A stretch of DNA of 38,614 nucleotides, taken from positions 1 through 38,614 of the forward strand of contig JBBDJZ010000008.1 in NCBI GenBank assembly GCA_040879625.1. Direction: 5' to 3'. Positions 1 to 38,614 of this stretch are shown in pieces. Made by a program: the position numbers and the translations under genes. This DNA comes from Minisyncoccota bacterium (GTDB lineage: Bacteria; Patescibacteriota; Minisyncoccia; Phycocordibacterales; JAXHMZ01). The notes beneath the pieces were generated by a model that was given only the letters and a program-made list of their open reading frames with translations, was not told where the DNA came from and searched no databases. Positions within the stretch are counted from its first letter, which is position 1. Each line of letters opens with the position of its first letter.

Positions 1-240
1 AACAGCATATGAGACCTGTACCGTCCGTGTAACGGAAGATTCTCTCTTCGAGTGGTTTGCGTGAGAGAATCGAAAAGGTTGAGCATATCAGAGCGAGTCC
101 GCTTCGGACGAAGCGAGATGCGAAACCTGTACAGCTTCTGTAAGAAGCGATTCTCTCTATGGGCGAAGATTGGTCTCGCGAGCCGAACGAAGTGAGGACT
201 TGTGACCGATTCTCTCTACAAAAAACCGGCTCGCAAAGTA
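1..240. repeat. Non-coding, hairpin-dense region with a repeated module ACCTGTAC-(stem-TGTAA-stem)-GATTCTCTCT. Candidate structured RNA, possibly truncated by the window edge.
   Basis: Module copies lie at 14-48 and 125-158. Their stems differ (TCCG/CGGA versus GCTTC/GAAGC) but both pair around an identical TGTAA loop. A partial copy lies at 198-217. GAGAGAATC at 63-71 can pair with 39-47, and GCGAGCCG at 178-185 can pair with CGGCTCGC at 227-234. No credible ORF is present. Confidence 0.4.
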
Positions 241-302
241 TGTTTTTTATATTCTTCTCGTTCCTCTACGTAGCCACTGTTTTATTTTTCTTTGCTCTAC
301 AA

Positions 303-336
303 ACACAAAGCCACGACGGGTGTCGTGGCTTTGTGT
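303..336 (-). terminator. Perfect 15-bp hairpin downstream of hup
   Basis: ACACAAAGCCACGAC (303-317), loop GGGT, GTCGTGGCTTTGTGT (322-336). It lies 24 nt past the hup stop. The trailing U-tract is weak. Confidence 0.45.
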
Positions 337-359
337 AAGTGGAATAAAACAGGGTTTAT

Positions 360-632
360 TTATCGTACAGCATCCTTAAGTGCTTTTGCGGGGCGAAACT
401 TTGGAACCCGCATTGCTGGAACTTGTATCTTTTCTCCTGTTCGCGGGTTGCGCGCTTCGCGAGCCGCTCGTTCTTTAGCTGAAAAGATACCAAGTCCTGC
501 AATTGAAACTTCTCCTCCTCCTTTAAGGGTATCAGTAATGGTTGAGATTATTGTTTCAACAACCTCTTCTGCCTGCACTCGTGTTCCTCCAGTAACTTCC
601 TGAACTTTGCTTGTTAGATCTGATTTATTCAT
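360..632 (-). CDS. hup: HU/IHF-family DNA-binding protein
   Basis: 90 aa. Carries the typical HU sequence (MNKSDL...GFGxF-like GLGIFSAKERAAREARNPRTGEKIQVPA...). Confidence 0.93.
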   Translation of the reverse strand: MNKSDLTSKVQEVTGGTRVQAEEVVETIISTITDTLKGGGEVSIAGLGIFSAKERAAREARNPRTGEKIQVPAMRVPKFRPAKALKDAVR

Positions 633-753
633 AGTGAATTTGAGTAATTTTATAATGAGGCTTGAAACGCCGACGAGAAAGTCTGACTTTCGACCTGTCG
701 TTACTTCTACTTTCCCAAAAGCCCTTAATCAAGCCATACTTTCTCTGTTAACA

Positions 754-781
754 ATTATAGTATACACAGCAAACCGCGCAA
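754..781 (-). promoter_or_regulatory. Candidate hup promoter (TTGCGC-N16-TATAAT on the minus strand)
   Basis: The -35 is the reverse complement of 776-781 and the -10 is the reverse complement of 754-759. This leaves a leader of about 120 nt before the ATG at 632. Confidence 0.4.
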
Positions 782-802
782 GAGCCTTTTAACTAGCTCT
801 TT

Positions 803-2335
803 TTACCGAGCGTACTCGGTTACTCGAGCTTCACGAATAACGTTCACCTTTATTTCGCCAGGGTAGCGAAGCTCTCCTTCTATTTTGCGAGCAATTCCTT
901 TAGCAAGTTCGAGCGCCTGCAGATCTGTTACTTTTTCGGGGGTTACGAAGACTCGTATTTCACGGCCAGCTTGCAGGGCGTATGCTTTTTCTACCCCCTC
1001 AAATGTGAGCGCGATGTCCTCCAAATCACTAAGTCTTTTGAGATAATTGTCCACGGTGTCCTTTCTCGCTCCTGGCCGAGAAGCTGAAATACTGTCTGAA
1101 ACCTGAACAATTTTTGACTCGAGACTTTCAAATGGATATTCTTCGTGATGTGCCTGCATTGCAACAATAATTTCTTTTTTTGCTCCAAACTTTTCTAAAA
1201 TACGTTTTCCAATTTCAACATGAGAACCTTGCGCTTCATGGTCTATTGCCTTTCCAATGTCATGAACGAGACCTGCTGTTTTTGCAACCATGACATCGGC
1301 GCCAACTTCTTCAGCAATCATGCCCGAAAGGTGTGCAACTTCAATTGAGTGACTTAATACGTTTTGTCCGTAGCTACTTCGAAAGTGTAACCTTCCAAGA
1401 ATAGAGACAATGCGGCTATCCAAATTATAAATACCACACTCATACACCGCTTCTTCCCCGCGTTCTTTTATAACCTTGCTCACTTCTACTTCTGCTTTTA
1501 GAACCTCTTCTTCAATTTTAGTTGGTTGGATACGTCCGTCTCGAATCAGGTTTTCAAGTGCAATTTGAGCAACTTGTCTACGGACGGGATCAAAACTAGA
1601 GATGAGAATCGCATTTGGAGTATCGTCAATAATGAGCTCAACTCCAGCAACTTTTTCAAACGCTCGGATATTTCTACCTTCTTTTCCAATAATTTTACCC
1701 TTTATATCTTCGCTTTCGAGAGAGACAAGCGTAGACATAATTTCAGGCGCAATTGATTTTCCGAGTCTTTGTATTGTGCTTGTTAGTATCTCGCGTGCTT
1801 TTGTTTGAAAGCTTTCCTCGCCTGTTATTTCAAGTTTGTGCAAGCGATGAAGGATGTCTTCTTCCTTTTCTTTTGTGATAAGAGTTAGCATTTCATGCTC
1901 AGCTTCGCTTTGTGTCATTTCCGCAACATCCCCCAGTTTTTGCTTGAGTTCCTTTTCAAGAGCGCTAAGTGTCGCTGAATAATGTTCGATTTGTTCGGTT
2001 TTTTCTTTTAGTTCTGCACCGTCAGAATCAAGAATAAGTTGGCGCTTGTCGAGCAATTCCTCTCTTTTTATAAGTCTGTTTTCAGTTGTACGCGCCTTTT
2101 TTTCAACATCGTCTACGTCTCTCAGTGCTCGCTCTCTCACTTCGTCCGCTCTCCTTTGTGCATCAGCTAAAATATTCTTCGCTTCTTCTCGGGCGTTTAA
2201 AAGAATCTGCTTTACTTCAAGCTCCATAGATCCTTTTTTCCCAAGAGAGACAAGCAGTCGCAAAAAATAGCCCGCAGCGATGCCAATAACGAGCGCGAAT
2301 GACATATAAAGAATGAGAAGGGTGTCTTCAACCAT
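803..2335 (-). CDS. rny: Ribonuclease Y (N-terminal TM helix, KH domain, HD domain)
   Basis: KH motif GKEGRNIRAFE and HD motif LVHDIGKA. I place the start at the internal ATG at 2335 (MVEDTLLILY...). The longer ORF start at 2413 lies inside the clpP terminator hairpin. Confidence 0.9.
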   Translation of the reverse strand: MVEDTLLILYMSFALVIGIAAGYFLRLLVSLGKKGSMELEVKQILLNAREEAKNILADAQRRADEVRERALRDVDDVEKKARTTENRLIKREELLDKRQLILDSDGAELKEKTEQIEHYSATLSALEKELKQKLGDVAEMTQSEAEHEMLTLITKEKEEDILHRLHKLEITGEESFQTKAREILTSTIQRLGKSIAPEIMSTLVSLESEDIKGKIIGKEGRNIRAFEKVAGVELIIDDTPNAILISSFDPVRRQVAQIALENLIRDGRIQPTKIEEEVLKAEVEVSKVIKERGEEAVYECGIYNLDSRIVSILGRLHFRSSYGQNVLSHSIEVAHLSGMIAEEVGADVMVAKTAGLVHDIGKAIDHEAQGSHVEIGKRILEKFGAKKEIIVAMQAHHEEYPFESLESKIVQVSDSISASRPGARKDTVDNYLKRLSDLEDIALTFEGVEKAYALQAGREIRVFVTPEKVTDLQALELAKGIARKIEGELRYPGEIKVNVIREARVTEYAR

Positions 2336-2401
2336 GATAGTTCGTATGTACTCTCCTATAATAGGGAATTTAAGGCGCTCTGTCGAACCAGAGTCCGATT
2401 T

Positions 2402-2431
2402 AAAAGGCTTCACCGTAAAGTGAAGCCTTTT
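2402..2431 (-). terminator. Intrinsic terminator downstream of clpP
   Basis: AAAAGGCTTCAC (2402-2413) pairs with GTGAAGCCTTTT (2420-2431) as a perfect 12-bp stem. The stem ends in a U-run on the minus strand. Confidence 0.6.
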
Positions 2432-2449
2432 AAAAACGGAAAGAAAAAT

Positions 2450-3043
2450 CTATTTTTTCAACAGGGGTTTGACAAGTACGCTGTCAATAAGGCCGTATTT
2501 CTTAGCTTCTTCGGCATCCATAAAAAAATCTCTTTCTACGTCGGCCTGTATTTTCTCAATTTTTTGACCAGTTCGTTCAGCGAGAATCTTATTAATTGTT
2601 TCTCGAGTACGAATAATATGTCGCGCGGTAATCTCAATGTCCGTCGCTTGACCTCCAACATTTGAAACCCATGGCTGATGGATCATTACCTCTGCATTTG
2701 GAAGGGCAGAACGCTTTCCTGGTGTTCCTGCTGCTAAAATAACAGCCCCCATAGAAGCAGCGAGACCAACGCATGTCGTTGCAACCTCTGCGTTAATGTG
2801 ATGCATGGTATCAACAATTGCAAGACCCGCTGTCGTTGATCCTCCGGGAGAATTTACATAGAGGTTGATATCTTTTTTCGGGTCTTCTTTTTCGAGAAAG
2901 AGAAGTTGCGCAATAATAGTATTCGCTACAGCGTCGTCTATTGCCCCACCCAAGAAAATAATACGATCTTTTAAGAGGCGTGAGTAAATATCATACGCTC
3001 GTTCTCCGAACTGTTCTTTTTCAATGACTGTTGGTATAAGCAT
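2450..3043 (-). CDS. clpP: ATP-dependent Clp protease proteolytic subunit
   Basis: 197 aa. Canonical S14 motifs NSPGG, AASMG (Ser), MIHQP (His) and ERD (Asp). Confidence 0.95.
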
Positions 3044-3084
3044 GGTGTTAATGGTACGAATCCTTGGGGTGAAGTCAAGAATAG

Positions 3085-4167
3085 TTACTTTTGATTTTCT
3101 AGATATGTAAACACACTTGCGTTAGCAAGCTGTGTTTCCACGTATATTTCTGCTCGTTCTTTATCAGCGGTCGGGTTGTGTTCTAAGAGATGAGAAACTT
3201 GATGGTCAACCTCCTCTTTCTTTGGGGTAAGATTTTCAACTGTCGCAATCTTATTAAGAATAAGTTGCATTTTAGCCCTGTTTTCTGCGTGGGGCCTCCA
3301 TTCTTTTAGCAGTTCTTCTACCGTTTTTCCCGCCTGAGTAAGATACTCTTCTAGCTTTAATCCTGACGCTGAAACATCTGCAGTAAACTGCGCCATCATA
3401 CTTTGAAGTTCGCTCTCAATAATCATGGTTGGAAGGGTAATTGTTGATTCCTCAAGAATTTTTTCCATAAGAGCCAAGCGGTGTTTTTCGTTAGCTTGGT
3501 TTTCTTTGTGTTTTTTCAAATCTTCTCGAACTGTTTGTGTGAATTCCTCGACCGTTTTCATTGAAGAAATTTTTTGCACCTTTTCGTCATCAAGAGGGGA
3601 TGGCTCATCAGTCTCTTTTGGTTCCTCGTTCTTGTTCTCGCTTGTTTCTTTTAAAGCCTCGGTTTCCTCTCCTTGATTTTCACGCCTATCAAGTTCTTTT
3701 CTTACTTCAAGTAGTGCGCGCCGAACCTCACCTTCGTCAAGTATCACCTCGCCTTTTGTACGGTTCAGTTCTTGCGCAATTTTTTTATAGTCTCCGATTT
3801 CTACTGCGGGCATGAGGGGCGTTTGAATCCTGAATTCAACAGGGTTGCCGGGCGCAATTTTGGTAAAACGTACCTCCGGTCGTCCAAATATTTCAAGCTT
3901 TTTTTCACGAATAATCGAGGGGTAAAGCTCGTTTAGTGTGCGGGTTGCAACTTCTTCTAGAAGCGCTGTTTCTGAAACGTGCTTCTTGATGACCGCTTCT
4001 GGTATCGAGCCTTTTCGAAAACCATCAAGAGAGAGGTTTTCAGAGAAGAACTGCAAAGCAGAATCCTTGTGCTTCTCGAGGGTGTCAAGTGAAAGGGTCC
4101 CTGTTATTACCGCTTCGTTATGCTCATTTGTTTCTACGGTTATGTTGTTCTCTGTAATGATTGACAT
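3085..4167 (-). CDS. tig: Trigger factor lacking the central FKBP-type PPIase domain
   Basis: The N-terminal ribosome-binding signature GFRKGSIP and a C-terminal TF domain are present. An acidic linker sits where the PPIase domain is expected. Start chosen at ATG 4167 (MSIITENN...). The tig-clpP adjacency is conserved. Confidence 0.8.
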
Positions 4168-4304
4168 GGTAATTAAATTAAGCCAAAAGCATACTATACG
4201 CATTTGAGGAGTTTCGTGCAAATGAGCACGCTCAACTCTGAAAGAAAGCAGATAAAAGACACCGCCACTTGGACGTTCTGCTGCTTTGCATTCTTGCGTT
4301 TTGA

Positions 4305-4697
4305 CTACTCAACAGACTCAGCATCAAAGTTGCTTTCTGAGTCTACCTCTCTATTTTCGAAACCTTCGAGTGCGTCAAGTTCTGCGTTGAGATTTTCCGA
4401 GTCGTCGATCTGCTCGCTTTCCTCAGAAAGAAGCGATTCTGATGGTTCTTCAGAAGTGTTGTTGCTCGTTTGAATAGAGCTTAGTTGATTACCATAGACG
4501 TATAAGCCTGCGAGGATAAGCAGTGCAAACAGAATGACCGTTCCAATAATTGCCCCTATAGGATTATGGTGTGGTTCTCGGGGGCTAAACTCAGGAGGGG
4601 TTTCTTTATTGGGAGAAGTGGTGTCTTCTTTATGTTGCTCGATATCCTCACTTGAATGGTTCTCATATTCCTTCATAGTATACTCAGTATATCCCAT
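4305..4697 (-). CDS. Hypothetical single-pass membrane protein with acidic termini
   Basis: 130 aa with one hydrophobic helix (IGAIIGTVILFALLILAGLYVYG) flanked by Glu/Ser/Asp-rich segments. I recognise no family. Confidence 0.45.
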   Translation of the reverse strand: MGYTEYTMKEYENHSSEDIEQHKEDTTSPNKETPPEFSPREPHHNPIGAIIGTVILFALLILAGLYVYGNQLSSIQTSNNTSEEPSESLLSEESEQIDDSENLNAELDALEGFENREVDSESNFDAESVE

Positions 4698-4755
4698 TCA
4701 AATAAAAAACTATCAACAGTGATAGTTTAATAAAGCACGCTCGTTTGCTCACTAT

Positions 4756-5301
4756 TTACTTGCTAAACTTTTGCTCGTAGAGTTTGACTGATTTTGTAAC
4801 AGCAGTAAGCGCCTCCTCTTTTCCGAGAATTCTTCTTATTTCAACGTGTTCAGTCACCGCTTTTTCGTCTTTAAGAATCTTGTAGGTTTCAAAAAAATGC
4901 TGAAACTCTCGCAGTGTATGCGGATTTAGGTCTTGGAGGTCGTGAATATACTCGAACCGTCTGTCATACACCGGAACCCCAATCACTTTGAAATCACTTT
5001 CTCCAGAATCAATCATTTCAATAACCGCAACGGGGCGAACCTTAACAAGGATGCCGGGATGAAGTGGATAGGTGGTGAGTACGATAACGTCAAGTGGGTC
5101 GTTGTCTTCCCACAGTGTCTGAGGAGCAAATCCATAGTCAAATGGAAATGAGGCAGAAGAGTAGTTTGCTCTATTAAGTGCAATAAGCCCTGTTTCTTTG
5201 TCAATTTCGTATTTGTTATTTGAGCCGCGCGGAATTTCAATAACAACGTTAATTTCATTAGGTGCCGTCTCACCGAGAGGCGTGTCGTGCCAAAGGTTCA
5301 T
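4756..5301 (-). CDS. ppa: Inorganic pyrophosphatase (family I)
   Basis: 181 aa. Contains VVIEIPRGSNNKYEID and a DPLDVIVL-type motif. Confidence 0.93.
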   Translation of the reverse strand: MNLWHDTPLGETAPNEINVVIEIPRGSNNKYEIDKETGLIALNRANYSSASFPFDYGFAPQTLWEDNDPLDVIVLTTYPLHPGILVKVRPVAVIEMIDSGESDFKVIGVPVYDRRFEYIHDLQDLNPHTLREFQHFFETYKILKDEKAVTEHVEIRRILGKEEALTAVTKSVKLYEQKFSK

Positions 5302-5394
5302 ATGTGTTGATAAATGTTACGAATAAAAAAGCTGAAACCTTGTTCAAGGAGAATGAATCTCTATGAAGAAAAGTGTTCTTATTGGGGGCACTAC

Positions 5395-6735
5395 TTACTC
5401 AGGTTTGTTCTCTGGGTCGCTCTCGTGATCTGTTTTCTCTGTCTCATCAGGAGTAACTATCGTTTCCGCTGAATCGCTTTCTTTGTCTACTGCCTCAATG
5501 AAAGCATGTTCACCATCATCCTCAAGAGCTTCTTTTTCTACTGGGGTTGTACCACTGTCGTTTGCAGGTACTGCTGTTTCCACCTCTTCTTGTCCATCGT
5601 CACCCACTGAATGAATTTCAATTTTCCATCCAGTAAGTTTTGCTGCAAGTCGAACGTTTTGGCCGCCCTTCCCAATAGCAAGCGACTGCTGATCCGGGGA
5701 CACTTCTACAAATGCTTTATTTTCTTCCTCGTTTATTTCGACCGAGAGAACGGAAGCTGGGGAGAGTGCGTCTTCAATAAATTTGTGTAAACTTTCTGAC
5801 CACTCAACAATATCTATTTTTTCACCTCCTAGTTCAGACATAACCGTAGAGACGCGCACCCCTCGTTGACCCACAAGGGATCCAACAGGATCAACGTTTG
5901 GGTCGTTAGAAAAAACAGCAATTTTTGAACGTGAGCCTGGCTCTCGTGCAATTGCGGTTATTTCAACAGTACCCGTTGCTACTTCAGGGGATTCTGCTTT
6001 AAAAAGTTCTCTTAAAAAGTCGGGGTGAGAACGGGACAAGCGCAGGAAAACACCTCGCCCGCCTTCTTCTACAACGTAGAGGAGTGCGCGTATTCGTTCA
6101 CCTTGTCGGAAGCGTTCTCCTGGAATCTGATCATCCCATCCAATAATTCCTACAGTTCGTCCCAAATCAACAAAAACTGAACCCCTCTCAACTCGTTGAA
6201 CAGTGCCGGAGACAATAGTTCCTTGCTTCTCTCCAAAATCTCCCATAACGGCGACCTTTTCTGCTTCGCGAATTTTCTGAATAATAACTTGCTTTGCAGT
6301 TTGAGCAGCAATCCGTCCATAGTCATCTTTTTTCTCCAGAGGGAAAACAATTTCTTCATCTAACTCTGCGTCTTTTTTTATTTTTCGAGCATCCTCAATA
6401 AAAATGTGGTGCTCAGGGTTGTATCTGCTCCGCAAGTCTTCCTCACCAGCTTCGTTTTTAGGAAGTTCTTCTTCCGCTTCGGTGGGCTCACCCTCTTCGT
6501 CCGTTTCAACGATTCGCACTGTTGAGTCGTCAACAACAATCTTTACTTGAAAAAACTCAACGTCCCCGGCATCAAGGTTGAACTGTGCTCGAACAATTTG
6601 TCCACGTTTTCCGTATTCTTTTTTGTAAGCAGTTGCAAGGGCAAATTCAATCGCCTCTATAACGCTCGCTCGTGGAATTCCTCGCTCGTCTTCCAATTCA
6701 CCAAGAACTGAATTGATTACTTTTAGATCAAACAT
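5395..6735 (-). CDS. nusA: Transcription termination/antitermination factor NusA with an acidic C-terminal tail
   Basis: Contains the N-terminal domain, an S1 domain (GTIVSGTVQRVERGSVFVDLG) and two KH domains (GQRGVRV, GKGGQNVRLA). Confidence 0.93.
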   Translation of the reverse strand: MFDLKVINSVLGELEDERGIPRASVIEAIEFALATAYKKEYGKRGQIVRAQFNLDAGDVEFFQVKIVVDDSTVRIVETDEEGEPTEAEEELPKNEAGEEDLRSRYNPEHHIFIEDARKIKKDAELDEEIVFPLEKKDDYGRIAAQTAKQVIIQKIREAEKVAVMGDFGEKQGTIVSGTVQRVERGSVFVDLGRTVGIIGWDDQIPGERFRQGERIRALLYVVEEGGRGVFLRLSRSHPDFLRELFKAESPEVATGTVEITAIAREPGSRSKIAVFSNDPNVDPVGSLVGQRGVRVSTVMSELGGEKIDIVEWSESLHKFIEDALSPASVLSVEINEEENKAFVEVSPDQQSLAIGKGGQNVRLAAKLTGWKIEIHSVGDDGQEEVETAVPANDSGTTPVEKEALEDDGEHAFIEAVDKESDSAETIVTPDETEKTDHESDPENKPE

Positions 6736-6761
6736 ATGTGATTTTTTGATTTTTAATAAAG

Positions 6762-6783
6762 AAAAAGCCCGTTATAGACGGGT
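6762..6783 (-). promoter_or_regulatory. Terminator-like hairpin inside the nusA 5' leader (possible attenuator)
   Basis: On the minus strand, CCCGU-CUAUA-ACGGG is followed by CUUUUUCUUU, about 25 nt upstream of the nusA ATG. Confidence 0.35.
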
Positions 6784-6819
6784 TACAATGCATACTATTC
6801 ATTCATTTCTGATACTTTT

Positions 6820-6847
6820 AGTATAATCAATATTCCAGGTCTGTCAA
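6820..6847 (-). promoter_or_regulatory. nusA promoter TTGACA-N16-TATACT
   Basis: The -35 is the reverse complement of 6842-6847 and the -10 is the reverse complement of 6820-6825. Confidence 0.55.
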
Positions 6848-6883
6848 TCGTGCACTGTTACATAACTGAAACGCCTCTATTTC

Positions 6884-6901
6884 AAAAAAAAAAGGGGGGG
6901 G
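6884..6901. repeat. Homopolymer pair A10 G8 between the divergent nusA and pilB promoters
   Basis: Direct count gives A at 6884-6893 and G at 6894-6901. Confidence 0.95.
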
Positions 6902-6927
6902 AAGTACACAGTGTGTAGGGAAAATTT

Positions 6928-6936
6928 TGGTATACT
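6928..6936 (+). promoter_or_regulatory. Extended -10 element TGgTATACT for the pilus operon
   Basis: TGGTATACT at 6928-6936 lies 11 nt before the ATG at 6948. No SD is present. Confidence 0.5.
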
Positions 6937-6947
6937 ATGAAGACGAT

Positions 6948-8699
6948 ATGCACCTTACCTCAGATCAGTTAAAAAACTTTCTTAAAGACACTCACATTGT
7001 TACTCCTCGCGACCTTGACGAAGCCGAAGGTGTCGCGCGAAAAAAGTCGATTTCACTCGGAGCTGCGCTTCTTGATACCGGACTTATTACGGAAGAAGAT
7101 TTACGACGGGTAAAGGCGAACATTCTAGGTATTTCTTTTGTAAATCTAGAAAATCAAGTAATTGAGAAAGAGATTTTGCGTCTCATTCCCGAGCCGATTG
7201 CTCGTACACATAATATTGTTTCCTTTAAAAAAACAGATACGACGCTTGAGGTTGCAATGCTTGACGTAGACGACCTGGCTGCAATTGGTTTTATAAAAAA
7301 GAAGACGGGCCTTAAAATTTTACCTCGCATAACCAATGCGCCTTCAATTAAATATGCACTTCAGCTGTATCAAAAGGATCTTAAAACAGAGTTCGGAGAT
7401 ATCTTAGAAAAAGAAGCCTCCCAGCTTAAAACTATTTCTCAGGAGGAGGGCTCGGAAATGAGCGAGGGAGATCTTAAAAAGCTTGCAGAAGAGCTACCTG
7501 TTGTGCGCGTTGTTGAAACACTCTTGAAGCATGCAATCATTCAGGGGGCATCAGACATTCATATAGAACCAATGGAAACGCAGCTTTTGGTCCGCTATAG
7601 AATTGATGGACTGTTGCACGACGCAATGGTGTTGCCTAAAACAGTCGCTCCAAACATAACTGCACGTATAAAGGTTCTTTCAAACCTGAAGCTTGACGAA
7701 AAGCGCCTTCCTCAAGACGGAAGATTTAAAGTAGAGAACGATACCGAAAAAGTAAGTTTTCGAGTTTCAATCCTACCCACGTCGTTTGGTGAGAAGACGG
7801 TCATGCGTCTTCTTCGCGAAAGCTCTGAAGGATTTACACTTGAAGGACTTGGGTTTCATGGTGAATCGCTTGAGCGGATTTATGCAGCAACAAAGCAGAC
7901 CACGGGGCTTATTTTGACCACTGGACCAACCGGGTCTGGTAAAACAACGACGCTCTATACGGTCCTCGATATTTTAAACACGCCTGAGGTTAATATTTCA
8001 ACCGTTGAAGATCCGGTTGAGTATCAAATGCCTCGGATTAATCAGACGCAAGTGCGTCCAGACATCGGTTTTACGTTTAGTGTAGGATTGCGAACGCTCG
8101 TTCGTCAAGATCCAGATATTATTATGGTTGGAGAGATTCGTGACACAGAAACTGCTAATCTTGCAGTAAATGCGTCCCTGACTGGACACCTTGTCCTCTC
8201 GACGCTTCACACGAACTCAGCAGCTGGAGCAATTCCGCGTTTGGTCGATATGAAAATTGAGCCATTTTTGATTGTTTCAACCATAAAGGTGATAATTGGT
8301 CAGCGACTCGTCCGTCGTCTGTGCGATAACAAAGAAAAGTATTTTTTGACTTCTGAGGAAATCATGAAGCTTGGAGAAACCGTTGACCTCGATCGTATTC
8401 TCACATTTTTAAAGGCAGAGCGCGCCGTTGGAGAAGATGCCAGTTGGGAGAAAATTCCGTTTTATCGACCAAAAGAAAGTAAGGACTGTGAAGACGGATA
8501 TGGGGGGCGAGTTGGTATTCACGAGGTTCTTCATGTTAATTCAGCAATTCGAGAGCTTGTCATGAAAGAAGCCACATCAGAAGATATAGAGGCCCAGGCA
8601 AAAAAGGACGGTATGATGACCATGATTGAAGATGGAATCTTTAAGGCAGTACAGGGACTTACAACCATAGAGGAGGTGCTCCGTGTTATCTCAGAATAA
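6948..8699 (+). CDS. pilB: Type IV pilus / T2SS assembly ATPase (PilB/GspE family)
   Basis: Has a GSPII_E N-terminal-like domain, Walker A GPTGSGKTTT and the Asp/His boxes. The TTG start in the ORF track (6927) overlaps the -10, so ATG 6948 is preferred. Confidence 0.9.
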   Translation: MHLTSDQLKNFLKDTHIVTPRDLDEAEGVARKKSISLGAALLDTGLITEEDLRRVKANILGISFVNLENQVIEKEILRLIPEPIARTHNIVSFKKTDTTLEVAMLDVDDLAAIGFIKKKTGLKILPRITNAPSIKYALQLYQKDLKTEFGDILEKEASQLKTISQEEGSEMSEGDLKKLAEELPVVRVVETLLKHAIIQGASDIHIEPMETQLLVRYRIDGLLHDAMVLPKTVAPNITARIKVLSNLKLDEKRLPQDGRFKVENDTEKVSFRVSILPTSFGEKTVMRLLRESSEGFTLEGLGFHGESLERIYAATKQTTGLILTTGPTGSGKTTTLYTVLDILNTPEVNISTVEDPVEYQMPRINQTQVRPDIGFTFSVGLRTLVRQDPDIIMVGEIRDTETANLAVNASLTGHLVLSTLHTNSAAGAIPRLVDMKIEPFLIVSTIKVIIGQRLVRRLCDNKEKYFLTSEEIMKLGETVDLDRILTFLKAERAVGEDASWEKIPFYRPKESKDCEDGYGGRVGIHEVLHVNSAIRELVMKEATSEDIEAQAKKDGMMTMIEDGIFKAVQGLTTIEEVLRVISE

Positions 8700-8702
8700 A
8701 AT

Positions 8703-9920
8703 ATGAAATATAAATACGTACTCGAAAGACACGGAGAGCAGATACAGGGCGAAGAAACCGCCGAAACCAAAGGGGACCTGTTCGACAAAATAAAACAAAC
8801 AGGCGATACTCTCGTTTCTATTGATGAGGTGCGTGGTGGAACAAGTTTAAATATTAATCTCGACGGTTTTATTGCAAAACTAAACCGAGTCAAAGCAGAA
8901 GACAAGATTCTTTTTGCAAAAAATATTAGCTCTATGATTTCTTCTGGGCTCAGTATGTCACGCGCTCTGTCCGTCATTAAGCGGCAGTCAAGAAATCCGA
9001 AGTTCAAAGGAGTAATTGAAACAGTAGAAAAAGATATCTCTTCAGGAAAGGGTTTTGCTGACTCGCTTGCTGAGCATCCTGATATTTTTTCTAAAATTTT
9101 TATTGCAATGGCTCGTGCTGGCGAAGAGTCGGGACAAATGACGGAATCCCTACGGGTTGTGGGAGAGCAGATGGAGCGAACAAATACGCTTAAAAAGAAA
9201 ATAAAAGGCGCAATGATGTATCCCTCTGTGATTATGGCTGCTATGGTTATTATCGCAGTCCTAATGCTCATATATGTTGTACCGTCGCTCACCGCAACGT
9301 TCAAAGAGCTTGATACAGAACTGCCTGGTTCAACCCAGTTCATCATTTTTGTAAGCGATGCGCTTAAAAACAACACCCTGTTGGTTTTTGGCGGAATGTT
9401 CGTGTTGGTGCTCGGAATTGTTCTCGGCCTTCGCACTGAAAAAGGGAAGAGAGCCGTTAATACAGCTGTGCTCTATGTTCCTGTGGTTTCAAATCTCGTG
9501 AAAGAAGCAAACTCAGCAACAACAGCACGAACGCTTTCTTCACTCCTTTCTTCAGGAGTTGATGTGTCGCAGGCGCTTGAGATTACTAAAGAGGTTGTTC
9601 AAAATCATCACTATAAAAAAGTGCTTAATGATGCAAAGGAAGCAATCCAAAAGGGCAAACCGCTCTCAGACGTGTTTATACAGAATGAAAAACTATATCC
9701 AATCTTTGTGGGAGAGATGGTAGCTGTTGGTGAAGAAACAGGAAAACTTTCAAGTATGTTAGAAAACGTTGCAAAGTATTATGAAGAAGATGTACAACAA
9801 AAAACAAAGGATCTCTCTACCATTGTTGAACCAATACTTATGATAGTCGTTGGTGCTGGAGTGGGGTTCTTTGCACTTTCCATGATTACTCCAATGTATT
9901 CGATTGCAAATAATATTTAA
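8703..9920 (+). CDS. pilC: Type IV pilus platform protein (PilC/GspF family)
   Basis: 405 aa, polytopic, with a duplicated GspF-type domain. It directly follows pilB. Confidence 0.88.
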   Translation: MKYKYVLERHGEQIQGEETAETKGDLFDKIKQTGDTLVSIDEVRGGTSLNINLDGFIAKLNRVKAEDKILFAKNISSMISSGLSMSRALSVIKRQSRNPKFKGVIETVEKDISSGKGFADSLAEHPDIFSKIFIAMARAGEESGQMTESLRVVGEQMERTNTLKKKIKGAMMYPSVIMAAMVIIAVLMLIYVVPSLTATFKELDTELPGSTQFIIFVSDALKNNTLLVFGGMFVLVLGIVLGLRTEKGKRAVNTAVLYVPVVSNLVKEANSATTARTLSSLLSSGVDVSQALEITKEVVQNHHYKKVLNDAKEAIQKGKPLSDVFIQNEKLYPIFVGEMVAVGEETGKLSSMLENVAKYYEEDVQQKTKDLSTIVEPILMIVVGAGVGFFALSMITPMYSIANNI

Positions 9921-9923
9921 TGC

Positions 9924-10418
9924 ATGGGATTTTTCTCAAAAAAGAGAGATAGCAAAAAAAGGAAGAGGGGGTTTACTCTCATTGAGTTACTTGTCGTTAT
10001 TGCAATACTTCTTGTTGTTGGTTCTATTGTCATAACAGGCTTTAAGAATTTTCAAATCCGACAAACGCTAGAGCTCTCAGTTAAAGAGGTCCGACAGATG
10101 CTTGAATTCGCACGCTCAGAAACGCTTGCTTCAAGAGGAGACACGCAATATGGCGTGTATTTGGATACAGATAAAGCTGTTCTCTTTGAAGGTGCGAGTT
10201 ATACGGAGGGGGAGGTGGGAAACGATGTCTTTGAGCTGCATCCACAAGTTTCACTTTCTCAAATTTCTCTTGTTCCCATAAGTGACGAGATTCTTTTTAG
10301 TCGAGGAACCGGTGAGCCAAGTTCTGCCGGTTTTATTGAAGTGTCGCTTGTTCACAATCCAAGTACAACTCGAACAATAACGATTACAACTACTGGTATA
10401 ATACATTCAAATGAATAG
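9924..10418 (+). CDS. Prepilin-type protein, GspH/FimU-like minor pilin
   Basis: N-terminal methylation motif KRG|FTLIELLVVIAIL with Glu at +5. Confidence 0.75.
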   Translation: MGFFSKKRDSKKRKRGFTLIELLVVIAILLVVGSIVITGFKNFQIRQTLELSVKEVRQMLEFARSETLASRGDTQYGVYLDTDKAVLFEGASYTEGEVGNDVFELHPQVSLSQISLVPISDEILFSRGTGEPSSAGFIEVSLVHNPSTTRTITITTTGIIHSNE

Positions 10419-10911
10419 GGTATTAAAAACGAACAAGAAAAGAGGTGTCGGGCTCGTTGAGGTTATTGTGGGCTCAGCTATTCTTGCTGTCGTGCTTTTT
10501 GCATTCACCTCATCACTCTCGCTGTATTCGCGGGCGAACGCAGACGCAACGAGCAGATCGCAAGCGCTCTACCTTGCCGAAGAGGCGCTTGAGGCCGTGC
10601 GAGGGTTAAGAGACGCTGGGTGGACGACGAACATTGCGACCGCCTCTGTAGATACGGACTACGGTATTTCTTTTGACGCCGTAAATTCTACTTGGACGCT
10701 TGTTTTGTCACCAGACATCGTGGGTGAGTTTACGCGAACACTTACTTTCAGAGACGTATATCGCGATGGCGGAGACAATATTGTTGCTAATCCGTTTGAA
10801 ACGTATGACCCTGACTCGCGTATCCTTGAAGTGGAGGTTACTTGGCCCGGACGTCAAGAAACACAATATGTTCGAATTGAGTCAATTGTTACTAACACCT
10901 TCGAATACTAA
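10411..10911 (+). CDS. Prepilin-like minor pilin (GspI/PilV-like by position)
   Basis: Degenerate motif KKRG|VGLVEVIVGSAIL with Glu at +5. It overlaps the previous gene by 8 nt. Confidence 0.6.
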   Translation: MNRVLKTNKKRGVGLVEVIVGSAILAVVLFAFTSSLSLYSRANADATSRSQALYLAEEALEAVRGLRDAGWTTNIATASVDTDYGISFDAVNSTWTLVLSPDIVGEFTRTLTFRDVYRDGGDNIVANPFETYDPDSRILEVEVTWPGRQETQYVRIESIVTNTFEY

Positions 10912-10913
10912 CC

Positions 10914-11447
10914 ATGAACATGAGACTTCGCCATGCACGCACTCCTTCTGCTTCAGGTTTTACTCTTGTAGAACTTCTTATTTACGTAGGGATATTAACA
11001 CTTGCTCTTGTTTCTATTGTTGTGCTTCTTTCGAGCGCTACAAAGATCGTTACTCGTGTAAAAGAAGTAAAAGAAGTGCGCTCGTCAGCACTTATGGTGC
11101 TTGACCGTTTAGACCGAGAGGTTAAAAAAGCAACGAGTATCGTTGTCGCAGAAAGTGTGCTTGGTGCAACACCAGGTTCACTTACCCTTTTGTCAGTTGA
11201 CGAAGGTGGAAATCCTCGAGAAGTGATGTTTGGACTCAACGAAGATGACGATATCGCAATTTATTATGATGGAACTTTGCGTGGAGCCCTTACTTCAGAA
11301 GAAGTTGTCGTAAACGAAATTGAGTTTTACCGTGTTGATAATGTGCTTTCAGAGTCAGTTATTGCGAGATTTACACTTTCTCACGAGGGTGCACCAACAA
11401 AGACAGAGACATTTTACTTAACTGCTGTGTTAAGAGGATCATACTAA
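10914..11447 (+). CDS. Prepilin-type minor pilin (GspJ/PilW-like by position)
   Basis: Motif ASG|FTLVELLIYVGIL with Glu at +5. Confidence 0.7.
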   Translation: MNMRLRHARTPSASGFTLVELLIYVGILTLALVSIVVLLSSATKIVTRVKEVKEVRSSALMVLDRLDREVKKATSIVVAESVLGATPGSLTLLSVDEGGNPREVMFGLNEDDDIAIYYDGTLRGALTSEEVVVNEIEFYRVDNVLSESVIARFTLSHEGAPTKTETFYLTAVLRGSY

Positions 11448-11451
11448 TATC

Positions 11452-12747
11452 ATGAAAAAACACACCTCAAGTTTTAGAAAAAACCCCCGGACTAAAGACG
11501 GATTTATAATGCTCACCGTCGTCGTTATTTTTTTAATGATTTCACTCGGAGCTGCGTTATCACTCGCTTCAATTGTGTACAGAGAATCAGCGGTTGTTCG
11601 CAATAGCGTGCGCTCAACTCAAAGTATGTATGCGTCTGAATCGTTGCAAGAAGATATTTTTTACCGCTTTGTGAGTAGCAAGGACGTTCCTCCAACCGTA
11701 ACCCTTACGCTGAATGGCGCAACCGCTGAAGCTGTTGTTGAGGATTTGTCTGGAACAAAACGTATAACGAGTGTTGGGGATGCAGAAAACAGAATTAGAA
11801 AAACCGAAATGATTCTAGAAACTGGTGCAGGTGCTGCTTTTTTCTATGGAGTGCAGGCAGGTCAAGGTGGTTTCGTTATGACCAACTTTACGCAAATAAT
11901 CGGCAACGTCTATTCAAGTGGGCCTATTATAGGAACAAACAGTGCCTCAATAACTGGGGATGTCGTGTCGGCTGAAGCCTCGGGTCTCATAGACGGCCTT
12001 GATATTTCAGGCTCCGCTTTTGCACAGCGTATTGAAGACTCAGACATCGGGGGAGATGCCTATTATCAAAGCATCTTTAAAACTGACGTTGCTGGTACAG
12101 AGTACCCCGGTAGTGCTAATCAATCAGAACTACCTCTTCCTATTTCGGACGAGATGGTTGAAGAGTGGAAAAGTGTTGCGCTGGCTGGAGGGACCGCAAC
12201 GTGCCCGTATTCAATTGGTTCCGATGTAACCATTGGGCCTTTATATATACCCTGCGACCTGAGTATATATGACGGAACCGTAACGCTTACCGGCCCGGTT
12301 TGGGTGGATGGCGATGTGAGTATTTCGGGAACGTCTGTTATTCGGGTTTCTTCCACTCTCGGCTCTCGCAGTGTCCCGATTATTGCAGACGATGAGTCCG
12401 ATAGGGCGTCGCGTGGTCGCTTTACGCTTTCAAATAGTAGTGAATATTTTGGCTCGGGTGATGATAGGTCTTACGTTATTTTGCTTTCACAAAATAACAG
12501 TGCAGAAAATGGAGGGAGTACCAAGGCCATCACCATGTCGAATAGTTCGGCTGGTAAACTCGTACTCTATGCGGGGCATGGAGAAATAGAGCTTTCTAAC
12601 AACGTTGACCTTTCAGAAGTAACAGCCTACAGGATACGACTTTCCAACAGTGCCATTGTGAGGTACGAGACAGGACTTGCAAGTCTTACGTTTACTTCGG
12701 GTCCTTCAGGGGGGTATATTCTTGAGTCTCTTAAAGAAGTTCAATAA
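11452..12747 (+). CDS. Large pilin-like protein lacking Glu+5 (GspK/PilX-like by position), a possible tip subunit
   Basis: KDG|FIMLTVVVIFLMISLG hydrophobic N-terminus without Glu5. 431 aa with a Gly/Ser/Asp-rich body. Confidence 0.5.
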   Translation: MKKHTSSFRKNPRTKDGFIMLTVVVIFLMISLGAALSLASIVYRESAVVRNSVRSTQSMYASESLQEDIFYRFVSSKDVPPTVTLTLNGATAEAVVEDLSGTKRITSVGDAENRIRKTEMILETGAGAAFFYGVQAGQGGFVMTNFTQIIGNVYSSGPIIGTNSASITGDVVSAEASGLIDGLDISGSAFAQRIEDSDIGGDAYYQSIFKTDVAGTEYPGSANQSELPLPISDEMVEEWKSVALAGGTATCPYSIGSDVTIGPLYIPCDLSIYDGTVTLTGPVWVDGDVSISGTSVIRVSSTLGSRSVPIIADDESDRASRGRFTLSNSSEYFGSGDDRSYVILLSQNNSAENGGSTKAITMSNSSAGKLVLYAGHGEIELSNNVDLSEVTAYRIRLSNSAIVRYETGLASLTFTSGPSGGYILESLKEVQ

Positions 12748-12770
12748 GACAGCCCACTCTGCAGTGTGCG

Positions 12771-12779
12771 TGGTAGAAT
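12771..12779 (+). promoter_or_regulatory. Extended -10 element TGgTAGAAT for tpiA
   Basis: TGGTAGAAT ends 6 nt before the ATG at 12786, which implies a leaderless mRNA. Confidence 0.45.
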
Positions 12780-12785
12780 AGGAAA

Positions 12786-13700
12786 ATGGTTAAAGCACAA
12801 AAAAGAAAGACCGTAGTAAAAAAGCGGAATACCCGTCGCATAGCGATAACAAAGAAGACGCACAAAGTGACGCCGATAAAAAAAGTTCGTGCGCAGATTA
12901 AAAGAAGGGTCGCTTCAGAGGTTGAGTCAAAGAAGTTTTACGTTATTGCGAACTGGAAAATGAACCCAACAACTCTTCTGAAGGCAGAAGCGCTCTTTGG
13001 CGCAATAAGAGATGGCTCGCGTCTTCTTAAGCACGCGAAAACAATTGTTTGCCCTCCTTTTCTTTACCTAAACACTCTAAAGGATGGATACTCAGGTAAG
13101 AAGGTAGCGTTTGGCGCACAAACGTGTTTTGTTGAAGAGTATGGCCCTTTTACAGGAGAGGTGAGTGCGCCCATGATTAAAAGTGTGGGGGGTGAGTATG
13201 TCATACTCGGACACTCTGAACGGCGTGCCATGGGCGAGACCGATGAAGATGTTCGTGCGCGCGCGAATAGTGCTCTCAGTGCAAACCTGACTCCAATTAT
13301 ATGTATTGGTGAACACGCTCGAGATGACGACGGTGAGTATCTTGCTGTCATTAAAAATCAAGTACATGCAATTTTTTATGGAATGTCGAGAGATTGGTTG
13401 CGGCGAGTTATTATTGCCTACGAACCAATTTGGGCAATTGGCAAAACAGGGAAGGATGCGGTGACGGCACACGGTTTACATGAAACCGGTATGTATATCA
13501 GAAAAGTTCTCGCTGAAATGTTTGATAAATCAATTGCTATTGAGCAGAGGATATTGTATGGCGGTTCGGTAAAAGCTGAGAATGCAGCTGCGCTCATCGA
13601 CGGAACCCAGGTTGAAGGCTTTCTTGTGGGAAGCGCCTCACTCAATGCCGAGGAGTTTCTCAAAATAATTGAAGCAGTTGAAAGTTATGCAAAGAAATAG
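12786..13700 (+). CDS. tpiA: Triosephosphate isomerase with a Lys/Arg-rich N-terminal extension of about 47 aa
   Basis: Motifs ANWKMN, GHSERR and AYEPIWAIGKTG. No alternative in-frame ATG, GTG or TTG lies between 12786 and the NWK motif. Confidence 0.9.
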   Translation: MVKAQKRKTVVKKRNTRRIAITKKTHKVTPIKKVRAQIKRRVASEVESKKFYVIANWKMNPTTLLKAEALFGAIRDGSRLLKHAKTIVCPPFLYLNTLKDGYSGKKVAFGAQTCFVEEYGPFTGEVSAPMIKSVGGEYVILGHSERRAMGETDEDVRARANSALSANLTPIICIGEHARDDDGEYLAVIKNQVHAIFYGMSRDWLRRVIIAYEPIWAIGKTGKDAVTAHGLHETGMYIRKVLAEMFDKSIAIEQRILYGGSVKAENAAALIDGTQVEGFLVGSASLNAEEFLKIIEAVESYAKK

Positions 13701-14820
13701 TTTTCCGCTTGTAAGAAACACTACAATCACTCCGGGAATGCGAGTGCTTGTTCGGGTTGATTTTAATGTACCCATAGAAAACAGTGAGGTGCGCGGGGAG
13801 TTTCGAATCATGCGCTCACTAAAGACAATTAATTACCTCAGAGAGCGGGGAGCAAAAATCATTCTTGTGAGTCATGTCGAATCAACGTCAAGCCTCGAAC
13901 CGGTTTCGCTGTTTTTAAAAAATCACGTTCCTCATACGTTTGTTGTTTCTCTTAGATCCGATGCGGGGCAAGAGGTGTTGAGTAAGATGAAAAATGGTGA
14001 CATTGTGCTTCTTGAAAATATACGACATGAATCTGGGGAGAAAACAAATGATTCAGAACTCGCGGAATTCCTTGCTTCTCTTGCTGACCTCTATGTAAAC
14101 GATGCTTTCTCGGTATCCCACCGCGCACACGCTTCCATCGTTGGAATTCCTCGTTTTTTGCCGGGATGTGCCGGGTTTCTTCTTGAAGAAGAGATTATGA
14201 TACTGTCTCGTGCCCTCACTCCCAAAAAACCATTTCTTTTTATTTTAGGTGGTGCAAAATTTGAGACAAAACTCCCTCTTATTAGAAAGTTTCAGCATAT
14301 TGCTAACACAATTATAATCGGAGGAGCGCTTGCAAATGATATCTATAAGGCAAAAGGGCTTGCTGTTGGGCGCTCACTTGTTTCGGGAGAGGTTGATCTT
14401 TCAGAAATTATAAACGACTCAAAAATAATTGTACCTAGTGAAATAATTGCTAAGCGCGGGAGTGAGGTTTTCACTACTGCCGTAAAAAATATCGAGAGCG
14501 AGGACAGTATTATCGATGCCTCTCCTGAGTGGATTCGGAGTCTTGAAGAAACCATTGCTAATGCCCGCACTATTCTTTGGAACGGACCAGTGGGTAAATA
14601 TGAATCCGAAGGAAAAGCGGGTACGGTAGAACTCGCAAAGCTCATCGCTAAATCAAGCGCCTATTCTATCGTGGGGGGTGGAGACACTCTAGCTGTCATA
14701 GCGGAGCATAATCTCGAAGAAAAATTTAGTTTTATATCAACAGGAGGAGGTGCGATGCTTGATTTTCTTGCGAACGGAAGCCTGCCTGGGATTCGGGCTC
14801 TTACGCAAAGTGGTTCGTAA
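13687..14820 (+). CDS. pgk: Phosphoglycerate kinase
   Basis: RVLVRVDFNVP motif and full-length PGK similarity. The start could be 13669 or 13687, and both overlap the end of tpiA. Confidence 0.9.
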   Translation: MQRNSFPLVRNTTITPGMRVLVRVDFNVPIENSEVRGEFRIMRSLKTINYLRERGAKIILVSHVESTSSLEPVSLFLKNHVPHTFVVSLRSDAGQEVLSKMKNGDIVLLENIRHESGEKTNDSELAEFLASLADLYVNDAFSVSHRAHASIVGIPRFLPGCAGFLLEEEIMILSRALTPKKPFLFILGGAKFETKLPLIRKFQHIANTIIIGGALANDIYKAKGLAVGRSLVSGEVDLSEIINDSKIIVPSEIIAKRGSEVFTTAVKNIESEDSIIDASPEWIRSLEETIANARTILWNGPVGKYESEGKAGTVELAKLIAKSSAYSIVGGGDTLAVIAEHNLEEKFSFISTGGGAMLDFLANGSLPGIRALTQSGS

Positions 14821-14837
14821 GTCCTAAAATTTTGCTC

Positions 14838-15239
14838 TTATGGTAGCAACAGGTTCGCACGGATACGCTCTCCGAATTCTTTTGACTCTCCCTCTTTATA
14901 TTCTTCAGTTGGCCAATTACTAAGACCGTCGTTTTTAAAACGTGGGATAAGATGAATGTGTACATGCGGAACTTCATCGCCGACAATTGAAAGCTGTATA
15001 AGGTCAGCTTTTGTTGTTTTTTGAAGAGCACTCGCAACTCGCTGGCTTGCGCCAAAAAGGGGAGTAAGAAGATCAATTGGCAGATCGGTAAACCATCTAA
15101 ACTGCTTTTTAGGAACAACAAGAGTGTGACCCTTTTGAACTGGCTTAATATCAAGAAATGCAAGAACATGCTCGTCTTCGTAGACAATTTCTGCAGGTAT
15201 TTCTCGGGCAATTATTTTTGAAAAAATGGTATCAGTCAT
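14838..15239 (-). CDS. HIT-family (histidine triad) protein
   Basis: 133 aa with the HVHIHLIP histidine triad. Confidence 0.9.
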   Translation of the reverse strand: MTDTIFSKIIAREIPAEIVYEDEHVLAFLDIKPVQKGHTLVVPKKQFRWFTDLPIDLLTPLFGASQRVASALQKTTKADLIQLSIVGDEVPHVHIHLIPRFKNDGLSNWPTEEYKEGESKEFGERIRANLLLP

Positions 15240-15297
15240 ATGCTCTCACTATATCAAGAGGGCCTTACTTTTAACAATCCTGCAAAAAAGAAGCGTG

Positions 15298-15306
15298 TGA
15301 TACAAT
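15298..15306 (+). promoter_or_regulatory. Extended -10 element TGaTACAAT for recJ
   Basis: It overlaps the first ATG (15305). The next ATG (15314) lies 7 nt downstream. Confidence 0.4.
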
Positions 15307-15313
15307 GACCCCC

Positions 15314-17026
15314 ATGAAAGCTCCTCTTTCTTATTTGCAAAAAAAAACAAAAAAGCTTGCTCCCCACCACCTCTCAGGTTATTCAGATATTGCGCGCACG
15401 CTGCTGATTCATCGCGGTGTGTATACCGACGAAGAAGCGAAGAAAATTCTTGAAGGTGACTATGTTGCGGGTCTTCATGATCCTTTTCTTATGAAAGGTA
15501 TGCAGAAAGCAGTTGACCGCATCGTATCAGCCCTAAAAAAAGAAGAGCACGTGGCAATTTTTTCTGATTATGATGCAGACGGTGTTCCTGGCGGCGTTCT
15601 TTTGCGTTCTTTTTTTGACCGAGTGGGTTTTAAACATATAACTTCGTATATCCCGCATCGAGGAATTGAAGGGTTTGGTTTAAATAAAGAAGCCGTAGAA
15701 ACGCTTTCTAAAAAAGGAGTAACGCTCATGATTACCATTGATTGCGGAATAACTGATACGGACGAAGTCTTGCATGCAAAAGAACTTGGAATTGATGTGA
15801 TTATTACCGATCACCACCTACCTCCTGACCCATTGCCGGAAGCACATGTAATTCTTGATCCAAAGCAAGCAGATTGCGCCTATCCTTTTAAAGAACTCTG
15901 TGGTGCCGGCGTGGCGTACAAGCTTGTTCAGGCGCTCATGACCCACAGAGACGTTCTGTTTCCCGAAGGTCATGAAAAGTGGCTTTTAGATCTTGTTGGA
16001 ATTGCAACCCTTGCAGATATGGTTCCTCTTGTTGGCGAAAATAGAATCTTTGCGCGATATGGATTGGTTGTTTTACAAAAGGGGCGACGGCCTGGACTCA
16101 GAGAGCTCCTCAAACAAGCAAAGGTTGATTATCGCTTCGTTAATGAGGAAGACGTTACGTTTACGGTTGCTCCGAGAATAAATGCAGCAAGTAGGATGGC
16201 ACATCCTGACATTGCGTTCGCACTTCTTTTTTCAAGCTCACGCAAAGAGGCTCTGCGACGAGCGGTAGAGTTAGAGGAGATAAACAAAGAAAGAAAAACG
16301 TTGGTAGCGGGTATTGTCCGTGAAGTGAAAAAGAAAGTTGCGAAACGTGTGCTCGGCCTTGTGATTGTTGTGGGAGATCCACATTGGAGACCGGGAATAC
16401 TTGGACTCATAGCAAGCGCACTTGTTGATACGTTCGGGAAAACAGTATTTGTGTGGGGCAGGGAGGGGGACGGGCACCTTAAAGGTTCGGTTCGCTCAGA
16501 TGGGGTTATGAATGTTGTTGAGCTGATGCGGGCACTTCCCGAGGATTCGTTTGTTGGGTTTGGTGGACATGAACGTTCTGCTGGTTTCTCAATCGAACTA
16601 GACAAGGTTGATTTGCTTGAGGAACTTCTCAACGCACAGGCTAACGGCTCTGTTTTATCTGAACCTCATACTGAAACAGCAAAAACATACGATAGTGCAA
16701 TTCTCGCTAAAGAGCTCGAAGGAGAACTTTTTGAAGATGTACTCGCGCTTGCTCCTTTTGGAATTGGGTTTGAAAAACCCCTGTTTAAAATTGAAAAAGC
16801 GCGCGTTGTTTCACTTAAAGAGTTTGGAAAAGGAAAGAATCATTTAGAAGTAGTTGTTGAAGGAAAGGGAAGTGTCCAATTTAAATCAATAGGATTTTTT
16901 ATGACACGCAAACATTTTGAGAAAGAAATTGCTCCCGGAGAAGACATTACGCTCTATGGATCACTTGAAAAAAGTTATTACACCAGAAGTCCTGAGTATA
17001 GAATTCGTATTGAGCACATAGAGTAG
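15314..17026 (+). CDS. recJ: Single-stranded-DNA-specific exonuclease RecJ (DHH/DHHA1)
   Basis: Motifs FSDYDADGV, DCG and ITDHH. The start is 15305 or 15314. Confidence 0.9.
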   Translation: MKAPLSYLQKKTKKLAPHHLSGYSDIARTLLIHRGVYTDEEAKKILEGDYVAGLHDPFLMKGMQKAVDRIVSALKKEEHVAIFSDYDADGVPGGVLLRSFFDRVGFKHITSYIPHRGIEGFGLNKEAVETLSKKGVTLMITIDCGITDTDEVLHAKELGIDVIITDHHLPPDPLPEAHVILDPKQADCAYPFKELCGAGVAYKLVQALMTHRDVLFPEGHEKWLLDLVGIATLADMVPLVGENRIFARYGLVVLQKGRRPGLRELLKQAKVDYRFVNEEDVTFTVAPRINAASRMAHPDIAFALLFSSSRKEALRRAVELEEINKERKTLVAGIVREVKKKVAKRVLGLVIVVGDPHWRPGILGLIASALVDTFGKTVFVWGREGDGHLKGSVRSDGVMNVVELMRALPEDSFVGFGGHERSAGFSIELDKVDLLEELLNAQANGSVLSEPHTETAKTYDSAILAKELEGELFEDVLALAPFGIGFEKPLFKIEKARVVSLKEFGKGKNHLEVVVEGKGSVQFKSIGFFMTRKHFEKEIAPGEDITLYGSLEKSYYTRSPEYRIRIEHIE

Positions 17027-17030
17027 TGGC

Positions 17031-17066
17031 AAAAAAGTGAGGCAGCGTTTTCCTTAGAAAACGTGC
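17031..17066 (-). terminator. Terminator of GC-rich unit A (may also serve recJ)
   Basis: On the minus strand, GCACGUUUUC-UAAG-GAAAACG(C)UGC is followed by CUCACUUUUUUG. Confidence 0.5.
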
Positions 17067-17085
17067 CCCACATCGGTATTCAGTA

Positions 17086-17328
17086 CTACCGGTTGCTTCT
17101 CTGCTCCACTCGCGCCCTCCTCCGTTCAAGGGTGTCTTGACTACGCTCGTCACGCTCGTCGAAGAATGAACGATCCGGCATCCCAAACAGTGCAGGACGT
17201 CTATCCTGTTCGCTCGCTATCTCAGCGAGCGAACCACGTCCCTGCATTCGAGCAAACTGTTCACGCAGACCTTCGTCGTCTCCCAGACTTACAAGGATTC
17301 CGTTTGTCACGACGAGCCTTGTGCACAT
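17086..17328 (-). CDS. Hypothetical 80-aa ORF in GC-rich unit A (coding status uncertain)
   Basis: GGGAG lies 6 nt upstream of ATG-TGC. The body contains long perfect hairpins and I recognise no family. Confidence 0.3.
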   Translation of the reverse strand: MCTRLVVTNGILVSLGDDEGLREQFARMQGRGSLAEIASEQDRRPALFGMPDRSFFDERDERSQDTLERRRARVEQRSNR

Positions 17329-17456
17329 AATTGCTCCCTATAAGGGTTCACGGTGAGCATCACCGTGAGGCGGGCGCGACACTAAAGTGGTGTTCGCACC
17401 TCACTCTGTTGCTGGTACTCTTTCGAGTATATGAATGTCCCTCCCTCTCCCTTCTG
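17329..17456 (-). ncRNA. Conserved structured 5' element, copy A
   Basis: Block 17347-17456 aligns with 17882-17991. It contains a GAAA-tetraloop hairpin, an ACAC/GUGU hairpin and a 9-bp UCACGGUGA/UCACCGUGA hairpin. Confidence 0.45.
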
Positions 17457-17461
17457 ATTTT

Positions 17462-17489
17462 AGTATAAAAATATTTGAGCAACTGTCAA
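17462..17489 (-). promoter_or_regulatory. Promoter of unit A, TTGACA-N16-TATACT
   Basis: The -35 is the reverse complement of 17484-17489 and the -10 is the reverse complement of 17462-17467. Confidence 0.6.
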
Positions 17490-17571
17490 ACTGCTCATAC
17501 TGCTTAACTTTTTTAAAACTCTATACATAATGAGCCCGGCGAAGCGCGTGCGCGTCGCCGGGTAGTTGGTG

Positions 17572-17862
17572 CTAGCTCATTTGGATGGGGTCGAACCTGC
17601 CAGCCTCCTTGAGGTCGAGGGGTGGGAGAATTCTTTGTCCCGTTCGCTTCCAAGGGCATTCGCCACGAGGTGCGTTGTTGTCGAATTGGACCATTTCGAA
17701 GCCGTCCGCTGTGCGGACGAATCTCTCGTTCTGTCCAACGAGAACACTGTCGACAACCTCACCACTGCTATCAATGATATCGACAACTGTTACTGTCGTC
17801 GAAGCAGCGTGGGCGCCATCCCTGTAAACAATTCCCTCTTGAGCCTCGCTTGGTTTACACAT
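17572..17862 (-). CDS. Hypothetical 96-aa ORF in GC-rich unit B (coding status uncertain)
   Basis: The start is taken at ATG-TGT 17862. That position corresponds to the unit A start, and GGGAGAG lies upstream. The longer ORF to 17919 would run into the conserved element. Confidence 0.3.
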   Translation of the reverse strand: MCKPSEAQEGIVYRDGAHAASTTVTVVDIIDSSGEVVDSVLVGQNERFVRTADGFEMVQFDNNAPRGECPWKRTGQRILPPLDLKEAGRFDPIQMS

Positions 17863-17991
17863 CAGCAGTCTCTCCCAAGACTTCACGGTGAATATGACCG
17901 TGAGGTGGGCGCAACACAAGTTTGTGTAGCACCCTACTCTCTGTAGTTACACTCTTTCGAGTAAATGAATGTGCCGCCCCTCTCCCTTCTG
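17863..17991 (-). ncRNA. Conserved structured 5' element, copy B
   Basis: Paralog of 17329-17456 (block 17882-17991). Confidence 0.45.
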
Positions 17992-17996
17992 GGGCA

Positions 17997-18024
17997 AGTA
18001 TATGATTTTATGTGTTCTTGTCAA
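17997..18024 (-). promoter_or_regulatory. Promoter of unit B, TTGACA-N16-TATACT
   Basis: The -35 is the reverse complement of 18019-18024 and the -10 is the reverse complement of 17997-18002. Confidence 0.6.
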
Positions 18025-18057
18025 TTTCTGCGTATCTATACACGTATGCGATGAAAT

Positions 18058-18083
18058 AAAAAAGCGGGTCGTTGTGTACCCGC
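18058..18083 (-). terminator. Intrinsic terminator of the 18094-18366 ORF
   Basis: On the minus strand, GCGGGU-ACACAACG-ACCCGC is followed by UUUUUUAUUU. Confidence 0.65.
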
Positions 18084-18093
18084 TATCGTTCGG

Positions 18094-18366
18094 TTATGTT
18101 TTGTGAGACACAGCTCTCTGTTTAAGGGCTCTGATTTTCTCTTGATGGCGATCCTGGAGGATGCCAAGTGTGCGCCGCTTCTTTCTGAGTTCGTCCACCT
18201 GATATCGCGAAAGTGACTTTTGGCTTTGAAACGTCAATTTAATGCTACGAAGTTCTTTCTGAAACCACTCTACTTTTGTTTGGTGAAACTTAATTTCTGC
18301 CTGAATTTCTTCACGCGTCATCCCTCGGGGACGCGTGAAGACGGGTGGCTGGCTCATCTCACACAT
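18094..18366 (-). CDS. Hypothetical small coiled-coil-like basic protein
   Basis: 90 aa, or 87 aa from the second ATG at 18357 (GAAGGG lies 9 nt upstream of it). It has its own terminator. I recognise no family. Confidence 0.45.
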   Translation of the reverse strand: MCEMSQPPVFTRPRGMTREEIQAEIKFHQTKVEWFQKELRSIKLTFQSQKSLSRYQVDELRKKRRTLGILQDRHQEKIRALKQRAVSHKT

Positions 18367-18454
18367 CCCTTCTTTGAAAGAATCATCTCTTTTGTATCAC
18401 ATTACTCATTGCTGTCAATATGCTCACCGTAGTGGTTCGTATATACTAGAAAGT

Positions 18455-19171
18455 ATGGAAATCAACGTGTTTACTGACGGTGCTTCAAAAGGAAATCCTG
18501 GTCCAGGGGGGTGGGGGGCTGTGATTCACCTAGGGGAATCAGTTGTCGAACTGGGAGGAGGTGAGGCCGAGACAACGAACAACCGAATGGAACTTACCGC
18601 TGCGATTAACGCTTTAAGATACATACAAAACTCGCGTGAAAACATAACCGTTTTTACTGATTCTTCGTATCTCATACAAGGAATAACGAAATGGATATAT
18701 GGTTGGGAAAAAAATAACTGGAAGACAAAAACAAAAGCTGATGTACTTAATGTTGATCTATGGAAAGAACTTCGTACCGGAGTTGTAGATAAAAACTTAA
18801 CCTGGCGCTACGTCCCAGGTCATCAGGACGTCACGGGTAATGAAAGAGCGAATGACATTGCCGAGGATTTTGCGCTTCAAAAAAAACCAGCACTGTATAA
18901 AGGTGATGCATCTCTCCACACCCTGAGACTTTTTTCCGAAGGAATGCCTCTTAGTAGAAATGGAAAAGCTGCCTCTCTTAAAAAAGATTCGTCGACAAAA
19001 AGTAGAAAGACGGGAAGTGCCTATTCTTACGTTTCACTTCTGAACGGGAAAATAGAAATACACAAAAGTTGGGACGAGTGTAAAAAACGAGTAAGCGGAA
19101 AACCTGCGCGCTTTAAGAAGGCGATGTCACAAGCCGAAGAGCGCATGATTGTGGACGAGCTTAAACAATAG
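18455..19171 (+). CDS. rnhA: Ribonuclease HI with a C-terminal hybrid-binding (Cauli_VI/HBD-like) domain
   Basis: RNase H motifs VFTDGAS, NNRMEL, VFTDSSY and GNERANDIA. The C-terminal YSYV..SWDECKKRVSGKPARFKKA matches the RNase H1 HBD signature (W-N/D-E-C...FP-A-ARFKKF). The start at ATG 18455 lies 7 nt after TATACT. Confidence 0.85.
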   Translation: MEINVFTDGASKGNPGPGGWGAVIHLGESVVELGGGEAETTNNRMELTAAINALRYIQNSRENITVFTDSSYLIQGITKWIYGWEKNNWKTKTKADVLNVDLWKELRTGVVDKNLTWRYVPGHQDVTGNERANDIAEDFALQKKPALYKGDASLHTLRLFSEGMPLSRNGKAASLKKDSSTKSRKTGSAYSYVSLLNGKIEIHKSWDECKKRVSGKPARFKKAMSQAEERMIVDELKQ

Positions 19172-19174
19172 GAT

Positions 19175-20701
19175 ATGCAAAAAATAGTTGTCGAACGATT
19201 TATTCTCTCGACAACTTTCGTTGGAGTTTGTGTCGGTATCCTTGGTCGCGAACTTTTCCATCTCGATATTGTTTTTGCACTTTTTGTTTTGTTGTTACTT
19301 TTAAGTTCAACACTCGGTGTGTATGTTCTCCGAACAGAGATATTGCTACGACCCTTGTTCGTTATTCTTGTTGTCTTTAGTACTGCTCTCGTGCTCGGTC
19401 TTACACGATCTGCACAGAACGAAAAAGAATTTCAACTTCTCCGGTATGACGAACAGAACGTAGTGCTCTATGGGAAGGTCGTGAGTGAACCAGAACATCG
19501 AGAAAACTATCAAGTATATGTATTAAAAGCTCACGCTTTTGAAACAGAACGTCGATGCGAAATGCTTAATGAAAAAGTGCTTGTCCGCGCTGATATGTTT
19601 GAAAACGTATCGTATGGCGAGATACAAAAAGTAAGTGGATACCTTACCGCCCCATCCCCGTTCATTACTCAAAACGGCCGCATTTTTTTATATGATGAAT
19701 ATTTAAAAAAAGATGGCATTGGAATAATTATCTCTTTTGCATCTATTGAAGTCCTTACTGTTGGTCAGGGGAATGTAATACAACACACCTTGCTCTCAAT
19801 AAAATCAGCGTATCTTAAAAGTATTGCTCGCTTTATATCTGACCCCAGCGTTTCTCTTCTTGGTGGACTGACGGTTGGAACAAAACAATCACTTGGGGAA
19901 GGTTTAGAAAATGATTTTCGTACAACTGGGATTATTCATATTGTGGTGCTTTCAGGATACAACGTCATTATTGTTGCTGAAACAATTATGAGAAGTTTGC
20001 GACCTCTACCACTCCGCGCTCGACTCAGCGCGAGCATCCTTGCAATTGGATTTTTTGTGATTCTTGTTGGTGCAGGAAGTACGGTTGTTCGTGCGGCGCT
20101 TATGGCTGTTGTCGCCCTCTTAGTGCGGGCGTCTGGACGCATTGCTGTTGGGCTACAATTACTCTTACTTGCGGGCGTCTCTATGCTCATCGCGAATCCC
20201 ACTCTTTTGCTTCACGATCCCTCTTTCCAACTCTCGTTCGTTGCAACCCTTGGATTAATTCTTTTTTCTAAACCTCTTGAAAACCTTTTTTACTGGATTC
20301 GTAATCGAGGCTTTCGTGAAATTACCACCGCCACTGTTTCAACTCAGATTGCTGTCTTTCCACTTCTTATGTATCTCATGGGAGAAATCTCTCTCGTAGC
20401 TCTTCCGGTTAATCTTCTTATTCTGCCAACCGTACCTGCAGCAATGCTTCTAGGTTTCATTACGGGAATAGTTGGTCTTCTTCCGTTTGTTTCAGTGTTT
20501 CTCGCTCCAGTGTTTGGTGCTCTTGCATTCTTCGTATTATCTTATGAGCTTCTTGTTGTGAACATTTTTGCACGGATTCCTTTTGCTTCAATCATCCTGC
20601 CTCCGTTCTCTCTTACGCATATGTTTCTCTGCTATGCATTCATTGTGTTTGTGTTTTGGAAACTTGGAAACGCGTGTTCCACAGAATTTCCGAAGCAGTA
20701 A
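19175..20701 (+). CDS. comEC: ComEC/Rec2 DNA-internalisation channel (N-terminal and competence domains only)
   Basis: 508 aa, polytopic, with the competence-domain motif TGIIHIVVLSGYNV. No MBL domain is present in this ORF. Confidence 0.85.
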   Translation: MQKIVVERFILSTTFVGVCVGILGRELFHLDIVFALFVLLLLLSSTLGVYVLRTEILLRPLFVILVVFSTALVLGLTRSAQNEKEFQLLRYDEQNVVLYGKVVSEPEHRENYQVYVLKAHAFETERRCEMLNEKVLVRADMFENVSYGEIQKVSGYLTAPSPFITQNGRIFLYDEYLKKDGIGIIISFASIEVLTVGQGNVIQHTLLSIKSAYLKSIARFISDPSVSLLGGLTVGTKQSLGEGLENDFRTTGIIHIVVLSGYNVIIVAETIMRSLRPLPLRARLSASILAIGFFVILVGAGSTVVRAALMAVVALLVRASGRIAVGLQLLLLAGVSMLIANPTLLLHDPSFQLSFVATLGLILFSKPLENLFYWIRNRGFREITTATVSTQIAVFPLLMYLMGEISLVALPVNLLILPTVPAAMLLGFITGIVGLLPFVSVFLAPVFGALAFFVLSYELLVVNIFARIPFASIILPPFSLTHMFLCYAFIVFVFWKLGNACSTEFPKQ

Positions 20702-20743
20702 AGGTAGCACAAGAGAGGGGTGGTACGAGTCATGCCTAATGAA

Positions 20744-20766
20744 AATGAGCAGGAGATCTGCTCATT
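20744..20766. terminator. Perfect 9-bp hairpin between convergent comEC and the sod gene
   Basis: AATGAGCAG-GAGAT-CTGCTCATT. A second hairpin, GTAGAGG-GGTA-CCTCTAC at 20785-20802, overlaps the sod stop. The U-tracts are weak. Confidence 0.4.
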
Positions 20767-20798
20767 GTATAGTACCCATCTTGCGTAGAGGGGTACCT

Positions 20799-21389
20799 CT
20801 ACTCTGACTCTTCAAATCTCTTTTCCACAATACCAAAGTTGGTGTTATGAAAAACTGCTTGTACGTATGTTGCTTTTTCACTTGGTACGTAGTCGAGAAG
20901 GAACGCGTGCTCCCAGAGGTCTACTCCAAAAATAAACTGCGCGCTATTAAGGTGCCCAATATGCTGTTCGTCAATCCAACTGTTTACAAGTTTCATTTCT
21001 TCTTTGTCGTAATAAAGAATAGCGAAGCCAACACCTCTCATTGCGGTTAATTTTAGGAAATCTTTTTTCCACCGATCGACCGAGCCAAAGTCCTGAGACA
21101 TTTTTTTTGCAAGCGCGCTCTCTGGGTCAAGTTCGCGTATTCCTCCACCGAGCTGTTCAAAAAAGTATTCGTGGTTTCTCATTCCACCGAACTCGAAAGA
21201 AAACCGCCGTCGTGCCTCAAGCAACGCAAACTTTTTTGAATCATCCCCATCCATTGAATCAATGAGTTCGATAATTGTGTTTGTATTTTTGACATACCCG
21301 GCATAAAGGCCTAGGTGTACTTCCATTGTTTTTTCTGAAATGCCTTCGAGCGAATGAAAGGTGAATTTTTTCTCTGTGTAGTTTTTCAT
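20799..21389 (-). CDS. Fe/Mn-family superoxide dismutase
   Basis: 196 aa. DLWEHAFLLDY and upstream His motifs match the metal ligands of the family. Confidence 0.85.
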   Translation of the reverse strand: MKNYTEKKFTFHSLEGISEKTMEVHLGLYAGYVKNTNTIIELIDSMDGDDSKKFALLEARRRFSFEFGGMRNHEYFFEQLGGGIRELDPESALAKKMSQDFGSVDRWKKDFLKLTAMRGVGFAILYYDKEEMKLVNSWIDEQHIGHLNSAQFIFGVDLWEHAFLLDYVPSEKATYVQAVFHNTNFGIVEKRFEESE

Positions 21390-21451
21390 GGTTTAAAAAT
21401 TATTAGTGTTTAATGATTCTAACACTTCTTGGTGTGCTGTATTTTCTCTGT

Positions 21452-21460
21452 TGGTATACT
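21452..21460 (+). promoter_or_regulatory. Extended -10 element TGgTATACT for the MBL-domain gene
   Basis: TGGTATACT lies 11 nt before the ATG at 21472. Confidence 0.5.
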
Positions 21461-21471
21461 TGACGTATACC

Positions 21472-22383
21472 ATGAAGATATCATACAAACAGGCGAGTCT
21501 CACTCGAGAGAAAAGCACACTCTTTTTTCTTGTGCTTTTTTTTACACTCACAACGTTTGTCTCGTGGTCGGTTCTCTTTTTTACACGTTCCGAAAAACAA
21601 ATTCTTAGCGTGGTCATGCTTGATGTTGGGCAAGGTGACGCATTCTTTATTGAGTCTCCAGGTGGAACGCAAGTGCTGATTGATGGAGGTCGAGGGAGAG
21701 CAGCACTGCGCGAACTTTCAAAAGTAATGCCATTTTGGGATCGCTCTCTTGACGTGGTGGTCGCAACTCACCCCGACGCTGATCACATCGGAGGTCTTGT
21801 GCATGTTCTCGAACGATTTGACGTTTCGTATATTTTGCACACTTCGATTCAAAAAGACACGCCCGTGTTTCGTGCATATAGTGAAGCCGTTCTGGAAGAG
21901 GATCCTGTTATTGTCCCTTCTTCTCGAGGCACGAAAATTACTCTCGATGATTCGGTCGTTCTTACTATCCTCTCTCGTGAAGTTGTTGCAGCAAGCGATA
22001 CGAACGAAGCGTCGATTATTCTGCGACTTGATTATGGAGGTACCAGTTTTCTTTTTACCGGAGATGCGCCAAAAGAAACCGAGCAAGAACTTCTTCAGTT
22101 TTACTCTGTGCTCGACGTTGATGTTCTTAAGGTGGGACATCATGGCTCAGACACCTCAACTTCTACAGAATTTATTTCTGCAACGTCGCCCGACTTTGCA
22201 CTGATCTCAGTTGGAAAAGAAAACTCATACGGACATCCAGATGACGATGTTCTCCTGCGACTCGAGGACGCGGGTGTAAAGATTCTCCGAAGTGATGAAC
22301 GGGGGACGGTGCGTTTAATTTCCGATGGAGAAGGAGTGTTTGTAAAACCACTCCATTTCTTTGAAGAATTGCTGGGGCTCTAA
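21472..22383 (+). CDS. Membrane-anchored MBL-fold hydrolase equivalent to the ComEC C-terminal domain
   Basis: N-terminal TM helix, then LDVGQGDAFFIE, HPDADHIGG and KVGHHGS motifs typical of the ComEC metallo-beta-lactamase domain. Confidence 0.8.
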   Translation: MKISYKQASLTREKSTLFFLVLFFTLTTFVSWSVLFFTRSEKQILSVVMLDVGQGDAFFIESPGGTQVLIDGGRGRAALRELSKVMPFWDRSLDVVVATHPDADHIGGLVHVLERFDVSYILHTSIQKDTPVFRAYSEAVLEEDPVIVPSSRGTKITLDDSVVLTILSREVVAASDTNEASIILRLDYGGTSFLFTGDAPKETEQELLQFYSVLDVDVLKVGHHGSDTSTSTEFISATSPDFALISVGKENSYGHPDDDVLLRLEDAGVKILRSDERGTVRLISDGEGVFVKPLHFFEELLGL

Positions 22384-22389
22384 AAGAAC

Positions 22390-22417
22390 TTGACATATTA
22401 TCAATATGTGTTATTAT
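22390..22417 (+). promoter_or_regulatory. Promoter TTGACA-N16-TATTAT(ACT)
   Basis: -35 at 22390-22395 and -10 at 22412-22417. It shares GTGTTATTATACT with the promoter at 23751. Confidence 0.6.
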
Positions 22418-22445
22418 ACTGAAGTAGGTTCCTTAAGGAGGAATT

Positions 22446-22709
22446 ATGCTTGTCAGCAGGCGTGACGACGGTGCAAACAGGGCCAGTAGGGCTCGCAGGA
22501 AGAGCAGGGGCTCGGCAGCGCGGGATGCGCAACTCGAACTCGAACTCGAGGACGAACTCCAAGCTCTGCAGGGGGAACTCCAAGCTCTGCAGGACGAAAT
22601 CTACGACTGCTGGGCCTTCCTAGAGTTTCCTCTCGTGTGCGACTTAGACATGGGCGAGGTGCCTCCTGTCGGGTGTTACTGGGACGACGCAACCTCGGCC
22701 GACTACTAA
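22446..22709 (+). CDS. Hypothetical 87-aa protein: Arg-rich N-terminus, heptad-repeat middle, Cys/aromatic C-terminus
   Basis: Strong SD AAGGAGG lies 4 nt upstream. The patch is GC-rich and contains in-frame DNA tandem repeats. I recognise no family. Confidence 0.5.
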   Translation: MLVSRRDDGANRASRARRKSRGSAARDAQLELELEDELQALQGELQALQDEIYDCWAFLEFPLVCDLDMGEVPPVGCYWDDATSADY

Positions 22710-22788
22710 GCAACCTCCTCCATTCACATCACACAGGCCAGCTTCTCACGAGGCTGGTCACTTACTTTATACAAGCACAGGGAAAAAC

Positions 22789-22816
22789 TTGACAAAAGAC
22801 AATTACTAGATATAAT
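22789..22816 (+). promoter_or_regulatory. Consensus promoter TTGACA-N16-TATAAT
   Basis: -35 at 22789-22794 and -10 at 22811-22816. Confidence 0.7.
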
Positions 22817-22823
22817 ATTTACC

Positions 22824-22853
22824 CAACCTAGCAATAGGTTGTTTGATCTTTTT
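22824..22853 (+). promoter_or_regulatory. 5'-terminal hairpin plus U-tract in the leader of the ClpP-like gene (attenuator or stabiliser)
   Basis: CAACCTA-GCAA-TAGGTTG is a 7-bp stem with a GNRA-type loop. It is followed by TTTGATCTTTTT and starts at about the predicted TSS. Confidence 0.4.
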
Positions 22854-22893
22854 ATCCAAAACACATTTCTAGGCCCTTGAAGGAGAGGTAGTT

Positions 22894-23403
22894 GTGAAAG
22901 ATGAGTCTGAGCAAAAAGGACACCTCGATCCGCTCTGGTTTGGTGGTCGGGTGGACTACCCCTCTGTCAACCGTCTCGTTGATCAGATTACAGAACTGAC
23001 CCCAGAAGAAGGAATGCTTGAAGTAATCATTTCCTCGTTCGGAGGATATAACATCCCAGCGATTGATTTCGAAGTGTGGCTGTCGAGGTTTGAGAGAAAG
23101 GGAAACCTGCGGGCGATTGCTGGAACCGTTGTTGCTTCTGCTGGACTCACTTTGTTCTTGGGGTTCGAGCGGAGAACTGCGATTCAGAGATCCGTACTTA
23201 GATTTCATCACCTTTCGCTTTCTTCCGACAACAATGATTCGATGGACGAACTTCAACTCAAGCAGGAGGAGTTAAGCTTAATCGATTTCGTCGAGAAAAG
23301 GACGGGATTCACTCGCGCTCAAATCAAGGGCTACATGGATGACCGTACTTCTTTGTCTGGAGAGGATCTTTTTCTCTTGGGACTCTGCAATGAAAGACTA
23401 TAG
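22894..23403 (+). CDS. Truncated ClpP-like (peptidase S14 fold) protein
   Basis: It aligns by eye with the clpP in this window: SSFGGYNIPAIDF versus [18 protein letters not shown] versus AASMG (Ser), RFHH versus MIHQP (His), MDDR versus ERD (Asp). It lacks the N-terminal axial region. It has a GTG start with an AGGAG SD. Confidence 0.6.
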   Translation: MKDESEQKGHLDPLWFGGRVDYPSVNRLVDQITELTPEEGMLEVIISSFGGYNIPAIDFEVWLSRFERKGNLRAIAGTVVASAGLTLFLGFERRTAIQRSVLRFHHLSLSSDNNDSMDELQLKQEELSLIDFVEKRTGFTRAQIKGYMDDRTSLSGEDLFLLGLCNERL

Positions 23404-23435
23404 ACCGCCCCTGTGTTACAGGAGGCGGTCTTTTT
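23403..23435 (+). terminator. Intrinsic terminator
   Basis: GACCGCC-CCTGT-GTT-ACAGG-A-GGCGGTC is followed by TTTTT. Confidence 0.8.
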
Positions 23436-23473
23436 GATATACTACTTGTATAGTAGTTAAATAACATACAAAT

Positions 23474-23677
23474 ATGAATCCAGAAAACATGGGGGGTCCA
23501 ATTGGAAGTCCTGAAGAAGAAGAGATGGGACGGTTGGTGGAAGAGCGAGGAGCACTAAATGAGGAACTCATGCAAAATGCTGCAGGGGGCACGCTTAGTG
23601 ACGAGGCTATCGAAGCTAAGCAGAGGCGTATTGAGGAGATTGATGCAGTTCTTGCTAGTAGGTCAAACCGAGAGTAA
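23474..23677 (+). CDS. Hypothetical 67-aa acidic, helical protein
   Basis: The ORF sits between two terminators. It has no obvious SD and I recognise no family. Confidence 0.4.
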   Translation: MNPENMGGPIGSPEEEEMGRLVEERGALNEELMQNAAGGTLSDEAIEAKQRRIEEIDAVLASRSNRE

Positions 23678-23707
23678 GCTTGCTTTCATACAATGTCACT
23701 ATAAAAA

Positions 23708-23735
23708 GACCAAGCTCTAACAGCTCGGTCTTTTT
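23708..23735 (+). terminator. Intrinsic terminator
   Basis: GACCAAGC-TCTAACA-GCTCGGTC (one mismatch) is followed by TTTTT. Confidence 0.7.
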
Positions 23736-23750
23736 AATATGTAGAGTGTG

Positions 23751-23779
23751 TTTACAAATATAAATAAACGTGTTATTAT
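23751..23779 (+). promoter_or_regulatory. Promoter TTTACA-N17-TATTAT(ACT)
   Basis: -35 at 23751-23756 and -10 at 23774-23779. Confidence 0.55.
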
Positions 23780-23834
23780 ACTACTAGAGCAGTTTCTCGT
23801 CATTTCTGCCTAAACCACACAGAGGGAGAGTTTC

Positions 23835-24401
23835 GTGAGAAAAGAATTCGCCATAAGCAAAGGTCGCGCGGCTTTTCTCAGCGTTTTTCTGTATGTATTA
23901 CTCGGAATAGCGCTGTCTTCGTTTGTCGTTCCTATGGTTCAAGGAGAACAGCCGCTCCTTCCGTCAATCTACGAATTCCCGCTTGGGCCTGAGTCGGTCA
24001 TCTTTCTCCGGTCCACCGCCTTCAACTCGCTTGAAAGTCAGACAGATTCAACGCCATTCATTACGGCAACGGGGGAAACGACTCGTCCTGGACTGGTTGC
24101 GTTGTCCCGCGATCTTTTGGAAACTATTCCCTACGGATCGATTGTTGAGATTCTCGACATTCGACCTCGAGAAGGGAATCCAAATGGATGCGGGGCGACA
24201 ATGAAGACCATTAGGCGACTTGAAACGCTACCGGGATTAGAACCCGGGCAGTTCCAGGTTGAGGACACAATGCATCCGAGAAAGGAAAACCAACTTGATA
24301 TGTGGTTGGAACACCTTGAGGATGCTCGGCGCTGGGGTGTGTGCGAGATTGTGATTCGTGCCCCAGATCAGGAGTCAGTTCTTTTTGCACTTGGAAAGTA
24401 G
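23835..24401 (+). CDS. Signal-anchored 3D-domain (MltA/RlpA-like double-psi barrel) protein, a putative cell-wall glycosidase
   Basis: N-terminal TM helix, a TAFNSLESQTDSTPFITATGE motif and three spaced Asp contexts (LSRD, VEDTM, QLDMW). It has a GTG start with a GAGGGAGAG SD. Confidence 0.55.
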   Translation: MRKEFAISKGRAAFLSVFLYVLLGIALSSFVVPMVQGEQPLLPSIYEFPLGPESVIFLRSTAFNSLESQTDSTPFITATGETTRPGLVALSRDLLETIPYGSIVEILDIRPREGNPNGCGATMKTIRRLETLPGLEPGQFQVEDTMHPRKENQLDMWLEHLEDARRWGVCEIVIRAPDQESVLFALGK

Positions 24402-24424
24402 TCGAAAGTGTTACGTGTGCGAAC

Positions 24425-24468
24425 AAAAAGGGCGAGCTTCATTTTCTGAAGCTCGCCCTAAATTTTTT
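24425..24468. terminator. Bidirectional intrinsic terminator (3D-domain gene and rpmB)
   Basis: An A-run, then GGGCGAGCTTC-ATTTTCT-GAAGCTCGCCC, then a T-run. Confidence 0.8.
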
Positions 24469-24478
24469 GTCTTGACTG

Positions 24479-24721
24479 CTATATGAGACCTGCTTTTTTC
24501 AGTGTTTCGTATGCGCCGTTTTTTTGAATTGTTTTCAACCCTTTTGTAGAAATATCTACCGTTACGGTTTTGTTCAATTCAGGTACAAAAATTTTCTTCT
24601 TTTGAATATTTGCGTACTTTCGTACTTTTCCTGTTGGATTGAACTGAGTAGCACGCGTACGGTTTGAGTATCCGCCGCCTACCTGTGAGCTTTTTCCTGT
24701 GATTGCGCAAGTCTTTGCCAT
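24479..24721 (-). CDS. rpmB: 50S ribosomal protein L28
   Basis: 80 aa, MAKTCAITGKSSQVGGGYSNRTRATQ... Confidence 0.9.
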   Translation of the reverse strand: MAKTCAITGKSSQVGGGYSNRTRATQFNPTGKVRKYANIQKKKIFVPELNKTVTVDISTKGLKTIQKNGAYETLKKAGLI

Positions 24722-24791
24722 ATATATGAGTGATTTCGTACGTGAGTCACTGTATCATAGATTTCTTTTTCTGCAACAAAAAAGTATCTGT

Positions 24792-24821
24792 TTGCAGACC
24801 TCCGAGACTTCTGGGTATACT
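24792..24821 (+). promoter_or_regulatory. Promoter TTGCAG-N18-TATACT
   Basis: The -10 at 24816-24821 ends 8 nt before the ATG at 24830. Confidence 0.45.
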
Positions 24822-24829
24822 AGGTGGAC

Positions 24830-25450
24830 ATGTTTGGAATTGCACCCATTATAAATATTGTTATTCTCATCGGCTCTATCGTGATTCACGAGGTTGCCCA
24901 TGGGTTTGCTGCTAACAAGCTTGGCGACCCAACGGCAAAACTTGACGGAAGATTGACCTTAAATCCCCTTAAGCACCTCGATCCGGTTGGTTCCCTACTT
25001 ATTCCTGGAATTTTAGTTATTACCGGAGCTCCTTTTTTGTTTGGGTGGGCAAAACCCGTTCCTTATAATCCCTATAATCTTAAAAATCCCCGACGGGATG
25101 AAGCCCTCATCGCGGCTGCTGGTCCAGCTTCAAACATACTCATTGCGATAGTCGCTGCAATACTTTTCCGAGTTTTTATGCCGGGCCTTGATACTCTTTT
25201 CGCTTTCGTTCTATTAATGACTGTGTTACTTAACCTCGTGCTCGCCATCTTTAACCTTGTGCCCATTCCCCCGCTCGACGGTTCAAAGCTTCTCTTTGCA
25301 GCTGTGCCAAGCTCGTTTGGTAATTTTCGTGCGACACTCGAGGGTATGGGCTTCTTCCTCGTCATTCTCTTTATTGCTACCCCGCTTTCTAACTTTATCG
25401 CCCCCCTTGTTTTTGGAATCGCTGAAATCTTTTTAGGAATACGTTTGTAA
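24830..25450 (+). CDS. Site-2 protease family (peptidase M50) membrane metalloprotease
   Basis: HEVAHG (HExxH) and NLVPIPPLDGS motifs. The GTG at 24824 is an alternative start. Confidence 0.85.
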   Translation: MFGIAPIINIVILIGSIVIHEVAHGFAANKLGDPTAKLDGRLTLNPLKHLDPVGSLLIPGILVITGAPFLFGWAKPVPYNPYNLKNPRRDEALIAAAGPASNILIAIVAAILFRVFMPGLDTLFAFVLLMTVLLNLVLAIFNLVPIPPLDGSKLLFAAVPSSFGNFRATLEGMGFFLVILFIATPLSNFIAPLVFGIAEIFLGIRL

Positions 25451-25572
25451 ACTGCTGTTGCTCTCGGTTGGCAAAAGAAAGGGCGGTGTGAGTACTTGCA
25501 ATCTTCTTCTCTGTATAGTACCCTCAGTTGTGTTAAAGCTCGGTTGAGCTATTTTTAATGTAAGAATAATAA

Positions 25573-25977
25573 ATGGCAACACTTAATCAATTAACTCGAA
25601 AAGGGCGTAAGGATAAAACCCGAAAAACAAAGACGGTCGCGCTTGATCGTGGTTTCAATACACTGAAAAACCGTCCTTCACATTACCACGCTCCTTTTAA
25701 GCGTGGCGTGTGTACGAAGGTAACAACCACTACTCCTCGAAAACCTAACTCAGCTGTTAGAAAGATTGCCCGTGTGAGACTTTCAAATGGAATGGAAATC
25801 ACCGCCTACATTCCCGGAATGGGACACTCCCTCCAGGAGCACTCCGTGGTTATGGTACGTGGAGGTGGTCCAAAAGATATTGGTGCGAGCTATACCGTTG
25901 TTCGTGGTGTGCTTGATGCCTCAGGTGTTGATAAACGAAAGAAGGGACGAAGTAGATACGGAACTAAAAAATCATAA
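25573..25977 (+). CDS. rpsL: 30S ribosomal protein S12
   Basis: Full-length similarity: [12 protein letters not shown]...[10 protein letters not shown]. Confidence 0.97.
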
Positions 25978-25983
25978 TAGAGT

Positions 25984-26451
25984 ATGAGAAGACCAGTCAA
26001 AAAACAACCAAAACCAAAAGCAGATTCAATCTATGACTCTGTTCGTCTTGCAAAGTTCACTAATTACATCATGCTTGATGGGAAAAAGACCATTGCACAA
26101 CGTATCGTTCACCAAGCATTTGCAGAAATTAAAGAGCGTACAAAAAAAGATCCCCTTGAAATTTTTGAAACCGCACTTCATAACGTTGGTCCTACAATGG
26201 AAGTTCGTTCACGACGTGTTGGGGGAGCGAACTATCAAATACCACGAGAAGTTCGCCCTGAACGACGAGACCAATTAGCAATGCGATGGATTACTGATGC
26301 CGCTCGATCAGGAAAGGGACGAGCTATACATCTCCGACTTGCAGATGAAATTATTGCAGCAAGCAAAGAAGAGGGTGCTGCATTCACAAAGCGTGAAAAT
26401 ACGCACAAGATGGCTGACGCAAACAAGGCGTTTGCACACTTTGCTTGGTAA
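25984..26451 (+). CDS. rpsG: 30S ribosomal protein S7
   Basis: Full-length S7 similarity and str-operon position. Confidence 0.97.
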   Translation: MRRPVKKQPKPKADSIYDSVRLAKFTNYIMLDGKKTIAQRIVHQAFAEIKERTKKDPLEIFETALHNVGPTMEVRSRRVGGANYQIPREVRPERRDQLAMRWITDAARSGKGRAIHLRLADEIIAASKEEGAAFTKRENTHKMADANKAFAHFAW

Positions 26452-26478
26452 GAGAGGTCGGAGAGTAGACCACCTCTC
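26452..26478 (+). promoter_or_regulatory. Hairpin plus U-rich tract between rpsG and fusA
   Basis: GAGAGGT...ACCTCTC is a 7-bp stem followed by GTTTTCTCATTT. Confidence 0.35.
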
Positions 26479-26568
26479 GTTTTCTCATTTGGATGGCACT
26501 AAGAGCTTTTACTGGTTTGTTTTTAAGGTGTTCTAGATTACAATCATTACTGTATTTAATTTTTAATT

Positions 26569-28722
26569 ATGAATCGAGATTATCCGCTAGAAAAAGTTCG
26601 TAACTTTGGAATTATTGCCCACATTGACGCTGGTAAAACAACGACAACCGAGCGCGTTCTTTTTTATACCGGTGTGTCTCACAAGATTGGAGAAGTGCAT
26701 GATGGCGCGGCTATCATGGACTGGATGGAGCAAGAACAAGAGCGCGGAATTACGATTACTTCTGCGGCGACAACATGTTTTTGGGTTCCTACCTACAAAA
26801 ACAAGGATACAGACCTTGATGCTAAGCATCGTTTTAATATTATTGACACTCCAGGGCACGTTGACTTTACCGTTGAAGTAGAGCGTTCTCTAAAAGTTCT
26901 CGACGGAGGCGTGGTCGTCTTTGACGGCGTAGCTGGTGTAGAACCACAGAGTGAGACCGTGTGGCGACAGGCTGATAAGTACAAAGTTCCTCGAATTTGT
27001 TTTATCAACAAGATTGACCGAACAGGAGCATCGTTTGATCGCTCTTTCCTCTCTATCGTAAAGCGATTAACTCCAAATGCAGTGCGAGCACAACTCCCAA
27101 TCGGAAACGAAGACAAGCTCGAAGGAGTTATTGATCTTCTCGAGAAGAAAGCCTATTACTTTGAGGACGAGATGGGTGTTCAGGTTGTTCAAAAAGATAT
27201 TCCAGAAGAACTAAAGGCTGAGGTTGAAGAGTTTCACGGTGTTTTCATTGAGAAAATTGTTGAAAACAACGAAGAGCTGATGGAAAAATATCTTGCTGGT
27301 GAAGACATTCCACTTGCTGACCTTAAAAGAGAACTGCGAAAAGGAGTTATTGCAAACCAAATCGTTCCTGTCTATACAGGAAGTGCACTAAAAAACAAAG
27401 GAATACAACTCATTCTTGATGCTGTTGTTGATTACCTACCAAGCCCTGTGGATGTTCCTCCAATTAAGGGTATTGATCCTCGCACGCAAGAAGAAGTAGA
27501 ACGCCCCTCATCTGACGAGGCTCCCTTTGCAGCACTTGCGTTTAAGGTTGCAACTGATCCGTTTGTCGGTCAGCTGACCTACTTCCGAGTGTACTCAGGT
27601 ACGCTTGAAGCTGGTTCCTATATCTTGAACACTACAACAGGAGAAAAAGAGCGAGTCGGACGAATACTTCGGATGCATGCAAACGACCGAGAAGAAGTAA
27701 AGAAGGTGTTTGCCGGTGAAATCGCAGCTGCCGTAGGACTTAAAAACACTCGTACGTCAGACACCCTCTGCGCAGAAGACGCCCCGGTTGTTCTTGAGCG
27801 AATTGTGTTCCCTGAGCCTGTTGTGTCTCTAAAAATTGAACCAAAGACAAAAGCAGACCAAGAAAAGATGGGTGTGGCACTCAAAAGACTTTCTGACGAA
27901 GACCCAACGTTCCGCGTTTCTACTGATGACGAGACGTTTGAAACAGTTATTGCTGGAATGGGTGAGCTTCACCTCGATATTCTCGTTGATCGTATGAGGC
28001 GCGAATTTAACGTCGGTGCGAATGTAGGAAAGCCACAAGTCGCGTACCGTGAAACGATTCAGGAACTTGCAGAGGTTGAACACAAGTACGTTAAGCAGTC
28101 TGGTGGTCGAGGTCAGTATGGTCACGTAAAAATTAGAATAAAGCCGCTTGAGCCACTGACAGAGGAACAGCTTGCAAAACTACCAAAGAACGTTAAGCGA
28201 GAAGATGATTTTGAATTTATTAACTCTATCAAGGGTGGTGTTATTCCTCAGGAATACATTCCAGCTGTTGAAAAGGGAATCAAAGAAGCGATGCAGCGAG
28301 GTATCGTTGCTGGCTTTAAGATGGTGAACATCTCAGTTGAACTTTTTGATGGGTCGTACCACGATGTTGACTCTTCTGAAATTGCTTTCAAAATTGCCGC
28401 CTCAAAAGCATTTCAAGAAGGTGCACCTCGCGCAAAAGCGGTTCTTCTCGAGCCTATTATGAAGGTTGAGGTCACTGTCCCAGAGGAATTCATGGGTGAT
28501 GTGTCAGGTAATCTTTCAAGTAAGCGCGGTATTATTGAATCAACTGAAGACAAGGGAATGGTGAAAGCAATCAACGCAAAAGTTCCACTTTCAGAAATGT
28601 TTGGATACACAACCGCACTTCGTTCTATGACCTCTGGCCGTGGACAAAGCATAATGGAGTTTGACCACTATGCGGTAGTTCCTCACAACGTTGCTCAGGA
28701 AATCATTGAGTCCCGCTCATAA
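26569..28722 (+). CDS. fusA: Elongation factor G
   Basis: 717 aa with G-domain motifs [14 protein letters not shown] and NKID. Confidence 0.97.
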
Positions 28723-28727
28723 AAAAT

Positions 28728-28755
28728 AAAAAAACCTATTAACGCAGGTTTTTTT
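28728..28755 (+). terminator. Intrinsic (A/T-clamped) terminator after fusA
   Basis: AAAAAAACCT-ATTAACGC-AGGTTTTTTT. Confidence 0.7.
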
Positions 28756-28878
28756 ATTTTTGATGCTCACGGCGACGCTTTGATGTTGGGCCGCTTTGCT
28801 GTTATAGGAATTGTTCTCAACACTTTTTAAAGCCTATGAATGTTGGCGAAGAATCTGTGTCCAGACCCTGTATATTTC

Positions 28879-28907
28879 TTGACTTCTCTATGTTCTTTCG
28901 CTAGTAT
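28879..28907 (+). promoter_or_regulatory. Promoter-like TTGACT-N17-TAGTAT (distal, about 180 nt upstream of tuf)
   Basis: -35 at 28879-28884 and -10 at 28902-28907. Confidence 0.45.
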
Positions 28908-29054
28908 AGCTCTGACGCGTATGACGCGCTGTTTTGTTTGTCGCTTTTTTGCTATCATACAAAACAAGCGTTTTTATACAGAAGCGCGCAGGTTCGGTAC
29001 GAACATTATAAGAATTTGTTTTGGTAGTACGGAGAGTTCAGTCACGCTCACGCA

Positions 29055-29083
29055 TTGAACCTTACGTATTATCAGACTAGTAT
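29055..29083 (+). promoter_or_regulatory. Promoter-like TTGAAC-N17-TAGTAT (proximal, 11 nt upstream of the tuf ATG)
   Basis: -35 at 29055-29060 and -10 at 29078-29083. It shares CTAGTATAG with the distal copy. Confidence 0.45.
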
Positions 29084-29094
29084 AGTTAAAAAAT

Positions 29095-30288
29095 ATGGCT
29101 GAAGCATTTGATCGAAGCAAACCACACGTTAACGTAGGTACCATTGGGCACGTTGACCACGGTAAGAGTACTCTTACCGCCGCTATTACACACGTTCTTC
29201 ACATGAAGGGACTTGTAAAAAAGCAAGTATCTGTTGATGAACTAGACAAGAGTCCTGAAGAAAAGGCTCGAGGTATTACCATTTCAATTCACCACTCGGA
29301 GTACGAGTCAGAGACTCGTCACTATGCGCACGTTGACGCTCCAGGTCACGCTGACTACATCAAAAACATGATTACTGGTGCTGCTCAGATGGACGGCGCC
29401 GTACTCGTTGTTGCTGCTACTGATGGTGTGATGCCTCAGACACGCGAACACATTCTTCTTGCAAAACAAGTTGGTGTTCCAAAAATTATTGCATTTTTGA
29501 ACAAGTGCGACATGGTTGATGACGCAGACCTTATTGACCTCGTAGAAGAAGAGGTGCGTGAGCTCCTTACAAAACAAGGATTTGATGGCGAAAACGCACC
29601 AGTTATTCGTGGTTCTGCTCTTAAGGGACTCGAAGCTACTACGCTTGAGGATGAATGGGCGGTAAAGATTGTAGAGCTCGTGGCTGCGCTTGATGAATAC
29701 ATTCCTGTCCCTGAGCGAGAGATTGACAAGCCCTTCCTTATGCCAATTGAAGACATTTTCTCAATTGAAGGTCGAGGAACTGTTGTTACGGGTCGTATTG
29801 AGCGAGGTATCGTAAAGGTTGGAGAAGACGTTGAGGTTGTTGGTATCAAACCAACTGCAAAAACAACCGTTACTGGAGTTGAGATGTTCAACAAGCAACT
29901 TCAAGAAGGTATGGCTGGAGACAACGCTGGCATTCTTCTTCGTGGACTTAAAAAAGACGACATTACCCGAGGTCAGGTTATTGCTAAGCCAGGCTCAGTA
30001 ACACCACACGACGATTTTGAGGCAGAAGTCTATATTCTTTCAAAGGAGGAAGGTGGACGGCACACACCGTTCTTCTCAGGGTACAAACCACAGTTCTATA
30101 TTCGAACAACCGACGTAACGGGTGATGTTACTCTCGCTGAGGGAACAGAAATGGTTATGCCAGGAGACACTGTTACCTTTAAGGTAAAGCTTGTTGCTCC
30201 TGTTGCACTTGAAGAGCAAACACGTTTTGCAATTCGTGAAGGTGGACGAACCGTAGGAGCTGGAGTTGTTACTAAAGTTAACGCATAA
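29095..30288 (+). CDS. tuf: Elongation factor Tu
   Basis: 397 aa with [14 protein letters not shown] and NKCD motifs. Confidence 0.98.
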
Positions 30289-30318
30289 CGCTTCACATTA
30301 AACTAACCTTATACACAA

Positions 30319-30696
30319 ATGCCACAGGAAACTAAAACAAAAGAGCCCAAAAAGTCGCCAAAAGTAGCCAAGAAAGCTGCTGTTGAGACACCTGAGCGTT
30401 TGCGGATTAAGGTTCAGGCCTATGAGTATAAAATACTCGACAACTCTGTTCGACAAATCATTGACACTGCTGTACGTTATGACGCAAAGGTACGTGGCCC
30501 AATTCCATTGCCCACTGATACAAAAAAGTATACGGTGAACCGTTCAAGCTTTGTGTATAAGGATGCACGAGAGCAATACGAAATGCGTACGCATCGTCGC
30601 CTTATTGACATTTTAGAACCTTCTGGCAAAGTGATCGAAGCACTTACTAATCTTTCGCTTCCGTCAGGAATTTCAATTGACGTTAAAATGATCTAG
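30319..30696 (+). CDS. rpsJ: 30S ribosomal protein S10 with a basic N-terminal extension of about 25 aa
   Basis: An S10 core (LRIKVQAYEYKILD...) preceded by a Lys/Pro-rich tail. Confidence 0.95.
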   Translation: MPQETKTKEPKKSPKVAKKAAVETPERLRIKVQAYEYKILDNSVRQIIDTAVRYDAKVRGPIPLPTDTKKYTVNRSSFVYKDAREQYEMRTHRRLIDILEPSGKVIEALTNLSLPSGISIDVKMI

Positions 30697-30815
30697 TCCA
30701 CTCAGCGCTCGACTCGGAGGACACACGAGACGCACCCGGTCGAGGAAGTGTGTAAACACGACACGCTGCGCTTAGACTTGCTCAATGGTAGATTCAAAAA
30801 ACGATAGAAAAAAAC

Positions 30816-31433
30816 ATGAAAATCATTCTCGGAACAAAACAAAATATGACTCAGCTCTTTCATGAGAGCGGTGAAGTGAGTCCTGTCACTGCAATTAAAG
30901 CTGAATCTGGTGTCGTAACGGCTGTTCGAGAAGAAGAACGAGATGGCTACAGCGCCGTACAAATTGCTGTCGGAGAACGAAACCCAAAAAGGCTGTCAAA
31001 GGCAGTGAGGGGCCACTTCGGAGATCTTGGAAGTTTCCGCTATGTGCGAGAGTTTCGAATTAAAGATGGGAAAGAAGCAGGTTTTAAGCGCGGTGACTCC
31101 ATTGCAATCGAGCAGTTTTCAGAAGGTGACACGGTAGAACTTACGGGTATAAGTAAAGGTAAGGGTTTTCAGGGCGTTGTTAAACGGCACGGTTTTGCCG
31201 GAGGTCGCCGCTCACATGGTCAAAAGCATTCTGAGCGTGAGCCTGGTTCAATTGGAGCGGGTGGAATGCAAAGAGTGTTTAAAGGAACGCGAATGGGAGG
31301 ACGAATGGGTACAGAAACTGTCACCGAAAAGAATGTGCGTGTAGTAAAAGTAGACACGGACGCCGGTCTTATATATGTTCGAGGTGCAGTTCCTGGTCGC
31401 CGGGGGACACTGATAAAAATAACAGCACGCTAA
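30816..31433 (+). CDS. rplC: 50S ribosomal protein L3
   Basis: Full-length L3 similarity and operon order. Confidence 0.96.
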   Translation: MKIILGTKQNMTQLFHESGEVSPVTAIKAESGVVTAVREEERDGYSAVQIAVGERNPKRLSKAVRGHFGDLGSFRYVREFRIKDGKEAGFKRGDSIAIEQFSEGDTVELTGISKGKGFQGVVKRHGFAGGRRSHGQKHSEREPGSIGAGGMQRVFKGTRMGGRMGTETVTEKNVRVVKVDTDAGLIYVRGAVPGRRGTLIKITAR

Positions 31434-31443
31434 TTGCATCGTC

Positions 31444-32124
31444 ATGGAAATTACTGTTTATACAACTGGAGGCAAGAAAAGTGGAAGTACTAATCTCCCA
31501 AAAGAGATTTTCGGTCTTCCTTGGAATGCCGATCTTGTTCATCAGGTAGTTACCTCTGAGCAATCAAATAAACGAGCGGTCATTGCGCACGCAAAGGATC
31601 GCGCTGAGGTTCGAGGTGGCGGTATAAAACCATGGCGCCAAAAAGGAACCGGTCGAGCTCGTCATGGGTCGAATCGCTCCCCTATATGGATTGGCGGTGG
31701 TGTGACCCACGGTCCGCGTAAGGAGAAAAACTATACAAAAAAGATAAATAAAAAGATGCGATCAAAAGCACTTTTTACGATTCTTTCAAGGAAGCTTGCT
31801 GACAATGAGATTATCTTTATTGATTCTCTTTCATTTAATGATGGTAAAACTCGAGAAGCAAACGATGTTGTCCTAAACCTTTCAAAGGTCAAGGGTTTTG
31901 AAAATATGACAAAAAAGCAGGGAAGCAAAGCACTGTTTACCCTGACAGAGGGTGAAGGTAAGGTAAAGATAAAACAGGGTTTTGAAAATATTGCCTCAGT
32001 TGCCGTCGGAGATGTAGAAAACCTTAACGCACTCGATGCTTTAAGTTACCACTACCTGGTAATTGTTGACCCTGAAAAGTCCTTAGAGTTTTTAAAGAGT
32101 AAACAGAAGAGTAAACAAAAGTAA
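31444..32124 (+). CDS. rplD: 50S ribosomal protein L4
   Basis: KPWRQKGTGRAR motif and operon order. Confidence 0.96.
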   Translation: MEITVYTTGGKKSGSTNLPKEIFGLPWNADLVHQVVTSEQSNKRAVIAHAKDRAEVRGGGIKPWRQKGTGRARHGSNRSPIWIGGGVTHGPRKEKNYTKKINKKMRSKALFTILSRKLADNEIIFIDSLSFNDGKTREANDVVLNLSKVKGFENMTKKQGSKALFTLTEGEGKVKIKQGFENIASVAVGDVENLNALDALSYHYLVIVDPEKSLEFLKSKQKSKQK

Positions 32125-32125
32125 C

Positions 32126-32500
32126 ATGGCACTATTTGGAAAAAAAGAAAAGCCAACAGAAGTAAAGACAGAGAAGAGCACAACGACTCTTAAGAAAAAT
32201 GCTTCAGACGCTACACAGTCAGGAATTCCTGCACCAATGGTGCTTGTTCGTCCTCACATTACTGAGAAAGCAGCGGTCTTAACAGATGAGAACGTGTATG
32301 TGTTTGAGGTTACACCAAGAGCGACAAAGTACACTATTAAGCAAGCGATTACTTCATTGTACAAAAAAACACCTTTGAAAGTTCGTATCGCAAGAAAAGC
32401 ACCAAAAACGGTGATGCGTAGAACGGGTGCAGGTCAAAAACCAGGACTCAAGAAAGCATACGTATTTATGAAAAAAGGCGATGCGCTCGATATTCTTTAA
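32126..32500 (+). CDS. rplW: 50S ribosomal protein L23 with an N-terminal extension
   Basis: An L23 core (RPHITEKA...) after an extra segment of about 35 aa. Confidence 0.93.
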   Translation: MALFGKKEKPTEVKTEKSTTTLKKNASDATQSGIPAPMVLVRPHITEKAAVLTDENVYVFEVTPRATKYTIKQAITSLYKKTPLKVRIARKAPKTVMRRTGAGQKPGLKKAYVFMKKGDALDIL

Positions 32501-32524
32501 TGTTACCGATTCTGAATTTTAATT

Positions 32525-33364
32525 ATGAAATCATATAAACCAACAACTCCATCACGTAGACATATGACTGTCGTTTCTCACGGCAAGACATTAACTGCGT
32601 CAAAGCCTGAAAAAAGTCTGACAACAGGGTTTAAGCGTGGCGTTGGACGCAACAACCAAGGAAGACTTACGACTCGTCATAAAGGAGGAGGGCATAAAAG
32701 AAAATATCGCGATATAGACTTTACGTTCAATAAGCTTGATATCCCTGCTACTATCGCATCGATTGAGTATGATCCTAATCGTACGGCATACATAGCCCTT
32801 GCTGTGTATCGAGACGGTGAAAAGCGGTATATCATAGCATCTAAATCAACAAAGGTTGATCAGGTCTTTACCGTTTCAGAAAAAGCGCCGATAAAACCAG
32901 GGAACCGAACAATGTTGCGTAGAATCCCCGTTGGTACTTTTGTATATAACGTTGAAATCAAACCGGGACAAGGAGGAAAACTTGTGCGCTCCGCTGGTAA
33001 CTATGCTGAGGTTGTTGCTGTTGAGGGTGACTACGTAAACCTTAAAATGCCTTCAAGCGAAGTTCGAAAAGTGCTTGGTGCCTCAATGGCAACCATAGGA
33101 GAGGTGTCAAACGGCGAACACCGACTACGCACTCTTGGTAAAGCAGGTCGTTCAAGGTGGCTTGGCATTCGACCGACCGTACGAGGTTCTGCTATGAACC
33201 CCGTTGATCACCCTTATGGTGGTGGTGAAGGAAAATCTGGCCGCGGGTTGCGCCGAGCGAAGTCCAAATGGGGCAAGCCTACTGGTATCGGACAGAAGAC
33301 TCGCACACCAAAGAAATATTCAAACAAACTTGTTGTTTCTCGACGTAAAACGAAAGGACGCTAG
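32525..33364 (+). CDS. rplB: 50S ribosomal protein L2
   Basis: GGGHKRKYR and MNPVDHPYGGGEG motifs. Confidence 0.97.
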   Translation: MKSYKPTTPSRRHMTVVSHGKTLTASKPEKSLTTGFKRGVGRNNQGRLTTRHKGGGHKRKYRDIDFTFNKLDIPATIASIEYDPNRTAYIALAVYRDGEKRYIIASKSTKVDQVFTVSEKAPIKPGNRTMLRRIPVGTFVYNVEIKPGQGGKLVRSAGNYAEVVAVEGDYVNLKMPSSEVRKVLGASMATIGEVSNGEHRLRTLGKAGRSRWLGIRPTVRGSAMNPVDHPYGGGEGKSGRGLRRAKSKWGKPTGIGQKTRTPKKYSNKLVVSRRKTKGR

Positions 33365-33375
33365 CCCCTCTTTAT

Positions 33376-33404
33376 TTGACACTAGCGCTTCTTTTCTATA
33401 GTAT
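33376..33404 (+). promoter_or_regulatory. Internal promoter-like TTGACA-N17-TAGTAT between rplB and rpsS
   Basis: -35 at 33376-33381 and -10 at 33399-33404, within an 86-nt gap. Confidence 0.4.
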
Positions 33405-33450
33405 TGCAAAGACTTGAAATCAGAAAGATTCAAAAAATTAAGAAAAAATA

Positions 33451-33780
33451 ATGACACGATCACTTAAAAAAGGACCCTATCTCGATCCTCGACTTCTCAA
33501 AAAAATTGAGGGGAAGAAACCCAGTGATACCAAGCTCATAAAGACGTGGGCTCGCGCATCACAGATTTCACCTGAAATGGTAGGCTTTACTTTCGGCGTA
33601 CACAATGGTCGTGAACATCTTCCTGTTCTTGTTACTGAAGAAATGGTAGGACACAGGCTTGGTGAATTTTCACCAACACGCAAATTCTATCGACACGGTG
33701 GAAAGATGCAGAAAGAACTTGAAATGAAGAAACGAGAAGCAGAAATCTCAGCAGCGAAAGCTTCAAAAGCAACAGCATAA
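33451..33780 (+). CDS. rpsS: 30S ribosomal protein S19 (C-terminal extension)
   Basis: [12 protein letters not shown]...HNGR motif. Confidence 0.96.
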
Positions 33781-33802
33781 GCAACTCGTATACATACCTA
33801 TC

Positions 33803-34132
33803 ATGAAAGCAATTCTTAAAAATTATCGACAATCTCCACGTAAGGTCCGACTCGTTGCTGATCTTGTTCGTGGGAAGCGAGCTGACGAATCTCTCTTGAC
33901 GCTTGAATTTACTCCAAAGAGAGCAAGCGAAACAGTGGCTGTGCTTATAGAATCTGCTGTTGCGAATGCAATGAATAATGACAATAAGAAACGAGAAAAT
34001 CTTTTTATAAGTGAAATTACGGTGGACGAAGGCTTTACTCTAAAAAGACATCGCCCTCGCGCTCGAGGCCGAGCCAGTAAAATTCGCAAGAGAACTTCTC
34101 ATATTACTGTAACTCTCGCAGAGAAGAAATAA
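33803..34132 (+). CDS. rplV: 50S ribosomal protein L22
   Basis: S10-operon order and L22 similarity. Confidence 0.95.
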   Translation: MKAILKNYRQSPRKVRLVADLVRGKRADESLLTLEFTPKRASETVAVLIESAVANAMNNDNKKRENLFISEITVDEGFTLKRHRPRARGRASKIRKRTSHITVTLAEKK

Positions 34133-34133
34133 C

Positions 34134-34820
34134 ATGACACATACTGTACACCCATATGCACATAGGATAGGAATCATTCGTGACTGGAAATCACGCTGGT
34201 TTGGTTCTAAAAAAACATACCCTGAGTTTTTGCGCTCTGATGTTATTATTCGTGGTCACATTGAAAAAAAGATGCGAGGCATGTATGTTTCTTCTGTCGA
34301 AATTGAAAGAAGTGAAAAAATGCTGAGAGTTATAATCAAAACATCTCGACCCGGTCTTATTATTGGTAGGAATGGTGAAGAAATTCAAAAACTTCGTACC
34401 TCTCTTACTAAGGCACTACGAAAAGCAAACTGTGTTGTACCTTCAGAAATGAAGCTTGATGTTGAAGAGATTAAATCTCCAGAGTCTGACGCTGGTATCG
34501 TTTCTGAAATGGTTCGTGAGGGACTTGAGCGCCGGATGCCGTTTCGTCGGGTTTTGAAACAAACCGCTGATAAGGTAATGGCTAACCGAGACGTGCAGGG
34601 TGTTCGTATTCGTGTCGCCGGCCGACTCGGGGGAGCTGATATGGCTCGAACTGAGACAATACGAAAAGGTCGCGTACCTCTTCAGACATTCAGATCTGAC
34701 ATTGATTTCTCAGAGATTAGAGCAAAAATTGCTCAAGGAACTCTTGGTATAAAAGTGTGGATCTATCGAGGAGAAATTTTTGAGGAAGAAAAGAATAAGC
34801 GTGGCGGACACATTAACTAA
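34134..34820 (+). CDS. rpsC: 30S ribosomal protein S3
   Basis: KH domain and S3 C-terminal domain. Confidence 0.96.
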   Translation: MTHTVHPYAHRIGIIRDWKSRWFGSKKTYPEFLRSDVIIRGHIEKKMRGMYVSSVEIERSEKMLRVIIKTSRPGLIIGRNGEEIQKLRTSLTKALRKANCVVPSEMKLDVEEIKSPESDAGIVSEMVREGLERRMPFRRVLKQTADKVMANRDVQGVRIRVAGRLGGADMARTETIRKGRVPLQTFRSDIDFSEIRAKIAQGTLGIKVWIYRGEIFEEEKNKRGGHIN

Positions 34821-34826
34821 AACGAT

Positions 34827-35243
34827 ATGTTATTCCCTAAAAAAGTTAAATACAGGAAGTGGCAAACACAACGGAAGCATCCGGATAAAATCGGAGTTGC
34901 CTCTAGGGGGGTTAATGTTGAGTTTGGCTCTCACGGTCTGAAGGCTACGACATATGCACGTATTCGCTCATATCAAATCGAAGCCGCCCGAAAAATTATT
35001 TCTCGTACAATTGGAAAAACAGGAAGAATGTGGATTCGTATTTTTCCAGATCGACCGTATACTCAAAAAGCAGCTGAGGTAGGCATGGGTAAAGGAAAGG
35101 GTGATCCTCAAGGCTACGAGTTTGAAACTCTGCCAGGACGCGTTCTTTTCGAGGTTGATGGAGTACCTGAAGATGTTGCGAGAGAAGCTTTAAGAAAAGG
35201 GGGTACAAAACTTCCAGTAAAAGTTAAAATTGTAGCTCGCTAA
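34827..35243 (+). CDS. rplP: 50S ribosomal protein L16
   Basis: MLFPKKVKYRK... and full-length similarity. Confidence 0.96.
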   Translation: MLFPKKVKYRKWQTQRKHPDKIGVASRGVNVEFGSHGLKATTYARIRSYQIEAARKIISRTIGKTGRMWIRIFPDRPYTQKAAEVGMGKGKGDPQGYEFETLPGRVLFEVDGVPEDVAREALRKGGTKLPVKVKIVAR

Positions 35244-35247
35244 TAAT

Positions 35248-35439
35248 ATGAAAACAAAAGAACTACAAAAGAAGAAAGACCAAGACCTTTTTAAGCTTCT
35301 TAAAGATAAGCAAGAGAGTTTGCGTGAATTTCGATTTGGCGTCTCTGGGGGAGGATCGAATAACACCAGTCAGGCTCAAACGTTTCGCAGGGAAATTGCT
35401 CAAATTCTTACGGAGCTTAACTCCCGCACCCGCAGTTAG
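35248..35439 (+). CDS. rpmC: 50S ribosomal protein L29
   Basis: 63 aa in the position between L16 and S17. Confidence 0.9.
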   Translation: MKTKELQKKKDQDLFKLLKDKQESLREFRFGVSGGGSNNTSQAQTFRREIAQILTELNSRTRS

Positions 35440-35444
35440 AAATA

Positions 35445-35705
35445 ATGATTATGGAAAAAACACAAGAAACAAAAGTTCGAAAAACAACACTCAAAGGACA
35501 GGTCGTCTCAACAAAAATGAAGGATACTGCGGTGGTTCTTGTTAATCGCTACGTAAAGCACCCAAAGTATAAGAAGTATATGAAAACGGGTAAGCGATAC
35601 AAAGCTCATGATGAGGGAAACACCGTTATGCTCGGAGATACCGTATTTATTGAGGAATGTTCACCAATTTCTAAAGATAAACGTTTTCGTGTAGTAGCAA
35701 AGTAA
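35445..35705 (+). CDS. rpsQ: 30S ribosomal protein S17
   Basis: LKGQVVSTKMKDTAVV... S17 fold signature. Confidence 0.94.
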   Translation: MIMEKTQETKVRKTTLKGQVVSTKMKDTAVVLVNRYVKHPKYKKYMKTGKRYKAHDEGNTVMLGDTVFIEECSPISKDKRFRVVAK

Positions 35706-35715
35706 TTGAAATACT

Positions 35716-36087
35716 ATGATTCAACCACAAACACTCGTAAAAATAACAGATAACTCCGGCGGAAAAATTGGACGTGTCTTCAAAGTTCTTGGTGGCTCGA
35801 AAAAGCGCTACGCTGAGATTGGTGACGTGGTTGTTCTTTCTGTTCAAACAGCAGAACCACGTAAACAGGTAAAGAAAAAAGACATTCTTCGTGGCCTCGT
35901 AGTTCGTCAACGAAAACCGTTTCGTCGAAAAGATGGTTCATATATTCGCTTTGATGAGAACGCAGTTGTTATTATTGAAAAAGAAAAACGAGAGCCTCGT
36001 GCGGGACGTGTGTTCGGTCCAATTCCTCGAGAAATATCAGAACTAGGGTATCAAAAAGTTGCCTCTCTCGCGCCGGAGATACTTTAA
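35716..36087 (+). CDS. rplN: 50S ribosomal protein L14
   Basis: MIQPQT...DNSG motif. Confidence 0.97.
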   Translation: MIQPQTLVKITDNSGGKIGRVFKVLGGSKKRYAEIGDVVVLSVQTAEPRKQVKKKDILRGLVVRQRKPFRRKDGSYIRFDENAVVIIEKEKREPRAGRVFGPIPREISELGYQKVASLAPEIL

Positions 36088-36166
36088 GAAGAGAATGTAT
36101 AGAGAGAGGTTGATATAAACAAGAGCAAATGCTAAGCTCTGAAAACTAACGTTCCGAAGTAAAAAC

Positions 36167-36475
36167 ATGAAAATTAAGAAAAACGACACCGTGGTGGTAA
36201 TCACCGGAAAAGATAAGGGAATTAAAGGAAAAGTTCTTGAAGCTTTCCCGCGTCTTTCCCGCGTTCTCGTTGAGGGGGTAAACGTAGTAAAAAAACACGA
36301 GAAGTCTCGAACTGAGGGAAATGCGGGTCAAATAATTGAAAAATCGCTTCCTATTCATGTTTCAAACGTAAGTCTTCTTGATCCAAAGGATGGAAAACCA
36401 ACTCGAGTTGGGTACGTAATTGAAAATGGTAAAAAAACTCGCGTCGCAAAGAAGAGTGGACAGAAAATTGCCTAA
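36167..36475 (+). CDS. rplX: 50S ribosomal protein L24
   Basis: A KOW motif ([15 protein letters not shown]). Confidence 0.95.
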
Positions 36476-36487
36476 ACTATATATACT

Positions 36488-37039
36488 ATGACTGCAACAC
36501 TAAAAGAAAAACAAAACAAAGCATTTGATGTTCTCAAGGAAACGCTTGGTTTTAAAAACAGAATGCAAGCGCCGAAAATTGATAAGATTGTTATCTCTGT
36601 TGGCATTGGAAAAGTTGATGATAAAAACAAGGTAGCCCTTATTGAGGATCGGCTTGCGCGGATAACTGGCCAAAAGCCTGCAGCGCGACAAGCAAAGAAG
36701 TCTATTGCGACATTCAAGGTGCGTGAGGGTGATAAGGTTGGGTATCAAATTACACTTCGTGGACCACAAAAAGATGCGTTTTTTGATAAGCTTATTCATG
36801 TTGCTCTTCCTCGAACTCGCGACTTTCGTGGTTTGTCTCGTCAGTCTATTGATGAAATGGGTAACTATACGCTTGGAATTTCTGAGCACACCATTTTCCC
36901 TGAAACATCCGACGAAGAACTAAAGGACGTGTTTGGTCTTGCGGTTACCTTTGTAACAACAGCAGCTGATAAAAAAACAGCGCTTGCCTATCTTGAGTAT
37001 CTCGGCGTTCCGTTTAAAAAGGAAGAGACGTCTGCATAA
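36488..37039 (+). CDS. rplE: 50S ribosomal protein L5
   Basis: Full-length L5 similarity. Confidence 0.96.
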   Translation: MTATLKEKQNKAFDVLKETLGFKNRMQAPKIDKIVISVGIGKVDDKNKVALIEDRLARITGQKPAARQAKKSIATFKVREGDKVGYQITLRGPQKDAFFDKLIHVALPRTRDFRGLSRQSIDEMGNYTLGISEHTIFPETSDEELKDVFGLAVTFVTTAADKKTALAYLEYLGVPFKKEETSA

Positions 37040-37056
37040 AGTCTGATAATCTACAT

Positions 37057-37086
37057 AAAAAACCGGCAGATCAGTCGGTTTTTTTT
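37057..37086 (+). terminator. Intrinsic terminator directly after rplE
   Basis: AAAAAACCG-GCAGATCAGT-CGGTTTTTTTT. Confidence 0.7.
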
Positions 37087-37108
37087 ATTCTATATTTATA
37101 ACCTGCTG

Positions 37109-37117
37109 TGCTACAAT
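37109..37117 (+). promoter_or_regulatory. Extended -10 element TGcTACAAT
   Basis: It ends 6 nt before the ATG at 37124. Confidence 0.45.
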
Positions 37118-37123
37118 TTCCAT

Positions 37124-38452
37124 ATGAATGAGTCATTCGATAACGCACACAATAGTCCTCAAGAGGGTTTGGAGAGCCAACCTGAAAGAGTAGAGGGGCC
37201 AATAGAGGCGCCTGAATTTAACGAGGAGAGAATAGACAAAATTAAACTCAGAAAAGCCATAGAGATTGCGCAAGACGGAAAGACCGCGACTGCGCGCTTT
37301 GAGGAGCAGAAGGAAAGCGGGTTTGAAGGTATGAGTGAATCTGAGTTGCGAGCTGAAATACACCGTGCTGAACGTGCACATAGAGAAAAAGATGTTATTC
37401 GACTTGAGAAAATCTTAATGGATAAAGAAAGGGAGCGTGTTGTACAAGAAGATACTAATGAAGATGTACCTCAGGCAGAAGCTAGTGAGGCAGAAAAGGA
37501 AGTCATTACGGAACAACAGGACAGCGGTACCGCAGAGACTGGAGAGCCTGAAGTAGTAGAATCTCCTGTTGACACAACTGACAAACAAGAAGCACCTAAG
37601 AAGAGCTATGCTGAGCGGCTTTCAGAGCTTGCTCAAGAAAAGGATCCGCTCGGACTTGCAAAGGTTGCCCTCCGAGAAACTCTCGAAGAACTGGGTGTAA
37701 AGGAATCGTACTATATAAAAGCTGGACCATTCGAGCTTCTTGGTGCGGCTGACAAGCTTTCTGTGGTGAAAAGACATGAGGATTTTAAGCAAGGCCACCC
37801 TCAAGTTTCAGCGGATGACCAGAGTCTCTACTTAAAGGGTCTTATATACAAAGAGGTGGAAGAAAATACTGGGCTAGAAAGAGCCGAGTTACCAGAAGAA
37901 CCCAGCTCTCAGGAAGAAGTAAACGAGCAAGAGGGCGGGCAATTAAAAAATGAGACTGCTGAAGATGAAAAAGAAACAATGCCTGAGGATGCTTCTGGGC
38001 CTACCGAGATTGTGCCCGAAAGAGACGAAGTTGAACAAGTGAGTGGTAGCACACCTGAGGCTCAAGTAAATGAAACTGCTGACAAAGAACAGCTACAAAA
38101 TGAGCAGCAAGAGATATATGAAATGTATTTGCAGTACCTTGCTGGCAACAAGTCACTCTCAAAAACAATGGCAACACTTCGTAACCGTGTTCGCACTGCT
38201 TTTGAAAATGATGAGACCTATGAGACTCCTGACAAGCTTGCTGAAGCTATGCGCATGTTCGACTTGCATATTGAGAATCTCTTAAAAAATGACGAAAAAG
38301 GTAAGGCTGCACATACTTTTGTTACGACTTTTCTTAGTGCATCCGCAGACCAAGATAAAAATATTCCTAACGATGAGAAGGTAATGTATAAAGACGCACT
38401 CACGATACTTCTAGACGACAGAGACCTTGCTAACTTAAGAAACGCTGCTTAA
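37124..38452 (+). CDS. Hypothetical 442-aa highly acidic protein
   Basis: A long uninterrupted ORF with Glu/Asp/Gln-rich linkers between three helical-looking segments. It has no TM helix or signal peptide. I recognise no family. Confidence 0.55.
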   Translation: MNESFDNAHNSPQEGLESQPERVEGPIEAPEFNEERIDKIKLRKAIEIAQDGKTATARFEEQKESGFEGMSESELRAEIHRAERAHREKDVIRLEKILMDKERERVVQEDTNEDVPQAEASEAEKEVITEQQDSGTAETGEPEVVESPVDTTDKQEAPKKSYAERLSELAQEKDPLGLAKVALRETLEELGVKESYYIKAGPFELLGAADKLSVVKRHEDFKQGHPQVSADDQSLYLKGLIYKEVEENTGLERAELPEEPSSQEEVNEQEGGQLKNETAEDEKETMPEDASGPTEIVPERDEVEQVSGSTPEAQVNETADKEQLQNEQQEIYEMYLQYLAGNKSLSKTMATLRNRVRTAFENDETYETPDKLAEAMRMFDLHIENLLKNDEKGKAAHTFVTTFLSASADQDKNIPNDEKVMYKDALTILLDDRDLANLRNAA

Positions 38453-38550
38453 TAAGCACGGTAAGTACTAATTTATGCGGCCGAAGAGTCGCTTGTGTGA
38501 CTAACGGGCGACCACTCTGCGCACTAGTTTTGTGTTGCTGTTTCACCCAT

Positions 38551-38579
38551 TTGACAATGTCGGGCTCACTTGCTAATCT
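38551..38579 (+). promoter_or_regulatory. Promoter TTGACA-N17-TAATCT facing the window end
   Basis: -35 at 38551-38556 and -10 at 38574-38579. Confidence 0.5.
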
Positions 38580-38614
38580 TCTGTGGTAAAGCTTTTAGGG
38601 CTTTTTACTTTTGT

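Follow-up and report, generated by a model that had tools for sequence, protein, structure and literature searches.

In the STAB-SD mechanism RNase J1 is blocked by a 30S subunit that occupies an SD-like sequence at the 5' end (PMC4113751), the standby site of tisB lies ~100 nt upstream of a sequestered RBS (PMC7708055, PMC6690012), and unstructured 5' tails can override RBS structure (PMC5934652). The leader that we describe here is similar to the STAB-SD of Bacillus thuringiensis cry3A and to the Gram-positive stabilisers in possessing a near-perfect SD-like sequence near its 5' end, which lies far upstream of the true start, lacks a start codon of its own and is complementary to the 16S tail (PMC4113751). 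However, the tract here precedes a domain of four conserved, covarying helices and a second SD that is occluded, and the host is a CPR bacterium with mostly leaderless genes, in which stabilisation is putative. As in the standby sites of the MS2 coat gene and the E. coli tisB +42 mRNA, a candidate 30S region precedes a sequestered RBS by about 100 nt, and as in tisB a small gene is headed by a highly structured leader (PMC5934652, PMC6690012, PMC7708055). In contrast, the tisB standby site is unstructured, S1-dependent and without an SD mimic, and tisB encodes a small hydrophobic toxin under antisense RNA, whereas the proteins encoded here are hydrophilic and 80–96 aa long. With translational and orphan riboswitches the leader shares multiple covarying helices, a sequestered SD and a position ahead of more than one gene; unlike them, it is restricted to one narrow clade, has fast-evolving junctions and no supported alternative pairing, and is associated with orphan genes.

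Very little is known of gene regulation in the Patescibacteria/CPR, and our search of the literature recovered no natural cis-regulatory RNA described for this group. The window, i.e. the whole 38,614-nucleotide stretch of DNA that was analysed, includes the recJ-rnhA interval of an uncultivated, ultrasmall Paceibacterota bacterium, with two minus-strand units, A and B, arranged head to tail. Each unit comprises a near-consensus promoter, a leader of ~128 nt, a small ORF and a terminator hairpin, showing that each, as read from these signals, is a separate promoter-leader-ORF-terminator cassette. A previous inspection of the letters alone (hereafter the sequence-only reading) had marked this patch as GC-rich, and its GC content is 0.52–0.56 over positions 17000–17999 as against ~0.36–0.45 in the flanks. 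There are 7 promoter-like sites in the 1.6-kb region where 1.7 are expected, and full promoters resembling TTGACA-N16-TATACT occur only four times in the 38.6 kb; the two claimed in that reading, at 18024–17997 and 17489–17462, each match the consensus at 11 of 12 positions. The orphan small-protein genes carry the strongest promoters of the window. The block shared by the units, which had been aligned by hand at about three-quarters identity, is 78.6% identical over 112 nt by blastn (~79% for the leaders; 82% column identity with the promoters included) and represents the only long direct repeat of its kind in the window. Both leader copies fold better than their own shuffles (z = -2.9 and -4.0). 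The whole patch had no blastn match in the phage and plasmid collections and thus shows no sign of a mobile-element origin.

Unit B (minus strand, as are all features below unless stated) begins with a promoter at 17997–18024, with TTGACA at 18024–18019 and TATACT at 18002–17997 separated by a 16-nt spacer. The hexamers are almost invariant in nine alignable units, with TTGACC/TATAAA in the one from L020 (related loci are given L numbers), and the spacer is variable. From the usual 7-nt distance the +1 is predicted near A17990, which would place at the very 5' end the purine tract AGAAGGGAGAGGGG (17977–17990), a 'super-SD' with no start codon downstream of it. There follow the conserved junction ACAUUCAU (17972–17965), the GNRA tetraloop hairpin P2, UACUC-GAAA-GAGUG (17950–17963), the long bulged stem-loop P3, GUAGGGUGCUACAC / GUGUUGCGCCCAC (17905–17937), the hairpin P4, UCACGGU-(7-nt loop)-ACCGUGA (17883–17903), and P5, GUCUU-GGGA-GAGAC (17868–17881), whose loop and 3' strand hold the SD purines GGGAGAG. 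The 96-aa ORF-B (MCKPSEAQEGIVYRD...; 17572–17862) is annotated as hypothetical protein WDZ74_00425, and downstream of it a terminator-like hairpin, CCCGGCGA...UCGCCGGG (17535–17562), is followed by a weak U-rich tail; this hairpin is kept with compensating changes in L003, L006, L007, L019 and L029.

Unit A repeats this layout. Its promoter (17462–17489) has TTGACA at 17489–17484, a 16-nt spacer identical to that of the L029 unit A, and TATACT at 17467–17462, from the geometry of which the +1 is predicted near A17455; the purine tract AGAAGGGAGAGGGAGGG (17439–17455) would then be 5'-terminal. The junction ACAUUCAU (17438–17431) precedes P2, UACUC-GAAA-GAGUA (17416–17429), and is followed in turn by the long bulged P3, GUG(A)GGUGCGAACAC / GUGUCGCGCC-CGC (17370–17404), the P4 hairpin UCACGGUGA-UGC-UCACCGUGA (17348–17368) and P5, CCCU-UAU-AGGG(AG) (17334–17346), with the SD inside the hairpin. 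The orphan small protein ORF-A (80 aa, MCTRLVVTNG...) spans 17086–17328, and a long intrinsic terminator hairpin, GUGGGGCACGUUUUC-UAAG-GAAAACGCUGCCUCAC (17031–17071), runs into UUUUUU; L003, L007 and L029 retain this hairpin, its stem carrying compensatory changes. The purine run, the GAAA, ACAC/GUGU and UCACGGU/ACCGUGA hairpins, the GGGAG box, the ATG-TGY, both ORFs and the 3' hairpins are thus all present as the sequence-only reading had described them.

Comparison of the copies shows a leader fold composed of the P2 hairpin, the bulged P3 stem, the P4 hairpin and the small SD-bearing P5, and shows by the same aligned substitutions that all four helices are maintained by compensatory changes. 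With 9 copies, 94.7% of the alignment cells are paired and 13 of 25 pairs are compensated; none of 500 shuffle controls matched the observed values in this or in the 11-copy test, and registers slid along the alignment gave just 28–55% pairing. The covariation check suggested with the sequence-only reading, carried out on the homologs, gave 15 pairs with compensatory changes among the 11 copies. P2 is 93.9% paired, with two of its three pairs changed on both sides, and is swapped for other hairpins in L003A, L006, L019 and L020. P3 has 14 pairs, 7 of them compensated (90.9% paired), and P4 has 7, of which 4 are compensated (98.7% paired), its 5' strand occurring as UCACGGU, UCGUGGU, UUGCGGU, UCGCGGU or UCGCACC, each with the matching partner. 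P5 is short (3 scored pairs, of which 2 are compensated, and 4–6 possible ones) and is weak in A-type copies. The sequence-only reading had drawn the longer helix as GUGAGGUG/CGCCUCAC, which is in the wrong register: the comparative data support GUG(A)GGUGCG with YGCGCC-CRC, continuous with the ACAC/GUGU hairpin. The P3 compensations, from G-C to U-A in L006 and L019 and from G-C to A-U in L029, both become mismatches in the earlier register, which also clashes with P4.

A candidate closing helix P1 (ACAU/AUGU) is 80% paired with no pair changed on both sides, and is left unproven in view of this lack of compensatory change. For the 5' tract no covarying partner was found among the leader copies; its pairing with the pyrimidine strand of P3 is uncompensated and was rejected, since wherever that strand varies it is the P3 5' strand that compensates. 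Helices P2–P5 are joined by linkers of 1–2 nt, and the junctions ACAUUCAU, AGAGUG and GAA are conserved in close copies. We also noted more sequence conservation in the stems of P3 and P4 than pairing demands (GGUGCG/YGCGCC and UCRYGGU/ACCRYGA), a pattern that, on comparative grounds, would be better explained by a specific binding partner than by an element with a passive role in standby or stability. The leader matches no described RNA family: Rfam 15 (4227 families, gathering thresholds) gave no match in the window or in eight related loci, and with E-values up to 10 the segment 16900–18200 drew in three weak plus-strand matches to eukaryotic miRNAs and snoRNAs, far below threshold.

Construction of a covariance model and a search of relatives, likewise suggested with the sequence-only reading, recovered further copies and, as stated above, nothing from Rfam. 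At least seven related lineages of Paceibacterota have the leader at this locus, as 11 distinct copies; it occurs in relatives with RecJ identities of 62–84% and in the L029 lineage. All copies score 74–140 bits, with nothing comparable elsewhere. In close pairs the nucleotide identity is 0.77–0.82 for the leader, 0.72–0.78 for recJ and 0.53–0.68 for the ORFs, showing that, on these alignments, the leader is conserved about as well as recJ and better than the ORFs downstream of it. In L006, L019 and L020 the junctions and P2 are replaced or enlarged by 20–25 nt, and distant relatives share just the general architecture of the leader. L018 and L021 have the orthologous gene with a leader that cannot be aligned apart from its purine tract, a feature present in all relatives. 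The distribution shows that the B unit is ancestral and that the A unit is confined to the closest subclade. In L029–L031 the A and B leaders are identical at 123 of 124 positions, from the -10 box to P4, between unrelated flanks, which indicates gene conversion between the two leaders of one genome. GTDB species representatives, IMG/VR and JGI contigs yielded no leader outside the known lineage. A degenerate pattern fitting the seven close copies found 9 loci in GTDB representatives and 7 in JGI contigs, but those other than the known contig belong to genomes of high GC content and do not pass the covariance model. L023 (20.8 bits at a GC content of 0.67) was judged a chance match, searches of viral contigs with three patterns gave no match or a chance match, and the index of the contig collection does not include the window's own RecJ and ORF-B products in exact form.

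The conservation of the coding bodies supports the view that ORF-A and ORF-B are real protein-coding genes: their frames are kept, third-position changes are in excess and dN/dS is 0.17–0.41, with 0.21 for ORF-B against L007 and the full range for ORF-A, which has 30 invariant columns over 3 orthologs. The ORF-B family is typified by the conserved motifs G-x-V-Y-R, P-W and L-x-x-V-G, L004 has an in-frame 18-nt repeat expansion, and an SD and ATG are found at the leader-ORF junction of every copy. That the two ORFs are unrelated, as had been claimed, agrees with an hhalign probability of 2.7% between the families, and no A-B protein homology was detected. Protein searches recovered no more than the source MAG, a strain nearly identical to it and four relatives of B type, the latter being the only real relatives of ORF-B in 1.84 billion representatives; further phmmer matches to the small proteins were to repetitive giant proteins and were discarded. 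For the three small proteins of the locus, Pfam, PADLOC and PHROGs gave nothing except sub-threshold PHROG and Pfam matches of the upstream ORF. Profile searches of the PDB gave no match. AlphaFold models for the two ORFs are of low confidence (pLDDT 58 and 61; pTM 0.51 and 0.21), with no Foldseek match in the PDB below E = 1, and ORF-B is predicted, from such a model, to be a fast-evolving all-beta orphan. Neither a leader peptide nor an N-terminal extension in frame shows conservation, and both were rejected; the 119-aa annotation of P0127 appears to be a gene-calling artefact running into the leader.

The third small gene lies upstream (18058–18418), with its own promoter (TTGACA at 18418–18413) and without the shared leader. 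Its leader is short and contains a strong SD, AAGAAGGGA (18374–18366; -14.3 kcal/mol); the ORF, from 18366 to 18094, encodes a basic coiled-coil protein (90 aa as listed, 87 aa from the likely ATG at 18357), and a terminator lies 3' of the ORF at 18084–18058. This gene is syntenic in L003, L006, L007, L019, L020 and L029.

The remaining genes of the window for the most part seem to be leaderless and without an SD. Against this background the 5' tract, at predicted positions +1 to +14 and with no ATG, GTG or TTG at initiation distance, would form 9–11 contiguous pairs (-13 to -18.5 kcal/mol) with a canonical 16S tail, which is assumed here and may differ in the organism. In unit B the value is -14.5 kcal/mol with 9 contiguous pairs, whereas the SD of the gene itself gives -7.3 and other genes have a median of -2.9, and in unit A it is -14.1, both with the assumed tail; the proximal SD reaches about -7 to -10 kcal/mol in most copies. 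Given the inferred +1 and the assumed tail, the tract thus has the sequence expected of a STAB-SD. When 1000 structures were sampled, the SD core was fully open at a median frequency of 5% for the 11 copies (6% in unit B and 2% in unit A), and in L029B the SD was open in 53%; being mostly closed within a covarying P5, the core shows the RBS sequestration that characterises standby sites. It should be noted that the thermodynamic ensembles do not make the tract reliably single-stranded, since the share of samples in which it is fully open has a median of 14% and varies between 0 and 98% from copy to copy. No terminator-like site (a hairpin and then a U-run) is found in the leader interiors 17868–17990 and 17334–17455, P4 being directly followed by AAGUCUU or AACCCUU and no U-run. 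A transcription attenuator with an intrinsic terminator was rejected for want of such a GC-rich hairpin and U-run within the leader, and control would thus act on translation or stability.

Taking these features together, we tentatively favour, at slightly less than even confidence, a lineage-specific, structured 5' UTR leader of ~128 nt, acting in cis on two small genes at the level of translation or stability through a 30S subunit docked at the 5' tract and an SD occluded by P5. The purine tract, at the predicted 5' end that the promoter geometry gives, would match the 16S tail far better than the gene's own SD, and would probably dock a 30S subunit at the 5' end in a mostly leaderless genome. 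The docked subunit may shield the mRNA from 5'-end-dependent decay in the manner of a STAB-SD; alternatively, it may wait in 'standby' until P5, and possibly the start-codon helix P1, breathes open to allow initiation. The P3-P4-P5 stack would set the frequency of opening, and is a likely target of a trans factor or condition that modulates it. This agrees with the earlier suggestion of a cis-acting leader duplicated before two small genes, in that the leader covaries, the ORFs are real and unrelated and Rfam holds no match. The term 'riboswitch-like' that came with that suggestion is not established, given the drifting junctions and P2, the orphan genes and the lack of an inferable ligand.

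That the leader is instead a sensor, being either a new class of riboswitch or an operator for a new, small RNA-binding regulator whose gene lies alongside, is something we consider unlikely. Taken separately, a site for a trans-acting protein that represses or activates the translation of both genes, with the upstream 87/90-aa protein as candidate or else an A or B product acting on its own mRNA, has only a minor chance of being correct. It would account for the conservation of P3 and P4 past the needs of pairing, and for gene conversion keeping the leaders matched, as expected of a shared operator. The three small genes also co-occur in seven lineages, and L018 and L021, which are without the upstream gene, are also without a P3/P4-type leader; but the lineages behind this co-occurrence are few and phylogeny confounds it, and no RNA-binding domain is recognisable in the upstream protein. 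We regard as distinctly improbable a metabolite or ion riboswitch in which the P2–P5 junction forms an aptamer and the ligand shifts the balance between P5 (possibly with P1) and an open RBS. Several covarying helices with short linkers, junctions conserved in close copies, an SD inside a hairpin, one leader before two unrelated genes in the style of a riboswitch regulon, and the lack of a known RNA family are all in keeping with it. However, the distribution across GTDB representatives, IMG/VR and JGI contigs is very narrow, and the replaced or expanded junctions and P2 of L006, L019 and L020 and the unalignable leaders of L018 and L021 are unlike aptamer cores. Nor is there a compensated alternative pairing, with P1 unchanged on both sides and the tract partnerless, and the orphan genes offer no metabolic clue.

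An RNA thermometer in which P5 melts, or a constitutive structural leader whose other hairpins protect the mRNA, seems to us a poor prospect. The short P5, of modest stability, does occlude the SD, and there is no sign of a ligand; but known thermometers do not need three extra conserved covarying helices, the hosts, which stem from mixed metagenomes of environmental origin, have no evident use for a temperature cue, and P3/P4 conservation and gene conversion suggest more specific constraints. A type I toxin-antitoxin mRNA, in which a hydrophobic toxin of usually <60 aa is expected, was rejected, as the ORFs are hydrophilic and no antisense promoter is conserved: the one such promoter-like site, at 17304–17331 on the plus strand, is absent from unit B, and relatives have not retained its -10. 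The second proposal of the sequence-only reading, paralogous ncRNAs of ~400–450 nt in which the 5' domain is constant and the 3' domains vary, is scarcely credible, for although the region is GC-rich, unit B has several open frames and both ORFs are orphans in protein databases, the bodies keep their frames at the dN/dS of 0.17–0.41 and with the mostly third-position changes given above, and the B-family motifs, the 30 invariant A-family residues, the in-frame expansion of L004 and the SD and ATG at every junction all speak for coding.

The leader is a well-supported, previously undescribed structured leader in the Patescibacteria/CPR, and although its narrow distribution limits the immediate impact, it offers a handle on SD-dependent initiation in such mostly leaderless organisms, on 5' SD-like stabiliser or standby mechanisms beyond the Firmicutes and Proteobacteria, and on the role of conserved small proteins. 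It also provides a clean case of gene conversion limited to a functional RNA segment. Should the leader prove to be a sensor, the three-gene recJ-rnhA cassette would be a self-contained, post-transcriptionally switched orphan-protein module specific to these episymbiotic ultrasmall bacteria, and the 5'-terminal super-SD would act as an expression platform of an unusual kind, set in a translation system that is leaderless in other respects.

The GC-rich patch noticed between recJ and rnhA in the sequence-only reading was borne out by base composition (0.52-0.56 GC at 17000-17999 versus roughly 0.36-0.45 in both flanks). Its two head-to-tail minus-strand units, B and A, each begin with a TTGACA-N16-TATACT promoter (18024-17997 and 17489-17462, respectively) that agrees with the consensus at 11/12 positions, and only four promoters of this class occur in the whole 38.6 kb. 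The blocks 3' of these promoters are 78.6% identical over 112 nt, or 82% in column identity when the promoters are counted, and both leader copies fold better than shuffled sequence (z = -2.9 and -4.0). The purine run, the GAAA, ACAC/GUGU and UCACGGU/ACCGUGA hairpins, the GGGAG box, the ATG-TGY start, the 80-aa (17086..17328) and 96-aa (17572..17862) ORFs and the terminal hairpins all lie where that reading had placed them. The neighboring genes are a HIT-family gene, recJ, rnhA, comEC and sodA. No tRNA was found in the window, and the Rfam search it had proposed gave no match at gathering score in the window or in related loci. A plus-strand promoter-like site at 17304-17331 (TTGTCA-N16-CATAAT, 10/12), directed antisense into leader A, is probably fortuitous given that it is missing in unit B and unconserved in relatives; its -10 hexamer corresponds to the ATTATG start region read on the opposite strand. 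Elsewhere in the window we noted a direct repeat of 37 nt (11-47 and 122-158, 111 nt apart, with 70% identity); positions 22550-22597 carry a tandem duplication of 21 nt (GGACGAACTCCAAGCTCTGCAGG...) that probably falls within a gene.

Searches with the ORFs were nearly empty. Pfam, PADLOC and PHROGs contained no family for either; against 5.8 billion proteins ORF-B, whose sequence is that of WDZ74_00425, a hypothetical protein from a Candidatus Paceibacterota MAG, matched only itself, and the sole match of ORF-A was a fragment with 97% identity from a nearly identical strain. Exhaustive phmmer recovered only four genuine B relatives among 1.84 billion representatives. We therefore used synteny, picking contigs through graded RecJ relatives and then fetching them. 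All share the gene order HIT, recJ, one to three small minus-strand genes and rnhA-comEC-sodA, with two leader copies each in the related loci L003/L004 and L007/L008, and one each in L006, L019 and L020; following up a B-type relative led to one more lineage, L029-L031, which carries both units. A covariance model built from nine copies scored every copy at 74-140 bits and detected exactly two in the window, also with its filters switched off. When IMG/VR, GTDB species representatives and JGI contigs were scanned with sequence patterns, the known contig and chance matches were all that came back, the latter from GC-rich genomes and rejected by the covariance model; phage and plasmid collections held nothing similar to the patch. 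The leader is a genuine element, limited to a narrow clade and vertically inherited at a single locus.

RNAalifold, run on nine and later eleven distinct copies, gave four helices: P2, a hairpin with a GNRA cap (CUC-GAAA-GAG); P3, a long stem with a bulged A (GUG(A)GGUGCG-ACAC / GUGU-YGCGCC-CRC); P4 (UCACGGU / ACCGUGA); and P5, which is GUCUU-GGGA-GAGAC in B-type and CCCU-UAU-AGGG in A-type copies. In the nine-copy set 94.7% of cells are paired and 13/25 pairs show two-sided changes, values reached by 0/500 shuffles, while sliding the partner strand lowers pairing to 29-55%; with eleven copies the compensated pairs rise to 15, so that the covariation sought in the sequence-only reading is present. 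P4 occurs as UCACGGU/ACCGUGA, UCGUGGU/ACCACGA, UUGCGGU/ACCGCGA and UCGCGGU/ACCGCGA, each variant with its matching partner. The P3 compensations (G-C to U-A in L006 and L019, G-C to A-U in L029) decide against the helix register GUGAGGUG/CGCCUCAC drawn earlier, in which they would become mismatches and which also overlaps P4. A candidate closing helix P1 would join ACAU 5' of P2 to the start-codon AUGU; with 80% pairing but zero compensations, it is kept hypothetical.

The alternative that the units are paralogous ncRNAs of 400-450 nt fails on their bodies: orthologous ORFs keep their frames, with dN/dS of 0.17-0.41 and differences mostly at third codon positions, and they encode conserved protein families, so that the units are mRNAs encoding small orphan proteins. 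Across all lineages the B proteins form a single fast-evolving family with the motifs G-x-V-Y-R, P-W and L-x-x-V-G; 30 residues are invariant among the three A proteins. The two types show no homology to each other (hhalign probability 2.7%), and neither the low-confidence all-beta model of ORF-B nor the poor model of ORF-A gave a fold or PDB match. Among close relatives the leader (nucleotide identity 0.77-0.82) is conserved about as well as recJ (0.72-0.78) and better than the ORFs (0.53-0.68). The otherwise near-identical L003 and L004 contigs differ by one additional in-frame 18-nt repeat (GTTACTGCTGACGAAGGA, encoding VTADEG) in the B-type ORF (8256-8606 versus 3419-3787; products called at 116 and 122 aa). 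P0127, the 119-aa database protein of L029 (2773-3132), starts 24 codons 5' of the conserved MCSK start, and this extension appears to be a gene-calling artefact consisting of translated P4-P5 leader helices; a similar artefact may explain the 120-aa call in L019. In L018 (6714-7065), about 350 nt between the B-type ORF and recJ lack a called gene and contain long inverted repeats, e.g. GTAAAATAGCGTGAGCAATAC ... GTATTGTGAGCGTTATTTTAC.

The B unit is found in every lineage, the A unit in just one group, the closest, made up of the window, L003/4, L005, L007/8 and L029-31; A is accordingly a later copy of promoter and leader ahead of a different ORF. In L029-L031 the B and A leaders (L029 2700-2835 and 3224-3359) match at 123/124 positions over the stretch running from the -10 box through P4, versus about 79% in the window, while promoter spacers, P5 and ORFs are unrelated. 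Such an identity tract with sharp bounds indicates gene conversion between the tandem leaders, which leaves the A and B copies of one genome non-independent as samples.

In the window, most long ORFs are preceded by a -10-like hexamer (TATACT, TAGAAT, TACAAT, CATACT), its last base 6-11 nt ahead of the ATG, and lack a Shine-Dalgarno (SD) sequence, as at 18455 (rnhA, TATACT-AGAAAGT-ATG), 24830, 37124, 12786, 11452 and 29095. The median pairing energy between the upstream regions of other window genes and a canonical 16S tail is weak, at -2.9 kcal/mol. Translation in this organism seems to depend mostly on leaderless mRNAs, and against this background a pair of leaders of about 128 nt is exceptional. 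Each begins, at a +1 deduced from promoter geometry, with the purine tract AGAAGGGAGAGGG, for which 9-11 uninterrupted base pairs to a canonical 16S tail, assumed for this organism, are possible (-13 to -18.5 kcal/mol). This is roughly twice as strong as the gene-proximal SD (about -7 to -10 kcal/mol in most copies), and no start codon follows the tract. Its variable positions are A/G facing U of the assumed tail, so pairing would be retained, and it is the sole sequence feature kept in L018 and L021, where nothing else of the leader can be aligned. The real SD falls within P5, in its loop and 3' strand, and is fully open in a median 5% of sampled structures; the 5' tract is fully open in a median 14%, and the ensembles do not show it reliably unpaired. 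The leader contains no terminator and hence no attenuator. Jointly, the leaderless background, 5' tract, occluded SD and lack of an attenuator point to regulation of translation or of mRNA stability. A 30S subunit might dock on the 5' tract, where it could shield the mRNA 5' end, as in STAB-SD (PMC4113751), or stand by until the occluded site, about 110 nt further 3', becomes accessible, as described for tisB and MS2 (PMC7708055, PMC6690012, PMC5934652).

The sequence conservation of the P3/P4 stems is a weak point for this docking model and suggests a specific partner, and a protein-bound operator is a serious rival. Adjoining the units upstream is a minus-strand cassette (18058-18418) for a basic coiled-coil protein with no family match, listed at 90 aa and, from its likely start at ATG 18357, 87 aa (ORF 18357-18094). 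A separate TTGACA promoter, a strong SD (AAGAAGGGA) and a clean terminator belong to this cassette. The gene is syntenic in seven lineages, where it co-occurs with the P3/P4-type leader, and absent from the two with unalignable leaders; its product might thus be a trans-acting partner, although this co-occurrence comes from few cases and is confounded by phylogeny. The earlier proposal of a riboswitch-like cis leader holds as regards a shared leader, given the covariation and the two orphan genes, but the riboswitch label, while possible, is disfavored by the narrow distribution, the fast drift of the junctions and the failure to find a compensated alternative pairing. A thermometer or purely structural leader is conceivable but less probable. 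The element is a real, previously undescribed structured 5' leader, supported by covariation, found ahead of both small orphan genes and restricted to one Paceibacterota clade. The case for a functional RNA in this little-understood phylum is solid and the translational context is unusual, but the very narrow distribution limits its immediate impact.

Follow-up and report, generated by a model that had tools for sequence, protein, structure and literature searches.

What occupies the slot between the ComEC-type MBL gene and rpmB in the 38.6-kb window (the whole stretch of DNA analysed here), and do its genes belong together? The slot holds four small ORFs (Table 1), set in a backbone that runs RNase H, ComEC, SOD, MBL, slot, rpmB, M50, rpsL, rpsG and fusA. 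An earlier note had described these ORFs, at exactly the coordinates we find, as an accessory island of cassettes that might form a peptide-maturation, toxin/immunity or host-interaction set. Pfam gave no significant match to any of the four proteins, and a literature search on ClpP plus 3D domain in Patescibacteria returned nothing relevant. We hold with moderate confidence that the region is a lineage-specific, vertically inherited and unusually fast-evolving slot in one Paceibacterota clade, and neither a mobile island nor a single four-part machine. Its genes seem to encode an extra ClpP-type protease and a small partner for it, an enzyme that cuts the cell wall, and an orphan mini-protein.

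Table 1. Genes and expression signals between the MBL gene and rpmB, in window coordinates.
Feature	Position	Strand	Description
P1	22390..22417	+	sigma70-type promoter of ORF1; TTGACA-16-TATTAT, TG-extended, 11/12
ORF1 (NCBI WDZ74_00455, 'hypothetical')	22446..22709	+	87 aa; SD AAGGAGG at 22434-22440
T1	22736..22759	+	intrinsic terminator hairpin after ORF1; -17.3 kcal/mol, z = -6.4
P2	22789..22816	+	consensus promoter of ORF2; TTGACA-16-TATAAT, 12/12
ORF2 (WDZ74_00460)	22894..23403	+	169 aa; divergent ClpP-family (S14) paralogue
T2	23402..23436	+	terminator after ORF2; -22.4 kcal/mol, z = -6.2
P3	23415-23443	+	weak candidate promoter for ORF3; GTTACA-17-TATACT with TG
ORF3 (WDZ74_00465)	23474..23677	+	67 aa; acidic (pI 4.4), helical, without SD
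T3	23702..23736	+	terminator after ORF3; -16.0 kcal/mol, z = -6.8; inverted repeat I3
P4	23751..23779	+	promoter of ORF4; TTTACA-17-TATTAT, TG-extended, 10/12
ORF4 (WDZ74_00470)	23835..24401	+	188 aa; N-terminal transmembrane helix, then double-psi beta-barrel '3D'-like domain
T4	24429..24459	both	bidirectional terminator of ORF4 (+) and rpmB (-); -26.7 and -28.5 kcal/mol

The promoters, SD boxes, terminators and shared 13-mer that the earlier note had listed are all present, above chance expectation. Promoters were found at 22390, 22789 and 23751 as claimed, and two of the five sites in the whole window that match the consensus at 11 or more of 12 positions belong to this region. The 13-mer GTGTTATTATACT, which is the extended -10 region of P1 and P4, occurs in exactly two copies, at 22408 and 23770, against an expectation of 0.02. 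The 67-aa ORF3 had been said to have no promoter; it indeed has no strong site, but the weak candidate P3 overlaps T2. This overlapping arrangement, P3 included, is kept in the relative L002, to which the stretch is 74% identical, compared to 36-61% around it. The terminators placed at 23403, 23708 and 24425 all fold (T2, T3 and T4, the last with z = -8.4 at -26.7 kcal/mol), and T1, missing from that list, is the fourth of the region. Downstream of P2 lies a 5' stem-loop (22824-22841), and a leader hairpin is similarly placed in four orthologues.

Promoter and terminator positions are kept across related loci. P1 keeps its position in L002, L014 and L011, and also in L006 and L015; an identical 12/12 P2 is found in L002, L004 and L014, and the same three loci have TTTACA promoters at the place matching P4. 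The T1 stem CCAGCTTC...GAAGCTGG is kept in L002, L014 and L011, and a hairpin equivalent to T4 is present in L002 and L014. As laid out in the window, the region would be transcribed as four separate units, with a sigma70-type promoter and an intrinsic terminator for each. SD boxes (AAGGAGG, AAGGAG and GAGGGAGAG) precede three of the four genes, whereas a well-placed SD was found for none of the 36 other window genes, so the reported contrast in signal density with SD-less neighbours is real. GC3 is raised in the region as well, and both features persist in orthologues. SDs and consensus promoters combined with raised GC3, in a genome where SDs are otherwise missing, suggest that the region is of foreign ancestry or has an expression regime of its own.

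Rfam, run on the whole window at gathering thresholds and on the region by E-value, gave nothing credible. Elsewhere in the window, at ~17.3-18.0 kb, we observed a leader RNA, duplicated and with covariation, that has no match in Rfam and may be more novel than the four-gene region.

Both the slot and the order of its genes are seen again in L002/L003, L004/L005, L014 and L096, and partly in L011 and L099; the same gene order is found in the slot in at least five related uncultured lineages. The metagenome scan contributed a single further locus, the short L011. The site is filled in 8/8 related lineages examined, and the backbone is fully syntenic in all relatives found. As the earlier note had said, the borders are unmarked: we found no tRNA at them, detected no direct or att-like repeats flanking the region, and saw no integrase or transposase among the ORFs. 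The term "accessory island", on the other hand, does not suit a slot that is vertically conserved, gene order included, within the syntenic backbone of all relatives found.

Inside the slot, sequences diverge sharply. DNA identity to relatives is 33-61% within the region compared to 70-98% in the flanks, with the drop lying within 22419-23844. Against L002, the flanking proteins are 76-98% identical (MBL 79%), compared to 66% for ORF4, 47% for ORF2, 39% for ORF3 and none for ORF1. With protein identities of only 41-52% to the nearest relatives, synonymous sites of ORF1-ORF3 would be saturated for dN/dS.

ORF1 had been called basic, heptad-containing and Cys-rich. It is basic only at its N-terminus, and its overall pI is 4.2; it has three Cys, and its 'heptads' trace back to a 21-nt tandem duplication and a 6-nt repeat. 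Neither tblastn nor a profile of the positional small-protein family yielded a homologue, and ORF1 is a singleton at 90% clustering among ~15 billion proteins. Relatives fill the cassette with another small basic protein family, for which Pfam (searched with the family) and NCBIfam (searched with three members) gave nothing. ORF1 may be the present occupant, unrelated or unrecognisably diverged, of a hypervariable small-protein cassette whose promoter, SD and terminator would stay as its coding content turns over.

A doubtful alternative is that the window's ORF1 does not encode a functional protein; the cassette would be in decay or transcribed only, and the 87-codon frame a by-product of GC-rich, repeat-expanded sequence. 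Its solitary status and its two internal tandem repeats would fit, as would its atypical codon usage (negative codon-usage score, GC3 0.70) and the long ORFs that other frames and the opposite strand also hold. Nevertheless, the annotated frame is the best-scoring of the six, and in six relatives the conserved promoter, strong SD plus ATG and terminator frame ORFs in the length class 76-89 aa. There is also no Rfam match here, and the folding z-score is modest even with the terminator hairpin included. At only -2.7, together with the SD and the ORF of like length in relatives, that score led us to reject a structured RNA in place of ORF1. We prefer to regard ORF1 as a coding occupant of the cassette. 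Its lack of detectable kinship to the slot family weakens the idea of a precursor peptide with its own protease. Nor do precursor and protease co-occur obligatorily: the cassette is found without ORF2 in L006 and L015, and ORF2 without the cassette in L004.

For ORF2, the label 'ClpP-like' holds, by family profile and structure only. Alone, ORF2 has no Pfam match at E <= 1 and an NCBIfam match at E = 0.0087; a single-sequence PDB search gave nothing useful, a word-index search returned ORF2 itself only, and a profile search of the genome contigs with the ORF2 alignment found no relative. An 11-sequence family profile, however, matched PDB ClpPs over the full length (E = 8e-17), and NCBIfam ClpP models recognise 9/11 family members and Pfam CLP_protease 7/11. 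The AF2 model (pLDDT 88.3) has ClpP as all of its top 50 PDB matches in Foldseek (E ~1e-10, TM 0.71-0.77). The family is small, with 17 representatives at E <= 1e-3 among 1.84 billion.

The residues G50 and G51 (GG motif), S82 and H105 are invariant, and the Ser-His-Asp triad is incomplete: Arg151 stands in the column of ClpP Asp171, with an acidic residue one position earlier. This Arg is invariant in five close sequences (alignment A2) and is also Arg in P0130 and P0131; judged from the alignment, it could leave ORF2 catalytically impaired. The N-terminal axial-loop segment is missing, since profile position 8 aligns to ClpP residue 21, and the canonical ClpP of the window (tig-clpP, 2450-3043) has ~20 more N-terminal residues. 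In ClpP, the N-terminal axial gating loops dock and gate AAA+ unfoldases. By fold, ORF2 is a second, very divergent ClpP paralogue in addition to the canonical one, and would be cytoplasmic. Because the oxyanion GG motif, Ser and His are kept, Arg takes the place of the triad Asp and the gating loops are missing, it is probably a peptidase for small peptides that works without gate or unfoldase, or else a subunit that modifies canonical ClpP by joining it in mixed rings.

Homologues of ORF3, which share the core LxELxxINxEL...LSDEAxxAKxxRxxELE, were found in L096, L099, L002, L004 and L014, and only together with ORF2 or where the contig ends before ORF2. A strong terminator separates the two genes in the window and in L002, whereas none was detected between them in L004 and L014. 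ORF3 may have been gained or lost together with ORF2, and the two may be co-transcribed in some relatives; ORF3 is most likely a partner or regulator of ORF2. L006 and L015 keep an ORF1-type cassette and ORF4, and a 394- or 426-aa protein plus another small acidic protein replaces ORF2/ORF3. NCBIfam gave nothing for either replacement protein or either small acidic protein, nor did a PDB search with the 426-aa protein. We provisionally rejected these small acidic proteins as ORF3 homologues, since a four-sequence ORF3 profile missed them and hhalign aligned 14 columns (P = 0.034). Distant short ClpP-like proteins stand alone. Among the four genes, only ORF2 and ORF3 look linked, and the pattern argues weakly for this because the co-variation is probably one evolutionary event, L006 and L015 being outgroups.

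The '3D-domain' label for ORF4 holds remotely. The Pfam 3D model does not match it at E <= 1 and finds 7/78 homologues weakly (best E = 0.027), and a single-sequence PDB search gave nothing useful. A 78-sequence profile matched YuiC and no other PDB entry (E = 7.5e-4), with the DTxxxxK...D motif aligned, and the AF2 model (pLDDT 82.8) has a double-psi beta-barrel that Foldseek matches to expansins, MltA and YuiC (E = 6e-4 to 5e-3, probability ~1.0, TM only ~0.3). The profile and Foldseek scores behind the assignment are modest. The NCBI call of 155 aa has its start too far downstream. A hydrophobic helix spanning residues 9-30, modelled at pLDDT above 90 and kept in close homologues, is predicted to be a membrane anchor that places the domain outside the cytoplasm.

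The key residues of ORF4 are T61, D93, D144 and D155, together with Cys119 and Cys170; D144 and D155 do not vary, and D93 hardly does. In YuiC, D162 is the catalytic Asp, D151 a sugar-binding Asp and T91 an orienting Thr (PMC4499186). In the profile alignment, D144 falls on the DTG aspartate of YuiC and D155 on the LDLY aspartate, 11 residues apart as are D151 and D162, and T61 falls on the ATGY Thr; by motif, D93 may correspond to YuiC D129. In proteins of the SpsC group, one small catalytic domain comes after an N-terminal membrane or signal segment (PMC4499186). By homology and fold, ORF4 is a putative peptidoglycan lytic transglycosylase of the YuiC/MltA type. It would be a membrane-anchored, outward-facing enzyme that most likely cuts peptidoglycan glycan strands, in its own wall or possibly in that of a host.

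Could the region be a domesticated foreign remnant, from a phage or another phylum, in which ORF2 was a head-maturation protease, ORF3 scaffold-like and ORF4 lysin-type, with the original SD-dependent signals kept? We consider this unlikely. The SD boxes and raised GC3 that persist in orthologues are consistent with it, and the ORF2 model matches phage ClpP-like proteins of 164-176 aa as well as it does cellular ClpP (E ~1e-11). The NCBIfam ClpP-related head-maturation domain is found in 8/11 family members, and several members match PHROG head-maturation families, the PHROG matches of the window's ORF2 being weak. Yet the best matches of the ORF2 family are cellular ClpP models (2.9e-28 vs 6e-11), and the genes near ORF2 are ComEC, SOD, MBL, rpmB, M50 and rpsL, with no capsid, portal or terminase gene beside it, just as integrase and att-like repeats are missing. 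ORF4 matches phrog_24247 (E = 8e-6) and its closest relatives outside the clade are in Deinococcota, not in other Patescibacteria, but its family (364 homologues found) is chromosomal and widespread. The slot also keeps its place in the conserved backbone even though MBL identity among the lineages is only 53-79%. A vertically inherited, fast-evolving slot remains our preferred reading.

That the four genes form one functional module is, in our estimate, improbable. In such a module, ORF2 would process ORF1 as its precursor or cargo, ORF3 would be a partner or immunity protein and ORF4 a secreted wall-active effector. The check on co-occurrence did find each of the four slots, ordered as in the window, in L096, L002 and L014 (L014 with an ORF1-like gene), and such conserved adjacency in several lineages is the pattern that a real functional module would also show. 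Because all cases come from one clade with shared synteny, co-occurrence is inseparable from common descent. All four genes evolve faster than the flanks and share atypical SD and GC3 features, and ORF4 is predicted to act outside the cytoplasm, all in keeping with a module. A single four-gene system is not supported, however, because co-occurrence breaks down in several relatives: ORF2/ORF3 are present without the ORF1 cassette in L004, the cassette is present without them in L006 and L015, ORF4 stands alone in a different context in L012 and L013, and none of the other three genes lies within ~5 kb of ORF4 homologues at 80 loci in other phyla. Each gene has a separate promoter and terminator, and ORF1 of the window has no detectable relation to the family in the slot. 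No signal peptide is apparent in the ORF3 sequence, whereas immunity proteins against wall hydrolases typically carry one. PADLOC defence models did not match the region, and it has no secretion genes. More improbable still is a new two-component protease independent of unfoldases, in which ORF2, a ClpP derivative without gate and with a Ser-His-(Arg) centre, is controlled by ORF3; the pair would have been captured from a phage or from another phylum and retained, with the ORF1 cassette and ORF4, in a fast-diversifying locus through which episymbiotic Paceibacterota interact with their hosts.

There is no new kind of system among the parts of the slot, and three of its features have wider meaning. 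ORF2 is a member of a rare branch of ClpP in which the catalytic centre is altered and the gate missing, and could show a ClpP-fold peptidase working without unfoldases. ORF4 represents an unstudied, widespread family of YuiC-like wall enzymes that lies outside the reach of Pfam. That a genome nearly without SD sites retains strong SDs in front of a handful of lineage-specific, fast-evolving genes bears on how translation initiation is partitioned in candidate-phyla bacteria.

Among known systems, ORF2 is closest to ClpP (MEROPS S14, PF00574), atypical paralogues and short phage ClpP-like proteases included. Fold (Foldseek TM ~0.75), GG motif, nucleophilic Ser and His are common to both, and a canonical ClpP is encoded in the same window, as in ClpP1/ClpP2 pairs. 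The Listeria ClpP1 (PDB 4JCQ) is an atypical paralogue in which Asn replaces the triad Asp. ORF2 differs from ClpP in lacking the ~20 N-terminal residues that form the axial gating loops, in having a family-conserved Arg at the triad Asp column, in being too diverged for Pfam and part of a very rare subfamily, and in being paired with a small acidic protein and no AAA+ gene.

ORF4 resembles YuiC/Sps and MltA (3D, PF06725; DPBB peptidoglycan lytic transglycosylases) in its DPBB fold and in a layout like that of the SpsC group, and its motifs aTaYnS and DTxxxxKxxxxD align to YuiC T91, D151 and D162, with D93 as a third conserved Asp. In contrast to YuiC and MltA, it is missed by the Pfam 3D model, has two invariant Cys and carries an insertion of ~29 residues with a conserved PNGCGAT motif. 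Finally, the region is like genomic islands and integrated mobile elements in its atypical codon composition and expression signals, in content that differs among relatives and in the sharp fall of identity at its borders. It differs from them in that it is without integrase, transposase, tRNA target and flanking repeats, and in that its position and most of its content are kept across the clade.

The window is part of a Candidatus Paceibacterota MAG, and the four ORFs between its MBL gene and rpmB (WDZ74_00455 to WDZ74_00470 for ORF1 to ORF4) are each labelled 'hypothetical' by NCBI. The sequence features that the earlier note had observed in this region are real. The ORFs have the coordinates it assigned to them, the promoters of ORF1, ORF2 and ORF4 (P1, P2 and P4) are present with scores of 11/12, 12/12 and 10/12, respectively, and the three terminators it listed form strong hairpins, as does an additional one that we located 3' of ORF1 (z = -6 to -8.5 versus shuffles for all four). 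Promoter sites scoring at least 11/12 number five across the entire window, with two of these inside the region. The 13-mer common to two promoters, P1 and P4, where it forms the extended -10 element, occurs exactly twice versus 0.02 expected. ORF3 has a weak TG-extended promoter overlapping the ORF2 terminator, and the related locus L002 is arranged likewise. As also described in that note, the borders carry neither a tRNA nor border repeats; a search of Rfam gave no match either.

Features of the window and of loci in related genomes
Feature	Location	Strand	Remark
RNase Y gene	window 803-2413	-	
canonical clpP	window 2450-3043	-	
tig	window 3085-4221	-	
leader RNA copy	window 17331-17457	-	duplicated leader
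leader RNA copy	window 17866-17992	-	duplicated leader
P1	window 22390		
ORF1	window 22446-22709		87 aa
ORF1 tandem repeats	window 22531-22593		
ORF1 terminator	window 22736-22759		
P2	window 22789		
ORF2 mRNA leader	window 22824-22893		
ORF2	window 22894-23403		169 aa, ClpP-like
ORF3	window 23474-23677		67 aa, acidic
P4	window 23751		
ORF4	window 23835-24401		188 aa, 3D-like
place of ORF2/ORF3	L006 4478-5907		other genes
place of ORF2/ORF3	L015 3342-4872		other genes
leader RNA copy	L010 952-1081	-	
leader RNA copy	L010 395-526	-	
leader RNA copy	L004 432-581	-	

What these features had been taken to mean is supported only in part. The proposal of one new accessory system is unsupported, and the region, whose position recurs, is not an accessory island. 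Contigs encoding close ORF4 homologues revealed, in several uncultured relatives, the same backbone (RNase H, ComEC, SOD on the minus strand, MBL, the slot, rpmB on the minus strand, M50, rpsL, rpsG, fusA) with the same slot in it. The complete slot order of small ORF, ClpP-like protein, small acidic ORF and 3D protein is found in L002/L003, L014 and L096; L004/L005 have the same order with the first cassette absent, and L011 and L099 are partial loci. The best reading of the region would be a fixed, fast-evolving slot holding four independent genes, with apparent linkage confined to ORF2 and ORF3.

The apparent linkage of ORF2 and ORF3 shows in two more distant loci, L006 (a Campbellbacteria MAG) and L015, which retain the first cassette as well as the 3D gene and have at the place of ORF2 and ORF3 an unrelated protein of 394/426 aa, for which no family match was found, and a different acidic protein of 68-69 aa. 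The latter has only an LSDEA-like patch in common with ORF3 (hhalign P = 0.034). Because L006 and L015 are outgroups by core-gene identity, ORF2 and ORF3 were gained or lost together, though probably in a single event. ORF3 belongs to a small family, defined by the invariant pattern E..N.EL...L..EA...K..R..E, which occurs only in ORF2-bearing lineages and in L099, whose contig ends before ORF2 would be visible. A terminator separating ORF2 from ORF3 was detected in neither L004 nor L014.

The region is a divergence hot spot. Relative to L002, the flanking proteins are 76-98% identical, whereas identity is 66% for ORF4, 47% for ORF2, 39% for ORF3 and undetectable for ORF1. DNA identity to L002 drops from 70-90% to 36-61% across ~22419-23844, with the exception of the ORF2-ORF3 terminator-promoter module (74%). 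Against L096 there is an abrupt break at ~23830, the ORF3/ORF4 boundary, with 33-63% identity on its left side and, on its right, mostly 60-98%; the MBL gene of the window is nearer to L002. The break suggests either recombination, giving a mosaic, or a chimeric short contig.

The contrast that had been drawn between the Shine-Dalgarno (SD) boxes of the region and the surrounding genes was borne out by direct check. ORF1, ORF2 and ORF4 have AAGGAGG, AAGGAG and GAGGGAGAG, respectively, while a well-placed SD was found for 0 of the 36 genes of the window outside 22390-24468, including rpsL, rpsG, fusA (EF-G), a tuf-like gene and other ribosomal-protein genes. GC3 is 0.70, 0.50 and 0.49 for ORF1, ORF2 and ORF4 compared to 0.28-0.38 in three neighbouring core genes (MBL, S7 and EF-G), and is also raised at orthologous loci. 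Together, the unusual SD boxes, promoters and GC3 of the region are compatible with an old foreign origin, possibly from a phage.

A cassette of the ORF1 type, consisting of a promoter, a GGGAGG-type SD, an ATG, an ORF of 76-89 aa and a terminator, is kept in L002, L014, L011, L015, L006 and L096. The six proteins are genuinely related and share a TCxxPK motif; those of L096, L002 and L011 also have a C-terminal YASSxDF. ORF1 of the window is a singleton, with no match to the profile of this family even at E <= 100; it represents a replacement or else a copy too diverged to recognise. Its 'heptad' appearance is due to two internal tandem repeats, one of 6 nt (3.2 copies, ELELEL) and one of 21 nt (1.9 copies, ELQALQG), and it is uncertain whether ORF1 codes for a protein.

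The designation of ORF2 as ClpP-like proved sound. Alone, the sequence gave no match in Pfam, E = 0.0087 with the NCBIfam ClpP-related head-maturation model and E = 2.4e-4 with phrog_5410, and when 1.84 billion representatives were scanned exhaustively with HMMER, just 17 relatives appeared at E <= 1e-3. A profile from 11 relatives matched PDB ClpPs over the full length (E = 8e-17), and most relatives pass the models for cellular ClpP. The AF2 model (pLDDT 88) superimposes on ClpP with a TM of ~0.75, and short phage ClpP-like proteins fit equally well. G50, G51, S82 and H105 are invariant, the column of Asp171 holds a conserved Arg, and the protein lacks the ~20 N-terminal residues that make up the axial loops. 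The numbering of E. coli ClpP, checked on its sequence, gave S97, H122 and D171 as expected. Since a canonical clpP (Pfam E = 3.5e-81) is present in the same window, clustered with tig and the RNase Y gene and with no clpX adjoining the cluster, ORF2 is an extra paralogue. More distant short ClpP-like proteins (L007 and L009) have unrelated neighbours. The ORF2 mRNA leader begins with a stem-loop, which has a similar position and differing sequences in the window, L096, L002 and L004, and at several loci the SD region is able to pair with a CT-rich stretch upstream; this structure might act as a stabiliser or in translational control.

Elsewhere in the window, the minus strand has two strong promoters (11/12), at 18024 and 17489, each driving a common GC-rich leader of ~125 nt before a small ORF, and these small ORFs carry SD-like GGGAG sequences. 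A covariance model from three leader copies found two further ones, in L010 and L004, and each copy lies 5' of one of two small-protein families ('MCK...' and 'MCT...'). The leader folds into three hairpins, one with a GAAA tetraloop, inside a long-range stem. Among the five sequences 96% of cells pair, with compensatory changes in 12 of 36 pairs; this covariation was reached by 0 of 500 shuffles and slid controls gave 1-2 pairs, in an alignment fitted to the model and so favouring structure. With no match in Rfam, the leader is a candidate for a new cis-regulatory, riboswitch-like RNA.

ORF4 has 364 homologues, spread over Deinococcota, Flavobacteriia, Uhrbacteria and others, and no relative of ORF1, ORF2 or ORF3 lies within ~5 kb of the homologue at any of 80 loci (L016-L095). 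Its closest relatives beyond the clade are in Deinococcota (Trueperaceae and Deinococcus; 40-53% identity versus 32-36% for other Patescibacteria). A rough neighbour-joining tree likewise places the Paceibacterota copies beside Deinococcota, apart from other Patescibacteria, and includes in the clade L012 and L013, where ORF4 stands alone in another context. These relationships hint at an old transfer between phyla. The NCBI call (WDZ74_00470, 155 aa) begins at an internal Met and loses a conserved N-terminal transmembrane helix; the homologues support the GTG at 23835 as the probable start. The predicted model consists of this helix and a double-psi beta-barrel, with expansins, MltA and YuiC as its best structural matches. 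The '3D-domain' assignment holds at a remote level: the Pfam 3D model barely detects the family, while a 78-sequence profile searched against the whole PDB matched YuiC alone (E = 7.5e-4). In YuiC, D151 serves in sugar binding and D162 in catalysis, and T91 is also named (PMC4499186). The profile alignment places D144 and D155 of ORF4 on the YuiC aspartates 11 residues apart and T61 on the ATGY threonine, making them the counterparts of D151, D162 and T91, respectively.

Follow-up and report, generated by a model that had tools for sequence, protein, structure and literature searches.

In ClpP, the N-terminal axial loop and helix A serve to gate the pore and to contact the unfoldase. Short N termini and odd triads have already been described in ClpP paralogs, the precedents being PpClpP1 and Listeria ClpP1. 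PpClpP1 of Pseudomonas plecoglossicida (PDB 9UXT; PLoS Pathog 2026) has an N terminus truncated by >15 residues and lacks the axial region (PMC12900304). Its triad is Ser-His-Pro, in which Ser and His are essential, whereas mutation of the third residue leaves ~60% of the activity (PMC12900304). Devoid of the N-terminal region, the protein has a 42.7 Angstrom pore and does not bind ClpX; it forms a tetradecamer, and its activity is enhanced in a heterotetradecamer (PMC12900304). Listeria ClpP1 has the triad Ser-His-Asn; alone, it forms a heptamer without activity that cannot bind AAA+ chaperones, and it is activated in the ClpP1/2 complex (PMC9257651). Mixed ClpP1P2 cores are common (PMC8182300), and nearly all second ClpPs that have been studied (Listeria ClpP1, PpClpP1, and M. 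tuberculosis ClpP1P2) stack as a ring on canonical ClpP (PMC8182300, PMC9257651, PMC12900304).

We analyzed a 38,614-nucleotide stretch of DNA from a Minisyncoccota bacterium (referred to as the window), in which a 169-aa protein had been proposed, from the sequence alone, to be a second and N-terminally truncated ClpP-fold protein in addition to the canonical ClpP encoded by the same DNA. The original prediction called for profile and structure searches; both were run and returned ClpP matches, so that hhalign, the PDB profile matches, relatives passing the Pfam threshold, and AF2 with Foldseek all agree with this proposal. Profile-profile comparison by hhalign of the 169-aa protein family with the ClpP of the window gave 92.8% (E 4.1e-7), at a sequence identity of ~16%. 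The family profile matched solved ClpPs in the PDB with an E value of 3.6e-10, the best solved-structure sequence match being 4jcq, which we take to be LmClpP1. A figure legend in PMC12900304 agrees with that identification. Four relatives (P0003, P0005, P0006, and P0008) exceed the gathering score of Pfam CLP_protease, with 24.8 to 32.2 bits for a cut-off of 20.2. The 169-aa protein itself fell below every Pfam threshold, CLP_protease included, with no match at E values up to 1. BLASTP against the ClpP of the window gave no informative alignment (E 1.3 over 8 residues), and phmmer found no match to the protein in the PDB. Since plain BLASTP and Pfam are blank while the profile and structure searches match, the homology is remote but real. 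The five collinear blocks that had been aligned by hand with the ClpP of the window were all reproduced, hhalign and MAFFT yielding the same correspondence (Table 1).

An AF2 model derived from a 125-sequence alignment reached a pLDDT of 89.4 and a pTM of 0.84, values to be read with the caveat that the alignment consisted of ClpP-like proteins; single-sequence AF2 gave an all-helical model with a pLDDT of 43. Foldseek compared the former model to ClpP structures with a probability of 1.0, TM scores of 0.75 to 0.78, and an rmsd of ~3.2 Angstrom over ~163 columns, and a search of BFVD returned phage ClpP-like proteins among the top structural matches. Judged from the model, the 169-aa protein has a ClpP/crotonase-type alpha/beta fold.

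The open reading frame encoding this protein is a real gene. The in-frame TAG codon located upstream of the GTG start leaves no room for a longer N terminus, indicating that the short N terminus does not result from an error in start calling. Both promoter boxes and the position of the promoter are kept on the syntenic contig of a metagenome relative (L009), in which the terminator is also conserved. The latter structure folds with -22.4 kcal/mol (z -5.68), and none of 200 shuffled sequences folded equally well. The whole leader folds no better than shuffled sequences (z -0.28), and the significance of the hairpin at its beginning is unproven. Rfam analysis of positions 22300-24500 returned only sub-threshold matches.

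Table 1. Features of the ClpP-like gene and its product, and the canonical clpP gene, in the window
Feature	Position	Strand	Remarks
Canonical clpP of the window	2450-3043	minus	Pfam 3.5e-81
Sigma-70-type promoter of the ClpP-like gene	22789..22816	+	TTGACA-16-TATAAT, 12/12 consensus
7-bp hairpin followed by a U-rich run, start of leader	22824..22841	+	Terminator scan
In-frame stop TAG	22870-22872	+	7 codons upstream of the GTG start
Shine-Dalgarno GAAGGAGAGG	22879..22888	+	Read from the sequence; GTG start 5 nt downstream
CDS of divergent N-terminally short ClpP-family (S14) paralog	22894..23403	+	169 aa, GTG start
Codons Gly50-Gly51	23041..23046	+	Aligned with the ClpP SPGG oxyanion-hole motif; invariant in 125/125 ClpP-like sequences
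Codon Ser82, predicted nucleophile	23137..23139	+	Aligned with the ClpP catalytic Ser; invariant in the family and in 125/125 sequences
Codon His105, predicted general base	23206..23208	+	Aligned with the ClpP catalytic His; invariant
Codons Asp150-Arg151	23341..23346	+	Arg151 in the canonical catalytic-Asp column, Asp150 at -1; hhalign, HMMER, MAFFT
Intrinsic terminator, 13-bp bulged stem and UUUUU	23403..23435	+	Directly 3' of the stop codon
Block SSFGG, aligned with NSPGG of the window ClpP	Gly50-Gly51		hhalign, MAFFT
Block VASAG, aligned with AASMG of the window ClpP	Ser82		hhalign, MAFFT
Block RFHHL, aligned with MIHQP of the window ClpP	His105		hhalign, MAFFT
Block MDDRTSL, aligned with VERDFFM of the window ClpP	Arg151 on the catalytic Asp, Asp150 one earlier		hhalign, MAFFT
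Block LGLCN, aligned with YGLID of the window ClpP	C-terminal G-L motif		hhalign, MAFFT

Absence of the N-terminal axial region, which had also been predicted, was confirmed by the alignments. Residue 14 of the protein pairs with residue 29 of ClpP. The 28 N-terminal residues of ClpP, which form the axial loop and the first helix (helix A), are replaced by 13 unaligned residues of low pLDDT. The handle is also modified: it is shorter by ~4 residues net, with a 7-residue gap in helix E and replacement of the Gly-rich strand in the MAFFT alignment, and the helix of the AF2 model in this region (residues 119-136) comprises only 18 residues preceded by a low-confidence loop. Relative to canonical ClpP, a further deletion of 2 residues follows the Ser helix. 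The hydrophobic-pocket residues used for the docking of Clp ATPases are not conserved even in the canonical ClpP of the window, and the sequence is thus uninformative on docking.

The Ser-His-Asp triad assigned to the protein by the original prediction stood for two of its three residues. Ser82 and His105 are retained and invariant. The canonical Asp is absent from its column, which is occupied by Arg151, and the acidic residue was correctly described as offset by one position, since Asp150 directly precedes Arg151. Among the four closest family members, the protein of the window included, Arg151 is invariant and an acid (Asp or Glu) is conserved at position 150. The R-D pair of ClpP thus appears, in these alignments, to be swapped to D/E-R in the family, and the predicted triad of the 169-aa protein is not the canonical Ser-His-Asp. 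Other signature positions follow the ClpP pattern: Arg94 is invariant among the aligned relatives, Arg93 and Arg94 are both kept in the window copy, and two motifs, K/R-R following helix D and G-L at the C terminus, line up collinearly with canonical ClpP. SppA and the other members of peptidase family S49 are ClpP-fold peptidases that rely on a Ser-Lys dyad rather than on Ser-His. An S49 identity was rejected, as there was no match to PF01343 and the invariant His105 falls in the His column of ClpP.

The ClpP-like gene is a self-contained chromosomal cassette located between the gene for the ComEC nuclease and rpmB, ~20 kb from canonical clpP. The neighborhood encodes RNase H, ComEC, SOD, an MBL nuclease, L28, an M50 protease, S12, S7, and EF-G. 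No portal, capsid, or terminase genes were found near the ClpP-like gene, and the gene order is the same on L009, with full synteny; the gene is surrounded by housekeeping genes, and the view that it does not lie in a prophage was upheld. Four small, fast-evolving genes occupy the slot delimited by the ComEC nuclease gene and rpmB. Each has its own promoter and terminator, and these signals predict that the four genes are transcribed separately. In a genome of the same genus, an unrelated 394-aa gene takes the place of the ClpP-like cassette, and the genes for the 67-aa and 188-aa proteins are both retained. For the 87-aa ORF, comparison with the syntenic relative showed no sequence conservation (18% identity). 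The suggestion that the 87-aa and 67-aa neighbors are substrates of the ClpP-like protein found no support in these comparisons, since the former is unconserved and the latter persists without the putative protease, and it is further weakened by the separate promoters and terminators. PADLOC detected only a meaningless match to DrmC (E 0.0067). Searching the whole genome with PF00574 matched canonical clpP only, so that the ClpP family is represented by this gene and the ClpP-like gene. ClpX was not found in the genome, which encodes one Hsp100, an 896-aa ClpB/ClpC-like ATPase with an IGF-like loop (KIGFAG).

The family is very rare: a search of 1.8 billion representative proteins gave 17 matches at E <= 0.001, and the narrow family accounts for about eight of these. 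A word-index protein search with the single 169-aa sequence retrieved only itself. No further members were detected in genome contigs, IMG/VR, 400 genomes of the phylum, GenBank phages, or plasmids, and scanning metagenomes brought up no contig other than the known one. Weak matches to residues 89-139 in ~590-aa proteins from many related genomes were attributed to chance, as these proteins are PilB/GspE-type ATPases matched in their N-terminal domain (IDFVKKKTG). In a phylogenetic tree, which took in none of the solved ClpP1-type paralogs (PpClpP1 and Listeria ClpP1), the family formed its own clade with 99% support, isolated on a long stem away from the canonical ClpPs. The branch leading to the window copy is long (1.4 versus ~0.4 for sister sequences). 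The three closest relatives of this copy share 74 invariant columns, of which 25 are changed in it; only four changes in the copy, all mild, fall at columns conserved family-wide. The L009 ortholog is 45% identical to it, compared with 75 to 98% for the products of neighboring genes; by this measure, the ClpP-like gene evolves much faster than its neighbors. The three contigs carrying P0018 are identical at the DNA level and give no information on synonymous versus non-synonymous changes. Two relatives have peculiar arrangements. P0004 consists of three such domains fused in one chain, the His being lost in the first and the Ser in the third. The gene for P0008 lies ~0.7 kb from an RT-Cas1/Cas2/Cas10 locus, a single case, with a gene on the opposite strand in between.

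The protein of the window resembles PpClpP1 in several respects. Both are divergent second ClpP paralogs encoded at a locus separate from canonical clpP, both are N-terminally short, and both keep the Ser and His with a residue other than Asp at the third triad position. The match of the family profile to 9uxt extends to the very beginning of the chain (E values of 6e-7 with A1 and 2.2e-18 with A3). However, the third residue is Pro in PpClpP1, in comparison to Arg151 with an acid at -1 in the window protein, and the spacing between the His and the third residue is 55 residues (His96-Pro151) versus 46, indicating that the handle of the window protein is the shorter of the two. Sequence kinship between these proteins is no closer than with other ClpPs, and the tetradecamer, hetero-complex, and activity have been demonstrated for PpClpP1, whereas the window protein is known from its sequence and a model. 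ClpP1 of Listeria monocytogenes (4JCQ/4RYF/6SFX) is likewise an accessory paralog with an impaired triad that occurs beside canonical ClpP, but it keeps a full-length N-terminal region and handle and is far closer to canonical ClpP than is the window protein (~16% identity to its own ClpP). With canonical ClpP (PF00574, S14), the protein shares the fold (TM ~0.77) and collinear Ser, His, and GG motifs, and it differs by the missing axial loop and helix A, the shortened handle, and the Arg in the Asp column. The same bacterial order has further accessory ClpP-like second genes, the Parcubacteria Ser-His-Asn paralogs (~195 aa, e.g., P0021), which are present in ~5 of 60 sampled families with invariant Ser and His and mostly Asn at the third position. 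One Parcubacteria protein, P0020 (169 aa), is also N-terminally short and aligns with the window protein at E 8e-8. The Ser-His-Asn paralogs nevertheless form a separate clade (97%) and have a full-length handle and other genomic contexts. Finally, phage head maturation proteases (NF045542 and phrog_1684) share the ClpP fold, the lack of a dedicated unfoldase, and weak profile matches, but the window gene has no head-morphogenesis neighbors, scores far under the cut-off, and is placed differently in the tree.

The gene is almost certainly an accessory member of the ClpP family (MEROPS S14, CLP_protease) that is rare, chromosomal, and fast-evolving. Its product would assemble into ClpP-like rings, and the absence of gating loops would keep the axial pore permanently open. 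Peptides or unfolded chains would be cleaved by the Ser82-His105 pair, with Asp150 helping at most, and no unfoldase would dock through N-terminal loops. Rather than a ring that stacks on the housekeeping ClpP, we favor a self-contained cassette whose product acts alone and independently of an ATPase. Taken as a whole, an accessory ClpP-family member acting as a stand-alone, open-pore Ser-His ring peptidase is the best explanation that the sequence offers, held with nearly as much belief as doubt; the stand-alone open-pore mechanism, considered on its own, is tentative, with doubt prevailing. We counted for stand-alone action the consensus promoter and terminator of the gene, its ~20-kb distance from clpP, the shortened handle, the triple-domain fusion of P0004, which is hard to reconcile with a simple ring of 7-fold symmetry matching ClpP, the faster evolution in comparison to neighboring genes, and the absence from the same-genus genome. 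Counted against it were the stacking on canonical ClpP of nearly all studied second ClpPs, the best solved-structure match being 4jcq, the long branch of the window copy, which could mean relaxed constraint, and the harm that an always-open ClpP ring could cause to a cell even though the gene carries a consensus promoter.

A heptamer of the short subunit stacked on the housekeeping ClpP ring, as in ClpP1-type mixed tetradecamers, would leave the 896-aa ClpB/ClpC-like ATPase to dock on the ClpP face only and the short subunit to add or tune active sites. This arrangement is unlikely, albeit deserving of serious weight, since it has direct precedents in Listeria ClpP1 (PMC9257651) and PpClpP1 (PMC12900304), mixed ClpP1P2 cores are common (PMC8182300), the best solved match of the family profile is 4jcq, with 9uxt also matched lower down, and the genome encodes a single canonical ClpP together with one Hsp100 that carries an IGF-like loop, no ClpX having been found. 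The handle, which makes the ring-ring contact, is however shorter and not conserved, arguing weakly against a heterotetradecamer, and the identity to the ClpP of the same genome is only ~16%. In addition, a fast-evolving gene that is dispensable in a same-genus genome, relatives with three domains that are ill-suited to a 7-fold ring, and a separate long-stemmed clade that does not adjoin the canonical ClpPs fit poorly with a partner ring of this kind. Replacement of the canonical Asp by Arg151 raises another option, namely, a catalytically weak or dead protein, either a ClpR-like scaffold or regulator or the product of a gene drifting to loss under relaxed selection. The long terminal branch, the changes at 25 of 74 relative-invariant columns, the scores below every Pfam threshold, and the absence of the gene from the same-genus genome are in line with this option. 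We consider it improbable, because the reading frame is intact and equipped with expression signals, because Ser82, His105, Gly50-Gly51, and Arg93-Arg94 are kept with only four mild changes at family-wide columns, and because the third triad residue is not required in PpClpP1 (PMC12900304).

The content of the slot could also be understood as a fast-turnover islet harboring the protease cassette of a conflict system for phage defense or host interaction, in which an open-pore ring would be a triggered effector. Four small fast-evolving genes, a cassette swapped for an unrelated 394-aa gene in the same-genus genome, the very rare and patchy distribution of the family, and the vicinity of P0008 to the RT-Cas1/Cas2/Cas10 locus are compatible with such a role, to which we give only a slim chance: PADLOC detected nothing meaningful (DrmC at E 0.0067 only), no sensor or partner gene is linked, the neighbors are housekeeping genes, and the CRISPR adjacency is a single case interrupted by an opposite-strand gene. 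That the gene is left over from a phage ClpP-like head-maturation (prohead) protease is very improbable. Phage ClpP-like proteins are among the top BFVD structural matches, and weak profile matches were obtained for phrog_5410 (E 2.4e-4), phrog_1684 (E 0.02), and NF045542, but the last scored 16 bits for a cut-off of 120. IMG/VR, GenBank phages, and plasmids yielded no relative, there is no portal, capsid, or terminase gene nearby, the chromosomal synteny is kept in L009, and the tree groups the phage proteases with canonical ClpP, away from the family. The earlier framing as a prohead-protease-like protein with a new substrate therefore gives way to a closer precedent, that of cellular ClpP1-type paralogs (PMC12900304, PMC9257651). 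Going beyond the stand-alone open-pore peptidase that we prefer, the whole family might constitute a new unfoldase-independent ClpP-fold ring peptidase, non-heptameric or single-ring, devoid of a ClpP partner, that could serve phage defense or host interaction. This extension is a long shot. The non-heptameric or single-ring reading is based on the three-domain fusion with complementary His and Ser losses, the short handle, and the swappable cassette in a fast-evolving islet, and the idea of phage defense or host interaction on the one relative with a neighboring type III CRISPR-Cas locus that includes RT-Cas1.

The proteostasis machinery of the host is minimal, with one ClpP, one ClpB/ClpC-like ATPase, and no ClpX found. 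Short ClpP-type subunits like this one extend to ultrasmall, uncultivated bacteria of this kind, in which they form accessory cassettes that are rare and evolve fast. At the third triad position of short ClpP paralogs, the apparent D/E-R swap joins the known Asn and Pro variants as a third solution. If the protein were indeed an ungated, ATPase-independent peptidase, or non-heptameric, it would offer a natural test case for gate-free regulation of the ClpP fold. As matters stand, the finding modestly widens the known diversity of ClpP paralogs.

BLASTP did not detect homology between the ClpP-like protein and the window's own ClpP, and neither a Pfam search with this protein nor a phmmer search of the PDB returned a match. 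Weak matches were obtained only to phage ClpP-like profiles (phrog_5410, E = 2.4e-4; NF045542, 16 bits for a cut-off of 120). When 1.84 billion representative proteins were scanned exhaustively with HMMER, 17 matches were obtained, including a narrow family composed of P0002 (45% identity), P0003, P0005, P0006, P0008, the fragment P0007, and the 544-residue P0004. A word-index search recovered P0018 (45% identity to the ClpP-like protein by global alignment, 47% by BLASTP). The Pfam CLP_protease gathering score was passed by four relatives, with matches that always began near model position 19 to 30. The family profile matched the window's own ClpP (hhalign probability 92.8%, E = 4.1e-7) and solved ClpPs (E = 3.6e-10). 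The best solved match was 4jcq, which we take to be LmClpP1, an assignment that fits the N-to-D difference distinguishing 4jcq from 4jcr in the profile alignment; 9uxt was matched from its residue 4 or 5 onward. AlphaFold2 gave a worthless model from the protein sequence alone, and the model used here was obtained with an alignment of 125 ClpP-like sequences as the input (pLDDT 89.4, pTM 0.84). Foldseek matched this model to ClpP structures with a probability of 1.0, a TM score of 0.75 to 0.78, and an rmsd of about 3.2 Å. The profile and Foldseek matches bear out the original prediction of a truncated ClpP-fold paralog: as judged by profile comparison and structure prediction, the protein is a remote homologue of ClpP that adopts the ClpP fold.

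All five blocks aligned by hand in that prediction were recovered in the alignments to ClpP, and the Ser-His-Asp triad read from them was retained in part. Ser82 (VASAG) and His105 (RFHHL) occupy the columns of the ClpP nucleophile and base, respectively, and Gly50-Gly51 is aligned with the SPGG oxyanion motif. These residues are invariant in the family and in 125 of the 125 aligned ClpP-like proteins. The triad is not canonical, since Arg151 occupies the Asp column, Asp150 being offset by one at the preceding residue; a gap-free count starting at the C-terminal G-L, which is conserved, gave the same register. All four of the closest members carry Arg151, preceded in each by an acidic residue (Asp or Glu) at position 150, so that the 'R-D' pair of ClpP takes the form 'D/E-R'. 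In the more distant members, the canonical column contains Glu, Asp, or Asn.

ClpP residue 29 pairs with residue 14 of the protein, indicating that 13 residues, unaligned to ClpP and of low confidence in the AlphaFold2 model, stand in for the 28 residues of the axial loop and helix A; the gate is missing. The short N terminus is not a start-calling error, because an in-frame stop codon precedes the gene. Relative to ClpP, two residues are deleted after the Ser helix. The handle, the helix E region used by ClpP for ring-ring contact, is restructured according to the alignments and the model. MAFFT opens a gap of 7 residues in helix E, the stretch running from His up to the 'RTG' motif contains 34 residues instead of 38, and the Gly-rich strand is replaced. 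In the model, the helix at positions 119 to 136 is only 18 residues long and follows a loop of lower confidence. With its own promoter, ribosome-binding site, and terminator, the gene looks like a complete transcription unit.

Coordinates of the ClpP-like gene, its expression signals, and related loci (positions in the window unless a locus or genome is named)
Feature	Position	Strand	Remark
ClpP-like CDS, 169 aa, GTG start	22894..23403	+	ORF call
Promoter TTGACA-16-TATAAT, perfect	22789-22816	+	upstream of ClpP-like gene
Ribosome-binding site GAAGGAGAGG	22879-22888	+	upstream of ClpP-like gene
Terminator, strong hairpin and U-run	23403-23435	+	-22.4 kcal/mol, z -5.7
In-frame stop TAG	22870-22872	+	open frame of ClpP-like gene, 176 codons
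134-aa ORF	22852-23256	-	antisense to ClpP-like gene; treated as shadow frame
Four cassettes, MBL nuclease gene to rpmB	22390-24468		each with own promoter and terminator
87-aa Arg-rich ORF	22446-22709	+	L009 (syntenic contig) 7564-7827
188-aa signal-anchored protein	23835-24401	+
Canonical clpP	2450-3043	-	comparator; Pfam CLP_protease E 3.5e-81
Hsp100-type ATPase, 896 aa	G000:C17:165-2855	-	locus L039, own genome, outside window
Stretch with 394-aa ORF, same-genus genome	G001:C5:211300-214400		locus L026
P0008 gene	L012 164-643
RT-Cas1 fusion, Cas2, Cas10-like gene	L012 1315-8643		type III CRISPR-Cas
Parcubacterial second ClpP-like gene	L007 1324-1908		genome G027
Parcubacterial second ClpP-like gene	L002 1489-1998		genome G025

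In this genome (508 kb, 53 contigs, 95% complete), the gene order is RNase H, ComEC channel, SOD, ComEC-type MBL nuclease, four small cassettes (87-aa ORF, ClpP-like gene, 67-aa ORF, and 188-aa signal-anchored protein), rpmB, M50 protease, rpsL, rpsG, and fusA. The same order was found on a JGI metagenome contig (L009, to which L010 and L011 are identical), with housekeeping neighbors 75 to 98% identical to those of the window, conserved cassette promoters and terminators, and cassette proteins showing 45% (ClpP-like), 57% (188-aa), 33% (67-aa), and 18% (87-aa ORF) identity. The two 87-aa ORFs share position, length, promoter, Shine-Dalgarno sequence, and terminator, but their products appear effectively unrelated, and this ORF would be either extremely fast-evolving or not protein-coding. 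The 188-aa protein, also present in the same-genus genome, had no Pfam match and matched only phrog_24247 (E = 8e-6). In that same-genus genome (G001), the ClpP-like slot is taken by an unrelated acidic 394-aa ORF, without a Pfam match and preceded by a promoter at the same position, and homologues (71 and 194 aa) of the other cassettes are kept. Thus, the ClpP-like gene is an accessory cassette that can be swapped, and the small neighbors are independent of it. The proposal that these neighbors are protease substrates was not supported, since the 71-aa and 194-aa homologues persist without the ClpP-like gene. No relatives of the protein were found in IMG/VR, GenBank phages, plasmids, GTDB species genomes, or a sample of 400 genomes from the phylum.

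In a maximum-likelihood tree, the family, including two P0004 domains, formed a clade (99% SH-aLRT) with a long stem, placed among non-canonical ClpP-like proteins that were poorly resolved. This clade was separate from the clade of canonical ClpP and phage ClpP-scaffold fusions (97%) and from Ser-His-Asn Parcubacterial paralogs of about 195 aa (97%). The latter belong to a family of considerable size, made up of second ClpP-like proteins (P0020 to P0138, some of 169 aa) that carry no annotation more specific than 'ClpP protease subunit' or hypothetical. Of 60 families sampled from the order, about 5 contained them. Ser and His do not vary among these proteins, and 98 of the 125 aligned sequences, a set that also includes the family studied here, carry Asn in the Asp column. 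P0004, from a JGI metagenome (relatives P0144 to P0146), carries three ClpP-like domains in tandem on a single chain; His is missing in the first, Ser in the third, and both are present in the second. This arrangement is reminiscent of SppA with its tandem domains and hints that the ring symmetry may differ from seven. The P0008 gene lies about 0.7 kb upstream of type III CRISPR-Cas genes, from which it is separated by a 119-aa gene of opposite orientation.

Short second ClpPs with odd triads are on record, indicating that this kind of protein is already known. PpClpP1 (PDB 9UXT), a divergent second ClpP, has a truncated N terminus and a Ser-His-Pro triad; it forms a tetradecamer with a 42.7-Å axial pore and does not bind ClpX (PMC12900304). 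It is a weak peptidase requiring Ser and His, retains about 60% activity upon modification of the third residue, and is more active as a heterotetradecamer with the canonical paralog (PMC12900304). Listeria ClpP1 (Ser98-His123-Asn172) alone is an inactive heptamer that does not bind chaperones; it becomes active in ClpP1/2 (PMC9257651). Cores of mixed ClpP1P2 composition are common, and the pore is gated by N-terminal loops (PMC8182300). Compared with these ClpP1-type paralogs, the present family is rarer and probably forms a lineage of its own, in which the Asp column holds Arg and the handle is shorter.

The protein is predicted to assemble as rings with an open pore, its Ser-His pair would hydrolyze peptides, and it would itself be unable to dock an unfoldase. 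We tentatively, and only slightly, favor stand-alone action of the protein over a ring stacked on a ring of the housekeeping ClpP, because of the altered handle, fast evolution, the separate cassette, and the three-domain P0004, whose loss of His from the first domain and of Ser from the third is a misfit with a simple 7-fold ring. The stacked ring, which we consider possible but doubtful, is favored by the presence of exactly one canonical ClpP in the genome, by the assembly, 95% complete, in which ClpX was not found (top TIGR00382 score, 23.8 bits), and by a single 896-aa ClpB/ClpC-like ATPase. This protein, the only Hsp100-type ATPase of the genome, has a long coiled-coil middle domain like that of ClpB together with a 'KIGFAG' loop, presumably in the place of the ClpP-docking VGF loop of ClpC, and may be the only unfoldase with which ClpP works.

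Three other readings are less likely than these two. That the protein is dead or decaying is improbable; the window copy has a terminal branch of 1.4, compared to about 0.4 for its sisters, and is 44% identical to them (54 to 60% among themselves), and it has lost no catalytic residue, with only four mild changes at columns conserved family-wide. A role as the effector of a conflict system is harder still to credit, and the proximity of P0008 to CRISPR-Cas genes is a single case that may be a coincidence. A remnant of a phage prohead protease is the least probable, and the original framing in terms of these proteases gives way to the closer precedent of PpClpP1 and Listeria ClpP1.
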